From: an uncultured Methanomassiliicoccales archaeon
GTDB taxonomy: Archaea > Thermoplasmatota > Thermoplasmata > Methanomassiliicoccales > UBA472
Reading direction: 5' to 3'
Length of the DNA: 64,000 nucleotides
Assembly (NCBI GenBank): GCA_963695345.1
Contig: OY968769.1
Coordinates: forward strand, 1,920,001 to 1,984,000
Positions 1 to 64,000 of the stretch are shown one piece after another. How positions within the stretch are numbered: position 1 is the stretch's first letter; the number at the start of each line of letters is the position of its first letter. Both the position numbers and the translations under genes were made by a program. The notes under the pieces are model-generated. The model did not search any database. It was not told the origin of the DNA and was given only the letters and a program-made list of their open reading frames with translations.

Positions 1-2403
1 TGAGGCTGCCATAAAGTCCTTCGAAAAGGCGCTGGAAATGGCCCCCAAGGACATCGGGCTGCTCGAGATGAAGAAGGTCTCGCTGAAACACACTGACCGC
101 CTGGAGGATTTGGTCAAGATCTGTCAGAGAATAATCAAGCTGGATCCGAAGAACCGGAACGCCTACGTCGACCTAGGGGTGGCATCCCACCGCCTGTCCC
201 GCTTTGACGACGCCATCGAGTCCTTTGACTCCGCTCTGCGTATCGATCCGGCGAACATCGCCATTCTCCATTACAAGAAGACCTCGGTGGTCGCCAAGGG
301 CGTGGCCGAGGAGATCATCGAGGTATGCGACTCGATCCTGAAGGTGTCTCCGAGCGACAAGCCTGCCCTCATGGACAAGGCTTTCGCGCTGGAGCGGATG
401 GGCAGGCTGGCCGAGGCCAACGACACCTACACCATGGCGTTGGCGGTGGACGACCGGGACAAGGAACTGCACAACCGCAAAGGCCTGGTGCTGATCGGCC
501 TCGGGCGATACGCCGACGCCGTCGTCGAGTTTGACCGAGCCTTTACGCTGGACAATTCCGACCTGATGCCGCTCGACAATAAAGGACGGGCGTATCTTCT
601 GATGCGCGAGTACGATCGGGCATTGAAGGTCTTCGACGAATGCGTGAGGGGGCAACCTGGCAACCCCCGCTTCCAAAGTGACCGCGGAAGGGCACTGGCA
701 TCCCTCGGCAACCTGGCCGATGCGGTGGATGCTTTCGATGCCTCCCTGGCGGTGGACAAGAGCGACCCCCAGACCTGGAAGTACAAGGGCAACGTCATGT
801 TCAAGCTGGGCCAGTTCCAGGACTGCGTGGTCTGCCTGAACCGGGCTTTGGAACTGGGAGCGGAGGAGCAGGGCATCTACAAGGCGAAGGGCCGGGCTCT
901 TGAGGAGCTCAAGCATTACAATGACGCGCTGGACTCGTTCCTGAGGGCGGTGGCATTGGACGCCACCGATGCCAGCGCCTGGGAGCGTATTGCGGTCATC
1001 CGATCGCAGCTGGACGATCCGGCCAACGCCTACGAGGCGATCAGGAAGGCACTGGCCTGCGATCCCAAGAACCGGCGCATGCTCATGGAGAAGGGGGACA
1101 TCTGCCAGAAGATTCAGCGTCCGGAGGAGGCCATCAAGAGCTACGATGCGGCCATCGCCCTGGACCCGTCGGACCCGTTCGCCTACTATGGCCAGGGGGT
1201 CTCCTATCTGAAGATGCGGAGATACTCCGATGCCCAGAGTGCCCTGAGAAAGGCCTTGGAGCTCAACCCCAACTTCGACCAGGCTAGGGAGTCGCTGAAG
1301 GCGGCTGACCAGAAGTTGCACGAGATCGAGGTCCTCAACCAGGCCACCAGCGTACTGGAGTGCGAGTACCGGCAGAACCGGCGCATGTCCAAGGAAGAGA
1401 TGTTCAAGGAATGCGGCATTCCATACAATAGCCTGGACGAGGTCTCCTCGTTCCTGGACCAGCGGGAGCCGGTCAATGTCGAACTGATGAACGATGCCGA
1501 CCTGGATCAGTACGAGGAGGATTCCCGCTACGTCCTGATGGCGGCCGCCCGGAACCCGCGGGTCAAGGAGACCGGACTGGGGCTTTCGGACGTCATGATG
1601 GCTCTGCCAGGCAAGGATATCGTCCGGGCGAAGAAGGTCCTCAGCTACGTGGAGCGGGTCAACAAGATGGACCTGAACCACACTATCATGGACGGTCGGA
1701 CCGAGAAGCTGCTGCGGACGGCCATGAACCTGCCCGACGAGAAGCGGAACGTGATGGGGATCATCGAGACGCTGGGGGTGGGCATATACACCGCCCGCCG
1801 ACTCATGGCGGTCATCAAGACGCTGAGGGCCAACGAACCGAAGCAGACTCCGGTGGAGGCCGCGAGGAGGTGCCCCGGCCGAAGCACAAGCCGGTCAACC
1901 CCAAGGAATGGGTGGAATCAGATGAGCCGATCGCGCTGCCGGAACAGAGGCCCAGGAGGGCCCGCCCCGAGGCCGAAGCAGGCACCCGCGGTCGAGTACC
2001 AGGTGGAATCCGGCGTCCCCGTGATGGAGAAGAAGCCGACCCGCGAGCCGATCATGTTCGGGGACGAGCAGAAGGACCTTTACCAGACGTTCTACAATCC
2101 GGAGAAGCGCCCGGCCAAGGTGGACGCCTCGGACGTTCTGGGAAGGAGGTGTCTGTTCCATGGCGAGGCGGCGGTGACCGCCTGCTCCAATTGCTCGTCG
2201 CTGCTGTGCGAGGAGTGCGTCAGGGGAGGGCTGTGCCCTCGCTGCCACGCTCCTATCGAGGGAGCGCCGTCAAGGCCAAGAAGGCGGCGCCGGCGGCGAA
2301 GAAGGACCCCAGGACGATACTTGAAGAAAGCGACGGTGAGGAGCCGCAGGTCGCCGAGGAATCGGAGGAGGACAGGCAATCCAAGGACTGGTCCAGGCTG
2401 TAA
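1..2403 (+). CDS. Tetratricopeptide-repeat protein with C-terminal B-box-like zinc finger (5' partial, two apparent frameshifts near 1870 and 2270)
   Basis: More than 10 TPR motifs (e.g. AYVDLGVASHRLSRFDDAIESFDSALRIDP). CLFH..CSNC..LCEEC..CPRC near the end. The frame is open to the window edge. The acidic tail ...SKDWSRL* is in the alternative frame ending at 2403. Confidence 0.85.
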
Positions 2404-2441
2404 ACCCTTTACATCCATCCTAAAAGAGGAGAACCAAGACC

Positions 2442-3754
2442 TCAGTAGTCGAGCAGGTCCGATTTCATGAACTCGCGCAGCATCACGGTGGCGTAGCAGC
2501 CCTTGCCCAGGGTGAACGCTATGTCGACGTTGTCCTCGGCGCATTCCAGCTTGAGGTCCCTGAACGGGGCCAGCAGCTCCCGGCGCGATCCCTTGGAGTT
2601 GCACTCGGCGATCTGGGGCACGATGAAGTCCTTGAGTTGGACCCCTTCCGCTGCTCGACGACCTTGCGCTCTATCTCGCCCATCTCGCCTTCGGCGTACT
2701 TCGACTCTGAACCGAACAGCACTCCGGAGAGGTACGCCTTGCGCTCGCGCACGCTCTTCTCCACCAGGTCCAGGTTGAACTTGGTGACCGGCACCGGCTT
2801 GTCATGGTCCGCATAGCCGGTCCGGTCCGCCGGCAGCACCACGTCGCCGACGATCGGGCGGTCCAGCGGGATGCCCCGTCTGATCCGCTCGCTCAGGATG
2901 AGGTTGAACAGATATGACTGGTAGGCATGGACGAACATCATCTGCAGGTTCGGGGGCAGTGTCCTTATCGCGCCCGACCAATCACCTGGGTTCCGGAGCA
3001 GCCAGCCGATCAGCATGCGCTCGAACGTGAGCGTGCGGGGAAACTCCCTCATGGCCGCCTCGAGGTCCATGGTCTCCTGGAGGCGCTGGCGTGGCAGACG
3101 GGAACATCTCGTCCTCTTCCTCGTTCGGGTTTCCGATGTAGACCATGACCGCCTTCTCGAAGTCGCCCTGCACGATGTGCTTTCCCACCAGATGGGTTAC
3201 CGGCCGTATCGAGCCGAAACGCTGGACCCCGAAGAAGTTGGGGAATCCGCCGAGCGTCTCCAGTTCGCCCCTGGTCTGGGAGACGGGATTCGGCCAGTTC
3301 CGCTCCCTTGAGCGCGGTGTTCCGTCAGCTTGATCTGGAAGGAGTTGCCGATCAGATCGCCGATGGTGATGTGTTTCTTTGAAGCGTAGACATCCTCGAC
3401 TACCGTACCTGATGCATGCTCAACGCCTGGACCGCCTCCACCGGCGCCTCGATGGAGAACAAGCTGGGAAGTGATCGCCCGCTTGTCCTTGGTGCCGGCG
3501 AAGGTGATCTTGTTGCGGGTGATGCCCAGGTTCTTGGAGATCATCCTCACCAGTCGGTTGGTCTCCCAATTGGTGGAGGTGATCTTGGCTATGGCATATC
3601 TGCCATTCTCGGTCCTCTCCGGGTAGATGGAGATCTCATTGACGATGAAGTCCTCGTAATTGACCTTGAGGCGCCCTCCCGTCCCTTTGGTGGAGGTATA
3701 AAAGACCTCAATGCCAATCTCCCGCTCTCGGTTCGGATTCTCGGAATAGACCAT
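2442..3754 (-). CDS. truD: tRNA pseudouridine(13) synthase TruD (frameshifted in assembly)
   Basis: Fragments contain GGRLK..EDFIVNE, FAGTKDKRAITSQ, GFPNFFGVQRFG, FVHAYQSYLFN and C-terminal LGKGCYATVMLREFMK. Confidence 0.93.
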
Positions 3755-3756
3755 GA

Positions 3757-4032
3757 CTACTTCAGGTCCTTTTCGAGCTTCTCTCGAGCTTCCTTGAACT
3801 CGTTGGAAAGCGCCTTGGCCGCTCTCTTCAGAGCCGTTTGGGGCTTGCCGCTCTTGACCTTGACAAATAGTGTTGGGATCTCCAGGTCCGGGTGTCCAGC
3901 GGTGTACTTCACCTCTGAGACCATTTCGTCCTCGAGAAGCTCCTTGACCAGAGGTGAGATCAGGGTCATGTCGGCCTCCTTGATCTGGATAAGGATCGAA
4001 TCCTTGTCCTTCTCTAGCTGTATAATCTCCAT
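3757..4032 (-). CDS. rpoL: DNA-directed RNA polymerase subunit L (Rpo11)
   Basis: ~91 aa with EADMTLISPLVKELLED...YTAGHP..., the pattern of archaeal RpoL. Confidence 0.85.
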   Translation of the reverse strand: MEIIQLEKDKDSILIQIKEADMTLISPLVKELLEDEMVSEVKYTAGHPDLEIPTLFVKVKSGKPQTALKRAAKALSNEFKEAREKLEKDLK

Positions 4033-4473
4033 GAGGGGCACCTATACTAGAGGAGGGTATAAAAGTTTTCATGCGGACATTTATTTGACTGGGTTGTTCT
4101 CCGGAAGACCGCTCCCACCTGTCCACTTGCACAGAAAGGACGGGTTGGATATCACACGTCCCCTCCAGTGCGCCGTTCCGTTGGACGAACACAGAAGCAA
4201 CATCGTCAGGGAAAGGAGGAAAGGCCTACGACCTCCGTCCGGAATGAGAACGAGGGCGGGAGGGCCCTGTGTCCTGCTTTTCCCATGTTAGAACCGATGT
4301 TGCTCGTTGGTCCCCCAAACGCCGAACAGTGCTTGGACCTTCGACATGATTCGACCGGGGTGATGCCATTCACCCGCATTGGAACCTCGATTCACAACAA
4401 AGAATTAAACCTGCAACATCATCCATATCCGCTAGACCTTATTCGTATTGTTTAGGCGGACGGAGGAGAGCAT

Positions 4474-7401
4474 TTGGCAAATCATCTAAGGAACGCAAAG
4501 ACCACGATCATTGTTTTGATGTTGATCTCAAGCGCATTCGTTGTTGCCTCCAGCGCAACTGAGGGGGCGACGCTCTCTACCACGTCATACCGGTATGAAA
4601 CGATCAACGGAACAGAGGTCAGGATCACCGATTACATAGGGCAAGGCGGGGTGGTCGCCATACCGGATTCCTTGGGCGGCAAGCCCGTTACCGAGATCGG
4701 GGATTCGGCGTTCTCCGATAGCACGAGAATAACCTCAGTCTCGATCCCATCCACGGTCAGGCTCATCGACGATTACGCGTTCGCCTATTCAGACATGATC
4801 GCCAGCGTGGTCATCGGGTCCAACGTTTCGGTCATCGGGAACTACTCTTTCTTCCACTGCATCTCCCTATCGTCAATATCGGTCCCTTCGTCGGTCTCTT
4901 ACATAGGAAGCTCCGCGTTCGCTGATTGCACCATAATGGCATCAATCGATGTGAACTCGTCGAACGCGGCATATTCCAGTGTAAGTGGTGTGCTCTACGA
5001 CAAGGCACATTCAATATTGATCCAATGCCCCTCTGGCAAGGTCGGGCCGGTCACGATCGAGAACGGTGTCACAAGCATTGGCGCGCAGGCTTTCTACTCC
5101 TGCCGCCTCATGACCTCAGTGGCCATACCCAACACCGTCAGCACGATAGAATTTGAGGCATTCTATTATTGTAATGGCTTGACGTCGGTGACGATCCCAG
5201 CCAGCGTCACCTATCTTTCCTTTGCCATATTCTACTCCTGCAGTTCAATGACATCCATCAGCGTGGATCTGTCCAACCCGAGCTTCAGCAGCATCGATGG
5301 CGTGCTTTACAACAAAGCCGCCACCACCTTGATCCAGTATCCTATCGGCAGGACCGGGGCCTTCACCGTCCCGGGCGGTGTCACTTCGATCGGCAGCATG
5401 GCTTTCTATAACTGCGCAAACCTGACCTCAGTGACGATCCCTAACGGGGTCACCAGAATAGACAGTTACGCGTTCCAGAACTGCAAGAGCCTGACCTCTG
5501 TGTCCATCCCGGGCAGTGTCACCGTGATCGCGTACCAGGCTTTCTCCGCCTGCATTTCCCTGACCTCAGTGACGATCCCTAACGGGGTAACCACATTGGG
5601 AGGGTATGTATTCGCGTACTGTGAAGCCCTGACTTCGATCAATGTACCATCGAGCGTTGCATCGATAGGCGACATGGTGTTCGGTTATTGCAATTCGCTA
5701 ACCGGCATCAGCGTGGACCCAGGAAGCCTCATGTTTGCCGGAATCGACGGCGTGCTGTACAATAAAGCCACCACCACCCTGATTGCCTATCCGGCGGGAA
5801 AGCAAGGCGCATTCACTGTTCCGGAAACGGTCAAGACGATCAAGGACCGGGCGTTCTCCAACTGCGATGCCTTGACATCGGTGGTCATAGGGAGCAACGT
5901 GACCGTGATCGGGAACTACACGTTCTACTATTGCACGGACCTGAAATCGGTCGTCATCTCCAACAGTGTATCCTACATCGGAAACAGTGCATTCTACTAC
6001 TGTCGGAACATGACCTCCCTCAGCCTGGGCACGAACGTGACAACGATAGGCGTGGAAGCGTTCAATAACTGCAACTCGCTGACCGCCGTGACGATCCCGG
6101 GGAAGACAAGCTCGATCGGTGCCCAGGCGTTCGGTACCTGCCAGGCTTTGAGCTCCATAGGGGTGGCTGATGGAAATATCAAGTATTCCAGTGACGACGG
6201 CGTTCTCTATGACAAGAACGTGTCGACATTGATCCAGTGTCCGGGCGGCAGGTCCGGTGCGGTCACTATACCGGCCAATGTCACAAGGATAGAGGAGCGC
6301 GCATTCTCCGGATGCTCCCGCCTCGCCTCAGTGACCATACCAAGTGGCACCACCGAGATCGGGGACGGCGCATTCTCCGGATGTTATGCATTGAGCTCCA
6401 TCGAAGTGCCCAGCAGTGTCACCTCCATCGGGGACGGGGCCTTTTCCGGCCTGACCTCGCTGGATCACATCGATGTCAAGGGCGGCAACAAGAACTATGC
6501 CAGTGTGAACGGGGTACTGTTCGACAAGAAGGTCGACACATTGATCGCCTTCCCCTGTGCCAAGACCGGGTACTTCGCCATACCGAAAAGCGTCACCAAG
6601 ATCGGGGACTCCGCTTTCTTCCTGTGCAATCTGACCTCGGTCATTATCCCCAGCAGCGTGGCGGAGATCGGGGAGCGGGCGTTCACCAGCTGCCATCAGT
6701 TGACCCAGATGCAGTTCGATGGGAACACGCCCATATGCGATAAGGACTGGGTGTCATCGGAGAACGCCGCTCTGAAGATAAGCTACATCAACGGGACCTC
6801 CGAGTTCACCAGCCCGACCTGGTTCGGTGTAACGACCGTGGCCATGTTCCCGGTCACTGGAAACATCGTCGATGTCAACGGGAAGGGTCTGGCGAATCTG
6901 ACGGTAGCTCTGGAGAACGGCGCATCGGTGATCACCGAAGCCAACGGCAGCTTCACCATCCACGCCACCCCGGGCACCCATTCTCTCAGCATCAGCGGCG
7001 CCGGGATCGACAGAAGGACGGTGGAGGCGAAGGTGACCGGAACCGGCCTGGCCATGGGAAATATCGTCATCGGGAACAACGGATTGGACCTCGGACTATT
7101 GATCCTCATCCTGATAGGGGCGATCGCCATCATCCTGGTCCTGGTTATGGTTTTGATGAAGAGGCGCAGAGGTAGAACCCCGACGGTAATATCTGGTTCT
7201 TCGACCAACAAGCCCTGGAAAGAAGAGCCGGAGAACCAGCCGCCGAAGGTCGATGCCCCTTCCCAATCAGGGCCCGTAGGAACCGCGCCGGGTCCATCGC
7301 AGGATCAGGTCATGGGCTGTCCAAATTGCGGGACGGCAACCAATGGAACCCCTTTCTGCGGGAACTGCGGCAAGAAACTGGACGAGCAGGTTCAAGGGTA
7401 G
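4474..7401 (+). CDS. BspA/TpLRR-type leucine-rich-repeat surface protein with C-terminal TM anchor and cytoplasmic zinc ribbon
   Basis: Signal peptide, many LTSVTIPxxVTxIGxxAFxxC repeats interleaved with SxDGVLYNKxxTTLIxYP units, a beta-sandwich segment, a TM helix (LGLLILILIGAIAIILVLVMVLM-KRRR) and CPNCG..FCGNCG. Confidence 0.92.
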   Translation: MANHLRNAKTTIIVLMLISSAFVVASSATEGATLSTTSYRYETINGTEVRITDYIGQGGVVAIPDSLGGKPVTEIGDSAFSDSTRITSVSIPSTVRLIDDYAFAYSDMIASVVIGSNVSVIGNYSFFHCISLSSISVPSSVSYIGSSAFADCTIMASIDVNSSNAAYSSVSGVLYDKAHSILIQCPSGKVGPVTIENGVTSIGAQAFYSCRLMTSVAIPNTVSTIEFEAFYYCNGLTSVTIPASVTYLSFAIFYSCSSMTSISVDLSNPSFSSIDGVLYNKAATTLIQYPIGRTGAFTVPGGVTSIGSMAFYNCANLTSVTIPNGVTRIDSYAFQNCKSLTSVSIPGSVTVIAYQAFSACISLTSVTIPNGVTTLGGYVFAYCEALTSINVPSSVASIGDMVFGYCNSLTGISVDPGSLMFAGIDGVLYNKATTTLIAYPAGKQGAFTVPETVKTIKDRAFSNCDALTSVVIGSNVTVIGNYTFYYCTDLKSVVISNSVSYIGNSAFYYCRNMTSLSLGTNVTTIGVEAFNNCNSLTAVTIPGKTSSIGAQAFGTCQALSSIGVADGNIKYSSDDGVLYDKNVSTLIQCPGGRSGAVTIPANVTRIEERAFSGCSRLASVTIPSGTTEIGDGAFSGCYALSSIEVPSSVTSIGDGAFSGLTSLDHIDVKGGNKNYASVNGVLFDKKVDTLIAFPCAKTGYFAIPKSVTKIGDSAFFLCNLTSVIIPSSVAEIGERAFTSCHQLTQMQFDGNTPICDKDWVSSENAALKISYINGTSEFTSPTWFGVTTVAMFPVTGNIVDVNGKGLANLTVALENGASVITEANGSFTIHATPGTHSLSISGAGIDRRTVEAKVTGTGLAMGNIVIGNNGLDLGLLILILIGAIAIILVLVMVLMKRRRGRTPTVISGSSTNKPWKEEPENQPPKVDAPSQSGPVGTAPGPSQDQVMGCPNCGTATNGTPFCGNCGKKLDEQVQG

Positions 7402-7448
7402 CCCGATCGCGATCGAACATCGAGGAGCACGGCTTCGGCTGCTCCCGA

Positions 7449-9458
7449 TCATAGTTCGGCCAATCGCAGTTCCACGACGAAGGACGCACCCAAGGACGGA
7501 CTCCCAGGCACTCTGTCCTCCACGCTGACCTTGCCGTGGTATTTCTGGATCAGGGCGGAGACGATCGAAAGGCCGATCCCGGTGCTCTTTGCCACCTTGC
7601 CGGTCGGCTCGGAGAATCCCCTTTCAAAGACCAGCCCTTTGTTTTCGTCTGGTATTCCGGGCCCTTCGTCCTCCACTGTGATCTTGACCAGGCCATTCTC
7701 GATGGTGTCATGGACCCGAATGACCACCGGCCTCGGCATTGAATGCTTCATCGCGTTGGTGACAAGGTTCGTGAATAGATGATGGAGGGCGTTATCGGCC
7801 ATGACGTTCACGCTTCCGATTCCGTCGGGCACGATCAGTTCCACCGCACCGCCGTTATACCGGCTGATGGATACATCAACGGAATTTTTTATCTCATGCA
7901 TCAGGGGGACCGACATCAGACAATCGGTCTTGGTGTTCTTGGCGTACATGAGAACCCTGACGTCCTTGATGAACTCATTAAGCGCATCATCGCTGATCAT
8001 GATGCGGTCCAGGTACTCCCGCCCTTTGGCTTCGCCATACTCCCTTTTCTTAAGCAGGTCCAGATATGCCTTCATGGGGACCAGGTAATTGGAGATGTCG
8101 TGGAGTAGGATATCGTTGAAAAGCGAGAGCTGCTCCTTTGACTTGCGGAGGCTCTCGGCCAGACCTATGTTCTCATAGGCATATCCAAGCATGGAGATCA
8201 CCCCCACCATGGCATCCTTCTGGTTCTGGGAAAGGGCTATCTCTTTCTCGGATCCGATGCAGATGTATCCGACAACCCCTCCCTTTCCCCTAAGTGGGAG
8301 AAGCCCCAAACTCCTCAATCCACCTCCAAACGGTACCGCCTCGATCATCAGGTCATCTGGAAAATAGACCGGTTCATAGAAGTCCTCGATCTTGCCCGTT
8401 ATCCATTTATTGATCTCCTCAAACGCCAACCTATCGCCGACGATGGCCAGGGGGGCACTGCCATTCTCCGATCCCAGGTCCATGGCGAACCCCTCCTCGT
8501 GGCCATACATCCTGAGGATATGGTCCAGGGCGCTTTTCATCATCGAATGGGAATCCACCGATGTGGAGGTCAGTAGGGAGATGGTGTGTTCGATCTCCAG
8601 CATCATGCTCATCGAATGGTAGAGGGATTCCAGCTGGAACTTCGAGGTGATGTCATGGCCGATCGCCAGGACCCCGGAGACCGATCCGTCACTTTCCTTC
8701 ACCGCGCTCAAGTACCACGAGACGACCATCTTCAGGCCATCCTTTGTCCATGCGGTCGATTCGATTCCCCGGCGTCCTTCGCCCTCGCTGGATGCGACGA
8801 TGCCCTGCATGGCATCGATCACATGGGAGTCTACGATGTCCAGGAGCCTGATGTCCTTTCCTACCACGGAACCTTCCGGATACTTCAGGCTTTCTTTGAA
8901 CCCTCTGTTCGCCAATGAAATGACCAGGTCCCGGTTCAGGACCAATACTATGCTGGTGCTTTCACTGACCAGATCGAAATACTTCCTTTGTTCGGCAGTG
9001 AACCTGCTCTCGAGAACCTTCAGGCCGGTCAGGTCCCTGATGAAAGCGGTGATCAAATCCCTTCCATCATCTGTTTTTAAAGTAGATGTCACAATATCGC
9101 AGGTCATCCGTTTCCCAGATTTTGCCATCAGGTCCAAAATGTAGCGATGCTGGACCCCAACGTCCATCGCGGGGAGCCGCAATTGGTTCTTGATGATTTC
9201 GTGCGAATCCTCGGTAATGAATTCAAGGACGTTCATGCCTACGATTTCATTCGCGGTGAAGCCGACCAGTTCGTCGAGGGCATGGTTCGAATAAACTACG
9301 ACTCCAGAACGTTCGAGGATGGCTATCGCTTCCGGTGAACTTGACACCACGGTCTTGAAGTCGAGTACCGTCATCGGTCGTGAACCTTCAGGGAAGGTGT
9401 CAGGGGCCATTTTGGTGATATTGTCTTGGGTGTACGTATCATTATCGATACTGGCCAT
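7449..9458 (-). CDS. PAS/PAS/GAF-like sensor histidine kinase
   Basis: Two PAS domains, H-box LLHDISNYL, N-box NLVTNAMKH, DEGPGI and GIGLSIV. Confidence 0.92.
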   Translation of the reverse strand: MASIDNDTYTQDNITKMAPDTFPEGSRPMTVLDFKTVVSSSPEAIAILERSGVVVYSNHALDELVGFTANEIVGMNVLEFITEDSHEIIKNQLRLPAMDVGVQHRYILDLMAKSGKRMTCDIVTSTLKTDDGRDLITAFIRDLTGLKVLESRFTAEQRKYFDLVSESTSIVLVLNRDLVISLANRGFKESLKYPEGSVVGKDIRLLDIVDSHVIDAMQGIVASSEGEGRRGIESTAWTKDGLKMVVSWYLSAVKESDGSVSGVLAIGHDITSKFQLESLYHSMSMMLEIEHTISLLTSTSVDSHSMMKSALDHILRMYGHEEGFAMDLGSENGSAPLAIVGDRLAFEEINKWITGKIEDFYEPVYFPDDLMIEAVPFGGGLRSLGLLPLRGKGGVVGYICIGSEKEIALSQNQKDAMVGVISMLGYAYENIGLAESLRKSKEQLSLFNDILLHDISNYLVPMKAYLDLLKKREYGEAKGREYLDRIMISDDALNEFIKDVRVLMYAKNTKTDCLMSVPLMHEIKNSVDVSISRYNGGAVELIVPDGIGSVNVMADNALHHLFTNLVTNAMKHSMPRPVVIRVHDTIENGLVKITVEDEGPGIPDENKGLVFERGFSEPTGKVAKSTGIGLSIVSALIQKYHGKVSVEDRVPGSPSLGASFVVELRLAEL

Positions 9459-9480
9459 ACAAGGCGTTGATATCGTTTCC

Positions 9481-9819
<339 letters not shown>

Positions 9820-9824
9820 TCACC

Positions 9825-11159
9825 TCACGAGTATGCGGTCTCCCCGTGTTGGATGATGTCCGCGCCGACGCGTTCTTCTTCCTTCGTCATCCTGATGGGG
9901 GTGAACCGGCTCAGCACTTTAAGCATCACAAAGGTGACCCCAAATGCGAATATCCAAATGACTACCACCGCTATCAATTGTGCGGTAAGCAGTGTGAATC
10001 CGCCCCCGTAGAACAGCCCGTTGTTGACCACCGCGCTTTCATTGACCTTCTGCGTTGCCAACAGGCCGACAGCTATCATGCCCATCGTACCAGCCACGCC
10101 ATGGACCCCCCATACGTCGAGGGCGTCATCGAACCTGAATCTCTTTCTCACCAGAATCCCGCAGTAGCACAATACCCCGGCCGCCAGCCCGATAACGATG
10201 GCTCCTCTGGTATCGATATAGCCAGCGGCGGGAGTGACCGCCGCCAATCCGGCTACCCCTCCCGTGATCAGACCGAGGACGGACGGCCGGCCCAGATGAA
10301 GCCAGCTGACCAATCCCCAGGTGATGGCCGCCATTGCACCTGCGATATGGGTATTGGCGAACGCTTGCGCCGCCAAGGATCCAGATCCAAGGGCGCTACC
10401 TCCATTGAAACCGAACCAACCCATCCAAAGCAGTCCGCCCCCGAGCACGACCATGGGAATGTTATGCGGATGGTCCCCATTGCCGTTCATTACCGACAAT
10501 CTCTTCCCCAAAACGATACTGGCCGCCAGGACCGATACGCCTGCGGTGATGTGCACTACCGCTCCTCCGGCAAAATCCAATGCCCCGATCTTAGCCAGCC
10601 AACCCCCTCCCCAAATCCAGTGGGCCACCGGGAGATACACTACGCATGTCCAAATGCTGAGGAAGATGATCATCGCTTTCAGCTTCATACGTTCCGCGAT
10701 TCCGCCTATGATCAAGGCTGCCGTGATTATCGCGAACATCAGCTGATACATGGAGAATAGGATGGAGGGAATGGTCCTCGCATAGTCCGTATCTGGCAGT
10801 CCTCCGAGACGGTCCATTAGAAAGAAGTCAAAATTGCCGATGAGGTCGCTCCTGAAACCCCCGAATGCCAGAGAATAACCGAACACGATCCAGATCAGGG
10901 TCACGATTCCTATGATGATGACACTTTGTCCCAGCATCGAAAGGAATGATTCCTTCCTCAGCATGCCCCCATAGAAGAACGCCACGGCCGGGGTCATTAC
11001 GAAGACCAAGGCGGTGGAGATCAGAAGCCAGGCTGTATCGCCCTGATTGATATCGCTGGCCAGGCCATCGGTCGCCGAGACCGACCTGGAAAGCAATGGG
11101 ATCAGTATCATTCCTAAAGCCACCATCAAACCGATTCTTGCTGTTCTGGCATAGCTCAT
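9825..11159 (-). CDS. amtB: Ammonium transporter
   Basis: DFAGGAVVH, WMGWFGFNGGS and DDALDVWGVHG. GGTGG SD-like sequence before the ATG at 11159. Confidence 0.96.
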   Translation of the reverse strand: MSYARTARIGLMVALGMILIPLLSRSVSATDGLASDINQGDTAWLLISTALVFVMTPAVAFFYGGMLRKESFLSMLGQSVIIIGIVTLIWIVFGYSLAFGGFRSDLIGNFDFFLMDRLGGLPDTDYARTIPSILFSMYQLMFAIITAALIIGGIAERMKLKAMIIFLSIWTCVVYLPVAHWIWGGGWLAKIGALDFAGGAVVHITAGVSVLAASIVLGKRLSVMNGNGDHPHNIPMVVLGGGLLWMGWFGFNGGSALGSGSLAAQAFANTHIAGAMAAITWGLVSWLHLGRPSVLGLITGGVAGLAAVTPAAGYIDTRGAIVIGLAAGVLCYCGILVRKRFRFDDALDVWGVHGVAGTMGMIAVGLLATQKVNESAVVNNGLFYGGGFTLLTAQLIAVVVIWIFAFGVTFVMLKVLSRFTPIRMTKEEERVGADIIQHGETAYS

Positions 11160-11332
11160 TTGACCACCTGTGATACATTCGTCGGAATATTGGAGATTCA
11201 TTGGAGACTCGGTGCATTTCATTTGTTTATTTGTCTCACTAACTTATCCATGGTTATCCAAAATAACAATAAAAGCTTTGCTAACGAGACATTTGTGCAA
11301 TGACAATCGGAATAATAGATAAATGTATAATT

Positions 11333-11346
11333 GGAATCGCACTTCC
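11333..11346. promoter_or_regulatory. NrpR nitrogen operator GGAA-N6-TTCC
   Basis: GGAAtcgcacTTCC, a perfect match to the euryarchaeal NrpR consensus, next to an AT-rich TATA-like stretch upstream of amtB-glnK. Confidence 0.8.
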
Positions 11347-11590
11347 GATAACCGCCAGCCTGCTTTTGAAGGACACAATTTATCTGGCTCATTCCGGTAA
11401 GTTTATCTCGGTCTGTTCGGCCAGCAGATTTAGATTTCAATCGGAATAAAACGTGACCTTAGGAATAATGTGTATCATCAATAGTGAAGAATCGACGGAT
11501 GTCGAGAGGGCCAGAACGTGGAACGGCCCATTCACGAAAATGGGCATGACCAACCGTCCAATGGACCAGGAAACCCGAATGCTGCCGATC

Positions 11591-13351
11591 TCAATCCTCT
11601 ATCTTCTTCAGCTGGGACCGGTACATGTTCTCCAGCTCATCGGTTGTGGTAGCTTCCCTCGGGCCTTTGTCATCCCGGACCTTTCCGGTAAAACGGGGAA
11701 ACCGTATGGCCAGGCCGGCATCCTTACGCACCCTTCCGAACGCGCAGGTATGGATCGGCGACAGGGTTATCTCGGCCCCGAGCACCTCCAGCACAATGCC
11801 CGGTTCAAACCAGAAGTCAGCCTGCATGTTGCTCCTGACCAGGTGGTGCCTTTCCGTGAGTTTGTACTTTTCCAGCAGGGTCAGCATTTGGGCGAGCGCG
11901 GCATCGTCGAAGCCGCTCCCCAGCTTGGAAACCGTCTCGAAGGTGTCCTCGCTCGAATTGTAGGTGGCCATGAGCAGTGCACCGTAGAATCCCTTCCGCT
12001 TGCCCCGGCCGGCGAAACCGCCGACAACCACCAGGTCGACCGTGTCGGTCATCTCCGAACGGTATTCTTTCTTGTACTTGATCCAGAGGAACCCGCGGCT
12101 GCCAGCGCGGTATACCGATTCCGGGGCGATGGACTTGGCCATAAGGCCTTCGCAGCCGTCCTTCAGCGCCTCCTGGAAGAACTTTTCCACGCTGGACTCG
12201 TCCGAGAGGACACGCATCTCGGACAATTTCACTGACTCCGTGAGTTGGATCGCCGATTGTAGGGCCGCCCTTCGTTTCAGCAGCGGCTGCTGAGAGATGT
12301 CCTCCCCTTCCAGATAAAGGCAGTCGAACAGGCACATCCTAACCGGATAATCTTCGATGGCCTCTTCCAAGCCATGTTTCCTCCCCCGCCTATGGGAGAC
12401 CTCCTGGAAGGGCAGGAACTCGCCCGTGTTGACGTCCACCGGTACGCATTCCCCTTCGACTATGGCGCTCTTGCCCTTGAACGATTCAAGCACGGCCTTG
12501 ACCACATCGGGGAACTGGCCAGTGAGGTCCTCCAATCGCCTCGAATAAAGCGTTATCTTGCCCTGGTCGATGTGCGCCTGGACCCGCACCCCGTCGTACT
12601 TGTATTCGAAGGCCGCGGTCCCGCCCATCCTCTCGAGGATCTCCTTCGGCGAGGGCAATCTTTCGGCCAGCATGGCCCTGATGGGATTCCCGACCTTTAC
12701 CTTCATCTCTTTGACGCCATCGATCCCCTTTTCCTGTACGATCTCCGCCACCAGTCCCAGATCGGAGGAGACGTTGTAGCCGTTCTCCACGATGTCGCGC
12801 TCGTCCTTGGTGGCATAGGCCAGGGCCAAAGAGTCGATTATGGTCATCGTCGCCACGCCCAGCCTCATCTTTCCGGTGACGATGCGAGAGATGTACTTTG
12901 CCTCTTCCGGATCGGCGTCCACGAGGATCCTGATGAGCAATTTCATCTTGGTGTCCTGCGAACCGCCTCCCTCCGACACGGCGATCTGCTCCAAGGCAGC
13001 GTAGACGCGGTCCAGCGTTAGGGGTTCTGATGTCAGCGTGGTCTGGGCCCGTCTTGGTATCAGGCGAAAAGCCACCAACCCCGGGTCGCCTTCCTTGATC
13101 ATCAGGTCTTGGATCGTGGATTCTCCTTTTCTGGTGATGAAGGCGAGGGCCTTGAATAGTAGCTTGTCGGCCATTCCCAGCTTCTGCGGGTTGAAGTCCG
13201 GGTAGAGCTGACCTTGGGTGAGGTAGACCGCCTTTCGCAGCGAGCCGCGGTCTGCCGATCTAAAGAACTGGGACAGGATATCGGTCATCTCGAGCCGACT
13301 CGATGTCCTCTCGAGCTTCTCGTATGTATCGACCAGTTCCCGGAACAGCAT
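11591..13351 (-). CDS. lig: ATP-dependent DNA ligase
   Basis: EYKYDGVRVQAH (motif I), EGLMAK, WIKYK and IRFPRF. Confidence 0.97.
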   Translation of the reverse strand: MLFRELVDTYEKLERTSSRLEMTDILSQFFRSADRGSLRKAVYLTQGQLYPDFNPQKLGMADKLLFKALAFITRKGESTIQDLMIKEGDPGLVAFRLIPRRAQTTLTSEPLTLDRVYAALEQIAVSEGGGSQDTKMKLLIRILVDADPEEAKYISRIVTGKMRLGVATMTIIDSLALAYATKDERDIVENGYNVSSDLGLVAEIVQEKGIDGVKEMKVKVGNPIRAMLAERLPSPKEILERMGGTAAFEYKYDGVRVQAHIDQGKITLYSRRLEDLTGQFPDVVKAVLESFKGKSAIVEGECVPVDVNTGEFLPFQEVSHRRGRKHGLEEAIEDYPVRMCLFDCLYLEGEDISQQPLLKRRAALQSAIQLTESVKLSEMRVLSDESSVEKFFQEALKDGCEGLMAKSIAPESVYRAGSRGFLWIKYKKEYRSEMTDTVDLVVVGGFAGRGKRKGFYGALLMATYNSSEDTFETVSKLGSGFDDAALAQMLTLLEKYKLTERHHLVRSNMQADFWFEPGIVLEVLGAEITLSPIHTCAFGRVRKDAGLAIRFPRFTGKVRDDKGPREATTTDELENMYRSQLKKIED

Positions 13352-13430
13352 GTCCCATCTAATGGACTTACATTATTTAATCCTCTCACTTTGAATGGCA
13401 AAATCGGTCTTTCTGGTAGCTCCAGTACAC

Positions 13431-15038
13431 TCAGAAATCGAATAGTGAGGCTTGTCCGGGCTTTGTCGGCTTCTTGTCCGAATAAGGTCCTTCGTCCTTG
13501 TTTTGGGCTTTCTCTTCCTTGAGCTCTTCGCTCAGCGCCTTCAGCCGTTTGCGCATGGCCGATTCCTTCTTGACGCTGGCGTAGAAGTAAGCCTGGTCCC
13601 GGGTGTCCTTTGTTATCAGGATGACAACCCGGCCCGCTCGTTTCCTGCCCGTCCTTCCCCGCCGTTGGATCGAGCGTATCTCCGATGCCACCGGTTCGTA
13701 GAACACCACCAGGTCGGTCTGTGCCACGTCCAGTCCCTCCTCGCCCACGGACGTCGCCACGACCACGTTGTACTCTCCGTTCCGGAACTTGTCCAAGACC
13801 CCTACCTGCCCTTTCTGGCTCAATCCCTTTTCGCCGACCCGGTCGGCCTGCCCCACCAGCTTGGCCACTTTGACACCCGGTATGGATGACAGTTTCGTTG
13901 CCATAAGGTCGCAGGTGTCCCGATAATGGGTGAAAACCAGCACGCGGGAGTTGGGTTTGTCGTTGACCTGCTGTGAGACGATGCTCATGACCTTGGACAG
14001 CTTGGGGTGCTCGGAACGTATGGTCTTCATCAGTTCCAGGACGTCCTTGAACTGTTCCGAGGAGACCACCACCTTGGACGCCTTCGACCCCTCGTCCGAG
14101 TTCGCCTCCGCCACCAGTCGCTCGAAGTAGGCGTTGAGGGCCGATGTGCCTTGGGTCTCGGCAAGTCCCAGGGCATGCTCCATCTTGACCGCCATGGCCT
14201 GGAGGCTGAGGGCACGGTATATGTTCTTGTTCTTCTCACCGGAACGCAGGCGTGCCTGAAGGTTCGCCTGCAGGTCCAGAAGATAGCGCATGTTGACCGG
14301 TCTGCCTTTGTCCAACATGCCCAGGTTTGTCAGTTCTTTGATATAGGTTTCGTATAGGGAGGAAAGGATGGCTATTATCTTCCTCAGATCGATGGGCACA
14401 TCCACCTCGATGTGCTGCATCTGGACATCCTGCACATAGGGGGCGACGTCCGGGTCGAACTCGGTACGGACCTCGATGTCGACGATGCCCAGGCTCTCGC
14501 ACACCTCCTTGATCTTGGCCTTGTTACCTCCCGGGGAAGCGGTCATCCCGAGCACCAGACGGCCGTAGTCCTTGTACTGCTGGGCGACCGCCACGTAGGC
14601 ATAGCTGCCGACGGCCCTGTGAGCCTCGTCGAAAACTATCAGCTGAACGTCCTTGAGCGAGACCCTCTCCTGTTTCAGGTCGTTGGCGACCACCTGCGGC
14701 GTGGACACGATTATGTCGTTCTGGATCCAAAGCGCCTCGCGTTCTTCCGGGTCCACCTCTCCGGTGAGGACGGTGACCGTTTTTCCAATCACCATCTCCC
14801 TGAGGAAAGAGGCGTGCTGTTCCACCAGGGGCTTTGTGGGCGCAAGCAACAGTACCTTTCCCTTGCGCTTCTCCAGCACGTGCGCCAGGACGATCAGCGC
14901 GATGACGGTCTTGCCCATGCCGGTGGGCAGGACCACCAGGGTGTTGGAGCGCAGTGCCAGTCGGGCCAGATCTATCTGGTAGTCCCGCTTCTCGACCGCG
15001 TCCTTCTTTATCAGTGAGTGCTCCAAGAACACGTTCAT
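13431..15038 (-). CDS. hef: Hef/FANCM-like DEAH helicase (helicase domain only)
   Basis: LPTGMGKT, FDEAHRAVG, ATSVGEEGLD and IQRRGRTGR. No ERCC4 nuclease domain. Confidence 0.9.
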   Translation of the reverse strand: MNVFLEHSLIKKDAVEKRDYQIDLARLALRSNTLVVLPTGMGKTVIALIVLAHVLEKRKGKVLLLAPTKPLVEQHASFLREMVIGKTVTVLTGEVDPEEREALWIQNDIIVSTPQVVANDLKQERVSLKDVQLIVFDEAHRAVGSYAYVAVAQQYKDYGRLVLGMTASPGGNKAKIKEVCESLGIVDIEVRTEFDPDVAPYVQDVQMQHIEVDVPIDLRKIIAILSSLYETYIKELTNLGMLDKGRPVNMRYLLDLQANLQARLRSGEKNKNIYRALSLQAMAVKMEHALGLAETQGTSALNAYFERLVAEANSDEGSKASKVVVSSEQFKDVLELMKTIRSEHPKLSKVMSIVSQQVNDKPNSRVLVFTHYRDTCDLMATKLSSIPGVKVAKLVGQADRVGEKGLSQKGQVGVLDKFRNGEYNVVVATSVGEEGLDVAQTDLVVFYEPVASEIRSIQRRGRTGRKRAGRVVILITKDTRDQAYFYASVKKESAMRKRLKALSEELKEEKAQNKDEGPYSDKKPTKPGQASLFDF

Positions 15039-15099
15039 GAGAATAAGGTCTTATTAGAATAGGATTTGGGGCGGAGCCCCGTAAATGGTTGGTGTTTCC

Positions 15100-15420
15100 T
15101 TAATGGCATCCGCCGCCGCAGGAACTGCATCCTGCCATGTTCGGGTTGTGGACGATGAGGCCGGACCCATACGGGGTCTCGATAAAGTCCACAGTACAGG
15201 AGTCGAGGACTTCCTTCGTCTCCTTGTCGTAGAACAGGGAGAATTCATCGGCCTTCTGCTCCAAGTCTCCCTCTTTTGCCTTGTCCTGGAAGGACATCCC
15301 GAACTGCGGGCCAGAACAGCCCATTCCTGAAAGGTATATCCTGATCCCGAATCCCTGCTTGCTGTTCTTCGCTATCAGGTCCTTGATGTACTTAGTGGCC
15401 TCTTCTGTGACTTCCACCAT
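15100..15420 (-). CDS. HesB/IscA-family iron-sulfur cluster assembly accessory protein
   Basis: IRIYLSGMGCSG.. and C-terminal CSSCGGGCH. Confidence 0.88.
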   Translation of the reverse strand: MVEVTEEATKYIKDLIAKNSKQGFGIRIYLSGMGCSGPQFGMSFQDKAKEGDLEQKADEFSLFYDKETKEVLDSCTVDFIETPYGSGLIVHNPNMAGCSSCGGGCH

Positions 15421-15552
15421 GTCTTTCACCTAGTGGGTATCGAAATTCCACCGGATATATAATGTCTGTGCTATTGCATCGTGTTTTATCGCAGGACCTG
15501 ATTTTCTGACGGGCCGAATAGTATTTGAATTGAAGCCAGTCTACGATGTCCG

Positions 15553-16008
15553 ATGATCCAATTCCGGGCGATGAACCGCAGCGACATCCCGGCCTTGGTA
15601 AAAATGAGCCGAGATAACATGGCGAGCATAATACGCTCGGCATGGGGTCTTGAATGGCGGGACGAACCTTTACTGGAGTGGCTAACGTCCAAGGACGTGG
15701 AAACCGAGGTGGCGATGCTCGATGGGGAACTCGCCGGCTACGTCTCGCTGGAGGTGGTCGATCGCTACTTCTTTATCACCTCCATACAACTTTGGAAAGA
15801 CATGCAGCACAAGGGATTCGGCACCGAGATGATGAAGCACGTCGAATCCAAAGCCTTGGACACAGGCTTTGAAGGTGTGGAGCTCGTGGTGCAGATGACC
15901 AACGAAATAGCGTTGCGCTTCTACCGGCACCTCGGATACAGAAAGGTATGCCGCAAGGGCAACAACTACCTAATGCGTAAGACATTGATCGGACCAGGCA
16001 AAGGTTGA
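15553..16008 (+). CDS. GNAT family N-acetyltransferase
   Basis: QHKGFGTEMM motif A and NEIALRFYRHLGY. Confidence 0.88.
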   Translation: MIQFRAMNRSDIPALVKMSRDNMASIIRSAWGLEWRDEPLLEWLTSKDVETEVAMLDGELAGYVSLEVVDRYFFITSIQLWKDMQHKGFGTEMMKHVESKALDTGFEGVELVVQMTNEIALRFYRHLGYRKVCRKGNNYLMRKTLIGPGKG

Positions 16009-16052
16009 TTAAACCGGTTAAAATAACTGAGACCAATGATGGGGTTAATGGA

Positions 16053-16865
16053 ATGAAAACCACTCGTTTCCTCTTTGTATTCCTGGTCATGAATTTGACC
16101 CTGTTCTCTATCCTCCCGGTTTCCATGGCCGCCGTGGTCCAGGTCGTTCCCTCCGAACCGTATGAGATAGGGGCTTCCAACTGGAACGGGGTCGCCCATA
16201 TATGGTGGAGGGAACCGAACCAGACCGGACCGGGGATAACCCATTACCTGGTCTACCGTCAGATCGATGACGCGGGAATGGTCCTCCTGGCCCAGTTGAA
16301 CGCGACGGACCTGGAGTTCAACGATCCGCTGCCTTCCTCCGCCTCCAGCGTAACCTACTGGATAGTGGCTGGGAACTCCCTCGGCCTGAGCAATCCGGGA
16401 GACCGGGTGACCCTGGTTCCGGGAGCGTTCCCCAGCACACCTACCGGACTCCGGGCAGAGGCCGGGTCCGACTATGTCGATCTATCCTGGAACACTCCAT
16501 CATCGAACGGAGGCAACAATATCACACAATATGCCCTGAGGCGGCAGTCGGCCGCGGGCGAGTCCATACTATTCTATGTCCAAGTAAGCAATAGTAATAT
16601 CCCGATCACCTCCGTTCATGACGATCAGGCCGGTTCCGGAACGGTCTACACATACAATGTTATGGCCGTGACCAACAACAGCGAGTCGGGCTGGAGCGAC
16701 AGCGTCACGGTGACCACGCCAAAAAAGGACATCAACGACAACAGCGGCCTGTTGTCCGTCTTTGCGGTGGTCATTGCGGTCATCGCCCTTCAGCTGGGGA
16801 TCATCGCTGTCTATGTGGTTGTGAACCGTAAGGCGTTCAAGCCAAAGCCGCCCCAGAAATCCTGA
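16053..16865 (+). CDS. Membrane-anchored protein with two fibronectin type III domains
   Basis: Signal peptide, PSTPTGL..VDLSWNTPSSNGG..ITQY..YTYNVMAV..GWSD and a C-terminal TM helix. Confidence 0.85.
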   Translation: MKTTRFLFVFLVMNLTLFSILPVSMAAVVQVVPSEPYEIGASNWNGVAHIWWREPNQTGPGITHYLVYRQIDDAGMVLLAQLNATDLEFNDPLPSSASSVTYWIVAGNSLGLSNPGDRVTLVPGAFPSTPTGLRAEAGSDYVDLSWNTPSSNGGNNITQYALRRQSAAGESILFYVQVSNSNIPITSVHDDQAGSGTVYTYNVMAVTNNSESGWSDSVTVTTPKKDINDNSGLLSVFAVVIAVIALQLGIIAVYVVVNRKAFKPKPPQKS

Positions 16866-17106
16866 TACCGCCTGTATCGAAAGGTCGCTTGACTGGGATC
16901 GCCATTCATGCGATGGCACGGAAGACTCGATTTTGTCTATTGAACCAGGTCTATTCCCGCAGATCGGATCTTGGCTGGCCATGTTCAACCGGGAATACGG
17001 ATTCGACGTCATGTTCCATGAAGTATTGGCCTTAAAACTCTGGCCTTTGCCGTTTGACTGGCGAATATGGAAAGGATTAATAAACCCCATTTAATAAGGA
17101 GCCTGA

Positions 17107-19358
17107 ATGACAGAGCCGATGGAGCACAAGTCCGGTGAGGTAGAGGTCACCCTTCGAAGGGACCTTGGCCTGCTGGAGGTCCTTATGATCGGCATCGGTC
17201 CGAACATCGGTTCTACCATATTCATTCTCATAGGTGCTGCATCCGGTATTGCTGGACCCGCCGTCATTCTGGCGATGGTGCTGAATTTCTTCGTGACGCT
17301 CGCCACCGCCATGTCGTACGCCGAACTGTCATCCGCCTTCCCGGAGACGGGAGGCGGCTATCTCTGGATCAAAGAAGGGCTGTTCCCCCCATTCGGATTC
17401 CTGGGAGGATGGATGTCATGGGTAGGTCATTGCATTGCCTGTTCCGTGTATGCCCTTGGCTTCGGGGTCGGAGTGAATGTCTTCTTAAGCCTTTACAACG
17501 TCACACTCTTTGGACTAGACCCAGATACAATTTCAAAAATCGCCGCGGTCTTCATCGCAGTCGTTTTCGTCTATCTCAACTACCGTGGGGTAAAGAGCGC
17601 TGGAAGATCGGAGATCATCGTCTCGTTCATATTGATCGCTGTGATAATGATCTTCCTGGTATGCTCGGCGTACTTTGTGTTCACGCACGACACCGGTGCC
17701 AATTTCACACCTTTGATCCCCAAAGGGATGATATCCATCCTAATCTCGATGGGATTCACCTTCATGGTGTTCGAGGGTTATGAGGTGGTAGCCCAGACCG
17801 GTGAGGAGGCCAAGAACCCGGAGAAGAACGTGCCTCGCGCCATCTTCCTGTGCATCGTGATCAGCGCGGTCCTTTTCATCGCTACCGCCATTGTCGCCAT
17901 CGGGGTGTCCGGCTGGCAGCCGTTGGCGGACCAGAGGGGCGGAAGCGATCACCTATACAGCAAGTTTGTCTGTTCCATACCTCGGTGCAGCGCTTATCGC
18001 CTTCGGCATAGTCATTGGCTCGATCGCTGCTGTGAACTCCATTGTCTTCTCGGTGTCCAGAGTATCCTTCGCCATGGGTCGCGACGGTAACCTGCCGGCC
18101 ATGTTCGGGAAGTTACACCCGAAGAAGCAGACCCCCGCCGCCGCCTTGATCCTCAGCGGGATCATCATCATCGGGATGGTGGTGATTCTACCATTGAACC
18201 AAGTGGCTGCGGTCGCCGACATCCTGATCTTACTTCTTTTCACGCTGGTCAACATCTCCGCGATCTCCTTGCGGCGGAGCCGCCCCGACGTCAAGCGGCA
18301 TTTCCTGATGCCGTGGTTCCCATTGTTCCCGCTCATCGGAATAACTGCCAAGATGATCCTGGCGGTCACACTGTTCTTCTATGAGCCCTTCGCTTGGTAT
18401 ATGGCGTTCGCGATCATCAACGTGGGATTGCTGATCCACTACTTCGCCAAGGGCAAGAAGGAAATCGAAATGGTGCCTATCCCGATTCGCGCGCCTCGAA
18501 CCGAGGAGGAGCTGGAACGTTACCGTGTCCTCATTCCCATAGATGATCCGAGGAACATAGCGGCCGTGGACCTGGGATGCATGGTCGCCTCGGACCATAA
18601 CGGGGAACTGATGCTCATAAGCGTTGTCGAGGTCCCGAGCAGTGTCCCCATTAGCGATGTCGACCGGCGTCTGATCGATGACCGGAAGAAGATGCTGGAG
18701 AAGCTCAAGCAGCACGCCGAGATGAGCGGCGTCGTCACCCATGCGCTGGTCACCGTCTCCCACGAAGTTGTCACCGCTGTCATAGATACCGCCAAGGAAG
18801 AAGCGGCCAACATGATCATCATCGGCTGGAAGGGCTACACGCAACACCCAGAAGCGCATCCTGGGCCGCAAGATGGACCTGATCCTGCGTCTCACACCCT
18901 GTGATGTATTGTTCATCAAGTCGGATGAGAAGCTCAAACCGACCCGTATCCTGATCCTTTCCGGCGGTCTGTGGCACGTCAGTGCCGCCACCGGTGTGGC
19001 GGCCATGGTGGCGAGGAAGCAGGGCGCCCGCGTCACCATCCTGAACGTGATCGTGGACGAGAAGTACCTGGAACGCGCCAGGGAGTATTCCAAGCGCCTT
19101 ACCGGCATCCTCGAGGCGGAAAATGTTCCCGTGCTCACGAAGGAGATCCGTCCGGAGACCATTGTCGGCGGGGTCATCGGGGAATCGATGGACTACGACC
19201 TGCTGGTCATGGGTTCCAGCGCCGCCAAGCGCTGGGAGGCCTTTGATTTCGGTCCGCTCCAGGACAAGATCATCACCAATGCCAAATGTCCGGTCCTTGT
19301 CTACAAGCACGTGGTCAAGAAACAGATCGATGAGGACAAGACGGTCGAGGACGACTAA
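17107..19358 (+). CDS. APC-family amino acid permease fused to two universal stress protein domains (frameshifts near 17935 and 18840)
   Basis: LRRDLGLLE..IGSTIF, YAELSSAFPETGGGY and FEGYEVVAQTGEE, followed by USP-type VLIPID..IIIGWKG and LLVMGS..AKCPVLVYK. Confidence 0.9.
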
Positions 19359-20323
19359 CGGGCCACGGAAACGAACTCGTCGACGAACCTTTGGGTCCGT
19401 TCCACCGGTATCCTGGCACCAGCACTGGAGGGATGTCCTCCCCCTTCCAGCCCGTAGATCGACGTGAAATCCTCAATGAACCGACCCAGATCGGTCCCGC
19501 CCTCGCACATACCCCGCATAGAAATGGAGGAATGTATCTTTCGTTCGTTGACCATTATCGCGTAGCGGCAGCCGCGGCGGATAGCTACTTCGACGATCGC
19601 CCGGGTCCCGAAACCGTAGAGAGAACGGTTCTTCTCCGTGCCATCGAAAACCCCTACGCTGCCGCACACCTTCATGCCCGCCCGCGCCCGGGCCAGGGCC
19701 TTCGGCCATCGTTGTTCGTTGACCACCTGGATGAAACGCCTCTTGATGAGGCCCACCTGCGAAGGCCACAGGCCCTGGGACAGATGTTGCGCCGCCTGCA
19801 TACGGAAACAATCGTCGTCAATGTTCAATCTCCAGGAGAAATCCAGGACCCTTGATTCCTCACTCACCATCTGCTGTCCCTTGTCGTTGACTATTTCCGC
19901 CAGGATCGGGGTGCTAAAGTATTCCACCAGGTCGGCTATGGCGACCAACTTCTTCAAGCGGTTCGGGGAGCGAAGAAAATGGTACAGAACACCGGCCGCG
20001 CTCATTCCTTCGTTTATGACCTTCAACCCATGAGGACAGGCGTCGTTCGGCGTCGGGTGATGGTCGATCAGGAAGACTCTCTGTGTCTCCTTTCTCGTCG
20101 CCATGGCCTCGGCCACGTCTGGAACCAGCGCGACATCCGCGAGATAAATCTCATTCGAGGTGAAATCCATCGACAAAGCCCTGGCACCAGCGGTCGGGGA
20201 AGTTATGAAAGACACACGGGAGCTTGGATAACGGTTCAGAAAGATAGCGGCACTTACGATCCCGTCGACATTCCCACGAGTTATCAGGTGCTTTTCCCGG
20301 TCATCCCTGGATAAGCTATCCAT
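19355..20323 (-). CDS. DHH/DHHA1 family phosphoesterase (RecJ/NrnA-like)
   Basis: NVDGIVSA, LADVA, IDHH and GGGHPSSAG. Confidence 0.85.
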   Translation of the reverse strand: MDSLSRDDREKHLITRGNVDGIVSAAIFLNRYPSSRVSFITSPTAGARALSMDFTSNEIYLADVALVPDVAEAMATRKETQRVFLIDHHPTPNDACPHGLKVINEGMSAAGVLYHFLRSPNRLKKLVAIADLVEYFSTPILAEIVNDKGQQMVSEESRVLDFSWRLNIDDDCFRMQAAQHLSQGLWPSQVGLIKRRFIQVVNEQRWPKALARARAGMKVCGSVGVFDGTEKNRSLYGFGTRAIVEVAIRRGCRYAIMVNERKIHSSISMRGMCEGGTDLGRFIEDFTSIYGLEGGGHPSSAGARIPVERTQRFVDEFVSVAR

Positions 20324-20435
20324 GTCCTCGGGAATCTTATATTCCGGTGTGGACTATTTAACAAATCTGTACTTGCTGTATTTACCGGAAATATTGAAGG
20401 GATTGTCATAATATCCGGGCAACGATAAGGTATCC

Positions 20436-21122
20436 GTGAGGTTCATAGGCATCGACCTGGCATGGAAATGCGTGGACCCTAGGCCTTTGAGCACGGCCGT
20501 ATGTATCATCGACGAAGCTGGAAACGCTGTCGTTGAGCTGGTGACCAGTGACCAAGAGATTCTGGCAATGATCGATGGCGGGGTGGATTGCATGGTCGGC
20601 ATCGACGCCTCGCTCACCGTCCCGAACCGGTCAGGGATGAGGTCGACAGAGATACTGGTAAGACGGATGGGTGTCAAAATACTCCCCACTTCGAAAACCT
20701 ACCTCGAGGATAAGTTCGGGGGATCGCGAGGGGAGCGTCTGGTACAGGCTTTGGAAGCCAAAGGGTTCCGTATGGCCAGACCAAATGACAGGTCCGGCCG
20801 TCTGATCTACGAGGTTTTTCCCCACTCCTCGGTCAGATGCCTGCTAGGCAAGCACCGGTACAAACGCGGTAGGCTGGCGGAGAAGCGGCAAGGTTGTCAG
20901 GACCTGTTCAGATCGATAAGGTCACAGAACCCCTGGTTCCAGTTCCCGGACGGACTGGAGGACCAAATGGCATCGGCAGATTCCGCAGCCATCAAGAAGG
21001 CCGCCGACATGCTTGATTCGATGCTATGCTCAATCTCACTGTATAGGCACGCGATATATCGTGGCCAGGCCACTCAGATGATCGGCGACGAGGACAATGG
21101 GTTTATCCTCCTATGCCGATGA
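20436..21122 (+). CDS. DUF429 family predicted RNase H-like nuclease
   Basis: MRFIGIDLAW, VGIDASL..N..GMR and IYEVFPH. Confidence 0.85.
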   Translation: MRFIGIDLAWKCVDPRPLSTAVCIIDEAGNAVVELVTSDQEILAMIDGGVDCMVGIDASLTVPNRSGMRSTEILVRRMGVKILPTSKTYLEDKFGGSRGERLVQALEAKGFRMARPNDRSGRLIYEVFPHSSVRCLLGKHRYKRGRLAEKRQGCQDLFRSIRSQNPWFQFPDGLEDQMASADSAAIKKAADMLDSMLCSISLYRHAIYRGQATQMIGDEDNGFILLCR

Positions 21123-21135
21123 GAGGCTAGAATCG

Positions 21136-21828
21136 ATGACGACAGACGTACAAGATGGCATCTGCGCTTCTTTCCAGAGGGCGGGCAAGGCACATGGATA
21201 CGACAAGGTGAGCGCGAGCTTCTACCCGTTCAAGGATTTCAAAGCGTGCTGGCAAAGGACCGGTAACACCGCCGATTTTAAGGTGACGGACTATTTGGAG
21301 TGTGCCGATGGGCAGATCATCGATGAGTTCGCCGAAAACCTGTTCAAGCGGTTAAGGTCAAAGGCCAAGGTGGAACTGTACAACGACCGGATGAAGGAAT
21401 GGTTCCAGTCCCGGGAGTTCCTGGACATCAACCGTCCTGTATATCTCCGACGCAGCCGCAACCTGGCATATCGGTCCAAGGGAAGCAGCTATGAACTGAT
21501 GGAGTCATTCGAGAGACTACAGGACCAGGGGCTGGTCCCGGATATGCCTAACACCTACATGACCTGGACCAGGAACCCGAACAAGGCCCGTCTGGGCTAC
21601 TGCTCGATCCTGATGCGGGTCATCGCCATCAGCTCGGCGCTGGACACCGAGAAGGTACCAGAATATGTCACGGAGTATGTCCTGTATCACGAACTCCTGC
21701 ACCTGCGGGGCGGACTGAGGTCACTCGGCCGCTATCATGACAAGGCCTTCAAGGATTTGGAAAGGATCCATCCCCGCCACAGGGAGGCGGAGGACTGGCT
21801 GAAACGTGTGGCGGCGAAGAAGGTCTAG
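21136..21828 (+). CDS. YgjP/DUF45 (M48/SprT-like) metallohydrolase
   Basis: RLGYC...VPEYVTEYVLYHELLHL...HDKAFKDLE. Confidence 0.8.
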   Translation: MTTDVQDGICASFQRAGKAHGYDKVSASFYPFKDFKACWQRTGNTADFKVTDYLECADGQIIDEFAENLFKRLRSKAKVELYNDRMKEWFQSREFLDINRPVYLRRSRNLAYRSKGSSYELMESFERLQDQGLVPDMPNTYMTWTRNPNKARLGYCSILMRVIAISSALDTEKVPEYVTEYVLYHELLHLRGGLRSLGRYHDKAFKDLERIHPRHREAEDWLKRVAAKKV

Positions 21829-21891
21829 TAGATTCGGAAACTCGCTCCGGCATCAATATTAACCACCTATCATTAGGGACACGTGGCAATC

Positions 21892-22863
21892 ATGGCAGAA
21901 AAGAAGCAGTTCATCAGGGACCTTACCAAGGAGACCAAGGTCGACGACATGTTCTCGGTCAAGTTCAAGAAGCCAGTGCGCAAGAGCAAGAACGGTTTCA
22001 TGTTCGATGTCCGCGTCGGAGACAAGACCGGCGATATCGCGGTGAAGTACTTTGGCAACACCAACGAGATGGCGGTGCGCAAGGTATTCGATTCCATCAT
22101 ACCGGGAGGCGTTCTCCGCGTCAAAGGAAAGGCCCAGGAGTACAACGAGATCCTGGAGATCGCCATCAACCCGGACAACGGTGACATGGTGGTAGCCCTG
22201 GCCGAAGGCGAATATCGCCTCGAGGATTTCGTCCCGAGGACGGAGAAGGACATCAACCTGATGATGACCCAGCTGAATGGGTACATCAAGAAGGTCAAGG
22301 ACCCGAAGCTGCTGCAGCTGCTAAGCTATTTCTTCGCCGACGAGGCGTTCGTGGAGGAATTCAAGAAATGCCCCGCCGCAATAACCCATCACTGCAACTG
22401 GATCGGAGGGCTCCTGGAGCATACATTGGACGTCACCAAGCTCTGCGACACCATGGGAGACATGTATCCCCGGATGGACCGGGACCTGCTGCTGGCCGGC
22501 GCGATACTCCATGACATCGGCAAGGTGCATGAGTATGAGGTGACCACGAACATCGACTGCACCAACGAAGGAAGGCTGCGTGGCCATATCGTCATCGGTT
22601 CCGAGATGATCAGTTTCGCCATACGCACCATCCCGGAGTTCCCGGACAACCTGCGCATGAAGATCAGCCACATCATCCTCAGCAGCCACGGGGAACTGGA
22701 ATACGGTTCGCCGAAGGAGCCCTCGTTCCCGGAAGCGGTCGCAATAGCCCAGGCGGATACTCTGGACTCAAGGATACAGGAGATCGTCCGGGCCAAGCTC
22801 GATGCCAGGACCGAGGACGAGTGGGCTTGGAACAAGGAACTGGGCAGTATCTACCTGCGCTAA
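21892..22863 (+). CDS. OB-fold + HD-domain 3'-5' exoribonuclease (YhaM/Cbf1 family)
   Basis: GDKTGDI OB fold, PAA..HH..GGLLEHT, LHDIGK, GRLRGHI and SHG..EYGSP. Confidence 0.92.
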   Translation: MAEKKQFIRDLTKETKVDDMFSVKFKKPVRKSKNGFMFDVRVGDKTGDIAVKYFGNTNEMAVRKVFDSIIPGGVLRVKGKAQEYNEILEIAINPDNGDMVVALAEGEYRLEDFVPRTEKDINLMMTQLNGYIKKVKDPKLLQLLSYFFADEAFVEEFKKCPAAITHHCNWIGGLLEHTLDVTKLCDTMGDMYPRMDRDLLLAGAILHDIGKVHEYEVTTNIDCTNEGRLRGHIVIGSEMISFAIRTIPEFPDNLRMKISHIILSSHGELEYGSPKEPSFPEAVAIAQADTLDSRIQEIVRAKLDARTEDEWAWNKELGSIYLR

Positions 22864-22879
22864 AAAAAGGGTCCGTCCC

Positions 22880-23305
22880 TCAGGGGACGACCACCACCGG
22901 CATCTTCGCGTGTTGGGACACCTGGCTGGACACGCTGCCCATGAGGAACCCGCGGACTGCGCTATGCCCCCTCGTTCCCAGGACGATGAGGTCATATCCC
23001 CGCTCTGAAACGATGAGGATCTTCTCGGCAGCATTTCCGAACTCGATATCAGAGTCGGTACCAACGCCAGCCTCCGCAAAGATCGATTTTGCTTTCTCCA
23101 GGCGCTGCTCGCCAAAGCCCCTCTTCCCCTCATCCATGGACGTGGATTTCCCAGCAAGCATATCATGATCTGAGGAGGTAACAACGAAGATCAGCGTGAC
23201 ACTTGCTTCGAATTTCTTGGCAATTTGGGCGCCGAACGTGGCTGCTCTGTTTGAGTTGCTCGAGCCATCGATCCCGACGAGAATGCGCTTGATTTCAGTG
23301 GTCAT
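22880..23305 (-). CDS. Universal stress protein
   Basis: ILVGIDGS..DLIVLGTRG..MGSVS..PVVVVP. Confidence 0.92.
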   Translation of the reverse strand: MTTEIKRILVGIDGSSNSNRAATFGAQIAKKFEASVTLIFVVTSSDHDMLAGKSTSMDEGKRGFGEQRLEKAKSIFAEAGVGTDSDIEFGNAAEKILIVSERGYDLIVLGTRGHSAVRGFLMGSVSSQVSQHAKMPVVVVP

Positions 23306-23457
23306 GTTATCAGTATATGTTCCGAGCACAAGCCACTTAAAGATATTGTCGGGCGATTGCGAGAATTAATATGAAGACTTAATTCTCGCATCCATTTTTA
23401 ACCATGTTTTCAATATTGATCTCCCAGCTGTTTGATATCTGGGACAATAGTTCGCCA

Positions 23458-23928
23458 TTACTCCTCGAACAGCTCCCTTCCCTTCGTGAATATCTCGAGA
23501 CTGTTCAACTCGCCTATCAGTTTTCCCTCACCATCAACGACAGGAAGATCGGTGAAGTGGTCCTCGACCATAATCTGCAACGCCTTGGTTAACTTGTCCG
23601 ATCGTTTCACCGTCGGGACCTTCTCGATTACTCCTTCGACGCCCTCCTTGAGCATGTCCCTCATGAGCCTCCACAGGGACCAGTTAGCGAATTCTCTAAC
23701 ACCGACACGGTAGCCCAGGAGTCGGAGCAGGGTCTCGGTGGTGACGGCCCCCAGGTACTTCCCTTCCTCGTTTAGGACATAGACCTTTCGGGATACCGGG
23801 TTTTTAAGGAACTCGTCGAAGACCTGGCGGATTTTCGCTCCGGAATCGATGGTTGTCGGGACTTTGACCACCAGATCGTAAACATCTTCGACCAGCAGGT
23901 CCGAGAAGCTCTTCTTCATCTCCACCAT
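23458..23928 (-). CDS. CBS domain pair protein
   Basis: Two CBS repeats (VYVLNEEGKYLGAVT and LPVVDGEGKLIGEL). Confidence 0.88.
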   Translation of the reverse strand: MVEMKKSFSDLLVEDVYDLVVKVPTTIDSGAKIRQVFDEFLKNPVSRKVYVLNEEGKYLGAVTTETLLRLLGYRVGVREFANWSLWRLMRDMLKEGVEGVIEKVPTVKRSDKLTKALQIMVEDHFTDLPVVDGEGKLIGELNSLEIFTKGRELFEE

Positions 23929-23994
23929 GATGGTTAGTAGCGAAACAGGAATACTTAACCAAATCGCTCTGGCCAGTCGATTTGAAAAAAAGAA

Positions 23995-24339
23995 ATGCGG
24001 AGTGTCCCCCACCCCAAACAGATTGGTTCATGGACGACATGACTGTCTGTTCTCCCCACACTGACCCGGGGCGGGGGTTTAGTGTCGTGCACCGGGGTTG
24101 TCCTCCAGTCATGACGCGATAGTCTCATCGCAAGTTCCTGCAGGGACCCAAATTACGGGCACTGTGCGCATTCAGATTACTGAGAGGTTCACAGGTCCCC
24201 TCTACTTTTACCGAATGCATGGAGGGAGAGGATTGACCTGAACTTAAATCCTCTCTAGCGGCTACGCCATCATTCGTGCCTATTCATGAACCGGTCAATC
24301 TGTAAGGCTGATCTGAAATCTGTTTGAGTCTCCCCGCAT
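23995..24339 (-). ncRNA. Candidate large structured non-coding RNA (~345 nt), family unrecognised
   Basis: Ends pair with each other, several nested 8-12 bp helices have G-U pairs only on the minus strand, a T-tract follows immediately and a TTATAC is upstream. Confidence 0.65.
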
Positions 24340-24599
24340 AGCCTTCCAAAAAGTATAAGCTCCAGACATTATTTTCTCAATCTGGCTCAGACACAACTTA
24401 TCATCATGAAATCTCCTTTAAAGAATATTTGGGCTTGTGATCAGCTAACTTCCTTGAGTGACCTATATCCGGTCACTTGTGTCCACCTTGCCCAAATATC
24501 GTGACCGACCGATAGTGTAATCAAAGAGGAGTGTCAGTAATGACCGAAGACAACAATCACGGATTCACTGGGCGTGGCCCGGCATGGGGGTGTGAACAA

Positions 24600-25049
24600 A
24601 TGAACGAGTTTGAAGAGAACATGGAAGTCACGTTCGATCCAAGCAAGACAAAGGGATTTGGCTGGAGGGTGTCGACCTCAATCGTTACAGCGGTGGGATG
24701 GCTTTCTTTCGTGGTCCTATGGCTGTTCTTCTACGCGGACGAATATTCCATCTACCAGAACATAGGGGCGGTCATCGTTTCGCTGATCGTCTTCATCGGC
24801 ATCAATGGCGCCGTATGGGGAACCTGGGCCATGCGCATGGCCCCGAAGGATGCCATGGGCCCGTGGCGTCTCAGGGCGGTGGCATCGTTCATCTCCGGCG
24901 CTGCCTGGGTGGCATTCCTGCTGATCTGGCTGCTGGTCTACGCGGACAGCTACAGCATCTACCAGAACATCGCCGTCCTGTTCGTCTCGGTGCTGGTGCT
25001 GGGCGGCATCAATGGCGTGCTATGGAACAGGCATTCCCGCCCCTGGTGA
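24600..25049 (+). CDS. Small 4-TM membrane protein with internal duplication
   Basis: Two repeats W..F..WL..YAD.YSIYQNI....VS......NG..W. Confidence 0.75.
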   Translation: MNEFEENMEVTFDPSKTKGFGWRVSTSIVTAVGWLSFVVLWLFFYADEYSIYQNIGAVIVSLIVFIGINGAVWGTWAMRMAPKDAMGPWRLRAVASFISGAAWVAFLLIWLLVYADSYSIYQNIAVLFVSVLVLGGINGVLWNRHSRPW

Positions 25050-25104
25050 AATTGCAAACACCTTCCATCATCTTTTTCTGCTCGGAACTGCCAATAACAT
25101 AATG

Positions 25105-25990
25105 ATGACCGTAACGGTCGGCTGCAGCGGCTGGTCCTATGACGATTGGGTCGGTCGGTTCTTTCCGTTCGAGATCCGGGATGACAACGCCAAGCGTTTC
25201 GAGCACTACGCTGAGTACTTCAATTCGGTGGAGATCAATTCTACCTTCTACCGTATGCCCGGTGACAAGCAGGTCAACTCATGGGTGGAGAAGGCCAAGG
25301 TACATCCCGGGTTCGAGTTCTCGGCGAAGATGCCCCGGAGCGTAACCCACGAGGCACTGGTGAACGGAGATTGCAAGGAGGCGGTGAAGCACGCCCTGTT
25401 CTTCGAGCGCACGCTCGCCTTGCCATTGAACGAGGTCGGTGGCCTCGGCGCCATCCTGCTGCAGATGTCCCCCTCCTTTCATGACACGGGCGATTCCTTC
25501 GAACTTCTCACCCGATTCCTGGGCGAGCTGTCAGTCGGGGAATTCCACTACGCGATCGAGTTCCGCCACCGGTCCTGGCTCAACGACAAGCATCATCTGC
25601 TGGGAGACACCGTCAGGCTGTTGCGGGACAATCGCATCGCCAACGTCATCGTGGACGGTCCGGGTTTCCCCTACACGAGCGACCTGACGGCCGATTCCGC
25701 CTATGTCCGTTTCCATGGCCGGAACTTCGACATCTGGTATCATGATGAGAAGGAGGACGATGAGCGCATTGACCGGTACGATTACCTTTACACCGAGGAA
25801 CAGCTTTCGCCGTGGGTGCCCAGGATCAAGGAGATGGAAGACAGCGTGCCGAAGGTCCGGGTGTTCTTCAACAACCACGGTCGGGCCAAGTCGGCCAAGA
25901 ACGCCTTCGAGCTGATGGACATGCTGGGGATTCCGCACCAGTCCGAAGGTGGTGCATGTCCAGGACCAGGCAAGGATAGACGAGTTCTGA
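25105..25990 (+). CDS. DUF72 (YecE) family protein (probable frameshift near 25943)
   Basis: VGCSGWSYDDW, VEINSTFY, AIEFRH.SW, YVRFHGRN, YDYLY and VFFNNH. Confidence 0.92.
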
Positions 25991-26045
25991 GCGCAAAACG
26001 AGGGCAAGCTATATCCATGGGACAATGCAATTGCGGGCGGAGAGG

Positions 26046-28157
26046 ATGAAGGAACTTTTCGAACCGGCAAGCATAGCTGTGGTTGGGGCGGCCAGGGAGG
26101 AGAACAAGGTCGGCCACATCGTTCTACGCAATATCATCAGCTCCGGCTTCACCGGAAAGCTGTATCCGGTCAACCCCAAGTCGACGGAGATTCTGGGGCT
26201 GAGATGCTATGCCAGCATCTCGCTTGGTACCGGACAAGGTAGACCTGGTCGTCGTCACCACGCCGGCCCGGATAGTACCAGGAATAATCGAAGAGGCCGG
26301 CCGTAAGGGCACCAAGGCGGCCATCATCATTTCCGCCGGTTTCAAGGAGACCGGCAAGGACGGGGCTGAGCTGGAACGCAAGGTCGGCGAGATCGCCCGT
26401 TCCTACGGGATGAGGATACTGGGCCCCAACTGCCTGGGCATGATCAACACCCACAGCAAGATCAACGCCACCTTCACCAACCAATACCCGCAGGCCGGCA
26501 TCGATCGCCATCACCTCCCAGTCAGGCGCCATCTGCTCGGTCATGCTGGACTGGGCCCGGCGTACCAGCGTCGGATTCTCCAAGTTCGTCAGCGTCGGGA
26601 ACAAGCTGGACATCGACGAGGCGGACCTGCTCGAGTACTCTCGCGATGACGATCCGTTGACCAAGGTCATCGGGATGTACATCGAGGGGACCAACCGCGG
26701 CATCGAGTTCATGCGTCAGGCCAGGCTGACAACGAGGGAGCAAGCCGATCATCGCCCTCAAGGCCGGAAGGACCTCGTCCGGGGCCAAGGCAGCATCTTC
26801 CCACACCGGCGCGCTATCCGGCAGCGACAAGGTTTACGACGCGGCCCTGGCCCAGTCCGGCATCATCCGGGTCAAGACGATCGAGGAGCTGTTCGACCAT
26901 CTCACCCTTTTCTCCAGCATGCCGTTGCCCGAGGGCGACCGCATCGCCATCGTCACCAACGCCGGCGGTCTCGGAGTCATGGCGGCGGACGCATGCTCCG
27001 ATTACGGTCTGACCTTGGCATCGTTCAAGCCGGAGACCATCGAGCTGCTCAAGACCAAGCTGCCGGAGTCGGCCAACTTCTACAACCCGGTGGACGTGAT
27101 CGGTGACGCCGATGCCGACCGTTACTCCTTCGCGATCAACGCCATAATGAAGGATGACAGCGTCTCATGCATCCTGGCATTGATGGCGCCCGACCGACAT
27201 CGTCGACACGGCGGCGGTGGCCACGGCCTTGGCCAAGTTCGCCGGCAATTCGCACCAAACCGTTCGTCACCGCATTCGTCGGAGGGGCTGGCCTGGAGAA
27301 GGCGATCGGCATTCTCAGGACATCGGGCGTTCCCAACTATGATTCGCCCGACCGGGCGGTGCAATCGCTCAGCGCGATGGTATCGTACAAGCGGTTCAAG
27401 GACTCCAAGGAGGACGAGGGACCGGTCTCCTAGCCAGGGGGACAAGGTACGGACGAAGGCGGTGTCTGGACAAGGTCCGTTCCGAGAACCGGCTGATGCT
27501 GTCGGAGACCGAGGGGAAGGAAATCCTGCGCGCCTACGGAATCGACGTGCCGCTGGAAGGGATGGCCAAGGACGCCGACGAGGCGGTCAGGGAGGCACAG
27601 AGGATCGGATATCCGCTGGTCATGAAGATCGAGTCGCCGGACATCGCGCACAAGACCGATGTCGGCGGTGTCGTGGTCGACATCAGGAGCGATGACGAGG
27701 TCAGGACGCAGTTCCAGCTCATCATGGCCCGGGTCTCCTCCAGGATGCCCCAGGCGAAGATCGACGGTGTTTCCCTGGAACGGATGGTCAAGGGAAGGGA
27801 GGTCATCGTGGGCATGGTCCGGGACAACCAGTTCGGACCGGTGGTGACGTTCGGGCTGGGGGGCATATTCGTCGAGATAATGCGGGACGTGACCCAGAGG
27901 ATAGCTCCTTTAACCCGGCAGCGACGTTAATTACCATGATACAATCGATCAAGGCGTATCCGATACTCACGGGGCCAGAGGGCAGGCGTCCGGCGGATAT
28001 CGCGGCGCTCCAGGAGGTCATCGGCAGGCTGTCGCAGCTGGCCATCGATTTCCCCGAGCTGGCGGAGTTCGAGATAAACCCGGTCATCGTCGGCGACGAG
28101 GGTCAGGGGGCGAGCGCGGTGGACGCGCTCGCGACGATCAGGAGGGAAACAGCATGA
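26046..28157 (+). CDS. acdA: Acetate--CoA ligase (ADP-forming), alpha-beta fusion (multiple frameshifts)
   Basis: [63 protein letters not shown] and EINP. Confidence 0.9.
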
Positions 28158-29159
28158 GGTCATTGTTCTTGGGTTCGGCGGTGGAAAGGTCCGGAAAGAC
28201 GATGGTCACTCTGGGACTGGCGAAGAACTTCCCCGGCAAGGTCGGGTTCTTCAAACCGTTCAAGGAGACCCTAATGACGCTTGGACGACCGGGTGATCGA
28301 CCAGGACGCGTACCTGATGAAGAAGGCGCTGGGACTGCCCCAGACCGAGGAGGTCCTGAGCCCGTTCACCTACGACATGGAAAAACCGGTCGATATGGAC
28401 GAGATCGTCAAGGCCTACGAGAGAGCTGAAGGTGCAAGTGCGACCTGATGCTGATCGAGGGAACGAGGGAGATAACCACCGGTTTCCTGAACGACGTCTC
28501 CGGCATGGCCATCGCCGAGAACGTGCAGTCCGGACGTTGTACTGATATCGCGGGCCCGGTCATCGGACCTGGACAAGATCGCCATGCTGAAGCATATGAT
28601 GCGCCGCTACAAGGTGAATTTCCGCGGAGTCATCCTCAACATGAACGAGGACTCCAACGTGGTCAAGATGCTGGAATCGAAGCACATCCAGGTGCTGGGT
28701 TCGATCCCTCCGCTCAAGGAACTGTGCCGGTTCAGCGTGAAGGAGGTCGCGGACGCCCTGGGAGCGACGGTGATCGTGGCCGAGGACCGCACGGACCGGA
28801 TCGTGGAGGAGGTCATGGTCGGCGCCATGACGCCGGAGACGGCGCTGAAGACGATGAGGCGCTTCGCCAACAAGGCCATCATCACCGGGGGTGACCGTTC
28901 GGACATCCAGATGGCGGCCCTGTCCACCGACACATCATGCCTGGTGCTGACCGGAGGACTCTATCCCGACCGGCAGGTGGTGGCCAAGGCCTATGATCTG
29001 GGCGTCCCCATACTGCTGACGCGCCAGGACACCTTGAGCGCTTCCGAGACGATCGAGCACTTGATAGCCCGCATAGATCCGGACGACACCAAGAAGATCG
29101 AGCTGGTGGCCCGAACGGTGAAGGAGCATGTCGATCTGGATGCGGTGTATTCAGAGTGA
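28154..29159 (+). CDS. BioD-like phosphotransacetylase N-terminal / DRTGG-domain protein (frameshifted)
   Basis: SGKTMVTLGL..GFFKPF, VGAM, ITGGDRSDIQ..LVLTGG. Confidence 0.85.
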
Positions 29160-29237
29160 GCCGGGTCAACGGAACTCACGCACATGAGGGAATTTCTGGA
29201 ATAAGATTGATATCCCCCTTGGGCATTGTTCCTGGAC

Positions 29238-29537
29238 ATGGTAAAGGAAGTACATGCCGCGCACATCCTAGTCAAGACCCAAGACAAGGCCAAGGACCTC
29301 CTGGCCCAGATCAAGGCCGTTCCGCCGGCCGAGACGGGAAAGAAGTTCGGTGACCTGGCCAAGCAGTTCTCCGAGTGCCCCTCGGGCAAGAAGGGTGGCG
29401 ACCTGGGCTGGTTCACCAGGCAGAAGATGGTAAAGGAATTCGAAGACGAGGGCTTTGGCGGCAAGAAGGGAGACATTGCCGGGCCGTTCAAGACCCAGTT
29501 CGGATGGCATTTGATGTGGATCATCGATCAGAAGTGA
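29238..29537 (+). CDS. Parvulin-type peptidyl-prolyl cis-trans isomerase
   Basis: HAAHILVK..SECPS..GGDLGWF..MV.EF..TQFGWH. Confidence 0.93.
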   Translation: MVKEVHAAHILVKTQDKAKDLLAQIKAVPPAETGKKFGDLAKQFSECPSGKKGGDLGWFTRQKMVKEFEDEGFGGKKGDIAGPFKTQFGWHLMWIIDQK

Positions 29538-29627
29538 TCTAGACCCTGCTGAGGGGGCGCGGATGCTCTTTACCGTTCCGCGCCATCCTTGCCAACCTTT
29601 TTCTCGTCATTGACCATTGAGCAAGCG

Positions 29628-31065
29628 ATGAACGACGGTCAGGACGGCGTGGTACCTGAACCCCAGGTGCAGAACCCTTATGTCGACCAGAGGTACCAAT
29701 ACAGTTATCCGCGGCCACCTCCGAGGTCCGACAAGTCAACCGTGCTGATCGTGGTGATCATCGTCGTCGCGCTCATCGCCGTCTCCATCCTCGGTGCCTT
29801 CGTCCTGCTCCGATCGGCCAGAGACAATGACCCGGACGACAATGGGACGGTGCCGAACACCACCCTCACCGACCGGGACAACGATGGACACCCCGACAAT
29901 GTCGATCTCTTCCCAGACGATCCCTCGGAATGGTCGGACGGCGATGGGGACGGCATCGGGGACAATGACGACCCGCTCTTTGACGACCTCGATAACGACG
30001 GTTATCCAGACGCAACGGACCTGTTCCAGAACCGGGACGTAGGCATCCTGGTCAACCTGACGCGGGCAAATGTGATAGACTCGGTAGACTTTACGAGCAA
30101 CGAGGCCAATGTGTACTTCACCCTCTCCATCGATGGGGACTATAAAGGAAGGATCGACAACGGCGGGGAAGTCTGGGATGACAATGTCGGCAGTCCTTTC
30201 ACCATAGATGACAGCTACCGGTACAACGTGAACGATACCCAGCGGTTCACCAACATATCGATCTCGATGTGGGACGAGGATTTCGTTAGCAGCGACGACA
30301 CGATAGACATCGATGGCAGTTCCCAATCCGGGAGGTCCCTGGAGATCAGGTACGATCTGGTCACCGGGATCTGGACCGGCGATGATGCGACCGGAGTCGG
30401 CGTCCGGCTCGTTGGATGGGACGCAGTCCTCGGACGATGACGACGGATCGTTGTGGTATGGCGTTACCACGGTCACCATGCTCTCCAACAAGCATTACCA
30501 GTGGGAATATGGCGATGAGTCGTATTCACTGGACCTGAACGTGACGGCCAAGGACTACTACTCCTATCGCAACAACGGCGCCGACCGCAGCCCCCAGTTC
30601 GAATCGAAGATGGTCTCCTTCGTCACCTCCGGCGACCCGGTCGTCGTCGACCTGGCGCAGAAACTGAAGGCCATCGCCACCAGCAAAGGGTTCGACCAGG
30701 CGCAGACGGAGAATCTCGCGCTCGCCTTCTGCCAGGGCATCCTTTACTCGTACGATAACATCTCCGAAGGGCCGGACGAGTATTGGCGTTACTCGGTTGA
30801 GACATTGTACGATGAGACCGGTGATTGTGAGGACAAGTCGATACTCTTCGCCTCGGTCACCGAGGCGATGGGGTTCGATTCCGTGCTCCTGCTGATGACC
30901 GGGCACATGGCCGGCGGGATCGCGCTGGCCGGGGGCGACGGGACATACGTCGAGGAGGCCGGCGTGAACTATTACTACTGCGAGACGACCGGTGTTGGCT
31001 GGCTGGTGGGCGAGCTGCCGCCGGACATGGAAGGGGAAGAGGTCGAGGTCGTCCAGGTCTCCTGA
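29628..31065 (+). CDS. Membrane-anchored protein with TSP3-like Ca-binding repeats and transglutaminase-like cysteine protease domain (frameshift near 30400)
   Basis: N-terminal TM, DxDxDG repeats (DRDNDGHPDNVDLFPDDPSEWSDGDGDGIGDN), and ETLYDETGDCEDK, GHMA, YYYCETTG. Confidence 0.8.
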
Positions 31066-31066
31066 G

Positions 31067-33492
31067 TCAGCTGATGACGGAGATCTCGCTGGAACCATCG
31101 GCCCTTTCCTTGATCCCAATGACGTTGCCCATGAGGTCCTTGACCTCCTCGAGGTGGGTGATGAGAATGATCTGGCCGAATTGCTTTGAGAGGCCGGTGA
31201 AGGTCTGCATGATGTTCCTCTTGCGGATCGTGTCCTGAGAGCCGAAGATCTCGTCCAGCACGAGGAAGTTGATGTTGCTCCCGGAGCGCTCCGCTATCAC
31301 TCGGGATATCGCCAGGCGCAGGCACAGGTTGGCCAGGTCCGCCTCGCCACCGGAGAACCGGTCCAACGGATACTTCTGGCCCTTGTCGTAGACGTTGATG
31401 TTGTATTCCTCGTCCAGCTCCATGCCGTTGTATTTTGCCTCGGTGAGCTCCTCAAAGAGGGCGGAGGATATCTCGGACAATGTCGGGATTATGCGTGAGA
31501 TGACGTTCGAACGGAACATGCGCATCACATCGCTCAGGACCATCAGGGTCTCGCTCTCGTTCTGAACCGCGCCCGCCCTTGACTCCACCTCGGCCAGCTG
31601 CTTCAGTTGGTCTTCCCTTCGGGATATCTCGGCCTTCTTTCTGTCGATGGCGTTCTGGAGGCCATACGTCTCCTTGGCCTTCGCCTCCCGCCTGTCCCGG
31701 ACCTCGACATAGGTGCGTTTCACCTTTTCCAACTGTTCATCGCTGTGGCCGGAGATCGTCATCCGCTCCTGTGCCAGTCTCAGTTCCTCCTGCTCCGTTC
31801 CGATCTGCCTTTCCAGGGAGGCCCGCTGGGATTCCACCTCCGGCAGGCGCCTCGCCTCGATGGTCAGTTGATTGTACTGGTCGGCTATCCTTTTCAGTTC
31901 CCCGAGCTCCTTCTTGAGCCGTTCATAGGCGACGGCATCGAAGTCGACCGTACCGATCCGGGCGATCGCTGATTCAGCATCAGCCATGTCGGTCCTGACG
32001 CCAGCGGTCTGTTCCTCAAGGCTCTTTACCGAAGAGGCCAGTTTCGTTTCCTCGATGACATCCTTCCTAAGCTTCTGCAGCCTGACGTCTATGTTCCCGC
32101 GCACCTTCCTGTTCTTCTCCAATTCGTCGTCAGCCTGCTGCAGTTGGGAAGTGAGCTCGGCCAGCTGGGACCGCATTTCCGCGATCTCTTTGGTCATAAG
32201 CTCCAGCAATGTGGAGTAGTGCTCGGCCAGGGTCCTTTCGCACGTGGGGCATTTGCTGTCCGGACCGATCGATTGGATATCGGACCTCTTCTTTTCCCGG
32301 GCTGCAACATCCTTCTGGATCCGTTTGACCTCCCCCCTGAGCCAGTCAGACCTGCGGTTCAAATCGGCGATGCCCTCATCCGCACGCTTGAGATTCTCTT
32401 CCGCGGAGGACAGGTGCTTGGACGGCTCCTTGAGTATCGGCCAGTTCCCTCTTCGATCTTGGCAGCCTTTTCCTCCAGCGTTGCCAGTTCCTTTTCCAGC
32501 TTGGACCTTCGGGCTCGTTGGTATTCAAGCTCCATGAAGGATGACCGGACCGATTCCATCGAGTCCTTCTGCGCCACCGATCTCAAGAATTGCTGGTTCG
32601 TTCCTTCGAGCTCGACCGCCCGGCTGCCTTTCTCCCGGAGCGATTCGATCTCTTTGGCCAGGCGGTCGATCGCTTGCGAGTTCCTTTCCATTCCCGCCCG
32701 CAATTCCGCCGCTCTGCGCTGGTGGGATGAGTATTCCCTGATACTTCGTCTCTGCCTGGTCCCATTCACCCTTCACCGCATTCGTGCGCTTGTCCAGGGC
32801 CTCAAGGAGCTTTCTCTGTTCCTGGAGTGACGATTCCAGCTGTTGGACCTCGGTCTCCAATATGGACCGTTCTGTCTCGACATTCTTCCTTTTCTCCTGG
32901 CCGTTCGCCTCGAAGAGCAGCAGGTTCAGGTTCGCCAGTTCGGTGCGTTTGCCCTTGGCGTCCTTGTCGATCTCGATGACCACATCGTCCAGGACATCGA
33001 TCTCCAGCATGCGCAGGATGGTCTTCTTGCGATCGGCCGGACGGAGCGTGGAAAGAGCGTTCAGGTCCTTCTGCCTGGCGAAGACGGAGATGAAGAACGA
33101 CTTGTAGTCCATGCCCAGCCGGTCGACGATGAGCATCGGTAACGCCCTTGTCGGTCTTGGCTGACAGCGAGCCGTTCACACTGAGCGATGGCATCGGAGA
33201 CGCAGTTCTTGCCCTTGATGCTCCGGAACGCACGATAGTGGTCCGGTCCGAGATCGAACTCCAGTTCGACCGAGCACTCGTCATTGGGCCCGGCGGAAGA
33301 GCTCCTGATCCCTTCCTTTGTGGTACGCACGATCGACGACTCGTTCCCATAGAGCGCCCAGGCGATCGCCTCCACCAGGCTGGACTTGCCGGATCCGTTC
33401 TGGCCGATGATGCCGACGATGCCATCGGGGAACTCCACCCGGGCGTTGCGGAACTTGCGATAGTTCTTCAGCTCGAGGTATCTCAGTTTGAT
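31067..33492 (-). CDS. rad50: Rad50/SbcC SMC-family ATPase (frameshifted)
   Basis: LKNYRKF, GQNGSGKSS, zinc hook CPTC, FSGGE and LVLDEIFGSQD. Confidence 0.92.
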
Positions 33493-34607
33493 CCTTCCAG
33501 CCCCCTTTTCAGATACTCGAGGCCCTTTGCCCGCACCTCGTCCTTGCTCACCCTCTCTACTGGATACTGGTCCAGGAATGATGTAGTACTCCGATTCGAG
33601 AGAGTCGATGCTGGCGCTCTTCCATTGCACTGACGAGTTCTCCTGGACCACTTCGAACTTGGGTTCAAAGTGGGTTGCCGATGAGGCTTTCTGGACGATG
33701 CGGTTGAAGTCCACTGCTTTGTACAGCTGCGGATGGTACCCGGTTGACGATGAGCCGGACGATCCGGCCTTCCATGGAAACCGTGTCCAGAACGTTCGAT
33801 ATCTCTTCCATCAGAGAGGCCGCGTCCATGCCCGAGGCGTCGATCGGACCTAGGTCCATCATCTCCCGGCGGCCAGCTTGACGAACCTTCGTTTCTTTGT
33901 GTCCAGATCTATCATCGATGAAACCCTTCGGCCTCGTCCGCCTCGGAGAAGGAAAGACGTTCGATGGACCCTGCGTAGTAGGCGTTGTCGGCAGCACTGG
34001 AATAGTTATGATAGTGGCCCAGGGCGATGTAGTCCATGTCCGTCCGCAGGTATGACGAGGGTACGATGGTCTCGTTGAACTCGCCCATCTTGAATACGTT
34101 CAGTCCAGAGACCCCGGCGTGCAGCGTCTCCACGTTATAGTTGGCATCACCGTCTGGCCGGACCTTGTCCAGCTCCGCGAACAGAGCCTCCCCCTCGTTG
34201 TGCGGCACGGCATGGATGGTGAGGTCATCCTGGACCACCCGTTCGTAGATGCCGCTGTAGACCGCCCGGAGGCCGCGCACATGCTCCAAGATCTTGAAGA
34301 CGCTACCGGTCTCCCGCAGCCTGGGCGTGGAATGGTTGCCGGCGATGACCACGACCGGTATGTCCGCCGCGGTAATGCGGGCCAGGTTGTCCAAGGCCAC
34401 CGATATGGCCCGGTTGGAAGGTCTGACCGAATCGAACAGATCACCGGAATGGATGACCACGTCTGGATGGATCTCGATGGCCTTGTCCGCGAACTCGGCG
34501 AACCGCCGATAGACGTCCATCTCCCGCTGGTTGATGCCAGTCTCGTCATCCACCTTACGGTAGGCGGAGAACCCGATGTGGGTGTCGGAGACGTGAACTA
34601 TCTTCAT
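33483..34607 (-). CDS. mre11: Mre11/SbcD nuclease (frameshifted)
   Basis: HVSDTHIG, GDLFD, AGNHS, ALGHYH and YAGSIERLSFSE. Confidence 0.92.
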
Positions 34608-34664
34608 CCGATTCGTATAACCGGCTTCCAGTTAAATACCGTTGCGGAGAGATGGCCGAAAGTG

Positions 34665-36454
34665 ACTACGGTTCGGAATCATGCTTCTGCTCCAGAAGGT
34701 TCTCGCTCAAGCAGATTGGTCATCTTGTCATAGGTGGCCTTGTTGATGTCCCGCAGCCATATGGTGACCATGATCCCTATGACGATCACTGCCACGATCA
34801 GCAGGAACGGGAAGTCCCTGGCCATCGGTGCGATCGGTATCAGCATGAAGAACAGCGATGATGAATGTGAAGATGTAGCCCAGCCTGGTCATGATGTGGA
34901 AGAACATATGCCCGGTGCTGCTCTGGAAACGCCCGGTCTCCACCAGTCCTTTGACCAGGATGATCGACGATGCGTCTCATCCTCCGCATGATGCTGATCA
35001 GCGGCGGAATGATGAGGGCGACCGAAATGATCATGCCCAGCGTGGTAGGCAGCAATCGAAAGTCCAGTGGCGACACCCTGGAGCAGGTATGCCAAACCCA
35101 TAGAAGAGCCCGGCGAACACCTGGATCATCAGGATGATGGTGAAGTCGACGAATATCCAGAAGAGATGTTTGCAGCACCTCCTTCCGGCGATCGGCATGC
35201 GTTGCCATCCAGGACCTGACCTCGGACCGCAGCGCCTCCGTCCTACGTAGCGAAGCGACGATCGAACCGGGAAGGTGGGCTGCCAGGTAATCCACGGTAC
35301 CGGGAGGAGTAGCGGAAGGTGATCGGCAGTACTATCATGGTGATCAAGGCCGCTCCGATGATCGAGGAATAGAAGAACTGGCTGAGGGTCCCGTTATCGA
35401 CCCCGGTCTTCACGATGACGAACGAGAACTCGCCCATCGCCACCATGGCCATGCCGGACATCATCGAGGATCGGGCGTCGGTGTTGGCCACGTAGGTGGC
35501 GGTCGTAACGCTGAATATCTTGCCCACGATGAAGACACGCGGCGATGATGATGGCGGGCAGTATGTTCTGTATCACCAGCCGGGGGTCGATCAGCATGCC
35601 GATGGAGACGAAGAATATCGCCATGAACATCTCCTTGATGGGCATGGTCTTGAGCACGATCTCCTGCTGGGCGGCCGACTGGGAGACGATGATGCCCATG
35701 ACGAACGCGCCGATGGCAACGCTCAGACCGATCTCGGAGGATAGCAAGGCCATGCCGAAGCACAGACCCAGCGAGACCAGCAGCAGCACTTCGCTGGGAT
35801 ACTTCCTCTTGACGTAGTCGATGAGGCGCGGGCACGACAGCGAAGCCCAGCGATCAGGCTCAGTCCTATGAAGAGGACCGCCCCGCCCAGGATGCCGATC
35901 GCCGAGGATAGGCCGGGCGCCTTCCCGGAACCCAGCGGGGACACCATCGCCAGTATGATGACGGCGGCGATGTCCTCCATGATCAGGATGCCGATGATCC
36001 CGCTGGCGTACTGCTTCTGGATGTGGCCCGCGTCCGTCAGCACCTTGACGATGACCGCGGTCGAGGAGATCGACATGACCGCGCCGAGGAAGATCGATTC
36101 GATGCTCGCACCATCCCATCAGCCCATCCCAGAGCGTAGCCGATGGTGATCATGATGACGATCTCTATCGTCCCGGCCACGATGGCGAACAGTCCGGTCT
36201 GGCGCAGCTTCCGGAGGTTGAACTCCAGACCGATGGTGAACATCAGCAGTATGATACCCAGGTTGGCCAGCGAGTTCACCGTGTCGATGTCGGTGATCAG
36301 GTCGAAGGGAAAAAGATAGGGTCCGACCAGGATCCCGGCCGCCAGGTAACCGATGACCACTGGCATCCTCAGCCTTGGTGAACAGGACGGCGGTCAGCCC
36401 GGCCACCGCGAGTATGACCGTAATCTCCATCAGGAAACGGATCTGGACATCCAA
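34665..36454 (-). CDS. CPA2-family cation:proton antiporter (KefB-like, frameshifted)
   Basis: GYLAAGILVGP, LLMFTIGLEF, ISSTAVIVK, GILIMEDI, IFFVSIGM and MGEFSFVI. Confidence 0.88.
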
Positions 36455-36467
36455 GTCATATCACCGA

Positions 36468-38026
36468 TCAGAAGAAACCTTTGTCCGGGGCCTTTTGCAT
36501 CGCCTCGGGAACGCAGGGCATTCGTCGGTCACGTTGCAGCGCTTGAGATATTCCTCGTACAGATGGACCTTCACCGGGATCGCGAACGGGGTGAACGGCG
36601 AGGCGATCAGCGCCTCGCCTGGCATCAGCATCTGGATCTCGTTCTCCAGCATGGAGATGTCCTGCTTGGCCGAGTTCCGCAGGATGTCCCGGTCCCGCTT
36701 GTCGGCCAGACCGAGGATGAACAAGGGTGTTGAACTGCGAGATGATCTCCTCGTTGATCAGCTTCGGCTGCTGCGAAACGGCGCACAGTCCCGACCTTGA
36801 ACTTCCTTCCCTCACGGGCGATCTGGGCGAAGATGGTCCCCTTGGCCTGGGACAGCACCCGCTGCGCCTCCTCCATGGCGATCAGCACCGGCGGCTGCTT
36901 GTCGAACTTGGCCTTGTCCGAGTACAGCGCCTTGTTCTGCTCGAAGATCGCCCGGGTCGAGCACGGTCGAGATGAGCAGCTCCTCCGCCTCGAACATGTT
37001 GGAGGTGTCGACCAGCACCACCTTGCCGTTCGCAAGGCAGTCGAGCACGTTCTTGGTGATGGACAGCTGCCGGTCGGTGGTGACCAGGTCGAACTGGAAG
37101 ATGCTGTCCAGGCGACGCTTGATGACGTTGACCGTGCCTTCATGGAACTTGTCCTGCAGGTCCTTGACGATGGTCTTGACATCCTTGTCCCGCAAGCTCC
37201 ATCAGCCAGGCGTCCTCGTAATGGTACTGCGCCGTCTGCAGGCATTCCACCTGGGCGCCGGTGAACTCGTAGAGGTTCTTCAGGTCGTCGATCTCGATCT
37301 CCGAGGAACTGACGTGGAGGGTGGTGTACGGTCCGTCCAGCTTCCGCGAACTGAAGACCACCAGGCCTTCCTTGGCCGCGGTGGCGTGGCACAGGCCCTT
37401 CTTGCCCATCTCCCCGCCGTCGTAGTACTCGCCGTGCGGGTCGAAGATCAGGAAACCGTAGCGCCGTTCCCTCATGCATGAGAGGGCCAGCGATTTCATC
37501 AGGTTGCTCTTGCCCATGCCGGTGGTGGCGAAGATGCCGACGTGGTGGGGGAAAGACCGACCCGAGATGCCGACCGGGAAGTCCAGGATCTGGTCTCCGG
37601 AACGCAGGACGGCCGACCTCTATGTCCCCCATCAACGGCCGGAGGAACTCGTAGTCGCCGCCGTCCGCCCTCCTGACCCGGGAGAAATGCTCCGGTATCG
37701 ACTTGACCTTCCGGAACTCATTTCCGGTGAGGTAACCCAGGGGGGAACATGTCCCGGTGCGGTAGATCATGTCGCTCATGTCCTCGGGATCGAACTTCTT
37801 GTTATCCTTGTCCCGCTGCATGGCCGTTCCCGCCTCGCGCACCAGCCAGTCATCGGAATCGGCGTCGGCGCCATACTCGACGTCCATCACCCTGACCATG
37901 TACTTGGTGGCCCCGCCCTTGTCCTCGATGATCAGGAGCTCTCCCGACCTGGACGTTCTCCGAATGTTCGGTCCTGAACCTAAGCTCCATAACGCTGGTT
38001 CCGAACACCCTTCCGATCGCAGCCAT
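36468..38026 (-). CDS. herA: HerA-family ATPase/helicase (frameshifted)
   Basis: N-terminal HAS-barrel-like region (MAAIGRVFG), Walker A ATTGMGKSN, IFDPHGEY, AMEEAQ, IAREGRKF, SQQP and GEALI. Confidence 0.88.
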
Positions 38027-38187
38027 CTTGAATCCCCGTTCGGTTGATTGCCTACTTCAATTAAACAGTTTACCTCCAGGATGCCGAAAGTGCGATGTCA
38101 TCATGATCGAGAATCACGATATTTCGATATTTTTTGTTGGATATGTATTGCAAAGGTTTATTGTGCCAGTAGCACGTTCCCAAACCA

Positions 38188-39106
38188 ATGCGCCCGGAGT
38201 CCATTTTGCTCGGCAGCGGTGAGGCCAATAGCCGGCCGACGATGCGGGTAATCGGCATCGGGGGAGCCGGGTGCAACACCATTTCCCACATGGGCGACGA
38301 GGGTATCGCGGTCTGCTCGGACAAGAGCCATTCCTCCCTGATTCGCCACAAGCGGATACTCAGGCTGACAGACAATCAGGTGAAGTCGGCCCGCTCGATG
38401 GACCCCAAATATGCGCACACTTTGAACCTGGAGTGGCTGGAAAAGCTCAAGGAGCATGTCGAGCGCCCTGACATCGTCTTCATTTTCGTAGGGTTGGGGG
38501 GTGAGACCGGAAGCTACGTGTCACCCCTGGTCGCATCGATATGCCAGAAGGTGGCCAAGCTGGTCGTGGTGTCCGCCTCGGAGCCCTTCTCGGTGGAGGG
38601 AACGGACCGCCGGACGGCCGCCCAGGAAGGAAGGCAGCGGCTGCAGACCAGCTGTGACATCCCGATCATCTATTCCAACGACCCGTTGCTGCAGATGGCC
38701 CCGAACCTGCCCATCCGCAAGGCGTTCAACGTCATGGACCAGATCATGCTTTCCCCGGTCTACGAGCTCATCGACGTGCTGACCCTGGAGGACATCAAGG
38801 GGGTAAGGGATGATTTCCGGGGTTGCACCAAGGTGCGCCTGGGGGTAGGTTACGGAGGCTCAGGGCTGGAAAGGGTCTCGGTGGCCGTGGAGGACGCCTT
38901 CACATCGCCCTGGTTCGATTCGCCGACCGATATGGCCCGGTCAGCGGTGCTGGTGGTCAATTCCTCTGAGCCGGACCCTTATCTGCTCGAAGAAGTGATG
39001 AAGGACGTATCATCCAGGCTTGCCGCGCGCCAAGATCCGTTATTCTTCCCGGGGCGACCCGGCACTGGAAAGGCGCATCAAGGTCACCGTTCTGGTCGGA
39101 TGGTAG
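38188..39106 (+). CDS. Divergent FtsZ/tubulin-superfamily protein (frameshift near 39025)
   Basis: VIGIGGAGCN, VFIFVGLGGETGS, PFSVEG..R, YSND.L and AF...D. The alternative frame ends RIKVTVLVGW*. Confidence 0.85.
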
Positions 39107-39423
39107 TCCTGAACAGTGGTCTTTCTCTTTTGCTCGAGATGATGATCTTTTTCGCTTCCATCTAAAATGTTGCCATGAAGGTCGCCGCGATCACCAACGC
39201 CCATTGAACCGCGCTGATGCGTTGCATAGTCGACCGATCACTTCCTCATCAGATATGCCCTTGTCCCGGTCGGTTCCCCGGCCCCTAAGGGCCTCCCCTT
39301 CGTCGATGGAGTGCCAACTGACCATCTGATATCCCATGTCCCGCGCCCTGGCGATGAATCGCCAGTGTGCTGTTGTATGTCAAGTGAGAAAATTCACCAT
39401 AGGGTTTTTGATGGTCCCGCCCC

Positions 39424-40218
39424 TCATTCCCCTTCAGCGATCTCCTGCGGTGCGCCGGCGAACTTGACCAGAGCATACGCCTCCATGAAGTGCAGTTTCG
39501 AGGGAACGACCAGGTGTGGAGAGGTCCGCCCATGTCCAACGTCCTCATCTTTTCCGGATAGCCGGCGGCGATCTCCTCTGATCGATGAACCGATGCGGGC
39601 AGCGGCACAGATCAGCGAATCAGGGGTGATGAGCTTGCGGCCGAACCGTTTCTCCGCCTCGATGAGCCAGTTCACCCCGTCGATGGAGGTCATATACCGG
39701 TTCTCCTCCTCCCTGATGTCCAGAAGGACCATCGTGTGCAGTCCCCGTTCCTTGTTCTCCAGGATGCGCTCGTACGGGCTGGAAGGGAAATACTCGCCTT
39801 CCACGAAAGGCAGGGTGACCGTCCTCCCGAACTTGTACGGCTGCAGCCCTAGAGAGGAAGGGCAGGCGGTGAATATCGAGACCCCGTGGATCACCTTGGT
39901 CGGGATGTTCGCGTCCACCGCCTGGATGCGCAGGTCCACATGGGTCGTGGCGGCCATGGTGTCCCCGGCGGTGACGAACGCCACCCGCTTCTCCTTGGCG
40001 GCATCGATCACCATCTCCGATTCCTCCACGTCCTTCCTCTTCAGGACCGTGATGTTCTTTCCGATGGCCCTTCCCAGGTCTTCGAGCGAGGCATCGATCA
40101 GCCTCGATGTGTAGAACTCCACGAATATCTGGTCACAGCCTTTCAGTTCCCTGAGGGCGCGGACGCTCATGTCGTCCACTCCGCCCAACCCTAAACCAAC
40201 AAATAGCAATTCGCCCAT
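39424..40218 (-). CDS. dph5: Diphthine synthase
   Basis: LLFVGLGLG, EFYTS, GDTMAATTH, GLQPYKFGRTVTLP and GLHTMVLLDI. Confidence 0.95.
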   Translation of the reverse strand: MGELLFVGLGLGGVDDMSVRALRELKGCDQIFVEFYTSRLIDASLEDLGRAIGKNITVLKRKDVEESEMVIDAAKEKRVAFVTAGDTMAATTHVDLRIQAVDANIPTKVIHGVSIFTACPSSLGLQPYKFGRTVTLPFVEGEYFPSSPYERILENKERGLHTMVLLDIREEENRYMTSIDGVNWLIEAEKRFGRKLITPDSLICAAARIGSSIRGDRRRLSGKDEDVGHGRTSPHLVVPSKLHFMEAYALVKFAGAPQEIAEGE

Positions 40219-40228
40219 CGACATCACC

Positions 40229-41248
40229 GTGCGCTCTCTATGCGTTCGCGTACCGAAGGGTGAAGGCGAGTCCGTCCGTAAAAAGCTTTTAGACCTGGGC
40301 GTCCTGGATTCGGCGCTCAAGATCATAAGGGAGGGCGATTCGATCCTCTTCCCGGTGCTCGGCGACAATATTCCGGACATCGGTCTCGAGGTCTGTGAGG
40401 AAGAGTTTGACGAGCGCAGGCTAATGGATACTGACTACAAATCGCTGGTCTCCGTGCCGGACGAGCTCAGGCCGCTGCTTCCCACATCATTCGATGTGAT
40501 CGGCGACATCGGGATATTCCGGATGCCGGACGAACTATCGTCATACTCCAAGGAGATCGGGACCGCCCTGCTTTCCGCGTTCCCGCGGCTTCGCACGATC
40601 GCCATGGACAAAGGGGTCAAGGGGGAGTTCCGGGTGCGCGACCTGGAGGTGGTGGCCGGCGATGAGAGGCTGGAGACCATCCACCAGGAGTACGGGATAA
40701 GGCTGCTGGTCGATCCCAGCCGAGTCTATTTCAACCCTCGGCTGGCGGGCGAGCGCCACCGGGTGGCCTCGCTGGTGCGGGAAGGGGAGACGGTGATCGA
40801 CATGTTCTCCGGCATCGGCCCCTTCGCCATCATGATCGCCAAGCAGGCCAGGCCGTTCGTTGTTTTCGGACTGGACATCAATCCGGAATGCATCGAGTAC
40901 ATGAAAAGGAACATCGAGATCAACAAGGTCGCCACCGTGGTCCCGATCGAAGGGGACTCGAAGCAGCTGATATTCGACATACCCTGTGCCGATCGGATAG
41001 TGATGAACCTGCCCCATACCGCCAGGCAGTACTTCCCCGAGGCGCTGACGCGGCTGAACATCGGTGGCACCATACATTTCTATCACATTTGCGAGAGGAA
41101 CGAGATCGATTCGGTCCTGGAACAGATGGTGCTCGAGGCCATGGGCATGGGGGTGTGCGTCGACATCGCGCACAAGGAGGAGCTGAAGACCTACTCGCCG
41201 AGCGCCAGTGTGTTCAGCGCGGATCTATTTCTTCGTGACTGGTGCTAA
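40229..41248 (+). CDS. Trm5/Tyw2-family tRNA (G37) SAM-dependent transferase
   Basis: SFDVIGDI, VYFNPRL..ER, DMFSGIGPF, DINP and RIVMNLP. Confidence 0.9.
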   Translation: MRSLCVRVPKGEGESVRKKLLDLGVLDSALKIIREGDSILFPVLGDNIPDIGLEVCEEEFDERRLMDTDYKSLVSVPDELRPLLPTSFDVIGDIGIFRMPDELSSYSKEIGTALLSAFPRLRTIAMDKGVKGEFRVRDLEVVAGDERLETIHQEYGIRLLVDPSRVYFNPRLAGERHRVASLVREGETVIDMFSGIGPFAIMIAKQARPFVVFGLDINPECIEYMKRNIEINKVATVVPIEGDSKQLIFDIPCADRIVMNLPHTARQYFPEALTRLNIGGTIHFYHICERNEIDSVLEQMVLEAMGMGVCVDIAHKEELKTYSPSASVFSADLFLRDWC

Positions 41249-41716
41249 CGTTATCCCTTTCTGGTCCTGGTAATTGCCGCTCCTCTTCTCATAGGTCATC
41301 TCACAACCGGAATGCATCATTTCCAGCACCATCTGCACGAAGCGGCAGCCAATAGGCACCTCCACCGTCTGCGATGAGGCGTTGAACCCAGTGAAGGTGA
41401 GGGTTCCATGGAAGCCAGCGTCTATCTTGCCCAAGCCCACCAGCAGGCCCTTCCTGATCCAGGAGGTCCTGGTCCAGAGCTGGGCGGCGATATCATCGGG
41501 CAGCTCGACATGCTCCATCGTGCTCACGAAGAACATCTTCCCCGAGCCGATGTACACCGTTCCGTCCCGCCGGGTCTCCCCGGAATCGGCCATTCTGATC
41601 TCGGCGATGCGCAGGTCATACCCGTTGGGGGTCAGGCTCGCGTCCGAATAGTCTCTGATCACCAGCTTCCCGTTCTTCATCAACTCGACAATCTCATGGT
41701 CCGGAACGATGCACAT
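41225..41716 (-). CDS. dcd: dCTP deaminase / dUTPase family
   Basis: PNGYDLR, RTSWIRKG, IDAGFHGTLT and Y..R.GNYQDQ.G. Confidence 0.88.
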   Translation of the reverse strand: MCIVPDHEIVELMKNGKLVIRDYSDASLTPNGYDLRIAEIRMADSGETRRDGTVYIGSGKMFFVSTMEHVELPDDIAAQLWTRTSWIRKGLLVGLGKIDAGFHGTLTFTGFNASSQTVEVPIGCRFVQMVLEMMHSGCEMTYEKRSGNYQDQKGITLAPVTKK

Positions 41717-41858
41717 GACCACGTTATCCTTCTTCTGGAACATTAGAGTAACGCCTGTTCCTAAACAGAGCTCGTCAATCCATGTGTGGGAATCATTTCG
41801 TAGTCCCGGAAACAAAAGCGAATAGTTATCATATTGAAACCGAAATTCTCCTTCCAGA

Positions 41859-42977
41859 ATGTCATTTTTTACTCATGAGGACAAGGTGAACCCAAAATCA
41901 CTTAGTTCCATTGACCTTCACGACCATGTTGCAATTGTTTATGAGACGCGACAGAGCATGTTCGACCTTCTCGCGGAGCTGTGCAAGATCGGCCTGGAGA
42001 GGAACGAAAAGTGCTTGATTTCGACATATGAGGGGAAAGAGATCGAGACGCACCTCCGGCGGGCCAGGATCGATGTCGATTCAGCCTTGTCATCCGGTTC
42101 CCTGGTCATTCGAGATGTCCCTAAGATATTCCCCAGCGAGGCCAGTTTCGATCCAGGCCGGACCGTCGCTTTGTTCGAGGGCTTGATCAAAGAGGCGTTA
42201 GATCAAGGCTATTCCGGGTTGAGAGTATTCAATTCATCGTATTCTCCATCACCCCTCGAAGACCCTAAGCTCCATCTCGATTACGTCAAGGATATGGGGC
42301 GGGTGATGAGGGATAATAAGGTCGTTCGGATCAGTCTCTATGATCTGGACGATAGAAAGCCCGACATCATCATAAACGCCATTCTATGCCATCCGACGAT
42401 CATCCTGAGAGGGATCGTCTGCAACAATTTTTTCTATATCCCCCCCGAGCAGCTGTTCGGCCCCAAAGGCGGTTCCCCCGAACTGTACCGGCTGCTGGAC
42501 AACCTGATCGATGTCCATCAGAACGAGCTCAGTCTTAAGGAAAGCCACGAAAAGCTGGAAACGACAAATCGTATTCTTCGCGAGGAGATCACCAAGAGGA
42601 AGATGGTCGAATGGGCCCTCTTGTCATCCGAACTGCGTTATCGCAATACCTTGGACTCGATCAACGAGATGGTCGCTGTCATCGACCGGGACTACAAGGT
42701 CACCCTGACGAACAAGGCGATGGAGACCATGGGAGACACGCTGGGGGTCGACTGCCGCTTCGTCGGTAAGCCATTATTCGAGGCTTTCCCGCATCTCTCA
42801 AAAGAGGAAATGGATGAATACGATCATGTGTTCAGGACCGGAGAGAAGATCGTCACTCAACGAGCCTACTCCCATAACGGCCTAATGGTGTGGGCCGAGG
42901 TCAGCAAAGTACCGATGATGGAAGGAGACATAGTTGTCAATGTGACAACGATTGTCCGCAGTTTGCATAAGCAGTAG
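41859..42977 (+). CDS. MEDS-domain sensory protein with coiled coil and PAS domain
   Basis: HDHVAIVYE..GLERNEKC..GYSGLRV..HP.I...CNNFFYIPPE, then SELRYR-PAS. Confidence 0.85.
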   Translation: MSFFTHEDKVNPKSLSSIDLHDHVAIVYETRQSMFDLLAELCKIGLERNEKCLISTYEGKEIETHLRRARIDVDSALSSGSLVIRDVPKIFPSEASFDPGRTVALFEGLIKEALDQGYSGLRVFNSSYSPSPLEDPKLHLDYVKDMGRVMRDNKVVRISLYDLDDRKPDIIINAILCHPTIILRGIVCNNFFYIPPEQLFGPKGGSPELYRLLDNLIDVHQNELSLKESHEKLETTNRILREEITKRKMVEWALLSSELRYRNTLDSINEMVAVIDRDYKVTLTNKAMETMGDTLGVDCRFVGKPLFEAFPHLSKEEMDEYDHVFRTGEKIVTQRAYSHNGLMVWAEVSKVPMMEGDIVVNVTTIVRSLHKQ

Positions 42978-43279
42978 CAATTTTGTCCTGATGAGCGTTA
43001 AAAAAAGAAGGCCCTATTTTCACTATTGATTCTCACGTATCGACGTTAATATACCATGGTGGCGATTATCCAAATGGGATATGGGAGCACTCGATACCAG
43101 TACATTCAAGAGCGGATGCCATAAGGATCGAATTCGACACCACCTCGCTCCCCTCCTCCTCTTTTTAAATTTCAGTTCTTGAGAACAAGGATCTCAACTC
43201 ATTGGAAGCACGAAGGTTCGTAGCGACGATAACGGCGAATTCGGCAATTATTAATATGGTTTAATCGTTCAAGGATTAG

Positions 43280-43296
43280 TTGGATGTATCATCCAA
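43280..43296. promoter_or_regulatory. Palindromic operator TTGGATG-TAT-CATCCAA upstream of corrinoid salvage operon
   Basis: Perfect 7-3-7 palindrome downstream of TATA-like TTAATA (43251). An identical copy lies upstream of cobT. Confidence 0.8.
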
Positions 43297-43336
43297 TTGC
43301 GGCTGTAGGGGCTGCGAATAGGGGGAAAGGATATCT

Positions 43337-44416
43337 ATGGCAAGCAAGAAAGGGGCAATAATCGCTGTAATCGTCGTCATCGCATTGGTGGCCAGTGGAG
43401 CATTCGTCTTCATGGGGATGAACAAGGCCAAGACCAACGAGATAGGCGCAATCACGATCACTGACGCATTGAGCAACAACGTAACCTTGAACTCGACACC
43501 GCTAAGGGTGGTTTCCGCATCACCGAGCACCACTGAGCTGCTCTACGCGATGGGAGTCAACGGATCAATAGTAGGGGTCACCGACTATTGCGACTATCCG
43601 GTCAACGGAACCGGAAAGTCGCCCAAGGATATCTTCGAATCCATAGGCGGTTTCTATTCACCCAGCTATGAGGCCATTGCCGGACTCGATCCGGACATCG
43701 TGCTCTTGGACGCAGGGGTCAAGACGCACAAGGACATGATGACCCAGCTCGCTGCTGTCAATATCAAGTACGTCTCACTGTATCCGGGCAAGAACATCAC
43801 CGAGATCCAGAAGAACATCGTACTTCTCGGGAAGATATTCAGCAAGACGACCACCTCCTCGGCCATAATCAGTGACATGGACTCGAAATTCTCGGCGATC
43901 ACGACCGCGATCGGGAACGTGTCCGCCAAGCCCAGCGTCATGGTCATGGTCGGTTTCAGCCCTGACATCTGGGTCAACGGCGGCAAGACCTTCATCAACG
44001 ACATCATAGTCGCATCCGGCGGGGTCAACGTGTTCGCCAACTCGTCGAGCTATGCCACCATCACCAAGGAAGGCGTGGTGGAGGCCAACCCCGACATAAT
44101 AATCGTCACTTCGTCGATGATACCCGGACTGACACCGCAGCAGGTGCTGGACCAGCTGGCCGCTGACCCGATCCTGGGAGGCCTGGGCGCTGTCCAGAAC
44201 CACAAGGTGTACGTCCTTCAGGACGACGCGGAGGGCTGCTTCCTCCGCTCGGCGACCCGTGTGACCCAGGCTACCCAGGTCCTGGCGGACATACTGTATC
44301 CGACGGTATTCGGCGAGACCATCCCGAACATACTGGGGGACGGCTACAAGGACTACCTCCCGGACAGCTGGGGCACCGGCACGAGCGCGCGGACGACCAT
44401 GACGACGGTCGCGTGA
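43337..44416 (+). CDS. btuF: Corrinoid/iron-siderophore ABC transporter substrate-binding protein (BtuF-like)
   Basis: RVVSASPSTTELLYAMG, VGVTDYCDYP, GG.NVF and NPDIII. It is the first gene of a cob operon. Confidence 0.88.
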   Translation: MASKKGAIIAVIVVIALVASGAFVFMGMNKAKTNEIGAITITDALSNNVTLNSTPLRVVSASPSTTELLYAMGVNGSIVGVTDYCDYPVNGTGKSPKDIFESIGGFYSPSYEAIAGLDPDIVLLDAGVKTHKDMMTQLAAVNIKYVSLYPGKNITEIQKNIVLLGKIFSKTTTSSAIISDMDSKFSAITTAIGNVSAKPSVMVMVGFSPDIWVNGGKTFINDIIVASGGVNVFANSSSYATITKEGVVEANPDIIIVTSSMIPGLTPQQVLDQLAADPILGGLGAVQNHKVYVLQDDAEGCFLRSATRVTQATQVLADILYPTVFGETIPNILGDGYKDYLPDSWGTGTSARTTMTTVA

Positions 44417-44420
44417 TCAT

Positions 44421-45465
44421 TTGAACGGTTCTGTGGTCGAGCGGGCCAAATCCAGACTGTTGCTCATAGTGATAGCTGGAAGCATCTCGCTCACCCTGCT
44501 TTTTTTCATCTCATTGAGCATCGGCGCATACCGTATGAGCTTCGAGACCTCCATATCATCCTTCTTCAACCTCGTCTCCAATTTCGGCAACCCTCTGAAC
44601 ATGGACGAGAACATCATCATGAACTCCCGCCTGCCCCGGACCGTCTCCGTCATCGCGGTGGGGATCGGACTTTCCGTCGCCGGAGCGGTCATGCAGGCCA
44701 TAATAAGGAACCCCCTGGTCGACCCTTACATCACCGGGGTATCATCGGGGGCAGCGCTCGGGGTGTCATTGGTCGTGCTGGGCGGGGTCTCGCTCGCCGG
44801 GGTCGGCATGTTCTCCATGCCCATAGCCGCCTTCATCGGAGCCATATGCGCCTTCGGCCTTACCATGGCGCTTGTGCGAGGCCGCGGGAGGCAAACCTAT
44901 CAGCTTCGTCCTGGCCGGTGTCATGATCGGACTGGGACTTTCCTCCTTCACGAACATTCTGGCCGTCCTCAATCCAGATGAGCACAAGAGCGTCCTGTTC
45001 TGGATGTTCGGCTCGTTCCAGTCGGTGACTCCGATGCAGACGCTCATCATACTCATCCCCACGATCACGATCGTCGTCATCATGCTGGTCTTCGCCCGGG
45101 AGATGAACGTCATCCTTCTCGGGGAGGAACAGGCGGGCCAGCTGGGGCTCAATGTCCGTTCGTTCAAATGGACAATGATGATACTGACATCCTGCGTCAC
45201 CGGGATATGTGTGGCCTTCACCGGCGTCATCGCTTTCCTGGGATTGATCGTCCCGCACTCCGCCCGGATGATCGTCGGCAGCGACCACCGTCTCCTCCTT
45301 CCGGCGTCGATCGTCATCGGGGCGAACGTGCTGCTGGCCGCGGACATCGTCGCTCGCTCGGTCATCATGCCCTCGGAGCTGCCCATCGGAGCCATAATAT
45401 CGTTGATAGGGGTCCCGTTCTTCGCGTACCTGCTGATCAGGAGGGGGAAAGAGTATGGAGCCTGA
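44421..45465 (+). CDS. btuC: FecCD/BtuC-type ABC permease (frameshift near 44872)
   Basis: RLPR, MQAIIRNPLVDPYITGVSSGA, GVIAFLGLIVPH and ELPIG...G.PFF. Confidence 0.9.
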
Positions 45466-46252
45466 GGGTAAGACCATCACCGTCAAGATCAATGGAATAT
45501 CGTTCGGCTATAACGGGAAGAACACCCTGGAAGGGATCGACCTGGAATGCTCCAAAGGGGAGTTCGTCGGATTGATCGGCCCGAACGGCTCAGGGAAGAC
45601 CACATTGCTGCGGTGCATCAACGGCGTCCTGAAACCCAAGGTGGGAACGATCTTCGTCGAGGGGAAGAACATCGACAAGATGAAGATCAAGGAGATAGCC
45701 AGGGTCTGCGCCAACGTCCCGACGGACGCGGCCGAGGACCTGACGCTCACGGTCCACGAGTTCGTTTTCCTGGGTAGGTATCCGTACGTGAGCGGAATGT
45801 GGTGGGAGAGCAAGGACGACGAGGAGATCGTCGACAAGGCCATCTCCACGTTCAAGCTCGAGCACCTGGTGAAACGCCGGCTGAACGAGCTCAGCTCCGG
45901 CGAGCAGGCCCGGGTGCTTCTCGCGAAAGCCGTAGTGCAGCGTCCGCTGGTCATGCTTGTCGACGAACCGTCGGCGCATTTGGACCTGAGATACAAGCTG
46001 GAGGTCATGGAGGAGCTGCACGCCCTCTCCAGGACCGGGATAACTGTGATTTGCGCTTCCCACGACCTGAACCTGATGTCCAAGTTCTGCGACCGGGTGC
46101 TGATGATCGGCCAGGGCAAGATCGTTTCGTTCGGTCTGCCCTCGGAAGTGATGACCGAGCAGAACATCCGTGAGGTCTACGGGGTCGAGGTCCGGGTGTT
46201 CCGCGAGGACGACGAGATATACGCCATTCCAAAGAGGTCGATAAGGCAATGA
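45455..46252 (+). CDS. btuD: ABC transporter ATP-binding protein (BtuD-like)
   Basis: GPNGSGKTT, LSSGE, VDEP and HDLN. Confidence 0.9.
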   Translation: MEPEGKTITVKINGISFGYNGKNTLEGIDLECSKGEFVGLIGPNGSGKTTLLRCINGVLKPKVGTIFVEGKNIDKMKIKEIARVCANVPTDAAEDLTLTVHEFVFLGRYPYVSGMWWESKDDEEIVDKAISTFKLEHLVKRRLNELSSGEQARVLLAKAVVQRPLVMLVDEPSAHLDLRYKLEVMEELHALSRTGITVICASHDLNLMSKFCDRVLMIGQGKIVSFGLPSEVMTEQNIREVYGVEVRVFREDDEIYAIPKRSIRQ

Positions 46253-47385
46253 ACATCGAGGAACTGGTCCGCTCGGACCTCCTGAACATAAAACGGCCGA
46301 TACACGGCGGGCTGGGCTGGAAATACCAGGGCGTGGAGGACTTCAGCTCTAACCTGAACCCGCTGGGCCCGCCGCCGCAGGTGCGGGATTACATGCTGGA
46401 GGCGGCCGACAAACTGATCTACTATCCCGACGACAGCGGTTCGGAGCTCAAGGACGCCATCTCCCGGCGCTTCGGCGTCAACCGGGACAACATCATGCTC
46501 GGTGCCGGTTCGGCCGAGCTCATCCGGCTGTTCCCGGACGTCTTCTTCAACAAGGGGGACGGGGTCATCATGCCCCGGCCGACCTTCGCCGAGTACCAGT
46601 TCGCCCTGAAGATGCGGGGTGCCAGCATACACGATTTCCCGCTTTGCGAGATCGACGGGTTCCATTTCGACTTCGCCCGGCTGAACTACATGATCGAGTC
46701 CGGATCGAAGGCTGTCTACATCTGCAACCCGAACAACCCCACCGGCGTGGTGGAAAGCAGGAAGCGCATCGTCGAGATCATCGAGGAGTGCGAAAGGAAG
46801 AACACCATCGTCTTCCTGGACGAGACGCTCCTGGAGCTGGTGGACAACGCCCGCGACCTGACCTGCGTCTCGGAAGCGGAGAGCCATGACAACCTGTTCA
46901 TCATCCGTTCGTTCACCAAGTGCTTCGCCATCCCCGGACTGAGGGTCGGGTACGCCATCGGATCGAAGGACCTGATCCGGCACATGGACAACGCCCGCCT
47001 GGCGTGGAACCTGGGCCAGGTGGAGATGCATGTCGCCGCAAGGCTCTTGGACGATTGCTACGGTCACATCGAGACGGCCGCCCGGCTGATGGCCGAGGAG
47101 AAGCCCTATCTGCTCGATGCCATAAAAAGAACGGAAGTCGTCTCGGCCTCGAGGCCGGACGCGTTCTTCTTCTTCAACCGGGTCAACGGCGGCCTGGACT
47201 CGAAGCAGCTGAAGGAACTGCTCCTCCGTTTCAACGTCCTGGTCCGGGACTGCGGTTCGTTCGGAAGGCCGTTCGAGAAGTTCGCCCGCTTCGCCATCAA
47301 GACCCATGACCGCAACGTTCACCTGGTGGAGGCGTTCAAGCGGACCGCCGAGATCATGGAGAACCTGAAGACCAAGGGTGAATGA
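46249..47385 (+). CDS. cobD: L-threonine-O-3-phosphate decarboxylase
   Basis: HGG..DFSSNLNPLG, CNPNNPTG and RSFTKCFAIPGLRVGY, in cob operon context. Confidence 0.88.
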   Translation: MNIEELVRSDLLNIKRPIHGGLGWKYQGVEDFSSNLNPLGPPPQVRDYMLEAADKLIYYPDDSGSELKDAISRRFGVNRDNIMLGAGSAELIRLFPDVFFNKGDGVIMPRPTFAEYQFALKMRGASIHDFPLCEIDGFHFDFARLNYMIESGSKAVYICNPNNPTGVVESRKRIVEIIEECERKNTIVFLDETLLELVDNARDLTCVSEAESHDNLFIIRSFTKCFAIPGLRVGYAIGSKDLIRHMDNARLAWNLGQVEMHVAARLLDDCYGHIETAARLMAEEKPYLLDAIKRTEVVSASRPDAFFFFNRVNGGLDSKQLKELLLRFNVLVRDCGSFGRPFEKFARFAIKTHDRNVHLVEAFKRTAEIMENLKTKGE

Positions 47386-48392
47386 CATGCTGTCGGACCT
47401 GTACCTATACGGTCTACTCATACTCGTTCTGGCGGTGGTCATCGACCTGCTGCTGGGGGAGCCGCCCGAACGCCGCCCATCCGGTGGTCTGGATAGGCAA
47501 GGTCATCGGGTTCATGGACAGGCACACCAAGAGGACCGGCAGGAAAGGTTCCGAACGGGCGAGGGGTGTGCTGCTGGCCCTGGTGCCGCTGCTGCTGTTC
47601 CCATTCGTGTTCACGCTGCTGCTCTTCCTGCTGCGGGACCTGTTCGGCGCGCTGGTCTGGGCCATCGCCTGCGCGATCCTGCTCAAGACCATGTTCGCCA
47701 TCAACGCCATGGGGAAGCACACCCTGCCGATCCAGAAGGCGCTCGAGCGGGGGGACATGGAAGCGGCCCGCAAGAGCGCTTCAATGATCGTCTCCCGCGA
47801 CGTGAACAAGCTGGACCGGGAGCATATCATCTCGTGCGCGGCCGAGTCGGCGGCGGAGAACACGGTGGACAGCATTTTCTCGCCGTTGTTCTTCTTCGGG
47901 CTGGGCGGCATGCCGCTGATCATCTTCTACCGGGTCTCCAACACGCTGGACGCGATGGTCGGTTACATCGATCAACCGTATACCCACGTCGGCTGGTTCA
48001 GTGCCAAGCTGGACGACTGCACGAACTACATCTGCGCCCGCATTTCGTTGCCGTTCATCCTGCTGGCGCTGATGATCCTGGGCATGGACTGGAGGGGTGC
48101 CTGGAGGGACGCCAAGAAGTACCACAGGGCGACCCTGTCGCCGAACAAGGGCTGGTCCATGTCCGCGTTCGCCGGTGGACTGGGCATACGGTTCGAGAAG
48201 GTGGGGTGGTATGTCATGGGTGACGGACCACTGCCCACCGACCCGAAGGTCATCGGGAACACCGTCAAGGTGATGAAGGTCTCGGCGCTCCTTTTCATCG
48301 CACTGGTGGTGGTGCCGTTGTTCCTGTTCGTCGGGCTCAATGTCCAGATATATATCGAAAACCTATTCTCCGGTTTGTTCGGGTGGTTGTGA
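47378..48392 (+). CDS. cbiB: Adenosylcobinamide-phosphate synthase (frameshift near 47460)
   Basis: DLLLGEP..HPVVWIG, VSRD, ESAAEN..D, YRVSNTLDAMVGY and SPN.GW.M. Confidence 0.93.
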
Positions 48393-48394
48393 GC

Positions 48395-49529
48395 ATGGGC
48401 AAGGTGGATGTTACTACAAGATCGAAGAGGTGGGGGAGAACACGGTGCTGGTGGTCCGGCTGCCGCAGCGAGATGAAGGTCCTGAGCACGACCGTGCTGA
48501 ACGGCGGGTTCTCGGTATCGGACACCTCCTCTCCGTCCAGGTCCCCATCCACTATAATGGCACCGACCCGGAGTCGGAGGTAGTGGAGATCTGCGGGAAG
48601 CTGGGGCTCTGCGCCGAGTCGGTCGGTTTCATGACCGCCGTCGACCTGAAGAAGGTCATCACCATAGTCAGCGAGGAGTACAACGGCATCAACGCGACGG
48701 TGGTGGCTACATCCGGCGTGAAGAACGCCGTCTATGCCGGGGAGCTCATGACCGATGCGCTGGTGCGCGGACTGAACGGTCCCGGGACGATCAACATCAT
48801 CGTGGCCCTGGACAGGCCGCTGCACGAGACCGGCATGGCCAACTCCCTGATCACCATCACCGAGGCCAAGACCGCCGCCCTCATGGACACCAAGACCAAG
48901 GGGACCGGTACCACCAGCGACGCCATCGCCATCTGCTGCCCCGAAGGCGACGGGGAGAAGTATGCCGGAACCGCGACGGACGTCGGCATCTGCATGGCCC
49001 GGGCGGTGCGCAAGGCGGTGGCCGCCTCGACGCTCAAGTGGTATGCCACGTCCGGGACCGGTGGACTTCATCAAGCTGCTGGACGACCGGGGCATCACCA
49101 TGGAGGAGATGTGGACCGCGGCCAACAAGCTGGTGTTCCCCAACCCGGACTGGCCGGAGGGATTCCTGAAGGGCAGGTTCGATGGAACGCATGAACCTGC
49201 TGAGGCAGGACATCAACGTCAACGCCATGGTCAAAGGGGCGATTCTCCTGGAGGACGCGGGCAAGGCCCAGGACCTGTATGGCCTCGACAACGGAGTGTT
49301 CGATTCGGACCCGGTCCACCTGTTGGCCGATGAGCTCATGGGGATCGCGCTGGCCGAGTACATCACCGGCACCAAGGGCCTTTTCGAGTACGTTCGCTAC
49401 GACCGCAAGAAGCCCGGCATCCTGGCCGAGCTTGGCCCGTTCCTCGACGATATCGTCGGGGCGCTGATCGGGGCGGTCATGTCCAGGATATACTCAGATC
49501 TACTGGAGGCGGAAGGACGACTACAATAG
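48395..49529 (+). CDS. cbiS: Bifunctional adenosylcobinamide amidohydrolase (CbiZ) / alpha-ribazole phosphatase (CobZ), CbiS-like (frameshifted)
   Basis: VGFMTAV, GTINII, TEAKTAAL and GTGTTSDAI (CbiZ). DPVHLLADE..G..G.FEY.RYDRKKPGIL..LGPFLDD (CobZ). Confidence 0.85.
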
Positions 49530-50320
49530 GCGCGGTCAAAGCGGCATTCTCGATGTTCACGATGATACCGCTGGATGTCGAGGGCGAGGAGGTCGTCGGG
49601 CTGTCGAAACGGTTCTACCTCATCGTGCTGGTGGGAGCATTCTACGGATTGATCGCCGGATCGCTGATGTGGGTCATGTCCCACGTCTTCACGACGCTTG
49701 ACGGCGGGAGTACTGGCATTGCTGGTGGTCCACGGGCTTAACCGTTTCCTGCACTTCGACGGGTTGAGCGACTTCGGCGACGGAATGATCTGCAGCGGTG
49801 ACCAGGAGAAGAAGATGAGGGCGGTCAAGGACTCGCACACCGGCGCCGGCGGCATAGGCTATTCCATCGTCTTCACCGCGCTGAGCATCGTCGCGCTTGG
49901 GCGAGCTGTCACCGCAGCTGGTCTTCTTCGGACCGTTCGTGGCCGAGCTGCTGAACAAGAACGCCATGGTCTTCGCCGCCTCGGCCGGTTCTTCAAGGGA
50001 AGGACTGGGCGGCATATTCGTCAAGAACGCGTCGGCCAAGACCGCCGCCATATCCGCCCTGATATCGCTGGCGTTCATCGTCCCGGTCAGTCTCGCCATC
50101 AACTGGTATTACGGACTGTCGATGTACTGGCTGCCTCCTAATGATGGTGGCGCCGCTGGTCATGAGCTGTCTGGTCGGAACGATCGCGGCCAGGATCGCG
50201 ATGAAAGGGTTCGGCTGCGTCAACGGGGATGTGCTCGGCGCCACCAACGAGTTCTCCCGGCCGTTCGTTCTGCTGACCGTCTCGGCGGTGGTCTGGTGCC
50301 TGGCCACGCTGCACTGGTGA
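49517..50320 (+). CDS. cobS: Adenosylcobinamide-GDP ribazoletransferase (cobalamin synthase, frameshifted)
   Basis: FTMIP, HFDGLSDFGDG, KDSHTGAGG and FGCVNGDVLGATNE. Confidence 0.92.
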
Positions 50321-50920
50321 CGGCCGGCGGCAAGGGCAGCCGCATCAGCGAGCTGGGGGTGGAAAAACCCTTGGTCCTGATCGCTGGCGTGCCCATGATC
50401 GACCGGTTACTGGACGAGCTGGCCAGATCATCGATGATCGACCGGATGTACGTATCGGTAAGTCCCTTGGCCCCGATGACCAGGGAGCATCTCAAAGGGA
50501 TGGATGTGATAGTGATCGATACACCTGGAAATGGATACGTGGCCGATCTGAACGGCTCGATGAACGCCATCGAGGAGGATGCGGTGCTGGTCTGTCCCTC
50601 GGACATGCCGCTGATCACCTCCGCCGGTGTTGACGAGCTCATCGCCACCTATGACGAAAGGGCTCAGCCCTCACTGACCGTGGCACTGCCGCCTACAGGT
50701 CATCGAGTCATTGGGATTGATCGTCACCTATATCGAGGAGATCGACGGCAGGCCGCTGACGTTCTGCGGAGTGAGCGTCGTCGACCGTCTGGAGATGCTG
50801 ACCGGTAACTTTTTGCCAGGCGGTTATTTCGTTACCGAAAAGGAGGAGTTCGCGGTGAACGTCAATACCGTCCACGACCTCCGCCTGGCAGAAAGGATTT
50901 TGGAGGAGAGACCTAAGTAG
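50296..50920 (+). CDS. cobY: GTP:adenosylcobinamide-phosphate guanylyltransferase (frameshift near 50700)
   Basis: ALVTAGGKGSR..EKP, TPGNGYVADL, SDMP and NVNT..DL..AE. Confidence 0.9.
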
Positions 50921-50928
50921 TGGTGCGT

Positions 50929-52043
50929 CTAGTGTTTGGCTAGGGCCATGATCTTCTCGTAGTTCTTCTCGATCTCGGCGAACATGCTCTTGCAGGTGAT
51001 CGCCCCGCTGCTTTGGCAGAAAGCGGCGATGGATATCCCGCCGGCGCCTACCCCTTCCTTCACCAGGCCTTTCTCGTAGAACGTAAGCCCTTCGTGCTTC
51101 GTCGTTGTGAAGTCCAGGTTGGCCGCCAGTACCGGCACATGGCCGATCTGCTTCACGATCCCGACCAGGTCCGCGGACTGGTCCTTTATGATCCATCTGG
51201 TAGTCCCCAGCGCGACGTTTTCCAGCGCCTTGGGTTCCATCGCCTTGACGATGGCCAGGACGGCGGCCATCTGTGTTCCGCCCGGCCAGAATGACCGGGA
51301 CCTTCCGCGCCGCCCCGACGATAAGGCCGGCAGCCGCCGGCATCATCGGGTCGCCGACCGCCGCCATTGCCAGCATGGCGTCGTTCTTCATCTGCTCTAT
51401 GGTCGATCTTGATCTGGATATGCCTTCCTTGGCTATGCTGGACTTGAGGGAGTGAGGGTTCTCCGGCAGCGTCGAGCTGACCTTGCCGTCTGCGTTGTAG
51501 CCCAACGCCAGCAGCACTGCCAGGGCGGTCGTCGTTCCGCCTGCGATGCTCTCCCCGACCACCAGATAATCGGAGACCTTGGCCAGGTTCTCACCGGCGA
51601 TGATCGCGTTCTCGATAGACACGCTTTGGGTCCCGGACCGCCGCTCCGGTCTTGATGTCCTCACCGGGATGTCCTTCCAGTTCGAAATAGGGAGCATGGG
51701 GTCTGACCCTGACGCCGCCGTTGGCGGCGTAGAACGGCATTCCCGTCAACCCTATCGCGCTCATGGTGACCAGGGCCGGGGTCGGTATCCCGTTCGGTGT
51801 GACCGGAACGCCATCGATGCACTTGCATCTCCCATAGTAAAGCAGTTCGATGTCGGCGGCCGGGGTGAAATCGGTGATGGCCGGTACGGCACCGGCGGCC
51901 GAGATGCCCGGGATCTTCGCCGTTTCGGTGTTTCCGATGACGCAGATGAAGGTCGGTCTCTTGCCCCAGACCTTCTCCACGAACACCTTCGCCTTCTCCT
52001 CCTCATTGCAGATCAGGATGTCCTCAGGGACTTTGAAGCTCAT
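50929..52043 (-). CDS. cobT: Archaeal nicotinate-mononucleotide:base phosphoribosyltransferase CobT (frameshifted)
   Basis: TETAKIPGISAAG, TPAAD.E, PTPAL, GESIAGGTTTA, GDPM and VKEGVGAGG. Confidence 0.92.
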
Positions 52044-52065
52044 ATCTTGGCACCTCCGAATTGAG

Positions 52066-52082
52066 TTGGATGATACATCCAA
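52066..52082. promoter_or_regulatory. Second copy of operator TTGGATGTATCATCCAA (on - strand) upstream of cobT
   Basis: Identical 17-mer in the transcription direction. It lies 16 nt after a BRE/TATA-like GAAAAAG-CATTAAATA on the minus strand. Confidence 0.8.
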
Positions 52083-52154
52083 CGTATGGGGCCAAGACTA
52101 TTTAATGCTTTTTCGAGGCAGAAACGATGGCACGGTTGTGTGCGGACCGCTCGT

Positions 52155-53213
52155 CTAGATGAAAATCCTCGGTAGCAGGTCCCCGAGCTGGATACATTTC
52201 GATTCCTGTTCGCAGAACCTTTTTCCCTCGGCGGAAGTGTCGAGTCTATCGCAAATGGCGTACGGCACCTTCATCACGATATGTTCGCCGGTGACCGACG
52301 AGCAACCATGGTCAACGATGACGGCGATGCGGCAATTGGAGAACGATTTCGCGTTCCGCATGAGCTCCTTGTCCACCGCCTCGAGGAGCTCCACCTTCTC
52401 TCTCGGGGCTCGTTTGTGGGAGATGTCGTCCGTCTCCTCGACGTGCAGGAACACATCCCCGTCCTTGATCATCAAGGCCGCTTCCTTGATGCTCTGTTTG
52501 AACCCCGGTACCCGTTTCGACTTGATGCCTAGGAACGCCGCCACACCCAGAGCGGAAGGGCTCTTTGAGAGGATGGTCATCGACGGTATCTTCCTCCCAT
52601 TCATCCTGGCCTCCTCCGCGAGCTTGCCGAACCCGCCTCCCCATGGCAGCATCGTTATGCCGCCGGTGTGTTCCGCCACGGATTCCGCGAATGTCCCGAA
52701 CTCATAGAGGTCCTCGGGCATCACGTTGGCCGGGCCTGGTGGTTTGGGGAGGTCAAGTATCCGGCTGCTCTCCACCGTCATCACGGCCTTTCCGCCCTGG
52801 TAGAAAAGGATGCTCGGTTTCATCCCAGATATGTGCTTTTTGCTCTTCAGGACCGCCTTCTGCAATTGGATCTCATCCGCGACCGACACTTTGTAATACC
52901 ATTCCACACGGCCATCCACGATCTTGGCCGGCGTCATCCGGTAGGCGATCCGGGAAGCGTCCAGGGGAAGGCCCATCCCGAAAGCCTCGATGACCCCCCG
53001 GGGTACATCGAGAGGCTTGCCGGAGAACAATTGCAGAAGGAAGAAGTGGGTGTATTCCCGGGCGTCAGTGCATCCCAACTCGCCGCTCGACGCAATAGAA
53101 TTGATGAATTTCATGTTGGAAATCTGGAGCGGGGTCTTGTAGTCAAGCGCTGGGACCTTTTCGTCGGTCGCTCCATCGAGCATGATCACAAGCGTCCGCT
53201 TTGAGTTGGACAT
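52155..53213 (-). CDS. Alkaline-phosphatase-superfamily protein, divergent ApgM/iPGM-like
   Basis: LDGATD..TPLQ, FLHVEETDDISH, VDHG and GEH metal-ligand motifs. Confidence 0.8.
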   Translation of the reverse strand: MSNSKRTLVIMLDGATDEKVPALDYKTPLQISNMKFINSIASSGELGCTDAREYTHFFLLQLFSGKPLDVPRGVIEAFGMGLPLDASRIAYRMTPAKIVDGRVEWYYKVSVADEIQLQKAVLKSKKHISGMKPSILFYQGGKAVMTVESSRILDLPKPPGPANVMPEDLYEFGTFAESVAEHTGGITMLPWGGGFGKLAEEARMNGRKIPSMTILSKSPSALGVAAFLGIKSKRVPGFKQSIKEAALMIKDGDVFLHVEETDDISHKRAPREKVELLEAVDKELMRNAKSFSNCRIAVIVDHGCSSVTGEHIVMKVPYAICDRLDTSAEGKRFCEQESKCIQLGDLLPRIFI

Positions 53214-53287
53214 ATCATCCATTAACACAATTCATATCCTTAATCGTTTTGCAGGGCGGTTATCGTGAGATGAATGGGCCAGCATAT

Positions 53288-55473
53288 TCAGTGACCGGAC
53301 AGGGCGATCGCGCACTGCCCGGCCGAGATGCAGCCGTCGCCGTTCGGCAGCTGATCCGGCAGAAGCAGCTCGAACCCTTTGGAGCGGGCGATCTCTCTGG
53401 TCAGCCGGCAGACGGTCGCGTTATAGGATACCCCTCCAGTGATCCCTATGGCGCCAAGGCCTTTGGAATCGGCCTCGAGGCAGGCGATATCGACCAACGA
53501 TTCCAGGATCGCCTTCACGAAGCTCACCGCCAGGTCTTCCTTCCTTCCGTCGGACTCAAACAGCTGGGCGAACAGCGGGATGGTCTGAACCACTCCATTC
53601 TTCACCTCCGCGGCCAGCTCGACGGTCGGTTCTCCCTTCTCCAGCCATCTCTCCAGCTTCATGGCCGGCTCTCCGTCATAGGAACGATACTGGCATATCC
53701 CCAGGTAGCAGGACAGGGCATCCATGACCCTTCCCATGCTGGTGGTCTTCGGGCTTTTGGTCATCAGCTTTCGGAGCAGGGCGGCGTCGACGTCGGTGAA
53801 ATACCCGCCATCCTGTCCCAGAGTCTCCCGGATGGCGAACACCAGCCGCTTGACGTCGTAGACCGCCTTCTCACCGCCGAGCAACGGTATCTCCTGCAGA
53901 TGGCCGACCCTGCGATAGGAGTCGAACCCGGAGTGCAGGACCTCGCCGCCCCATGCGTTGCCATCGTCACCGTAGCCGGTGCCGTCCAGGGTCAGGGCGA
54001 CCGTCTCATCGATGCGGTGGTCCACCATCAGCGCGGCGGCATGGGCCCAATGGTGCTGGACCTCCACGAGCCTGACCCCGGACCCTTCGGCCAGACGCTT
54101 TCCCAGCCGGCGGGTCGAGTATCCGGGATGCAGGTCGATGCCGATCGCCTCGACGGTGTCCGCTCCCAGAAGCCTTCTCTGGTAGGCCAGCCCTGATTCC
54201 AGGAACTCGAGGACGCCGGCAGAGCTGGCATCCCCGATGTACTGGGTGGCGTACAGCTTCTTACCGATCGCCAGCGATCCGGCGATGCTCTCCTGCGCCC
54301 CCAGCCCGATCGCCGTCCCTTCGAAAGGAAAATCGACGGCGACCGGGATGTGTCCTCTCGACTTGCGAATGTAGAACGTGCGGTCATCGAAGCTGCGTAC
54401 CACCGAATCATCGCACCGGTTGACGATCTCCCGATCGTGGAACAGGTAGCAATCGGCCCCCAGCGCAAGGGCGTCCTCGTCGCGCAGGACCATCGGTTCA
54501 CCGGGGACGTTGGCCGAGGTCATTACCAGGGCATCCTCGTCCAGCTCGGAGAACAGGATGTGCTGCATCTCGGTGTACGGCAGGAACACCCCGATGTTAC
54601 CCAGTCCGGGAGCTATCATTTCGGTGACGGCAGAATCCTTCTTGGGCAGCAGCACGATCGGTCGGTGTGTCGATAACAGCAGCTCTTCCTCGTGCCGGTC
54701 CGGTGAAGCGTACCTCCATGGCCGATTCTATGTCCCGGACCATGATGGCGAACGGTTTCTCCCGTCTCCGGTACCACTGCCTCATCCGGGGAAGAGTTGA
54801 GAGGGTGCAGCATAGGTGCATGCCTCCCCAGCCCTTTCGCAACGCCAATAAAACCCTTAACGAGCATCGAGGCGAACGTCGGGATCGGTTCGCCTGGAAC
54901 CGACCTGCCATCGCCATCAAGCAGCCGGAACTTCGGGCCGCACACCGGACATGAGATGGTCTGGTGATGGAACCTTCTGGCCCCCGGGTCTCCGTACTCT
55001 CGGTGGCAATCGGGGCACATCGGGAACTGGTTCATCGAAGTGAGCTCGCGGTCATACGGAAGGTCATTGATGATCGAGAATCGGGCACCACAATCGGTGC
55101 AGTTGGTGAACGGATAGAGATGGCGTCGGTCTGACGGGTCGAACATCTCTTTCTGGCAGTTCTCGCATACCGCGGTGTCGTTCGGGATGCCGACTCCCTT
55201 CTGGCCGCTGGAACTTTTCACGATCTGAAAACCAGTTCCGGCCAGTTCACCGTTGGGCCGGCCCGGGGACATCTCCACGCTGTCCAGCCGTGCCAGTGGA
55301 GGAAGCGTCCTGCGCAGTTCGGATAGGAACAGGTCCGCGTCACCATCGACCTCAATGACGACGTTCGAACCGTTGTTCTGCACATATCCGTCCATTCCCA
55401 GCTGGGTGGCCACCCGATGGACCGTAGGCCGGAAGCCGACCCCCTGGACAATGCCGCGGACAGTTATACGCAT
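53288..55473 (-). CDS. hypF: [NiFe]-hydrogenase maturation carbamoyltransferase (frameshifted)
   Basis: GIVQGVGFRP, CENC/CTDCGAR/CPDC/CPVCGP zinc fingers, MTSAN, QHHWAH, DGTGYG and DG.IS.GQ. Confidence 0.96.
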
Positions 55474-55584
55474 CGATGGATTCGAACATCTGGGAATTAT
55501 TTAACGTATTTGCAAAAAGGTAGCCGCCGACCGGGCAAAGTAATATACTGGTGACACCGATTCCGCAGGTCAAGGGGATCAGAT

Positions 55585-55968
55585 ATGAGCGAAATCAGGG
55601 CCGGGCTGTACTACTCAAAGGATCACGAATGGGTGAAGGTTGAGGGCAGCAATGCCCGGATAGGCATTTCCGATCACGCTCAGCATGAGCTCAACGACCT
55701 GGCATTCATCCAGTTGCCGAAGGTCGGGGACAAGGTGAAGGCCGGGGAGGTGCTCGGTATCGTGGAGAGCGTGAAGAACACGGCCGATGTGATAAGTCCG
55801 GTCGGTGGCACAGTGGTCGATGTCAACTCGCCGCTGGAGGACAATCCCCAGATCATAAACAAGTCCCCATATGAAGATGGGTGGATCGCCATGGTAGAGA
55901 TGGACTCACCGGGCGATGTCCTGAGGCTCCTGGACGCGCCAAGCTACAAGAAGTTCCTCAATGAGTGA
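55585..55968 (+). CDS. gcvH: Glycine cleavage system H protein
   Basis: YYSKDHEWV..IGISDHAQ..VESVK..SPVGG..INKSPYEDGWI. Confidence 0.95.
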   Translation: MSEIRAGLYYSKDHEWVKVEGSNARIGISDHAQHELNDLAFIQLPKVGDKVKAGEVLGIVESVKNTADVISPVGGTVVDVNSPLEDNPQIINKSPYEDGWIAMVEMDSPGDVLRLLDAPSYKKFLNE

Positions 55969-56188
55969 TGGGGATCAGCCCTTTCATCACGAACGCCTCG
56001 TGCAGGTCGGCAATGAAGCCGTGCTCGTCCGCCGCCAATCTCTTCTTCACTTCCTTCCAGACGTCAGGGCAATAGTCCTTGCCGAGCAGTTCTTTGATGG
56101 TCCGGTCCACTTCCTTGCGGTTTTCCGGCGTCAGTTTGACGCCCGCTGCAATGACGACATCGTCCAGGTGCCTGAGATAGCACGACAT
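55958..56188 (-). CDS. Small hypothetical protein
   Basis: MSCYLRHL..NRKEVDR.I..CPDVWKEVK. Its codon usage is typical of the window. Confidence 0.7.
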   Translation of the reverse strand: MSCYLRHLDDVVIAAGVKLTPENRKEVDRTIKELLGKDYCPDVWKEVKKRLAADEHGFIADLHEAFVMKGLIPITH

Positions 56189-56510
56189 GGCGTACAATAT
56201 CCGCCGGGGGTATAATCAACGTTCTCCATCCATTTTCATTCGTAGGAATCCATGCATTATGACAAATCACCCTGGTGCGCCAATGGGTCTTCCACAGATA
56301 CCGATTAATAACTCCTCTTCAATCGATATTGGTATTAATTCGGTCAGTTCACGGACAACAAGTTACGGACTCTACATGGAACAAATGATGAGGACCAGAA
56401 TGGTCAGGAAGGTTATTGGGATCATTTCATCGAAGAGCGTCCGTTCCAAATCGTTATCGGCAGAAACAGGGAACAGTGGCCATTATGGAAGATGGCAGGA
56501 AAGCAGATAG

Positions 56511-58448
56511 ATGTCATTCAAGAGAGTATTGTTGATCAAACCTTCCGGAAGGCACGGCCTTTCCTACGCATTCGACCTGATCCCCACCGGGCTGGAGTAC
56601 ATCGCCGCCTCGTTGGAGGATATCGTTGATAAAGTGGTCATATTGGACCTGGAGATGGGGGGCAGACCTTATCCTGATCTTATTACAGAGGCCTTGAAGG
56701 TCCATAATCCTGACCTGGTCGGTATAACGATGTCAGCGACAGAGCACAGCGAAGGTCTGGAGATCGCCCGAATGGCCAAAGGCCAGGGGGCCGCCACTCT
56801 GATGGGCGGATACCATCCCACGGCGATTCCCGATGAACTGCTATCGCATCGCCAGGTGGACATGGTGGTCCGCGGCGAAGGCGAGATGACCATACGTGAG
56901 CTGGTTCTGAAAGGGGGGCCTCAAGGAGTCAAGGGCGTTTCGTACCGGGAGGACGACAAGATAATCCACAACCCCGACCGGGAGTTCATCGAGGACCTGG
57001 ACAGCCTTCCATTTCCGGCCCGGCATCTGAGAAAGCACACGTACGGAACGAGGTTGATGCGGGACCGCGACTTTGATGTGCTGACCACGTCCCGCGGTTG
57101 CTGGGGCAGGTGCACCTTCTGCTGTGAGCCCACCATGAGCAAGAGCCATCAACGTTACCGTTCACCCGAGAACGTGATGAAGGAGATACTGGAGATCGTC
57201 TCCTTCCATAACAACAAGCCGCTCGCCATCGACATAACCGACCCTCATTTCATGGGCAAGCCGGAGCTGGTGGAGCGCCTCTGCGACCTTCTGGCGCCGC
57301 ACCATCTCGACATCCGCTTCGGGGTCAAGGTGCGGGCCGATTCGGTGGCCAAACATCCCGAGATCGTCAGGAAGATGATCGCGGTCGGGATCGAGGGTTT
57401 CGAAATGGGCATCGAAAGCCCTAACCAGGAGGATATCCGCTCCACAGCGAAGGGGATGAGCATCGACGTACACGTTACGGCGGTTAATAACATCAAGAAA
57501 TATGGAGGCAACGCAGGCGGGACCTTCGTCATCGGCCTTCCTGGTCAGACCGAAGAACAGATCCTGGGTTTCCCGGCCTATGCCAAGAAGATAGGGCTCA
57601 CCAGCACCGCCTACGGCATTGCCACGCCATTTCCCGGAACGAAGTTCCATGAGGACCTGGATGCCCAGGGCCTGATATTCGAGACCGACTGGAACCGCTA
57701 TGACGAGATGCACTCCATATTCCGGTCCGATCACCTCTCCAGCCAACGGACGGAAGAGCTGGCCTCGATCTGCATGGCCCGGTTCTGGACGGTGGACACG
57801 TTCATCGAAAAGGAACGGATGCACACGATAAGGTCCGCATCGAAAAGACCGTTGATAAAGTTCATCGGGGACAAGATGCAGGAGCTGGACTTCTCGCTGA
57901 GGATGGGATCGCAGTTGCAGACCAAGAACCTGGGGAAACACGTCATATCCGTCATCGAGGCGTCAGCCGACCCTGGCGTTGAGAGATACACCAGGGAGGT
58001 GGGCGTGCACAACATCATCGAAATGCCCGTGCTCCTACGGCTGATGGGCGATCAAAAGGTGCAGCTCACGGTAAAGAGCAACGGAGAGGCGGTCACAAGC
58101 TGGATACTCAAGACCGCCCAGAACAAGGTGGAGTACATCCAGGTGATACCAGGAAGGTCGGATCAGAGCACGGTGAACGTGGACCTGGAACTGGATGATT
58201 TCAATTTCAGCAAGAGCGGCAGCGTGAACCTGGTCGAGAGCATCGCCATCCTGGGGAAGATGCTAGCTTCGAACAAGGGGATCAGGAAGCAACCGACGAT
58301 GATCCGATTGATGGTTGCCGGAGGTATGGAGATGGTCGTGGGCTACGTTAGGAGCATGGACCGAAAGGTCTCCGGAAAACGCTCCACCAGCATGCCGAGG
58401 GTTAGTCCATGCGGTCCGTCCTGCGCCGACAGCCCATGGGCAAAATAG
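56511..58448 (+). CDS. B12-binding-domain radical SAM protein with C-terminal extension
   Basis: PTGLEYIAA, PDLVGIT, GGYHPT, GEGE, TSRGCWGRCTFC, GIES and TPFPGT. Confidence 0.92.
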   Translation: MSFKRVLLIKPSGRHGLSYAFDLIPTGLEYIAASLEDIVDKVVILDLEMGGRPYPDLITEALKVHNPDLVGITMSATEHSEGLEIARMAKGQGAATLMGGYHPTAIPDELLSHRQVDMVVRGEGEMTIRELVLKGGPQGVKGVSYREDDKIIHNPDREFIEDLDSLPFPARHLRKHTYGTRLMRDRDFDVLTTSRGCWGRCTFCCEPTMSKSHQRYRSPENVMKEILEIVSFHNNKPLAIDITDPHFMGKPELVERLCDLLAPHHLDIRFGVKVRADSVAKHPEIVRKMIAVGIEGFEMGIESPNQEDIRSTAKGMSIDVHVTAVNNIKKYGGNAGGTFVIGLPGQTEEQILGFPAYAKKIGLTSTAYGIATPFPGTKFHEDLDAQGLIFETDWNRYDEMHSIFRSDHLSSQRTEELASICMARFWTVDTFIEKERMHTIRSASKRPLIKFIGDKMQELDFSLRMGSQLQTKNLGKHVISVIEASADPGVERYTREVGVHNIIEMPVLLRLMGDQKVQLTVKSNGEAVTSWILKTAQNKVEYIQVIPGRSDQSTVNVDLELDDFNFSKSGSVNLVESIAILGKMLASNKGIRKQPTMIRLMVAGGMEMVVGYVRSMDRKVSGKRSTSMPRVSPCGPSCADSPWAK

Positions 58449-58466
58449 GAAAGGATAAGGCGGGGC

Positions 58467-59252
58467 TCAGGCCCCTGCCTCTTTCAAGATATCGGCGCAC
58501 TTGCACTTCTTACGCAGCTCCGGTATCTTCGGCAATACGTTCTTGAGCAGAAGCTGCACCTTGTCCATGTTGTCGGCCATGGTCTTGAGGATGGACTTGG
58601 TGTCGACCGGCTCGTCAGCCCACACATCGAAATCGGTGATCATGGCCAGGCTGGTGTAGCACATTTCCATCTCCCTTGCGAGCTGGCATTCCGGGACGAC
58701 GGTCATGCCGATGATGTCGGCGAAGGCCCGGTACATCGTGCTCTCCGCCCTGGTGGAGAACCGGGGACCTTCGACGCATACGTACGTCCCACCGGCATGG
58801 ACCGGGATCTTGGCCTTTTTTGCCGCCTTGACGAACAGGTCGTTCATCTCCGGACAGAACGGGTCGGCCATGCTGACATGGACCGTCTTTCCCTCATCGA
58901 AGAAGGTGTACTCCCTGGTCTTGGTGAAATCTATGAACTGGTCCACCACTACGATCTCTCCCGGCTTGAAATCTTCCTGGAGCGATCCGACCGCACAGGG
59001 GGACACGATCCTTTCCACCCCCAGCTGCTTCATGGCCCAGACGTTGGCCCGGTAGTTCACCTTGTGCGGTGGGTATACATGCCCCTTTCCATGCCGGGGC
59101 AGGAAAGCCACCTCCACGCCGTATAGGTCGCCGATGAGGATCTCGTCGGAGGTCGCCCCATACGGTGTGAAAGGTCTCACCGTCTCCTTGAGCTTGAACA
59201 TCTTGGGGTCATAGACCCCGGTGCCGCCGATGATACCGATCTTGGCCTGCAT
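58467..59252 (-). CDS. mtnP: 5'-methylthioadenosine/inosine phosphorylase
   Basis: IGIIGGTG, FLPRHG..H, NYRAN, DQFIDFT, EGPRFSTRAES and ITDFD. Confidence 0.94.
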   Translation of the reverse strand: MQAKIGIIGGTGVYDPKMFKLKETVRPFTPYGATSDEILIGDLYGVEVAFLPRHGKGHVYPPHKVNYRANVWAMKQLGVERIVSPCAVGSLQEDFKPGEIVVVDQFIDFTKTREYTFFDEGKTVHVSMADPFCPEMNDLFVKAAKKAKIPVHAGGTYVCVEGPRFSTRAESTMYRAFADIIGMTVVPECQLAREMEMCYTSLAMITDFDVWADEPVDTKSILKTMADNMDKVQLLLKNVLPKIPELRKKCKCADILKEAGA

Positions 59253-59409
59253 AGTGATCGGAACCTGGAACGGTTTTTCGGATAAAGAACCGTCGGCCTC
59301 CCAGGTCAATTAACGATTGTCTATTCAGGACAATTTATCTTTCGTTTTTCCGGAAAGGAATACGAAAGACTTATTTTGAGTCAGTTGCACTGTTGCCTTT
59401 GGATATAAT

Positions 59410-59943
59410 ATGGGACCGAAGGCTGAAGTGAATCCAATTTGGGCGTGCAGGGCGTTTCCGGCATTCCCTGTCGTGCTCGTGGCCGTGGGGGATGGTCAAG
59501 AGGGCGGGGAAAGGAACGTCATGACCGTGGCTTTGGTCCATATGTTCTCTTTCAATCCGCCAGTCCTCGGAGTGGGCGTTTCGCCATCGAGGCATACCTA
59601 CTCCCTCATGGAAAAGTATCCCGATTTCTCCATCAACATTCCCTGCAAGGAGCTTGTGGAAGAGGTCCTTTACTGTGGCCAGAAGTCCGGGAGGGAAGTG
59701 GACAAGTTCGAGGAGTGCGGGCTCGGATGCAGGAAGGGAAACAAGATCGACTCCCCGATTCTGGACGAATGCATGGTCAACCTGGAACTGAGGAAGACGC
59801 AGAAGGTGGAAGCGGGGGACCATGTTTGGTTCCTGGGCGAGGTGGTCCACGCGGAGATGGAATCCTGCGCCGACAGGGACCGGGCGCTGCTGTATTGGTC
59901 TGGCGAGTTCCGGTTGATAGGCGACGTGATAAGACGCCGTTGA
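59410..59943 (+). CDS. Flavin reductase-like (flavoredoxin) protein
   Basis: PVVLV..NVMT..SFNPP..FSINIP..GQKSGREVDKF..GDHVWFLGEV. Confidence 0.9.
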   Translation: MGPKAEVNPIWACRAFPAFPVVLVAVGDGQEGGERNVMTVALVHMFSFNPPVLGVGVSPSRHTYSLMEKYPDFSINIPCKELVEEVLYCGQKSGREVDKFEECGLGCRKGNKIDSPILDECMVNLELRKTQKVEAGDHVWFLGEVVHAEMESCADRDRALLYWSGEFRLIGDVIRRR

Positions 59944-60004
59944 TGTCGGACTCTTCCAAAGATATTTAGCGTGACTCATTCAATCATTGTCCTCGGTGAG
60001 AACA

Positions 60005-60548
60005 ATGGGATCTTTTCAGGACGACAAGATAGACACTGACAATATGACCTCGGTCCAGCTGCTGCCGCCCGCCCCAGTGGTATTGGTGGCCGTGGGGGAC
60101 AAGGAAGGCAAGGAGAGGAACATCATCTCCGTGGGCATGTTCAACCTTTTCTCACAGAAACCGCCTCTGATCGGCATCGCGGTGCTAACCTCGAGGCAGT
60201 CGTACAAGCTGCTGGAAGAGTGTCCTGACTTCTCGGTCAACATCCCCGGAAAGGAACTGATCGAACAGGTCGATCCTGTGCGGGACCAAGTCCGGCAAGA
60301 ACATGGACAAGTTCAAGGAGGCGGGTCTGACCGCCATTCCGGGCAAGAGGATCAAGTCCCCCAAGATCGAGGAGTGCCTCATCAACATCGAGGTGAAGAA
60401 GAAGGAGTCGTTCGAGAAGGGCGACCACACATGGTATGTCGGGGAGATCGTCCACACCGACGTGACCAAGGACTATGACCGCTCCAATGCCCTGTTGTTC
60501 TGGGATGGGGAGTTCAGCACCTCTGGTAAGGTCCTTAAGAAGCTTTAA
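60005..60548 (+). CDS. Flavin reductase-like protein, tandem paralog (frameshift near 60272)
   Basis: PVVLV..NII..FSVNIP..GTKSGKNMDKF..GDHTWYVGEI. Confidence 0.88.
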
Positions 60549-60711
60549 CGGACCTGAACCGGTCCAATATTATTTTTTACGAATATATTATTTTGAATTG
60601 CCACTAACCGCCGGACGCGATGCGGTGCTGGCGGAGACCCGTCTGTGGCTCCTTGGAATGATTCGACACTGAAAAATTGTAATTCGGCCCAAGTGACCGG
60701 GTCGAAAATCG

Positions 60712-61566
60712 CTACTCCGGCGGTTTCGCCCTGGGGAATGAGCCGAACACCTTCACGAACGATGCCTTGCGTACCAGGTCGATAAGGGCCTTGCTGACGC
60801 TGGCATCGTTGACGCTGCCGTCTATGTCCAGATAGAACACGTATTCCCAGGGGCGTTCCTTTCTTGGGCGGGACTCCAGCTTGGTGATGTTCACGCCGTG
60901 CTCGGCGAACGCACCCAGACATTTGTACAGGGCGCCAGGCACGTGTTTGGTGGTGAATGCCAGCGCCGTCTTGTCGCCGCCGCTGTCGACCTTGGGGTCC
61001 TTTTCCAGGACGAAGAACCGGGTACAGTTCTTGTTGCTGTTCTGGATACCTTCCCGGAGGACCTTCATGCCGTAGTAGTCCGCCGCCCTCCTGCTGGCCA
61101 CGGCCGCCTCCTCCAACAGCCCGCGCTGTTTGATCATGAGAACGCTGCCCGCCGTGTCGAAGGAGGGGATCTTCTCCCATTCCGGATGATCGAGCAGGAA
61201 GTTCCTGGACTGGCCCAGCGCCTGCGGGTGGCTGTACACCTTCCGAATGTCATTCAACTCAGCATTCGGCTGGCCGATGAGACAGTGCCTGATAGGCAAC
61301 AGGATCTCGCCGATCACCGTCAGGTCGCTCTCCAGGAGCAGGTCGTTGGCCAGAGTGACGCTTCCCTCGATGCTGTTCTCCACCGGAAGGACGCCATGGG
61401 TGGCCTTTCCCCGGTCGACGGCGTCGAAGAGGTCGGTGAACTCCTGACAGGGCACGGTCTCCACATCATCGCCGAAGTACGAGTAGACCGCGTCCTCGCT
61501 GTAGGCCCCCTTCACTCCCTGGAACGCCACCTTCGCGCCGTCATGCGGTTCACCCATGCTCAGCAC
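60712..61566 (-). CDS. pheA: Prephenate dehydratase with ACT domain
   Basis: FQGVKGAYSE, PVENSIEG, SHPQALGQ, NCTRF and NITKLESRP. Confidence 0.96.
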   Translation of the reverse strand: MLSMGEPHDGAKVAFQGVKGAYSEDAVYSYFGDDVETVPCQEFTDLFDAVDRGKATHGVLPVENSIEGSVTLANDLLLESDLTVIGEILLPIRHCLIGQPNAELNDIRKVYSHPQALGQSRNFLLDHPEWEKIPSFDTAGSVLMIKQRGLLEEAAVASRRAADYYGMKVLREGIQNSNKNCTRFFVLEKDPKVDSGGDKTALAFTTKHVPGALYKCLGAFAEHGVNITKLESRPRKERPWEYVFYLDIDGSVNDASVSKALIDLVRKASFVKVFGSFPRAKPPE

Positions 61567-62930
61567 CCGAAGAACTCTTTATGGATGGCCTTGGTGGCGA
61601 CTTCCAGGTCGTCCTTCTTGACCGTGAAATGATAGGCTACCAGGGAGGCTCCGGCGGAGATCAGCCCGATGTTGATCCCCTCAGCGGCGACGGCGTTGAA
61701 TGCCCTGGAGGCGACGCCCTCGGGTATATCCGATGCCTTCCCCCACCAGACAAAGCAGGGCGATGTCCTCGGAGGTCTCGATCCGGACGATCCCGGACTG
61801 CTTCTCCGATTCCAGGGCGATCCTGGCCGCACCCAGGTCCTTCCTGTCCACCAGCATGGCGACGCAGGTCAGCGAGGTGGCCACAGACAGTATGTTGACG
61901 TCCGCCTCGTTGAGCCGGCGGCTCAGCTGTGACAGGAATCCAGAACGGTAACCGGTGTCCTCGGCGAAGATCTTGACCATGCCCAGGTTCTTCATGCAGG
62001 AGATCGACTTGATGACCGCCTCGTCCTCCGGCGTGCTCTTGGAGACCGCCGTGCCTGGAAGGTCCGGCCGGTACACGTTCTTGAGCTTGATGACGATGTC
62101 CTTGGCCCGGGCCGGCACCACCGTCATGGGATGCAGGACCTTGGCCCCGAAATAGGCCAGCTCCGCCGCCTCTTCGTACGAGAGCTGGGGTATGGGAATC
62201 GCCTGGGGCACGATCTTCGGATCGACGGACATGAACCCGTCGACATCCTTCCAGATCTCCAGGGTGTCCGCACCGATGGCGTTGGCGATGGCGGCGGCCG
62301 AATAGTCCGAACCGTTGCGGCCGAACACCGTGACCGATCCGTCCGGGGCCTTGCCGAAGAAACCCGTGACCACCGGGACCTGGTGCGATCCGAACATGAT
62401 CAGGATGCGGTCCCTGATGTTCTCCTGGGTCTTTTCCAGGTCGGCGATCGCCGAACCGTAGACACCGTCGGTGATGATGCCCAGCTCGTCCGCGTCCAAC
62501 GGGACCGCGTCCACGCCCTGGTCGCGCAGCATGGCGGAAACGACGATGGCCGAGAGCCTTTCCCCGTAGCACTGGACGAAGTCCTTGGTGCGGGGAGTGA
62601 CCTCTTCCAGATAGGAGATGCCGTAGAGCATCCGCTCCAGTTTGACCAGCTTCCCGTTGATCCGGGCCATGGCGTCCTCCCGCTGACGCCGGTCGGAAAC
62701 GGAGTCGGAGATCAGTCTTGAGATGTATCTCCTTCAGTCTTCTGGATGAAGCCGATGACCTCGTTCTCGCTCTTGGTCTGGGCGATGAACTGGATGAGCG
62801 ATTCGGTGATGCCGCTGACGGCCGAGACGACGATGACCTTGTCCTCCTTCTCCGAGGCGATGATCTCCCCTATGCGGAGCATCGATTCACCGGTGGTGAG
62901 CGAGCTGCCACCGAACTTCATGACCTTCAA
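61560..62930 (-). CDS. lysC: Aspartate kinase (frameshifted)
   Basis: VMKFGGSS, VVSAVSG, GERLSA, GRNGSDYSA, WKDVDG and ELAYFGAKVLHP. Confidence 0.95.
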
Positions 62931-63586
62931 TACAGGCTCCTCCGCTTCACGATCTCTTCCGGGGTCTCGTAGCAGGCGCGGTGCGCCTCCTCCTCGGTGA
63001 GCCCGGCCGCCCTGGCGATGATCATCGCCGTGTGCTCGTCGATGATATCCCCGGGAGAATGGGTGTCCGTGTCCAGGACCATCTTGGCGCCTACCTGGCG
63101 GGCGATCCGGGCCACGTGGCCGTTGGTCTTGTTGTGCGAAGACCGCGAGGTTATCTCCAGGGCCACGCCGTTCTTCTTGGCCAGTTCCGCCTCCTCCACG
63201 GTGATGAAGCCGGGATGGGCCAGAATATCGATGTCCGGGTTGCTGACCGCGGCCAGGTTGGTGCCCTTTTCCACCGGCTCCGAGATGGTCTCCCCGTGTA
63301 TGACCACGATCTGTGCCCCCCTCTGACGTGCCTTGGAAACGACCATGTCGATCTTCTTGGCCGGGACGTGGGTTATCTCCACGCCGTTGAGCACCTCCAG
63401 GTTCCACTCCTTGGCCAGGGGTATGTCCTTCGACGCCTCGTCCAGCACCCGGTCCAGCGTGGACAGTGCCACATGGTCGGTGAAGGCGATGGCCTTGTGC
63501 CCCCTGACCGCGCATCTCCGTGCAAGCTCTATTGGCAGCAGCTCCCCATCGGAGAGCAGCGTGTGCATGTGCAGATCGATCCTCAT
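62927..63586 (-). CDS. PHP-family (histidinol-phosphatase-like) protein
   Basis: DLHMHT..SDG, FTDH, GVEITHVP, HGET, LAHPG and DTDTH. Confidence 0.9.
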   Translation of the reverse strand: MRIDLHMHTLLSDGELLPIELARRCAVRGHKAIAFTDHVALSTLDRVLDEASKDIPLAKEWNLEVLNGVEITHVPAKKIDMVVSKARQRGAQIVVIHGETISEPVEKGTNLAAVSNPDIDILAHPGFITVEEAELAKKNGVALEITSRSSHNKTNGHVARIARQVGAKMVLDTDTHSPGDIIDEHTAMIIARAAGLTEEEAHRACYETPEEIVKRRSLY

Positions 63587-64000
63587 TTCTTGTGCCCCCT
63601 GCGTTCCGCCAGCATGCGGTATATGTCGTCCTGGCGGCATGTCCGCCGCTTCCAGCACCACCATCAGGTGGTATATGAGGTCCGAGACCTCCCAGGCGGC
63701 CGCCTTTTGGTCATGGCCCTTGAACGCCAATATGACCTCGCCCGCCTCCTCCACGACCTTTTTCAGCCGCTTGTCCTCATCGGCCAGCAGCTTGCTTGTG
63801 TATGAATCCGGATTCGGTTCCCGCTTGCGCTCGGCGATCGACTCTCTTGAGCTCCGGGATGATGTTCATGGTCCCGGCCAGGTCCCCGTAGAGGACCTCC
63901 TCGAAGCAGGATGCCCGGTCCAGGTGGCAGGCGACCCCTTCCTGCTCCACCCGCACCAACAGGGTGTCGGCGTCGCAGTCGAGCTGCATGGACACGATCT
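63583..64000 (-). CDS. hisIE: Bifunctional phosphoribosyl-AMP cyclohydrolase / phosphoribosyl-ATP diphosphatase (5' partial, frameshifted)
   Basis: LDCDADTLL..ACH..SCF, then SYTSKL..KKVVEEAGEV..EVSDLIYH. Confidence 0.93.

Follow-up and report, generated by a model that had tools for sequence, protein, structure and literature searches.

The window (the whole stretch of 64,000 nt that was analysed, from the uncultured Methanomassiliicoccales genome G000) contains nested complementary segments between positions 23995 and 24339, which raise the question of what kind of RNA, if any, this unannotated locus encodes. A sequence-only reading had proposed an independently transcribed minus-strand RNA of ~345 nt and of unknown class, possibly a ribozyme or a scaffold. 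Comparison with homologous loci revealed that the locus is a conserved and independently transcribed minus-strand RNA gene, but of ~220 nt, extending from about window position 24219 to about 24000. Its product is very probably a three-hairpin archaeal box H/ACA guide small RNA. This reading is based on three hairpins that all combine an internal-loop pocket with a K-turn or K-loop and are followed by an ACA on the 3′ side, and on the complementarity of the pockets to 23S rRNA.

The conserved RNA (24000–24219, minus strand) was delimited by an alignment of 30 homologous loci and an alignment of 27 distinct ones. According to BLAST, 37 out of 41 relatives carry the RNA, with one match in G000, one in 35 of the 36 other matching genomes, and two in G021. 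A covariance model of hairpins 2 and 3 (R1), which make up the 3′ two-thirds of the RNA, matched 124 of 151 genomes of the class, a tally that includes the unpublished genome G135, and 69 of 151 genomes of the phylum. Nearly all R1 matches were single and full-length, including the one in G000; one genome had a second, partial match, and some weak matches were short. Since both BLAST and R1 find one copy per genome, G021 excepted, the RNA is not a dispersed repeat or MITE. RNAalifold folded the 27 sequences into three hairpins. Double-sided changes were observed in 24 of the 52 pairs, compared with 12.3 ± 1.6 in shuffled alignments, and none of the 500 shuffles reached 24. In the three-hairpin structure 96.9% of the cells can pair, while only 35–48% do so when the partners are slid by 1–3 columns. 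In 38 class-wide sequences the motifs GGGUCCC, ACAAC, GGGUCAG and C.GUUA, the G-A/UGA of the K-turns and two ACA triplets are invariant or nearly so, while the stems covary; the invariance of pockets, K-turns and ACA extends to 9 more distant sequences. The earlier proposal of an unannotated, structured RNA with its own transcription was supported; in line with this independence, the flanking genes are shared only among members of the genus. The strand was also called correctly: the conserved stems are rich in G-U and U-G pairs in the minus orientation, which correspond to A-C on the plus strand, as at pairs 11/65 (UG in 8 sequences), 12/64 (GU in 7) and 164/226 (GU in 10).

The proposed extent, however, did not hold. 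Its 5′ third (24220–24339, 120 nt) is not conserved even within the genus: neither BLAST nor the locus alignment detected conservation of this segment in seven same-genus genomes, and BLAST matches to same-genus genomes begin at query positions 110–130, i.e., window 24271–24251. All complementary segments listed in the earlier reading are present in the sequence, but three of its helices have one arm inside this unalignable segment: the terminal helix (23995–24000/24334–24339), the 12-bp helix (24013–24024/24317–24328) and ggttcatg/catgaacc (24025–24032/24285–24292). The two conformers envisaged for a duplicated ACAGATT rest on the same nonconserved 5′ extension. The helix catgactg/cagtcatg (24038–24045/24106–24113) would join the K-turn strand of hairpin 2 to the genus-specific apical loop of hairpin 3, which is different in other genera, and the cccc/gggg and acact/agtgt pairs are superseded by a covarying long-range stem, CCCCCGNCC/GGNCGGGGG (helix 7). 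The hairpin 24226–24234/24247–24255 lies upstream of the conserved RNA, where it brackets a TATA-like box. Three other helices were retained, all supported by covariation across 27 homologs: 24168–24175/24211–24218 is the lower stem of hairpin 1, agagg/cctct is its upper stem, and gcgat/atcgc is the apical stem of hairpin 2.

The TATA-like box, TTTAAGTT (24241–24248, minus strand), has its centre ~26 nt upstream of where hairpin 1 begins. In most other loci of the 30-locus alignment, with every family represented, an A/T-rich box (TTTAATAC, TTAAATAC and the like) occupies the same columns, and the box is probably a promoter element. TTATAC at 24353–24358, which had been pointed out upstream of the longer RNA, is not conserved. 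The T-tract reported earlier is present at 23985–23995 (minus strand, TTTCTTTTTTT; a terminator-like pattern was also listed there), and from its sequence it is likely an archaeal transcription stop. We infer the 5′ end of the RNA from the position at which hairpin 1 starts and from its spacing to the promoter; transcripts would end a few nucleotides past the last ACA. Metatranscriptome contigs from 4 runs of 4 studies span only about 23990/24001 to 24201/24211, one 199-nt contig corresponding to 24004–24201; these contigs were assembled from RNA libraries, in which DNA can occur, and cannot define the ends of the RNA. None of them covers 23938–23975 or 24223–24450, which does not count as evidence that transcripts are absent there. 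Contigs of runs X4 and X10 end at 24200/24201, and X2 has adapter letters right after 24200. Such ends near 24200 are at most a weak hint of either an RNA end or a reverse-transcription stop inside hairpin 1.

All elements of the RNA are described here on the minus strand. Hairpin 1 (24167–24219) has the lower stem UGCAUUC/GAAUGCG, a pocket formed by GGUAAAAGU and CAGUAAUCU, the upper stem AGAGG/CCUCU and the K-loop GGA-CCUGU-GAA. Its helices 1 and 2 have changes on both sides in 6/8 and 4/4 pairs, respectively, while the GA and UGA of its loop are invariant in 27 sequences. One nucleotide past its lower stem lies a first ACA triplet in a hinge, H-box-like position (24163–24165), where the 27-sequence alignment shows no change at A65, A67 or G68 and a conservation of at least 90% at C66. 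Hairpin 2 (24087–24162) consists of the lower stem GUGC-CCG/CGG-U-GCAC, the upper stem CCUGCAG/CUGGAGG and the apical stem GCGAU/AUCGC, with a 5′ pocket strand UAAUUUGGGUC (24145–24155), a 3′ pocket strand ACAACCC (24095–24101) and a K-turn formed by GA (24136–24137) and GUCAUGA (24109–24115). Helices 3, 5 and 6 covary, and the G and UG of the K-turn are, like GGGUCCC and ACAAC, invariant or nearly so in 38 sequences. The second ACA triplet (24083–24085), 1 nt past the lower stem, is invariant in the 38 class-wide sequences; a script found a box at this place in 45 of 47 sequences, always ANA (ACA in 43, AGA in 1, AAA in 1). Hairpin 3 (24006–24077) has the lower stem CCCCCGCCCC/GGGGUGGGGG, an upper stem and a variable apical stem; its pocket strands are GGGUCAG (24061–24067) on the 5′ side and, on the 3′ side, part of AAUCUGUUU (24016–24024), and its K-turn comprises GGGGAGA and CCAUGAACC (24025–24033). 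Helices 7 and 9 covary, whereas GGGUCAG, C.GUUA, GAG and UGA are invariant or nearly so. The third box, ACA at 24003–24005, directly follows the lower stem near the 3′ end, and is ACA in 46 of 47 sequences and AAA in the remaining one (ANA in 47/47).

In hairpins 2 and 3 the upper stem is flanked by G-A and (A/G)UGA, which are invariant or nearly so. The K-turns or K-loops of all three hairpins are assigned by the match of their sequence pattern to the K-turn consensus and are putative L7Ae sites. The upper stem comprises 5 bp plus G-A in hairpin 1 and 7 bp including a conserved G-G in hairpin 2; that of hairpin 3 has ~7 layers, of which several are not Watson-Crick pairs. In hairpin 3 the G of GUUA lies 14 nt from the ACA in 39 of 47 sequences, 15 nt away in 7 and 12 nt away in one. 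In hairpin 2, full 7-bp 3′ pairing places the target 16–17 nt from the ACA, the value from the first possible pair being 16 nt, and a distance of 15 nt needs a UNN configuration; in hairpin 1, 17 nt separate the upper stem from the ACA. According to PMC2377435, Pyrococcus H/ACA RNPs need a target-ACA spacing of 14–15 nt and have upper stems of 5–6 bp, the 7-bp cases being inactive in vitro; PMC7075261 gives a spacing of 15 ± 1 in H. volcanii. The spacings and upper-stem lengths of hairpins 1 and 2 appear to be larger than the Pyrococcus optimum.

In place of an unknown class or a ribozyme, the conserved anatomy is that of an archaeal box H/ACA pseudouridylation guide. By analogy with established archaeal H/ACA RNPs, each hairpin would bind L7Ae at its K-turn or K-loop and Cbf5-Nop10-Gar1 via its lower stem and ACA triplet. 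Pairing of the two pocket strands with rRNA would leave a uridine unpaired between the two duplexes, and Cbf5 would isomerise this uridine to pseudouridine. While architecture, conservation and complementarity are observed, RNP assembly and catalysis are extrapolated from those archaeal complexes. The genome encodes Cbf5 (NCBIfam equivalog NF003280, 431 bits), Nop10 (84 bits), Gar1 (33 bits) and L7Ae-family proteins at two loci. A search of the whole window against Rfam at gathering thresholds gave no hits, and at E ≤ 10 the region 23850–24500 gave three weak C/D-snoRNA-like hits (E 0.059–9.7), all outside the RNA, and no H/ACA family. The earlier view that the RNA is neither RNase P nor SRP RNA was confirmed by the detection of both elsewhere in the genome (208.6 and 158.6 bits, respectively), and its exclusion of tRNA and tmRNA agrees with the lack of an Rfam match to either. 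A full-text literature search gave no paper naming both Methanomassiliicoccales and H/ACA, and PMC4652768 mentions neither Thermoplasma nor Methanomassiliicoccus; within this scope no prior description emerged.

For hairpin 3, the predicted target is a uridine in the loop of 23S helix 69, LSU U1962 in this genome and U1915 in E. coli by our own alignment. GGGUCA pairs with UGACCC and GUUA with UAAC (UAAC-UA-UGACCC); members of this genus have GUUU in the guide instead, which reduces the GUUA side to three pairs. Helix 69 (GGGGGUAACUAUGACCCUC) is identical in 10 of 10 genomes examined. When the class-consensus guide was scored with flexible geometry, helix 69 shared the best score, 10, with a nonconserved site, and 17 of 200 shuffles reached it; the assignment therefore draws mainly on the conservation of guide and target. 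With the GUUU guide of this genome helix 69 scores 9 and is not the top site, and the top score of this guide (9.5) was reached in 166 of 200 shuffles. In family f7 the guide is AAGUCA and the helix 69 target is unchanged, so this family does not bear on guide-target co-variation. Three other candidates were rejected. The top canonical match of hairpin 3, LSU U2069 (UAAUAG-UA-CUGGC), lies in an rRNA stretch that differs in G058, G087, G050 and G178 while the guide is invariant. The peptidyl-transferase-centre sequence with which hairpin 3 would pair, UAACAGGCUGAU, reads GAUAACUGAGUCGUC in the 23S rRNA of this genome. Pairing of AAUCUG in hairpins 1 and 3 with LSU CAGGUU (helix 93 region) involves an AAU that is not conserved outside the order.

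Hairpin 2 is predicted to guide a uridine of the 23S A-loop (helix 92), LSU U2595 or U2596 in this genome (E. coli U2554 or U2555), with ACAACCC pairing to GGGUUGU and GGGU to GCCC (GGGUUGU-UC-GCCC). Among the canonical UN sites in all of 23S and 16S rRNA, the A-loop (7+4 bp) and U2627 (5+4 bp) scored best when covariation was used to delimit the pocket. The A-loop score was reached in 3 out of 300 shuffles, and in none of 300 with fixed geometry. The A-loop (GGGGUUGUUCGCCC) is identical in 9 of 9 genomes examined; in family f10 the 3′ guide is ACAACGC, which leaves five contiguous pairs. Judging from its pocket strands, hairpin 2 in this genome could also reach LSU U2627 of the peptidyl transferase centre (E. 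coli U2586). As a general target this site was rejected: G058 and G087 have a C at this position, four f7 genomes have AAAC as the 3′ arm but no guide change to compensate for it, and the 5′-guide match to the site is lost in f7.

No target of hairpin 1 holds across genomes, and its pocket is poorly conserved and evolving quickly. The candidate SSU U406 (GCUG-UU-CUUUUGUC; score reached in 13 of 300 shuffles) was rejected because in G014 the target reads CCCCUGUC and the 5′ guide is the same, i.e., there is no co-variation; LSU U2650 was rejected as a weak match (3+6 bp). In other lineages of the phylum, the pocket of the 5′ hairpin (UUCGAAGA / GGCAAGG) matches LSU CUUGC-UA-CUUCG, which, by our own offset estimate, may be U2588, the target of Pab40 motif 1.

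The RNA was compared with known systems by description rather than by sequence homology. Haloferax volcanii sR-h45 has two H/ACA hairpins, the 5′ one acting on the UUU of the peptidyl transferase centre and the 3′ one on the helix 69 uridines (PMC7075261). Both it and the RNA described here are multi-hairpin H/ACA RNAs about 200 nt long, in which sheared G-A (K-turn) elements are present and every hairpin is followed by an ANA, and the order of the hairpins is the same. The 3′ hairpin of sR-h45 guides Hv 1940/1942 in the target UAUGACCC, which is the site predicted for hairpin 3; however, hairpin 3 also pairs with U1917 and G1918 and leaves a typical UN, so one pseudouridine (U1915) is predicted rather than a UNUN double site. 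The 5′ hairpin of sR-h45 guides the third U of UUU, and its 3′ pocket strand has two A's that pair with two U's of the target (PMC7075261). In this genome hairpin 2 can pair in the same way (AACCC with GGGUU), but its conserved target appears to be the A-loop rather than U2586. The RNA described here also differs from sR-h45 in having no 56-nt linker and in its extra 5′ hairpin. Pab40 and Pf7 of Pyrococcus and Afu4 of Archaeoglobus likewise carry three H/ACA motifs per RNA, and every motif has its own ANA as well as a K-turn or K-loop (PMC2377435). Motif 3 of these RNAs targets 23S U2016 in domain IV, a site described as highly conserved in eukaryotes, whereas no A-loop target is listed among the Pyrococcus sites (PMC2377435). 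We infer that U2016 is the helix 69 site. Eukaryotic guides are built as hairpin-hinge-hairpin-tail without K-turns and use two hairpins for the two helix 69 sites, and no sequence relationship is expected. Even so, snR191/U19 and snR10 act on the same rRNA sites by the same guide mechanism, snR10 being the guide for the A-loop pseudouridine at yeast position 2923. PMC7075261 names snR191 and U19 as eukaryotic H/ACA snoRNAs for helix 69, where H/ACA-guided pseudouridylation is proven in H. volcanii and, according to that paper, in yeast and human as well.

Could an RNA with this anatomy act other than as a guide? It might be an RNP scaffold of an H/ACA-like or K-turn type, to which L7Ae and perhaps also Cbf5 bind without any guiding of pseudouridylation; such a scaffold could serve as a chaperone of rRNA folding or processing by pairing with helix 69 and the A-loop, much as the eukaryotic H/ACA RNAs snR30/U17 and snR10 act in processing. 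Such a role would accommodate the lack of a consistent target for hairpin 1, and any function in base pairing would agree with how strongly the two pocket strands are conserved. The upper stems and the ACA spacing of hairpin 2, outside the Pyrococcus optimum (PMC2377435), also favour it. Nevertheless, we consider a non-guiding role unlikely: the spacing in hairpin 3 is exactly canonical (14–15 nt in 46 of 47 sequences), the U-N left unpaired at the predicted sites is just that of modification guides, and helix 69 is a proven guided site in H. volcanii, yeast and human (PMC7075261). It is highly improbable that the RNA is instead a cis-acting 5′ leader or riboswitch-like element controlling the downstream minus-strand CBS-domain gene (23458–23928) via the T-tract terminator. 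The RNA does lie directly upstream of this gene on the same strand and ends at the T-tract, but the CBS gene and the other flanking gene adjoin it only in same-genus loci and are absent from the others searched (among 58 loci, L004–L032 and L039–L067), while the RNA is conserved across class and phylum, and the ACA and K-turn anatomy would have no role in a leader. Finally, the ~345-nt multi-helix RNA with a terminal helix and two conformers, which has in its favour the complementary segments of this genome and a folding energy for 23995–24339 somewhat below that of shuffled sequences, is already contradicted by the comparative data: its z-score is only −2.3 and the same on both strands (−3.1 for the trimmed 24000–24220, whose minimum-energy structure is the three-hairpin fold), its 5′ 120 nt are not conserved, and the position-conserved TATA-like box lies inside it.

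The archaeal box H/ACA guide reading thus leads to a useful annotation rather than a new class of RNA. To our knowledge, no archaeal guide RNA has been described for the A-loop site. It is possible, although we advance it only tentatively, that this RNA is the phylum's ancestral multi-hairpin "core" H/ACA guide, orthologous to sR-h45 and Pab40/Afu4, with the helix 69 guide kept as the 3′ hairpin and the middle hairpin fixed on the A-loop in this lineage. The 5′ hairpin of Methanomassiliicoccaceae would then have been released from its rRNA target and would evolve as an orphan guide that either targets something other than rRNA or has a noncatalytic role. Although small, the departures seen in the variable 5′ hairpin and in the longer-than-canonical spacings are real and could inform the rules of archaeal guide-target prediction. 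The analysis removes the false lead of a 345-nt RNA of unknown class and supplies a covariance-model seed for annotating such genes. A conserved intergenic RNA, missed by current RNA-family libraries across the class and much of the phylum, thereby gains a name and a testable function: the 23S uridines in helix 69 and the A-loop are predicted to be pseudouridylated by a Cbf5 RNP in the methanogenic Methanomassiliicoccales and their relatives.

Very likely, the element is a three-hairpin box H/ACA guide RNA that is widely conserved and has so far gone unannotated. The sequence-only reading had proposed a large multi-helix RNA of unknown class at 23995-24339; this observation is partly confirmed, and the new-class interpretation is not supported. 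By BLAST, the element was found in 37 of 41 relatives' genomes (the source genome counted), with one match in each but two in G021. Same-genus matches began at query position 110-130, corresponding to window positions 24271-24251 and below, and matches from other families were limited to approximately 24169-24001. When 30 loci were aligned with MAFFT, the conserved RNA started with UGCAUUC (24219) and ended just past GGGGGACAC (24003), and nothing upstream of ~24270 was alignable, even inside the genus. The complementary stretches first named are all present in 23995-24339. The terminal helix, the 12-bp helix, the ggttcatg/catgaacc helix and the duplicated ACAGATT each have one arm in the non-conserved 24220-24339, and these putative pairings are best explained by chance or by complementarity peculiar to the genus. 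Two draft genomes (G011, contig C34, locus L020; G021, contig C67, locus L031) have the RNA gene right at the beginning of a contig, and the second match in G021 is partial and on another contig; an assembly break or a local duplication may account for this.

Three consecutive hairpins were predicted by RNAalifold from an alignment of 27 distinct homologues. The same alignment gave both the structure and the pair counts, so the counts are biased in favour of the structure: standard pairs filled 96.9% of 1395 cells, as against 35-48% when the 3' partners were slid by 1-3 columns; two-sided changes occurred in 24 of 52 pairs, as against 12.3 +/- 1.6 in 500 shuffles, none of which reached 24; and double changes were seen in 130 cells, where shuffles gave 33.6. 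All the same, it is hard to account otherwise for the slid controls and the variety of pair types (for instance CG 9, UA 9 and UG 8 at pair 11/65). G-U pairs are frequent in the minus orientation, which places the gene on the minus strand, as first called. The single-sequence minimum free energy structure of 24000-24220 was the same three-hairpin fold, near the centroid, with z = -3.1. Over the whole of 23995-24339, the folding energy was only modestly lower than that of shuffles, and to the same degree for the two strands (z = -2.29 minus, -2.30 plus).

All three hairpins lie on the minus strand. Hairpin 1 (24219-24167) has a lower stem, an internal loop GGUAAAAGU / CAGUAAUCU, a 5-bp upper stem and the loop GGA-CCUGU-GAA, in which GA and UGA are invariant, the pattern of a K-loop; an ACA (24165-24163) follows 1 nt past its lower stem. 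Hairpin 2 (24162-24087) comprises a 7-8-bp lower stem, an internal loop UAAUUUGGGUC / ACAACCC, a 7-bp upper stem that includes a conserved G-G, a K-turn and an apical GCGAU/AUCGC stem, and its ACA (24085-24083) is again 1 nt past the lower stem. Its K-turn region reads CAG-GA-AC(U)GCGAU ... AUCGCGU-CAU-GA-CUGG, in agreement with the K-turn consensus (a C stem, a 3-nt bulge and a tandem G-A). Hairpin 3 (24077-24006) has a 10-bp lower stem, an internal loop, an upper stem, a K-turn by sequence (GGG-GA-GA ... UC-CAU-GA-ACC) and a variable apical stem, with an ACA (24005-24003) immediately 3' of the lower stem.

A covariance model of hairpins 2 and 3 (R1; 164 positions, 35 pairs) matched 124 of the 151 class genomes sampled, in 57 of 67 genera (a tally that counts the unpublished genome G135), and 69 of the 151 phylum genomes sampled. 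Nearly all matches were single and full-length; G056 had a second, partial one, and some weak matches were short. R1 matched none of the 12 genomes of family f24 and neither of the two of f25, and the seven of these that were listed are 98-99% complete; there the RNA is either too diverged for R1 or lost. In 38 class-wide sequences aligned to R1, the stems covaried freely, and the following were (nearly) invariant: the loop strands GGGUCCC and ACAAC of hairpin 2, GGGUCAG and C.GUUA of hairpin 3, the K-turn G-A / UGA and both ACA triplets. Nine more distant sequences keep GGUCA, GUUA, (A/C)CAAC and an ANA after each hairpin. Such a combination of varying stems with unchanging internal-loop strands, K-turn and ACA is the signature of a box H/ACA guide RNA. 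A crude scan found a K-loop hairpin ending in ANA directly upstream of hairpin 2 at 30 of 46 loci; thus, the three-hairpin layout is common in the group. The genome encodes Cbf5 (TruB_N, 85.8 bits; NCBIfam equivalog NF003280, 431 bits), Nop10 (84.2 bits), Gar1 (33.2 bits) and two proteins of the L7Ae family.

The element is neither RNase P RNA nor SRP RNA, since both are encoded elsewhere in the genome (208.6 and 158.6 bits, respectively). No Rfam match in the 64-kb window reached the gathering threshold, and 23850-24500 gave, at E<=10, just three weak C/D-snoRNA-like matches, all outside the element. A weak match to snoR35 (24344-24411, minus strand; 20.9 bits where the gathering score is 40; E 0.059) lies just upstream of the H/ACA gene and contains AUGAUGA and CUGA motifs; because this stretch is not alignable with same-genus genomes, the C/D-box snoRNA-like match is probably due to chance.

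In most families, the MAFFT alignment shows an A/T-rich box a constant distance upstream of the RNA (TTTAAGTT at 24241-24248 in the window genome), and a T-tract at 23995-23985 on the minus strand is the likely transcription stop. The TATA-like box is flanked on both sides by a 9-bp inverted repeat, GAGAGGATT / AATCCTCTC (24226-24255), which is kept partly and within the genus only, and is possibly a regulator site. The flanking genes encode a CBS-domain protein (23458-23928, minus) and a 172-aa repeat-like hydrophobic protein with no Pfam match (24531-25049, plus); both adjoin the RNA in same-genus loci only, the CBS result being one of DNA-level similarity. Genes for an HD-domain protein with a weak OB-fold match (21883-22863, plus) and a DUF72 protein (25012-26049, plus) lie nearby.

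In 20 of 24 listed runs (15 studies), 0.21-0.29 of the sampled words of 23900-24450 were present. Contigs were mapped in four metatranscriptome runs from four studies: a 199-nt contig at 24004-24201 (X4); 24007-24151 at depth 580 with zero differences, plus short pieces of 24122-24201 (X10); 23990-24200 (X2); and 24001-24211 with a second at 24051-24157 (X13). As assemblies from RNA libraries, these neither prove transcription nor define ends; they fit a small RNA that is discrete, abundant and close to the predicted extent. Contigs of three runs end at 24200/24201, within the upper stem of hairpin 1, and sequencing-adapter letters directly follow 24200 (X2) and 24007 (X10); RNA processing, termination of reverse transcription at the K-loop hairpin or a break in the assembly could each explain this.

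Targets were sought in the genome's 23S and 16S rRNA (4400 nt) as bipartite complementarity leaving U-N unpaired. In the class-consensus guide of hairpin 3, GUUA is complementary to UAAC and GGGUCA to UGACCC, and the U-A between them at LSU 1962 stays unpaired; this position is in the helix 69 loop and is E. coli U1915 by our alignment. By itself, the complementarity falls short of significance (its score is reached by 17 of 200 shuffles) and is tied with LSU 2069, a candidate that was rejected as its region varies between genomes and the guide does not. Helix 69 was identical in 10 of 10 genomes examined, the pairing nucleotides are exactly those invariant phylum-wide, and within C(U/A/C)G it is the middle, variable base that remains without a partner. 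From the G of GUUA to the ACA the distance is 14 nt in 39 of 47 sequences and 15 nt in seven, in agreement with the 14-15 nt required in Pyrococcus (PMC2377435) and the 15 +/- 1 of H. volcanii (PMC7075261). In the window's genus the guide is GUUU, and the 3' arm is weakened to three pairs. Helix 69 of 23S rRNA is the probable target predicted for hairpin 3.

For hairpin 2, whose pocket bounds were set by the covarying upper stem, one of the two best sites in all 4400 nt was the A-loop, GGGUUGU-UC-GCCC at LSU 2596 (7+4 pairs, or 9+5 when the full guide of this genome is used), a score reached by 3 of 300 shuffles and by none of 300 with fixed geometry. The other was GGGUU-UA-GACC at LSU 2627 (5+4 pairs). 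By our alignment to the E. coli sequence, these positions are U2555 and U2586, respectively. As a conserved target, LSU 2627 was rejected: the base is C in G058 and G087, and in four genomes of family f7 the 3' arm is AAAC, where the guide changes UC to AA, which is not compensatory. The A-loop sequence was identical in nine of nine genomes examined; from this invariance and the variation at LSU 2627, we take the A-loop as the conserved target and LSU 2627 as a possible extra site in this genome. We lean towards the A-loop as the predicted target of hairpin 2. The C in G058 and G087 (loci L068, L069) stands at the U2586 equivalent, a site pseudouridylated in haloarchaea, and the four f7 genomes read UUUAAAAC, not UUUAGACC, just downstream of it. 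In most sequences 16 nt separate the ACA from the first pair that the 3' guide could form; read at 15 nt with unpaired UNN, the modification would fall on U2554. UNN configurations proved functional in the Pyrococcus study (PMC2377435).

Hairpin 1, with a spacing of 17 nt to the ACA, gave only weak candidates (SSU 406 and LSU 2650), with no co-variation across genera. In other lineages of the class and phylum (loci L040-L067 and L079-L088), a conserved 5' hairpin pocket, UUCGAAGA / GGCAAGG, lies ~75 nt upstream of the R1 match and is complementary to 23S CUUGC-UA-CUUCG (LSU U2537 in the window genome); in the same scan the top score belonged to another site, in 16S, and was reached by 9 of 200 shuffles. 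The U2537 site may be the target of Pab40 motif 1. In the window's own family, the 5' hairpin pocket differs from this one and varies.

No description of H/ACA RNAs of Methanomassiliicoccales or Thermoplasmata was found in the literature searched, which is not proof of absence. Pyrococcus Pab40/Pf7 and Archaeoglobus Afu4 are three-motif RNAs, whose motif 3 targets 23S U2016 in domain IV (PMC2377435), a position we infer to be the helix 69 site. H. volcanii sR-h45 is a ~200-nt double-hairpin H/ACA RNA. Its 5' hairpin acts on the third U of the PTC UUU (Hv 2605), two U's pairing with two pocket A's, and its 3' hairpin acts on uridines 1940/1942 of helix 69, within UAUGACCC (PMC7075261). The RNA in the window has its predicted functions in the same order, and sR-h45 is its nearest experimentally characterised analogue. 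The pockets of hairpin 3 and hairpin 2 would guide pseudouridylation of 23S helix 69 and the A-loop, respectively, as their predicted targets.

Follow-up and report, generated by a model that had tools for sequence, protein, structure and literature searches.

How does an archaeon adjust its corrinoid genes to supply when no cobalamin riboswitch precedes them? The locus described here poses this question because the same 17-base palindrome recurs at its corrinoid promoters. The palindrome is probably the docking site of an uncharacterised repressor that takes the role played in bacteria by B12 riboswitches, a reading that we develop below from its position, its conservation and the genes that it accompanies.

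Palindromic boxes at the corrinoid promoters of the window

The window, i.e., the whole 64-kb stretch of DNA analysed, was searched by pattern, and the three boxes were found where an earlier note on this DNA had placed them (Table 1). With up to three mismatches allowed, no further copy was present anywhere in the window, which agrees with the note's remark that its non-B12 genes have no such site. In 100 dinucleotide-preserving shuffles of the window the mean number of matches was 0.08, and no shuffle equalled the five strand-matches observed. Boxes 2 and 3 also share the flank ttgagttgga, as had been claimed and as a reading of the sequence confirmed.

Table 1. Boxes, TATA-like elements and target genes, in window coordinates.
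Feature	Position	Strand	Description	Basis
TATA-like element ttattaatat	43248–43257	+	22 nt upstream of box 1	sequence read
B12 box 1	43280–43296	+	exact 17-mer TTGGATGTATCATCCAA (TTGGATG-TAT-CATCCAA), 40 nt upstream of btuF ATG	pattern search
btuF, btuC (split), btuD, cobD, cbiB, cbiZ, PgpA-like (CobZ-type), cobS (fragment), cobY	43337–50808	+	btuF ATG at 43337	Pfam, NCBIfam
cobT	50708–52043	−	archaeal-type nicotinate-mononucleotide phosphoribosyltransferase; ATG at 52043–52041	NCBIfam TIGR00303
B12 box 2	52066–52082	−	same exact 17-mer, 22 nt upstream of cobT ATG	pattern search
TATA box ttaaatag	52099–52106	−	16 nt upstream of box 2	sequence read
ApgM-like gene	52155–53213	−	metalloenzyme gene adjoining cobT	weak Pfam/NCBIfam matches
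B12 box 3	53206–53222		14/17 copy TTGGACATATCATCCAT, reading ATGGATGATATGTCCAA on the − strand; start of ApgM-like gene	pattern search
TATA-like element ttaaggatat	53235–53244	−	12 nt upstream of box 3	sequence read

The btuF product matches Peripla_BP_2, and because the genes from btuF to cobY are tightly spaced on one strand they may form a single operon. cobT is spread over two overlapping frames (51591–52043 and 50708–51697, covering TIGR00303 positions 2–125 and 124–231), with a frameshift or an assembly indel as the probable cause. The ApgM-like gene matches Pfam Metalloenzyme and NCBIfam apgM far under cut-off; its neighbourhood with cobT is kept in G051 and in 19 of 25 family genomes. 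Box 3 holds two ATGs (53222–53220 and 53213–53211), the inner of which is the start codon of this gene and occupies positions 10–12 of the box. As the first base of the box is T in two same-genus genomes, the inner ATG alone is conserved. The script-made gene maps are crude longest-ORF maps, some with a wrong strand or start, and the starts quoted here were read by eye.

A TATA-like element does precede each box, as the earlier note had stated, but the spacing of 20–30 nt that it gave reads as 12–22 nt. The element before box 3 is kept within the genus as cgattaaggat or cgattaaagat. Archaeal transcription starts lie ∼26 nt from the TATA element, which would put the predicted start at or in box 1, inside box 2 and, for the ApgM-like gene, on the inner ATG of box 3; this last coincidence suggests a leaderless mRNA. 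Because the boxes abut or follow the TATA element and cover the predicted start, repression is their likely mode of action.

Distribution of the box in the genome and beyond

The 2.56-Mb genome contains five copies of the exact 17-mer and, these included, a total of 10 strong sites (at most three mismatches), all 10 at promoters or gene starts rather than scattered at unrelated loci. At least seven of the 10 are found at cob/cbi/btu, corrinoid-protein or DUF4430/ECF uptake genes, the enrichment that had been expected of a genome scan. The core TGGAT-N5-ATCCA occurs 17 times, as compared to 0–2 times for each of seven control palindromes. Under a position-weight matrix the 10 sites score 25–38 bits and the next candidates at most 15.7, a result that shows only the gap between them, as the matrix was trained on the same 10 sites and is thus circular. 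In addition to the btuF-to-cobY genes, cobT and the ApgM-like gene, boxes front cobQ, one corrinoid protein and a PQQ-propeller/DUF4430/ECF operon, and the cbiT/cbi operon and a sirC-like gene have one common TATA element with a box on either side. Two of the exact boxes stand before genes for which no connection to B12 is known, namely an AceTr-family membrane protein and a Tdh-like/TrpD-like operon. Most boxes lie between the TATA element and the start codon, the classical position of a repressor site; some lie upstream of the TATA element, e.g., at the corrinoid-protein promoter (genome 2353120), where activation fits equally.

Conservation upstream of orthologues was pronounced. The pattern TTGGAT[G/A/T]WWW[C/T/A]ATCCAA, with at most one mismatch, is present in 98 of 101 genomes of the order, and a reversed control pattern gave one match each in three genomes of the same set. 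Close btuF orthologues have one or two boxes at −34 to −122 in every case (15 of 15), and 16 of 19 family genomes, as well as G051, whose gene scores above cut-off as TIGR00303 CobT, have a box between the ApgM-like gene and cobT; a box at the start of the ApgM-like gene was seen in 10 of the 19. In two other families the box targets include BtuF-like genes, cobT, a CobD-like aminotransferase and a class II ribonucleotide reductase. Fourteen same-class genomes outside the order have neither the box nor the short DUF4443 protein described below. Plain match counts are uninformative over the phylum: 72 of 176 non-order genomes have at least one match (at most one mismatch), and those examined lie mostly inside ORFs, as do 14 of the 15 examined matches (20 in total) from five genomes without the short protein.

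The box has the inverted-repeat symmetry, the promoter-proximal position and the recurrence at functionally linked genes by which a palindromic transcription factor operator is recognized. The Rfam covariance model of the cobalamin riboswitch (RF00174; 150 candidates scored) had no match in the whole 2.56-Mb genome and was positive in seven bacterial genomes searched as a control, which bears out the remark that these leaders have no such riboswitch. It is very improbable that the palindrome is instead an RNA hairpin in 5′ leaders, acting as a riboregulator or as the site of an RNA-binding protein and not as a DNA operator. A transcribed box would indeed fold as a 7–8 bp stem with a 3-nt loop, and boxes 1 and 2 are oriented alike relative to transcription; however, folding is expected of any palindrome, z-scores were unremarkable for two of the three leaders, the centre of box 3 is in the opposite orientation, and the predicted transcription starts fall inside the box. 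At the cbi/sirC and corrinoid-protein promoters, boxes flank or precede the TATA element and thus must lie outside the mRNA. Moreover, of 113 distinct boxes, 43 have a Watson-Crick pair at positions 7 and 11, 17 a G-U pair and 53 none; the two half-sites thus vary independently, and the stem is not maintained through compensation.

A short DUF4443 protein as the candidate regulator

The genes that adjoin the 10 boxes of this genome yielded a single DNA-binding candidate. It is a 194-aa protein with a winged helix-turn-helix (wHTH) and a DUF4443 domain, encoded directly after metK (genome 2459654–2460235) and ∼476 kb outside the window, in keeping with the earlier note's view that the regulator is not encoded there. 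It matches DUF4443 (PF14544) with 109 bits (cut-off 27), PH0730-like_N with 39 (30.2) and CggR_N with 38.5 (30), and its AF2 model (pLDDT 90) consists of a wHTH like the DNA-binding domain of CggR and an alpha/beta domain. Full-length copies occur in 57 of 61 genomes sampled within the order. The one high-quality genome without the gene (G022), which does have boxes, was dropped as a counter-example, since the adjacent essential metK is also missing and the region has thus been lost from its assembly.

In this genus a box lies 47–360 nt past the 3′ end of the short DUF4443 gene, and the same is true of G001, G003, G005, G014, G015, G019, G020, G024, G028, G032 and G036; in five genomes with this arrangement it is the sole genomic box at one mismatch or fewer. 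In several lineages the box adjoining the gene precedes an uptake operon with DUF4430, beta-propeller and ECF genes. Two of these lineages are outside the class: G130 has the same order of metK, DUF4443 gene, box and DUF4430, and in G119, at 1.4 kb from the DUF4443 gene, a box stands ahead of a PQQ propeller. No box was seen near the DUF4443 genes of G103, G114, G171, G231, G254 and G109, of which G109, G114 and G171 lie outside the order and have no box. No box was found ahead of the pair formed by metK and the candidate gene, and the autoregulation expected of the regulator was thus not seen in its classical form; in some lineages the box is just 3′ instead. The adjacency could also be mere conserved gene order beside one regulated operon.

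Regulon content, site position and genomic linkage point to a protein-based B12 regulon spanning the order, with the boxes as its operators and the short DUF4443 protein as the likeliest regulator, a corrinoid-sensing repressor; we hold this reading as a whole to be rather probable. That the protein binds the box is suggested by genomic linkage, and that it would repress, with B12 or another corrinoid as its effector, by the content of the regulon and the position of the sites. Site conservation, position and regulon content likewise lend support to the earlier note's proposal of an operator for a dimeric corrinoid-responsive repressor. Mechanistically, a dimeric winged-helix regulator would bind TTGGAT[G]-WWW-[C]ATCCAA abutting the TATA element or over the transcription start and would block recruitment of TBP/TFB or RNA polymerase, the C-terminal domain of the 194-aa protein presumably sensing the corrinoid. 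With sufficient corrinoid, the genes repressed would be those for its uptake (btuFCD, and ECF together with DUF4430 and beta-propeller proteins), for salvage and assembly of the nucleotide loop (cobD, cbiB, cbiZ, cobS, cobY, cobT) and for de novo synthesis (cobQ, sirC and the cbi operon).

An alternative, unlikely yet deserving of weight, is that the boxes are a real B12 operator with another reader: the long DUF4443 paralogue, an HTH_3+CBS protein divergent from metK, or an unlinked factor. The long paralogue (DUF4443+DUF2111) has the same 'GEGSxRTI' recognition helix as the short protein, and its own promoter has an ATGGAT/ATCCAT inverted repeat between the TATA element and the ATG (17 of 20 genomes by pattern, the remaining three by eye), which suggests that the DUF4443 family goes with this class of palindrome. 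The HTH_3+CBS gene is kept beside metK in six loci, and the short gene adjoins a box in some lineages only (nine of 30 loci of the order sample and, among the closest public relatives, 11 of the best 80 loci; the best 80 matches of a profile scan with the candidate alignment were all Methanomassiliicoccales). However, no other DNA-binding gene adjoins a box in this genome, and G130 and G119, with boxes at their DUF4430/propeller genes, each have a single DUF4443 gene, of the short type; beside metK G130 has a DAC-domain gene, not the HTH_3+CBS gene. The long paralogue lies 6–8 kb from mcrB, and ATGGAT-armed palindromes are found at mcrB and mtaC, not at B12 genes.

We consider it improbable that operator and regulator are as proposed while the signal is something other than a corrinoid (e.g., S-adenosylmethionine, methyl-group status or cobalt) or the protein acts as an activator. 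The gene of the candidate follows metK after 4–5 nt and is co-transcribed with it, which could point to a non-B12 effector; Pfam recognizes no B12-binding domain in the candidate, including the PF02310/PF02607 domains of the CarH/MerR type; the targets include non-B12 genes; and some boxes are upstream of the TATA element. On the other hand, corrinoid transport, salvage and synthesis genes dominate the regulon, most boxes have the repressor position, and the targets include DUF4430, the domain at the C-terminus of transcobalamins according to a passage in PMC4350170.

A wider reading, which we offer tentatively, is that DUF4443 is a new small-molecule sensor domain, whose winged-helix proteins would stand in archaea for the B12 riboswitch. 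The short form would then be a corrinoid-responsive repressor governing the whole B12 economy, both in Methanomassiliicoccales and in other lineages, among them two other families of the phylum, and the DUF2111-fused form would control methanogenesis genes through the sister palindrome. The targets of the paralogue would then be the methyl-coenzyme M reductase and methanol methyltransferase genes, and one transcription factor family would wire cofactor supply to methanogenesis.

Comparison with known regulatory systems

The energy metabolism of the Methanomassiliicoccales, methanogens of guts and wetlands, relies entirely on corrinoid methyltransferases; their B12 control thus matters for methane production and for the exchange of cofactors in microbiomes. 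To our knowledge, B12 gene regulation in archaea without riboswitches has been an open question since a hypothetical regulator was proposed in 2003. Rodionov, Vitreschak, Mironov and Gelfand (J Biol Chem, 2003) reportedly predicted a 'CBL-box' as its signal and are said to have named no regulator; we know of no Methanomassiliicoccales genome that existed at the time. Like the present box, the CBL-box is reportedly a conserved DNA signal ahead of genes for cobalamin synthesis and transport in archaea without B12 riboswitches, and the two may or may not be the same motif. The present analysis contributes a precise operator, a conserved regulon and a named candidate regulator. Uncharacterised members of the regulon are the ApgM-like enzyme, the DUF4430/propeller/ECF uptake set and the Tdh-like/TrpD-like operon. 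The box is also of practical use as a marker of new B12-related genes.

ThiR (thiamine) and RbkR (riboflavin) are archaeal one-component DNA-binding regulators whose palindromic operators lie at the promoters of genes for the synthesis and uptake of vitamins. They serve other vitamins through other motifs, and we set the families apart by protein domains rather than by a tool comparison of motifs: the candidate pairs a CggR-like wHTH with DUF4443 and has no ThiN or riboflavin-kinase domain by Pfam. More generally, DUF4443 and wHTH models alone matched it in Pfam and NCBIfam, with no signature domain of ThiR, RbkR, TrmB or DtxR. TrmB belongs to another family, has a different motif and acts as a global regulator that responds to sugars. 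In Halobacterium salinarum, cobalamin synthesis genes are reportedly among its targets (PMC2710871, PMC3794607).

The titles and abstracts listed on archaeal cobalamin regulons and Methanomassiliicoccales cobalamin promoters yielded no report of this motif or protein, and we found no literature on DUF4443, nor any text that takes up the CBL-box or its hypothetical regulator. The closest likeness in architecture and fold is PH0730 of Pyrococcus horikoshii (PDB 2p8t), a structural-genomics protein with the same two domains, which the whole candidate matches by phmmer (E 1.3e-13) and Foldseek (E 1.2e-11, TM 0.73). As far as we found, no function, ligand or DNA site has been published for PH0730; in PMC6316755, the one paper found to mention it, it appears just in a table of transcription factor families. 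In gene content the present regulon is equivalent to those under RF00174 in bacteria (btu, cob/cbi and B12-related genes), presumably with the same cofactor-feedback logic, but where the bacterial element is an RNA in the leader, the present one is a short DNA palindrome at or near the TATA element and the start.

Boxes in the window and in the genome

A pattern search of the window recovered all three copies of the 17-bp palindrome TTGGATG-TAT-CATCCAA (the box) at the coordinates claimed by the earlier note (Table), and it returned zero other matches at up to three mismatches, in agreement with the lack of sites at non-B12 genes noted there; shuffled windows averaged 0.08 matches, and no shuffle reached the observed number. 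The common flank ttgagttgga was borne out on reading the sequence. An A/T-rich, TATA-like element does precede each of the three boxes, but at 12–22 nt rather than at the 20–30 nt proposed. Profile matches identified a run of same-strand genes 3' of box 1, from btuF to cobY. Because this run already contains a PgpA-like (CobZ-type) gene, the ApgM-like enzyme behind box 3 is unlikely to be the known alpha-ribazole phosphatase. A B12-binding radical SAM gene in the window has no box, and the regulon therefore excludes some corrinoid-dependent genes. Four genes of the window (btuC, cobS, cobT, and hypF) are each spread over two overlapping frames, which more likely reflects assembly indel errors than true pseudogenes; the genome is in one contig, with a marker completeness of 85%.

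The window spans bases 1920001-1984000 of a single contig of 2.56 Mb. The exact 17-mer occurs five times in this genome, and near copies bring the strong sites to 10. A weight matrix trained on those same 10 sites, and hence circular, scored them at 25–38 bits, with the next best match in the whole genome at no more than 15.7. Thus the whole-genome scan suggested by the earlier note yielded seven strong sites outside the window, several of them at cob/cbi, corrinoid-protein, and uptake genes. The bare core TGGAT-N5-ATCCA was found 17 times in the genome, as compared to 0–2 times for each of seven control palindromes; of the extra core matches, one is a tRNA-Ser anticodon arm, one resembles another tRNA by eye, three are coding, and three, with ATGGAT-type arms, form a second site class. 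The genome-wide search returned no cobalamin riboswitch.

Features of the window (w), of the genome (g), and of fetched loci (L numbers)
Feature	Position	Strand	Remarks
MEDS + PAS sensor gene	w 41859-42977	+	product lacks DNA-binding domain; stops 300 nt before box 1
Box 1	w 43280-43296	+	exact TTGGATGTATCATCCAA
btuF start codon	w 43337	+	sequence read
btuF			Peripla_BP_2 match; downstream of box 1
btuC	w 44421-45465		FecCD match, split over two frames
btuD			same-strand run behind box 1
cobD			box 1 run; best match threonine-phosphate decarboxylase model, score under cut-off
cbiB, cbiZ			box 1 run, between cobD and PgpA-like fragment
PgpA-like (CobZ-type) gene, fragment	w 49182-49529		box 1 run
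cobS fragment	w 49698-50141		box 1 run
cobY			end of box 1 run
Archaeal-type cobT	w 50708-52043	-	TIGR00303 on two overlapping ORFs; behind box 2
cobT start codon	w 52043-52041	-	sequence read
Box 2	w 52066-52082	-	exact TTGGATGTATCATCCAA
ApgM-like metalloenzyme gene	w 52155-53213	-	role unassigned; box 3 on its start
ApgM-like start codon	inside box 3	-	sequence read
Box 3	w 53206-53222		TTGGACATATCATCCAT
hypF	w 53288-55473		two overlapping frames
B12-binding radical SAM gene	w 56511-58448	+	no box
Site outside window			precedes cobQ
Site outside window	g 338077 (L002:5937-6698)	+	exact box just 3' of TATA-like element; GPR1/FUN34/YaaH (AceTr-family) membrane protein, no known B12 link
Site outside window	g 1622435 (L006:3798-6041)	-	exact box; Tdh-like Zn-dehydrogenase + TrpD-like operon; NimA-like gene on other strand
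Two sites outside window			flank one common TATA; cbiT/cbi operon + sirC-like gene
Site outside window			precedes methyltransferase corrinoid protein gene
Site outside window			PQQ-type beta-propeller + DUF4430 gene pair, then ECF transporter genes
Related site before mtaC-mtaB	g 1848480 (L056:2480)
Site upstream of mcrB	g 2366859 (L057:2855-2875)
Long paralogue gene	g 2373714-2374679 (L057:9715-10680)	-	promoters compared in L183-L202
P0001 gene	g 2459654-2460235		candidate regulator
HTH_3 + CBS regulator gene	L043:4952-5644	-	equivalents in L044-L048
Gene sets by candidate regulator	L043:7591-12845, L160:893-1988, L162:6129-7232

Conservation of the box in the order

The pattern TTGGATGNNNCATCCAA was present at up to one mismatch in 98 of 101 sampled genomes of the order, representing 29 of 30 genera, while a reversed control pattern had a single match in each of three genomes of the same sample. 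Conservation in related genomes, a check proposed by the earlier note, is therefore evident, and the box is kept at both btuF and cobT. When the best BtuF homologue of each of 30 genomes was compared, all 15 close full-length homologues besides that of this genome carried one box or two between −34 and −122 (in genus g2, two boxes spaced 23 bp, with the TATA box abutted by the first). Among the 14 distant homologues, four had a box 421–722 nt before a start of uncertain position, and the other 10 lacked one. The ApgM-like gene is kept beside cobT in 19 of 25 family genomes, and among these 19 a box lies between the two genes in 16 and at the ApgM-like start in 10. Because the first base of box 3 is A or T within the genus, the start codon that is conserved for the ApgM-like gene is the inner ATG, which occupies box positions 10–12. 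With a TATA element 12 nt upstream, the ApgM-like mRNA would appear to be leaderless, beginning within the operator.

From two genomes of other families, flanking sequence was retrieved for 16 of 33 boxes, and their neighbors included two BtuF-like genes, cobT (TIGR00303 above cut-off), the ApgM-like gene, a CobD-like aminotransferase, a class II ribonucleotide reductase divergent from trpE, and the same Tdh-like/TrpD-like operon, as well as surface PKD/fn3 proteins and several family-less genes. The Tdh-like and TrpD-like phosphoribosyltransferase operon thus stands behind an exact box in two families of the order (this genome and G051, locus L167); its products are possibly unrecognized corrinoid-related enzymes, and one might speculate on a role in the aminopropanol arm or in lower-ligand activation.

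The 113 distinct boxes in the fetched loci gave the consensus aRTTGGAT[G>A>T]WWW[C>T>A]ATCCAAYt. We consider it very improbable that the palindrome acts as an RNA hairpin rather than as a DNA site. Although the transcribed box folds, this is not evidence, because any palindrome folds. Positions 7 and 11 form a Watson-Crick pair in 43 of the 113 boxes, a G-U pair in 17, and no pair in 53, and the half-sites therefore degenerate independently. The predicted transcription starts fall inside boxes, the center of box 3 runs opposite to those of boxes 1 and 2, and the TATA boxes of the cbi/sirC, corrinoid-protein, and Tdh-like promoters are flanked or preceded by boxes, all of which argues for a DNA site.

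A candidate regulator and its paralogue

The sole DNA-binding gene adjoining a box in this genome encodes P0001, a 194-aa protein in which a winged helix of the CggR/PH0730 type is combined with a DUF4443 domain; as the earlier note had inferred of the regulator, this candidate lies beyond the window. Its gene is 4 nt 3' of the archaeal metK and ∼400 nt before the box of an operon for a beta-propeller, DUF4430, EcfT, EcfA-A', and an ECF S component. Because DUF4430 is described as the C-terminal domain of transcobalamins (PMC4350170), a role for this operon in corrinoid uptake is plausible. Gene sets by the candidate regulator at three loci combine a PQQ-type beta-propeller and DUF4430 with ECF components or DUF6580 membrane proteins, and suggest an archaeal system, so far undescribed, for capturing and importing corrinoids. 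Divergent from metK, six genomes of three families carry an HTH_3 + CBS-domain protein that may be a SAM-related regulator of metK.

Of 61 order genomes sampled, 57 encode a full-length P0001 orthologue; that of Methanomassiliicoccus luminyensis (P0089) is 64% identical. Two of the four others have a completeness of 66% and 78%, and a third contains a contig-end fragment beside a box; the last, G022 (99% complete), was rejected as a true absence because metK is missing too, so the region is absent from the assembly. By coordinate comparison, a box lies 47–360 nt past the 3' end of the candidate gene in this genus and in 11 genomes from families f2, f3, and f5, and in G001, G015, G024, G028, and G036 the box beside it is the genome's sole box at up to one mismatch. 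Among the best 80 public relatives, all labeled Methanomassiliicoccales or higher taxa, only 11 had a box within 600 nt downstream, and the control pattern had zero matches in 967 kb; the linkage of candidate gene to box is thus real but lineage-restricted.

The box could alternatively be read by a long paralogue of ∼325 aa (DUF4443 + DUF2111), which is found in all order genomes examined and whose helix GEGSxRTI is identical to that of the short form. By pattern, 17 of 20 long-paralogue promoters contain an ATGGAT/ATCCAT inverted repeat between TATA and ATG, and by eye the other three have an inverted repeat with wider spacing. In no fewer than 15 genomes, 6–8 kb separate the long paralogue gene and mcrB. 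The mcrB TATA is preceded at ∼10 nt by ATGGATGGA-N3-TCCATCCAT in 18 of the 29 genomes compared (L248–L276); these belong to families f1–f5, with none at mcrB in families f6 and f7. In this genome a related site also precedes mtaC-mtaB. A position just upstream of TATA is typical of archaeal activators. The long paralogue is a candidate regulator of methanogenesis genes and of its own gene. TGGAT-type palindromes thus accompany the DUF4443 family, which favors the short form as the reader of the B12 box.

Outside the order, in a phylum sample of 201 genomes, 14 genomes from other orders of the same class had neither box nor protein, and twelve other genomes had a homologue. Three genomes (G130, G138, and G119) have one DUF4443 gene each, of the short type: G130 has the order metK, DUF4443 gene, box, DUF4430, DUF6580; G138, at a contig end, has box, DUF4430, DUF6580; and G119 has one box before a propeller/PKD gene, at a distance of 1.4 kb from its DUF4443 gene, and a second box before DUF6580 and DUF4430. 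Six more DUF4443 loci outside the order had no box nearby. In the five protein-less genomes with the most pattern matches, 14 of 15 fetched matches (of 20) were inside ORFs on a crude map.

Proposed mechanism and known systems

The best-supported reading is that a dimeric repressor would bind a 17-bp operator placed either next to TATA or across the start; some promoters have a pair of operators, in tandem or on both sides of TATA. The position of the sites is observed; from the data as a whole we infer repression, dimer formation, and a corrinoid effector. The interpretation of the palindrome as the operator of a protein-based B12 regulon is supported, and we conclude that this is probably a protein-based vitamin regulon with a regulator from the uncharacterized DUF4443 family.

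Our literature search found no paper on this family or motif; the public members of the family are named "DUF4443 domain-containing protein" or "predicted transcriptional regulator," and its ESM Atlas clusters are archaeal only, with Nitrososphaerota, Promethearchaeota, and Thermoproteota among the phyla. The AF2 model of P0001, from a 20-sequence alignment (pLDDT 90.3), aligns end to end with PH0730 (2p8t) and, at its N-terminus, with the CggR DNA-binding domain, while structure comparison of its C-terminal domain gave weak matches to the AspRS insertion domain and NiaR. A "CBL-box" reportedly predicted in 2003 may already describe a related signal.
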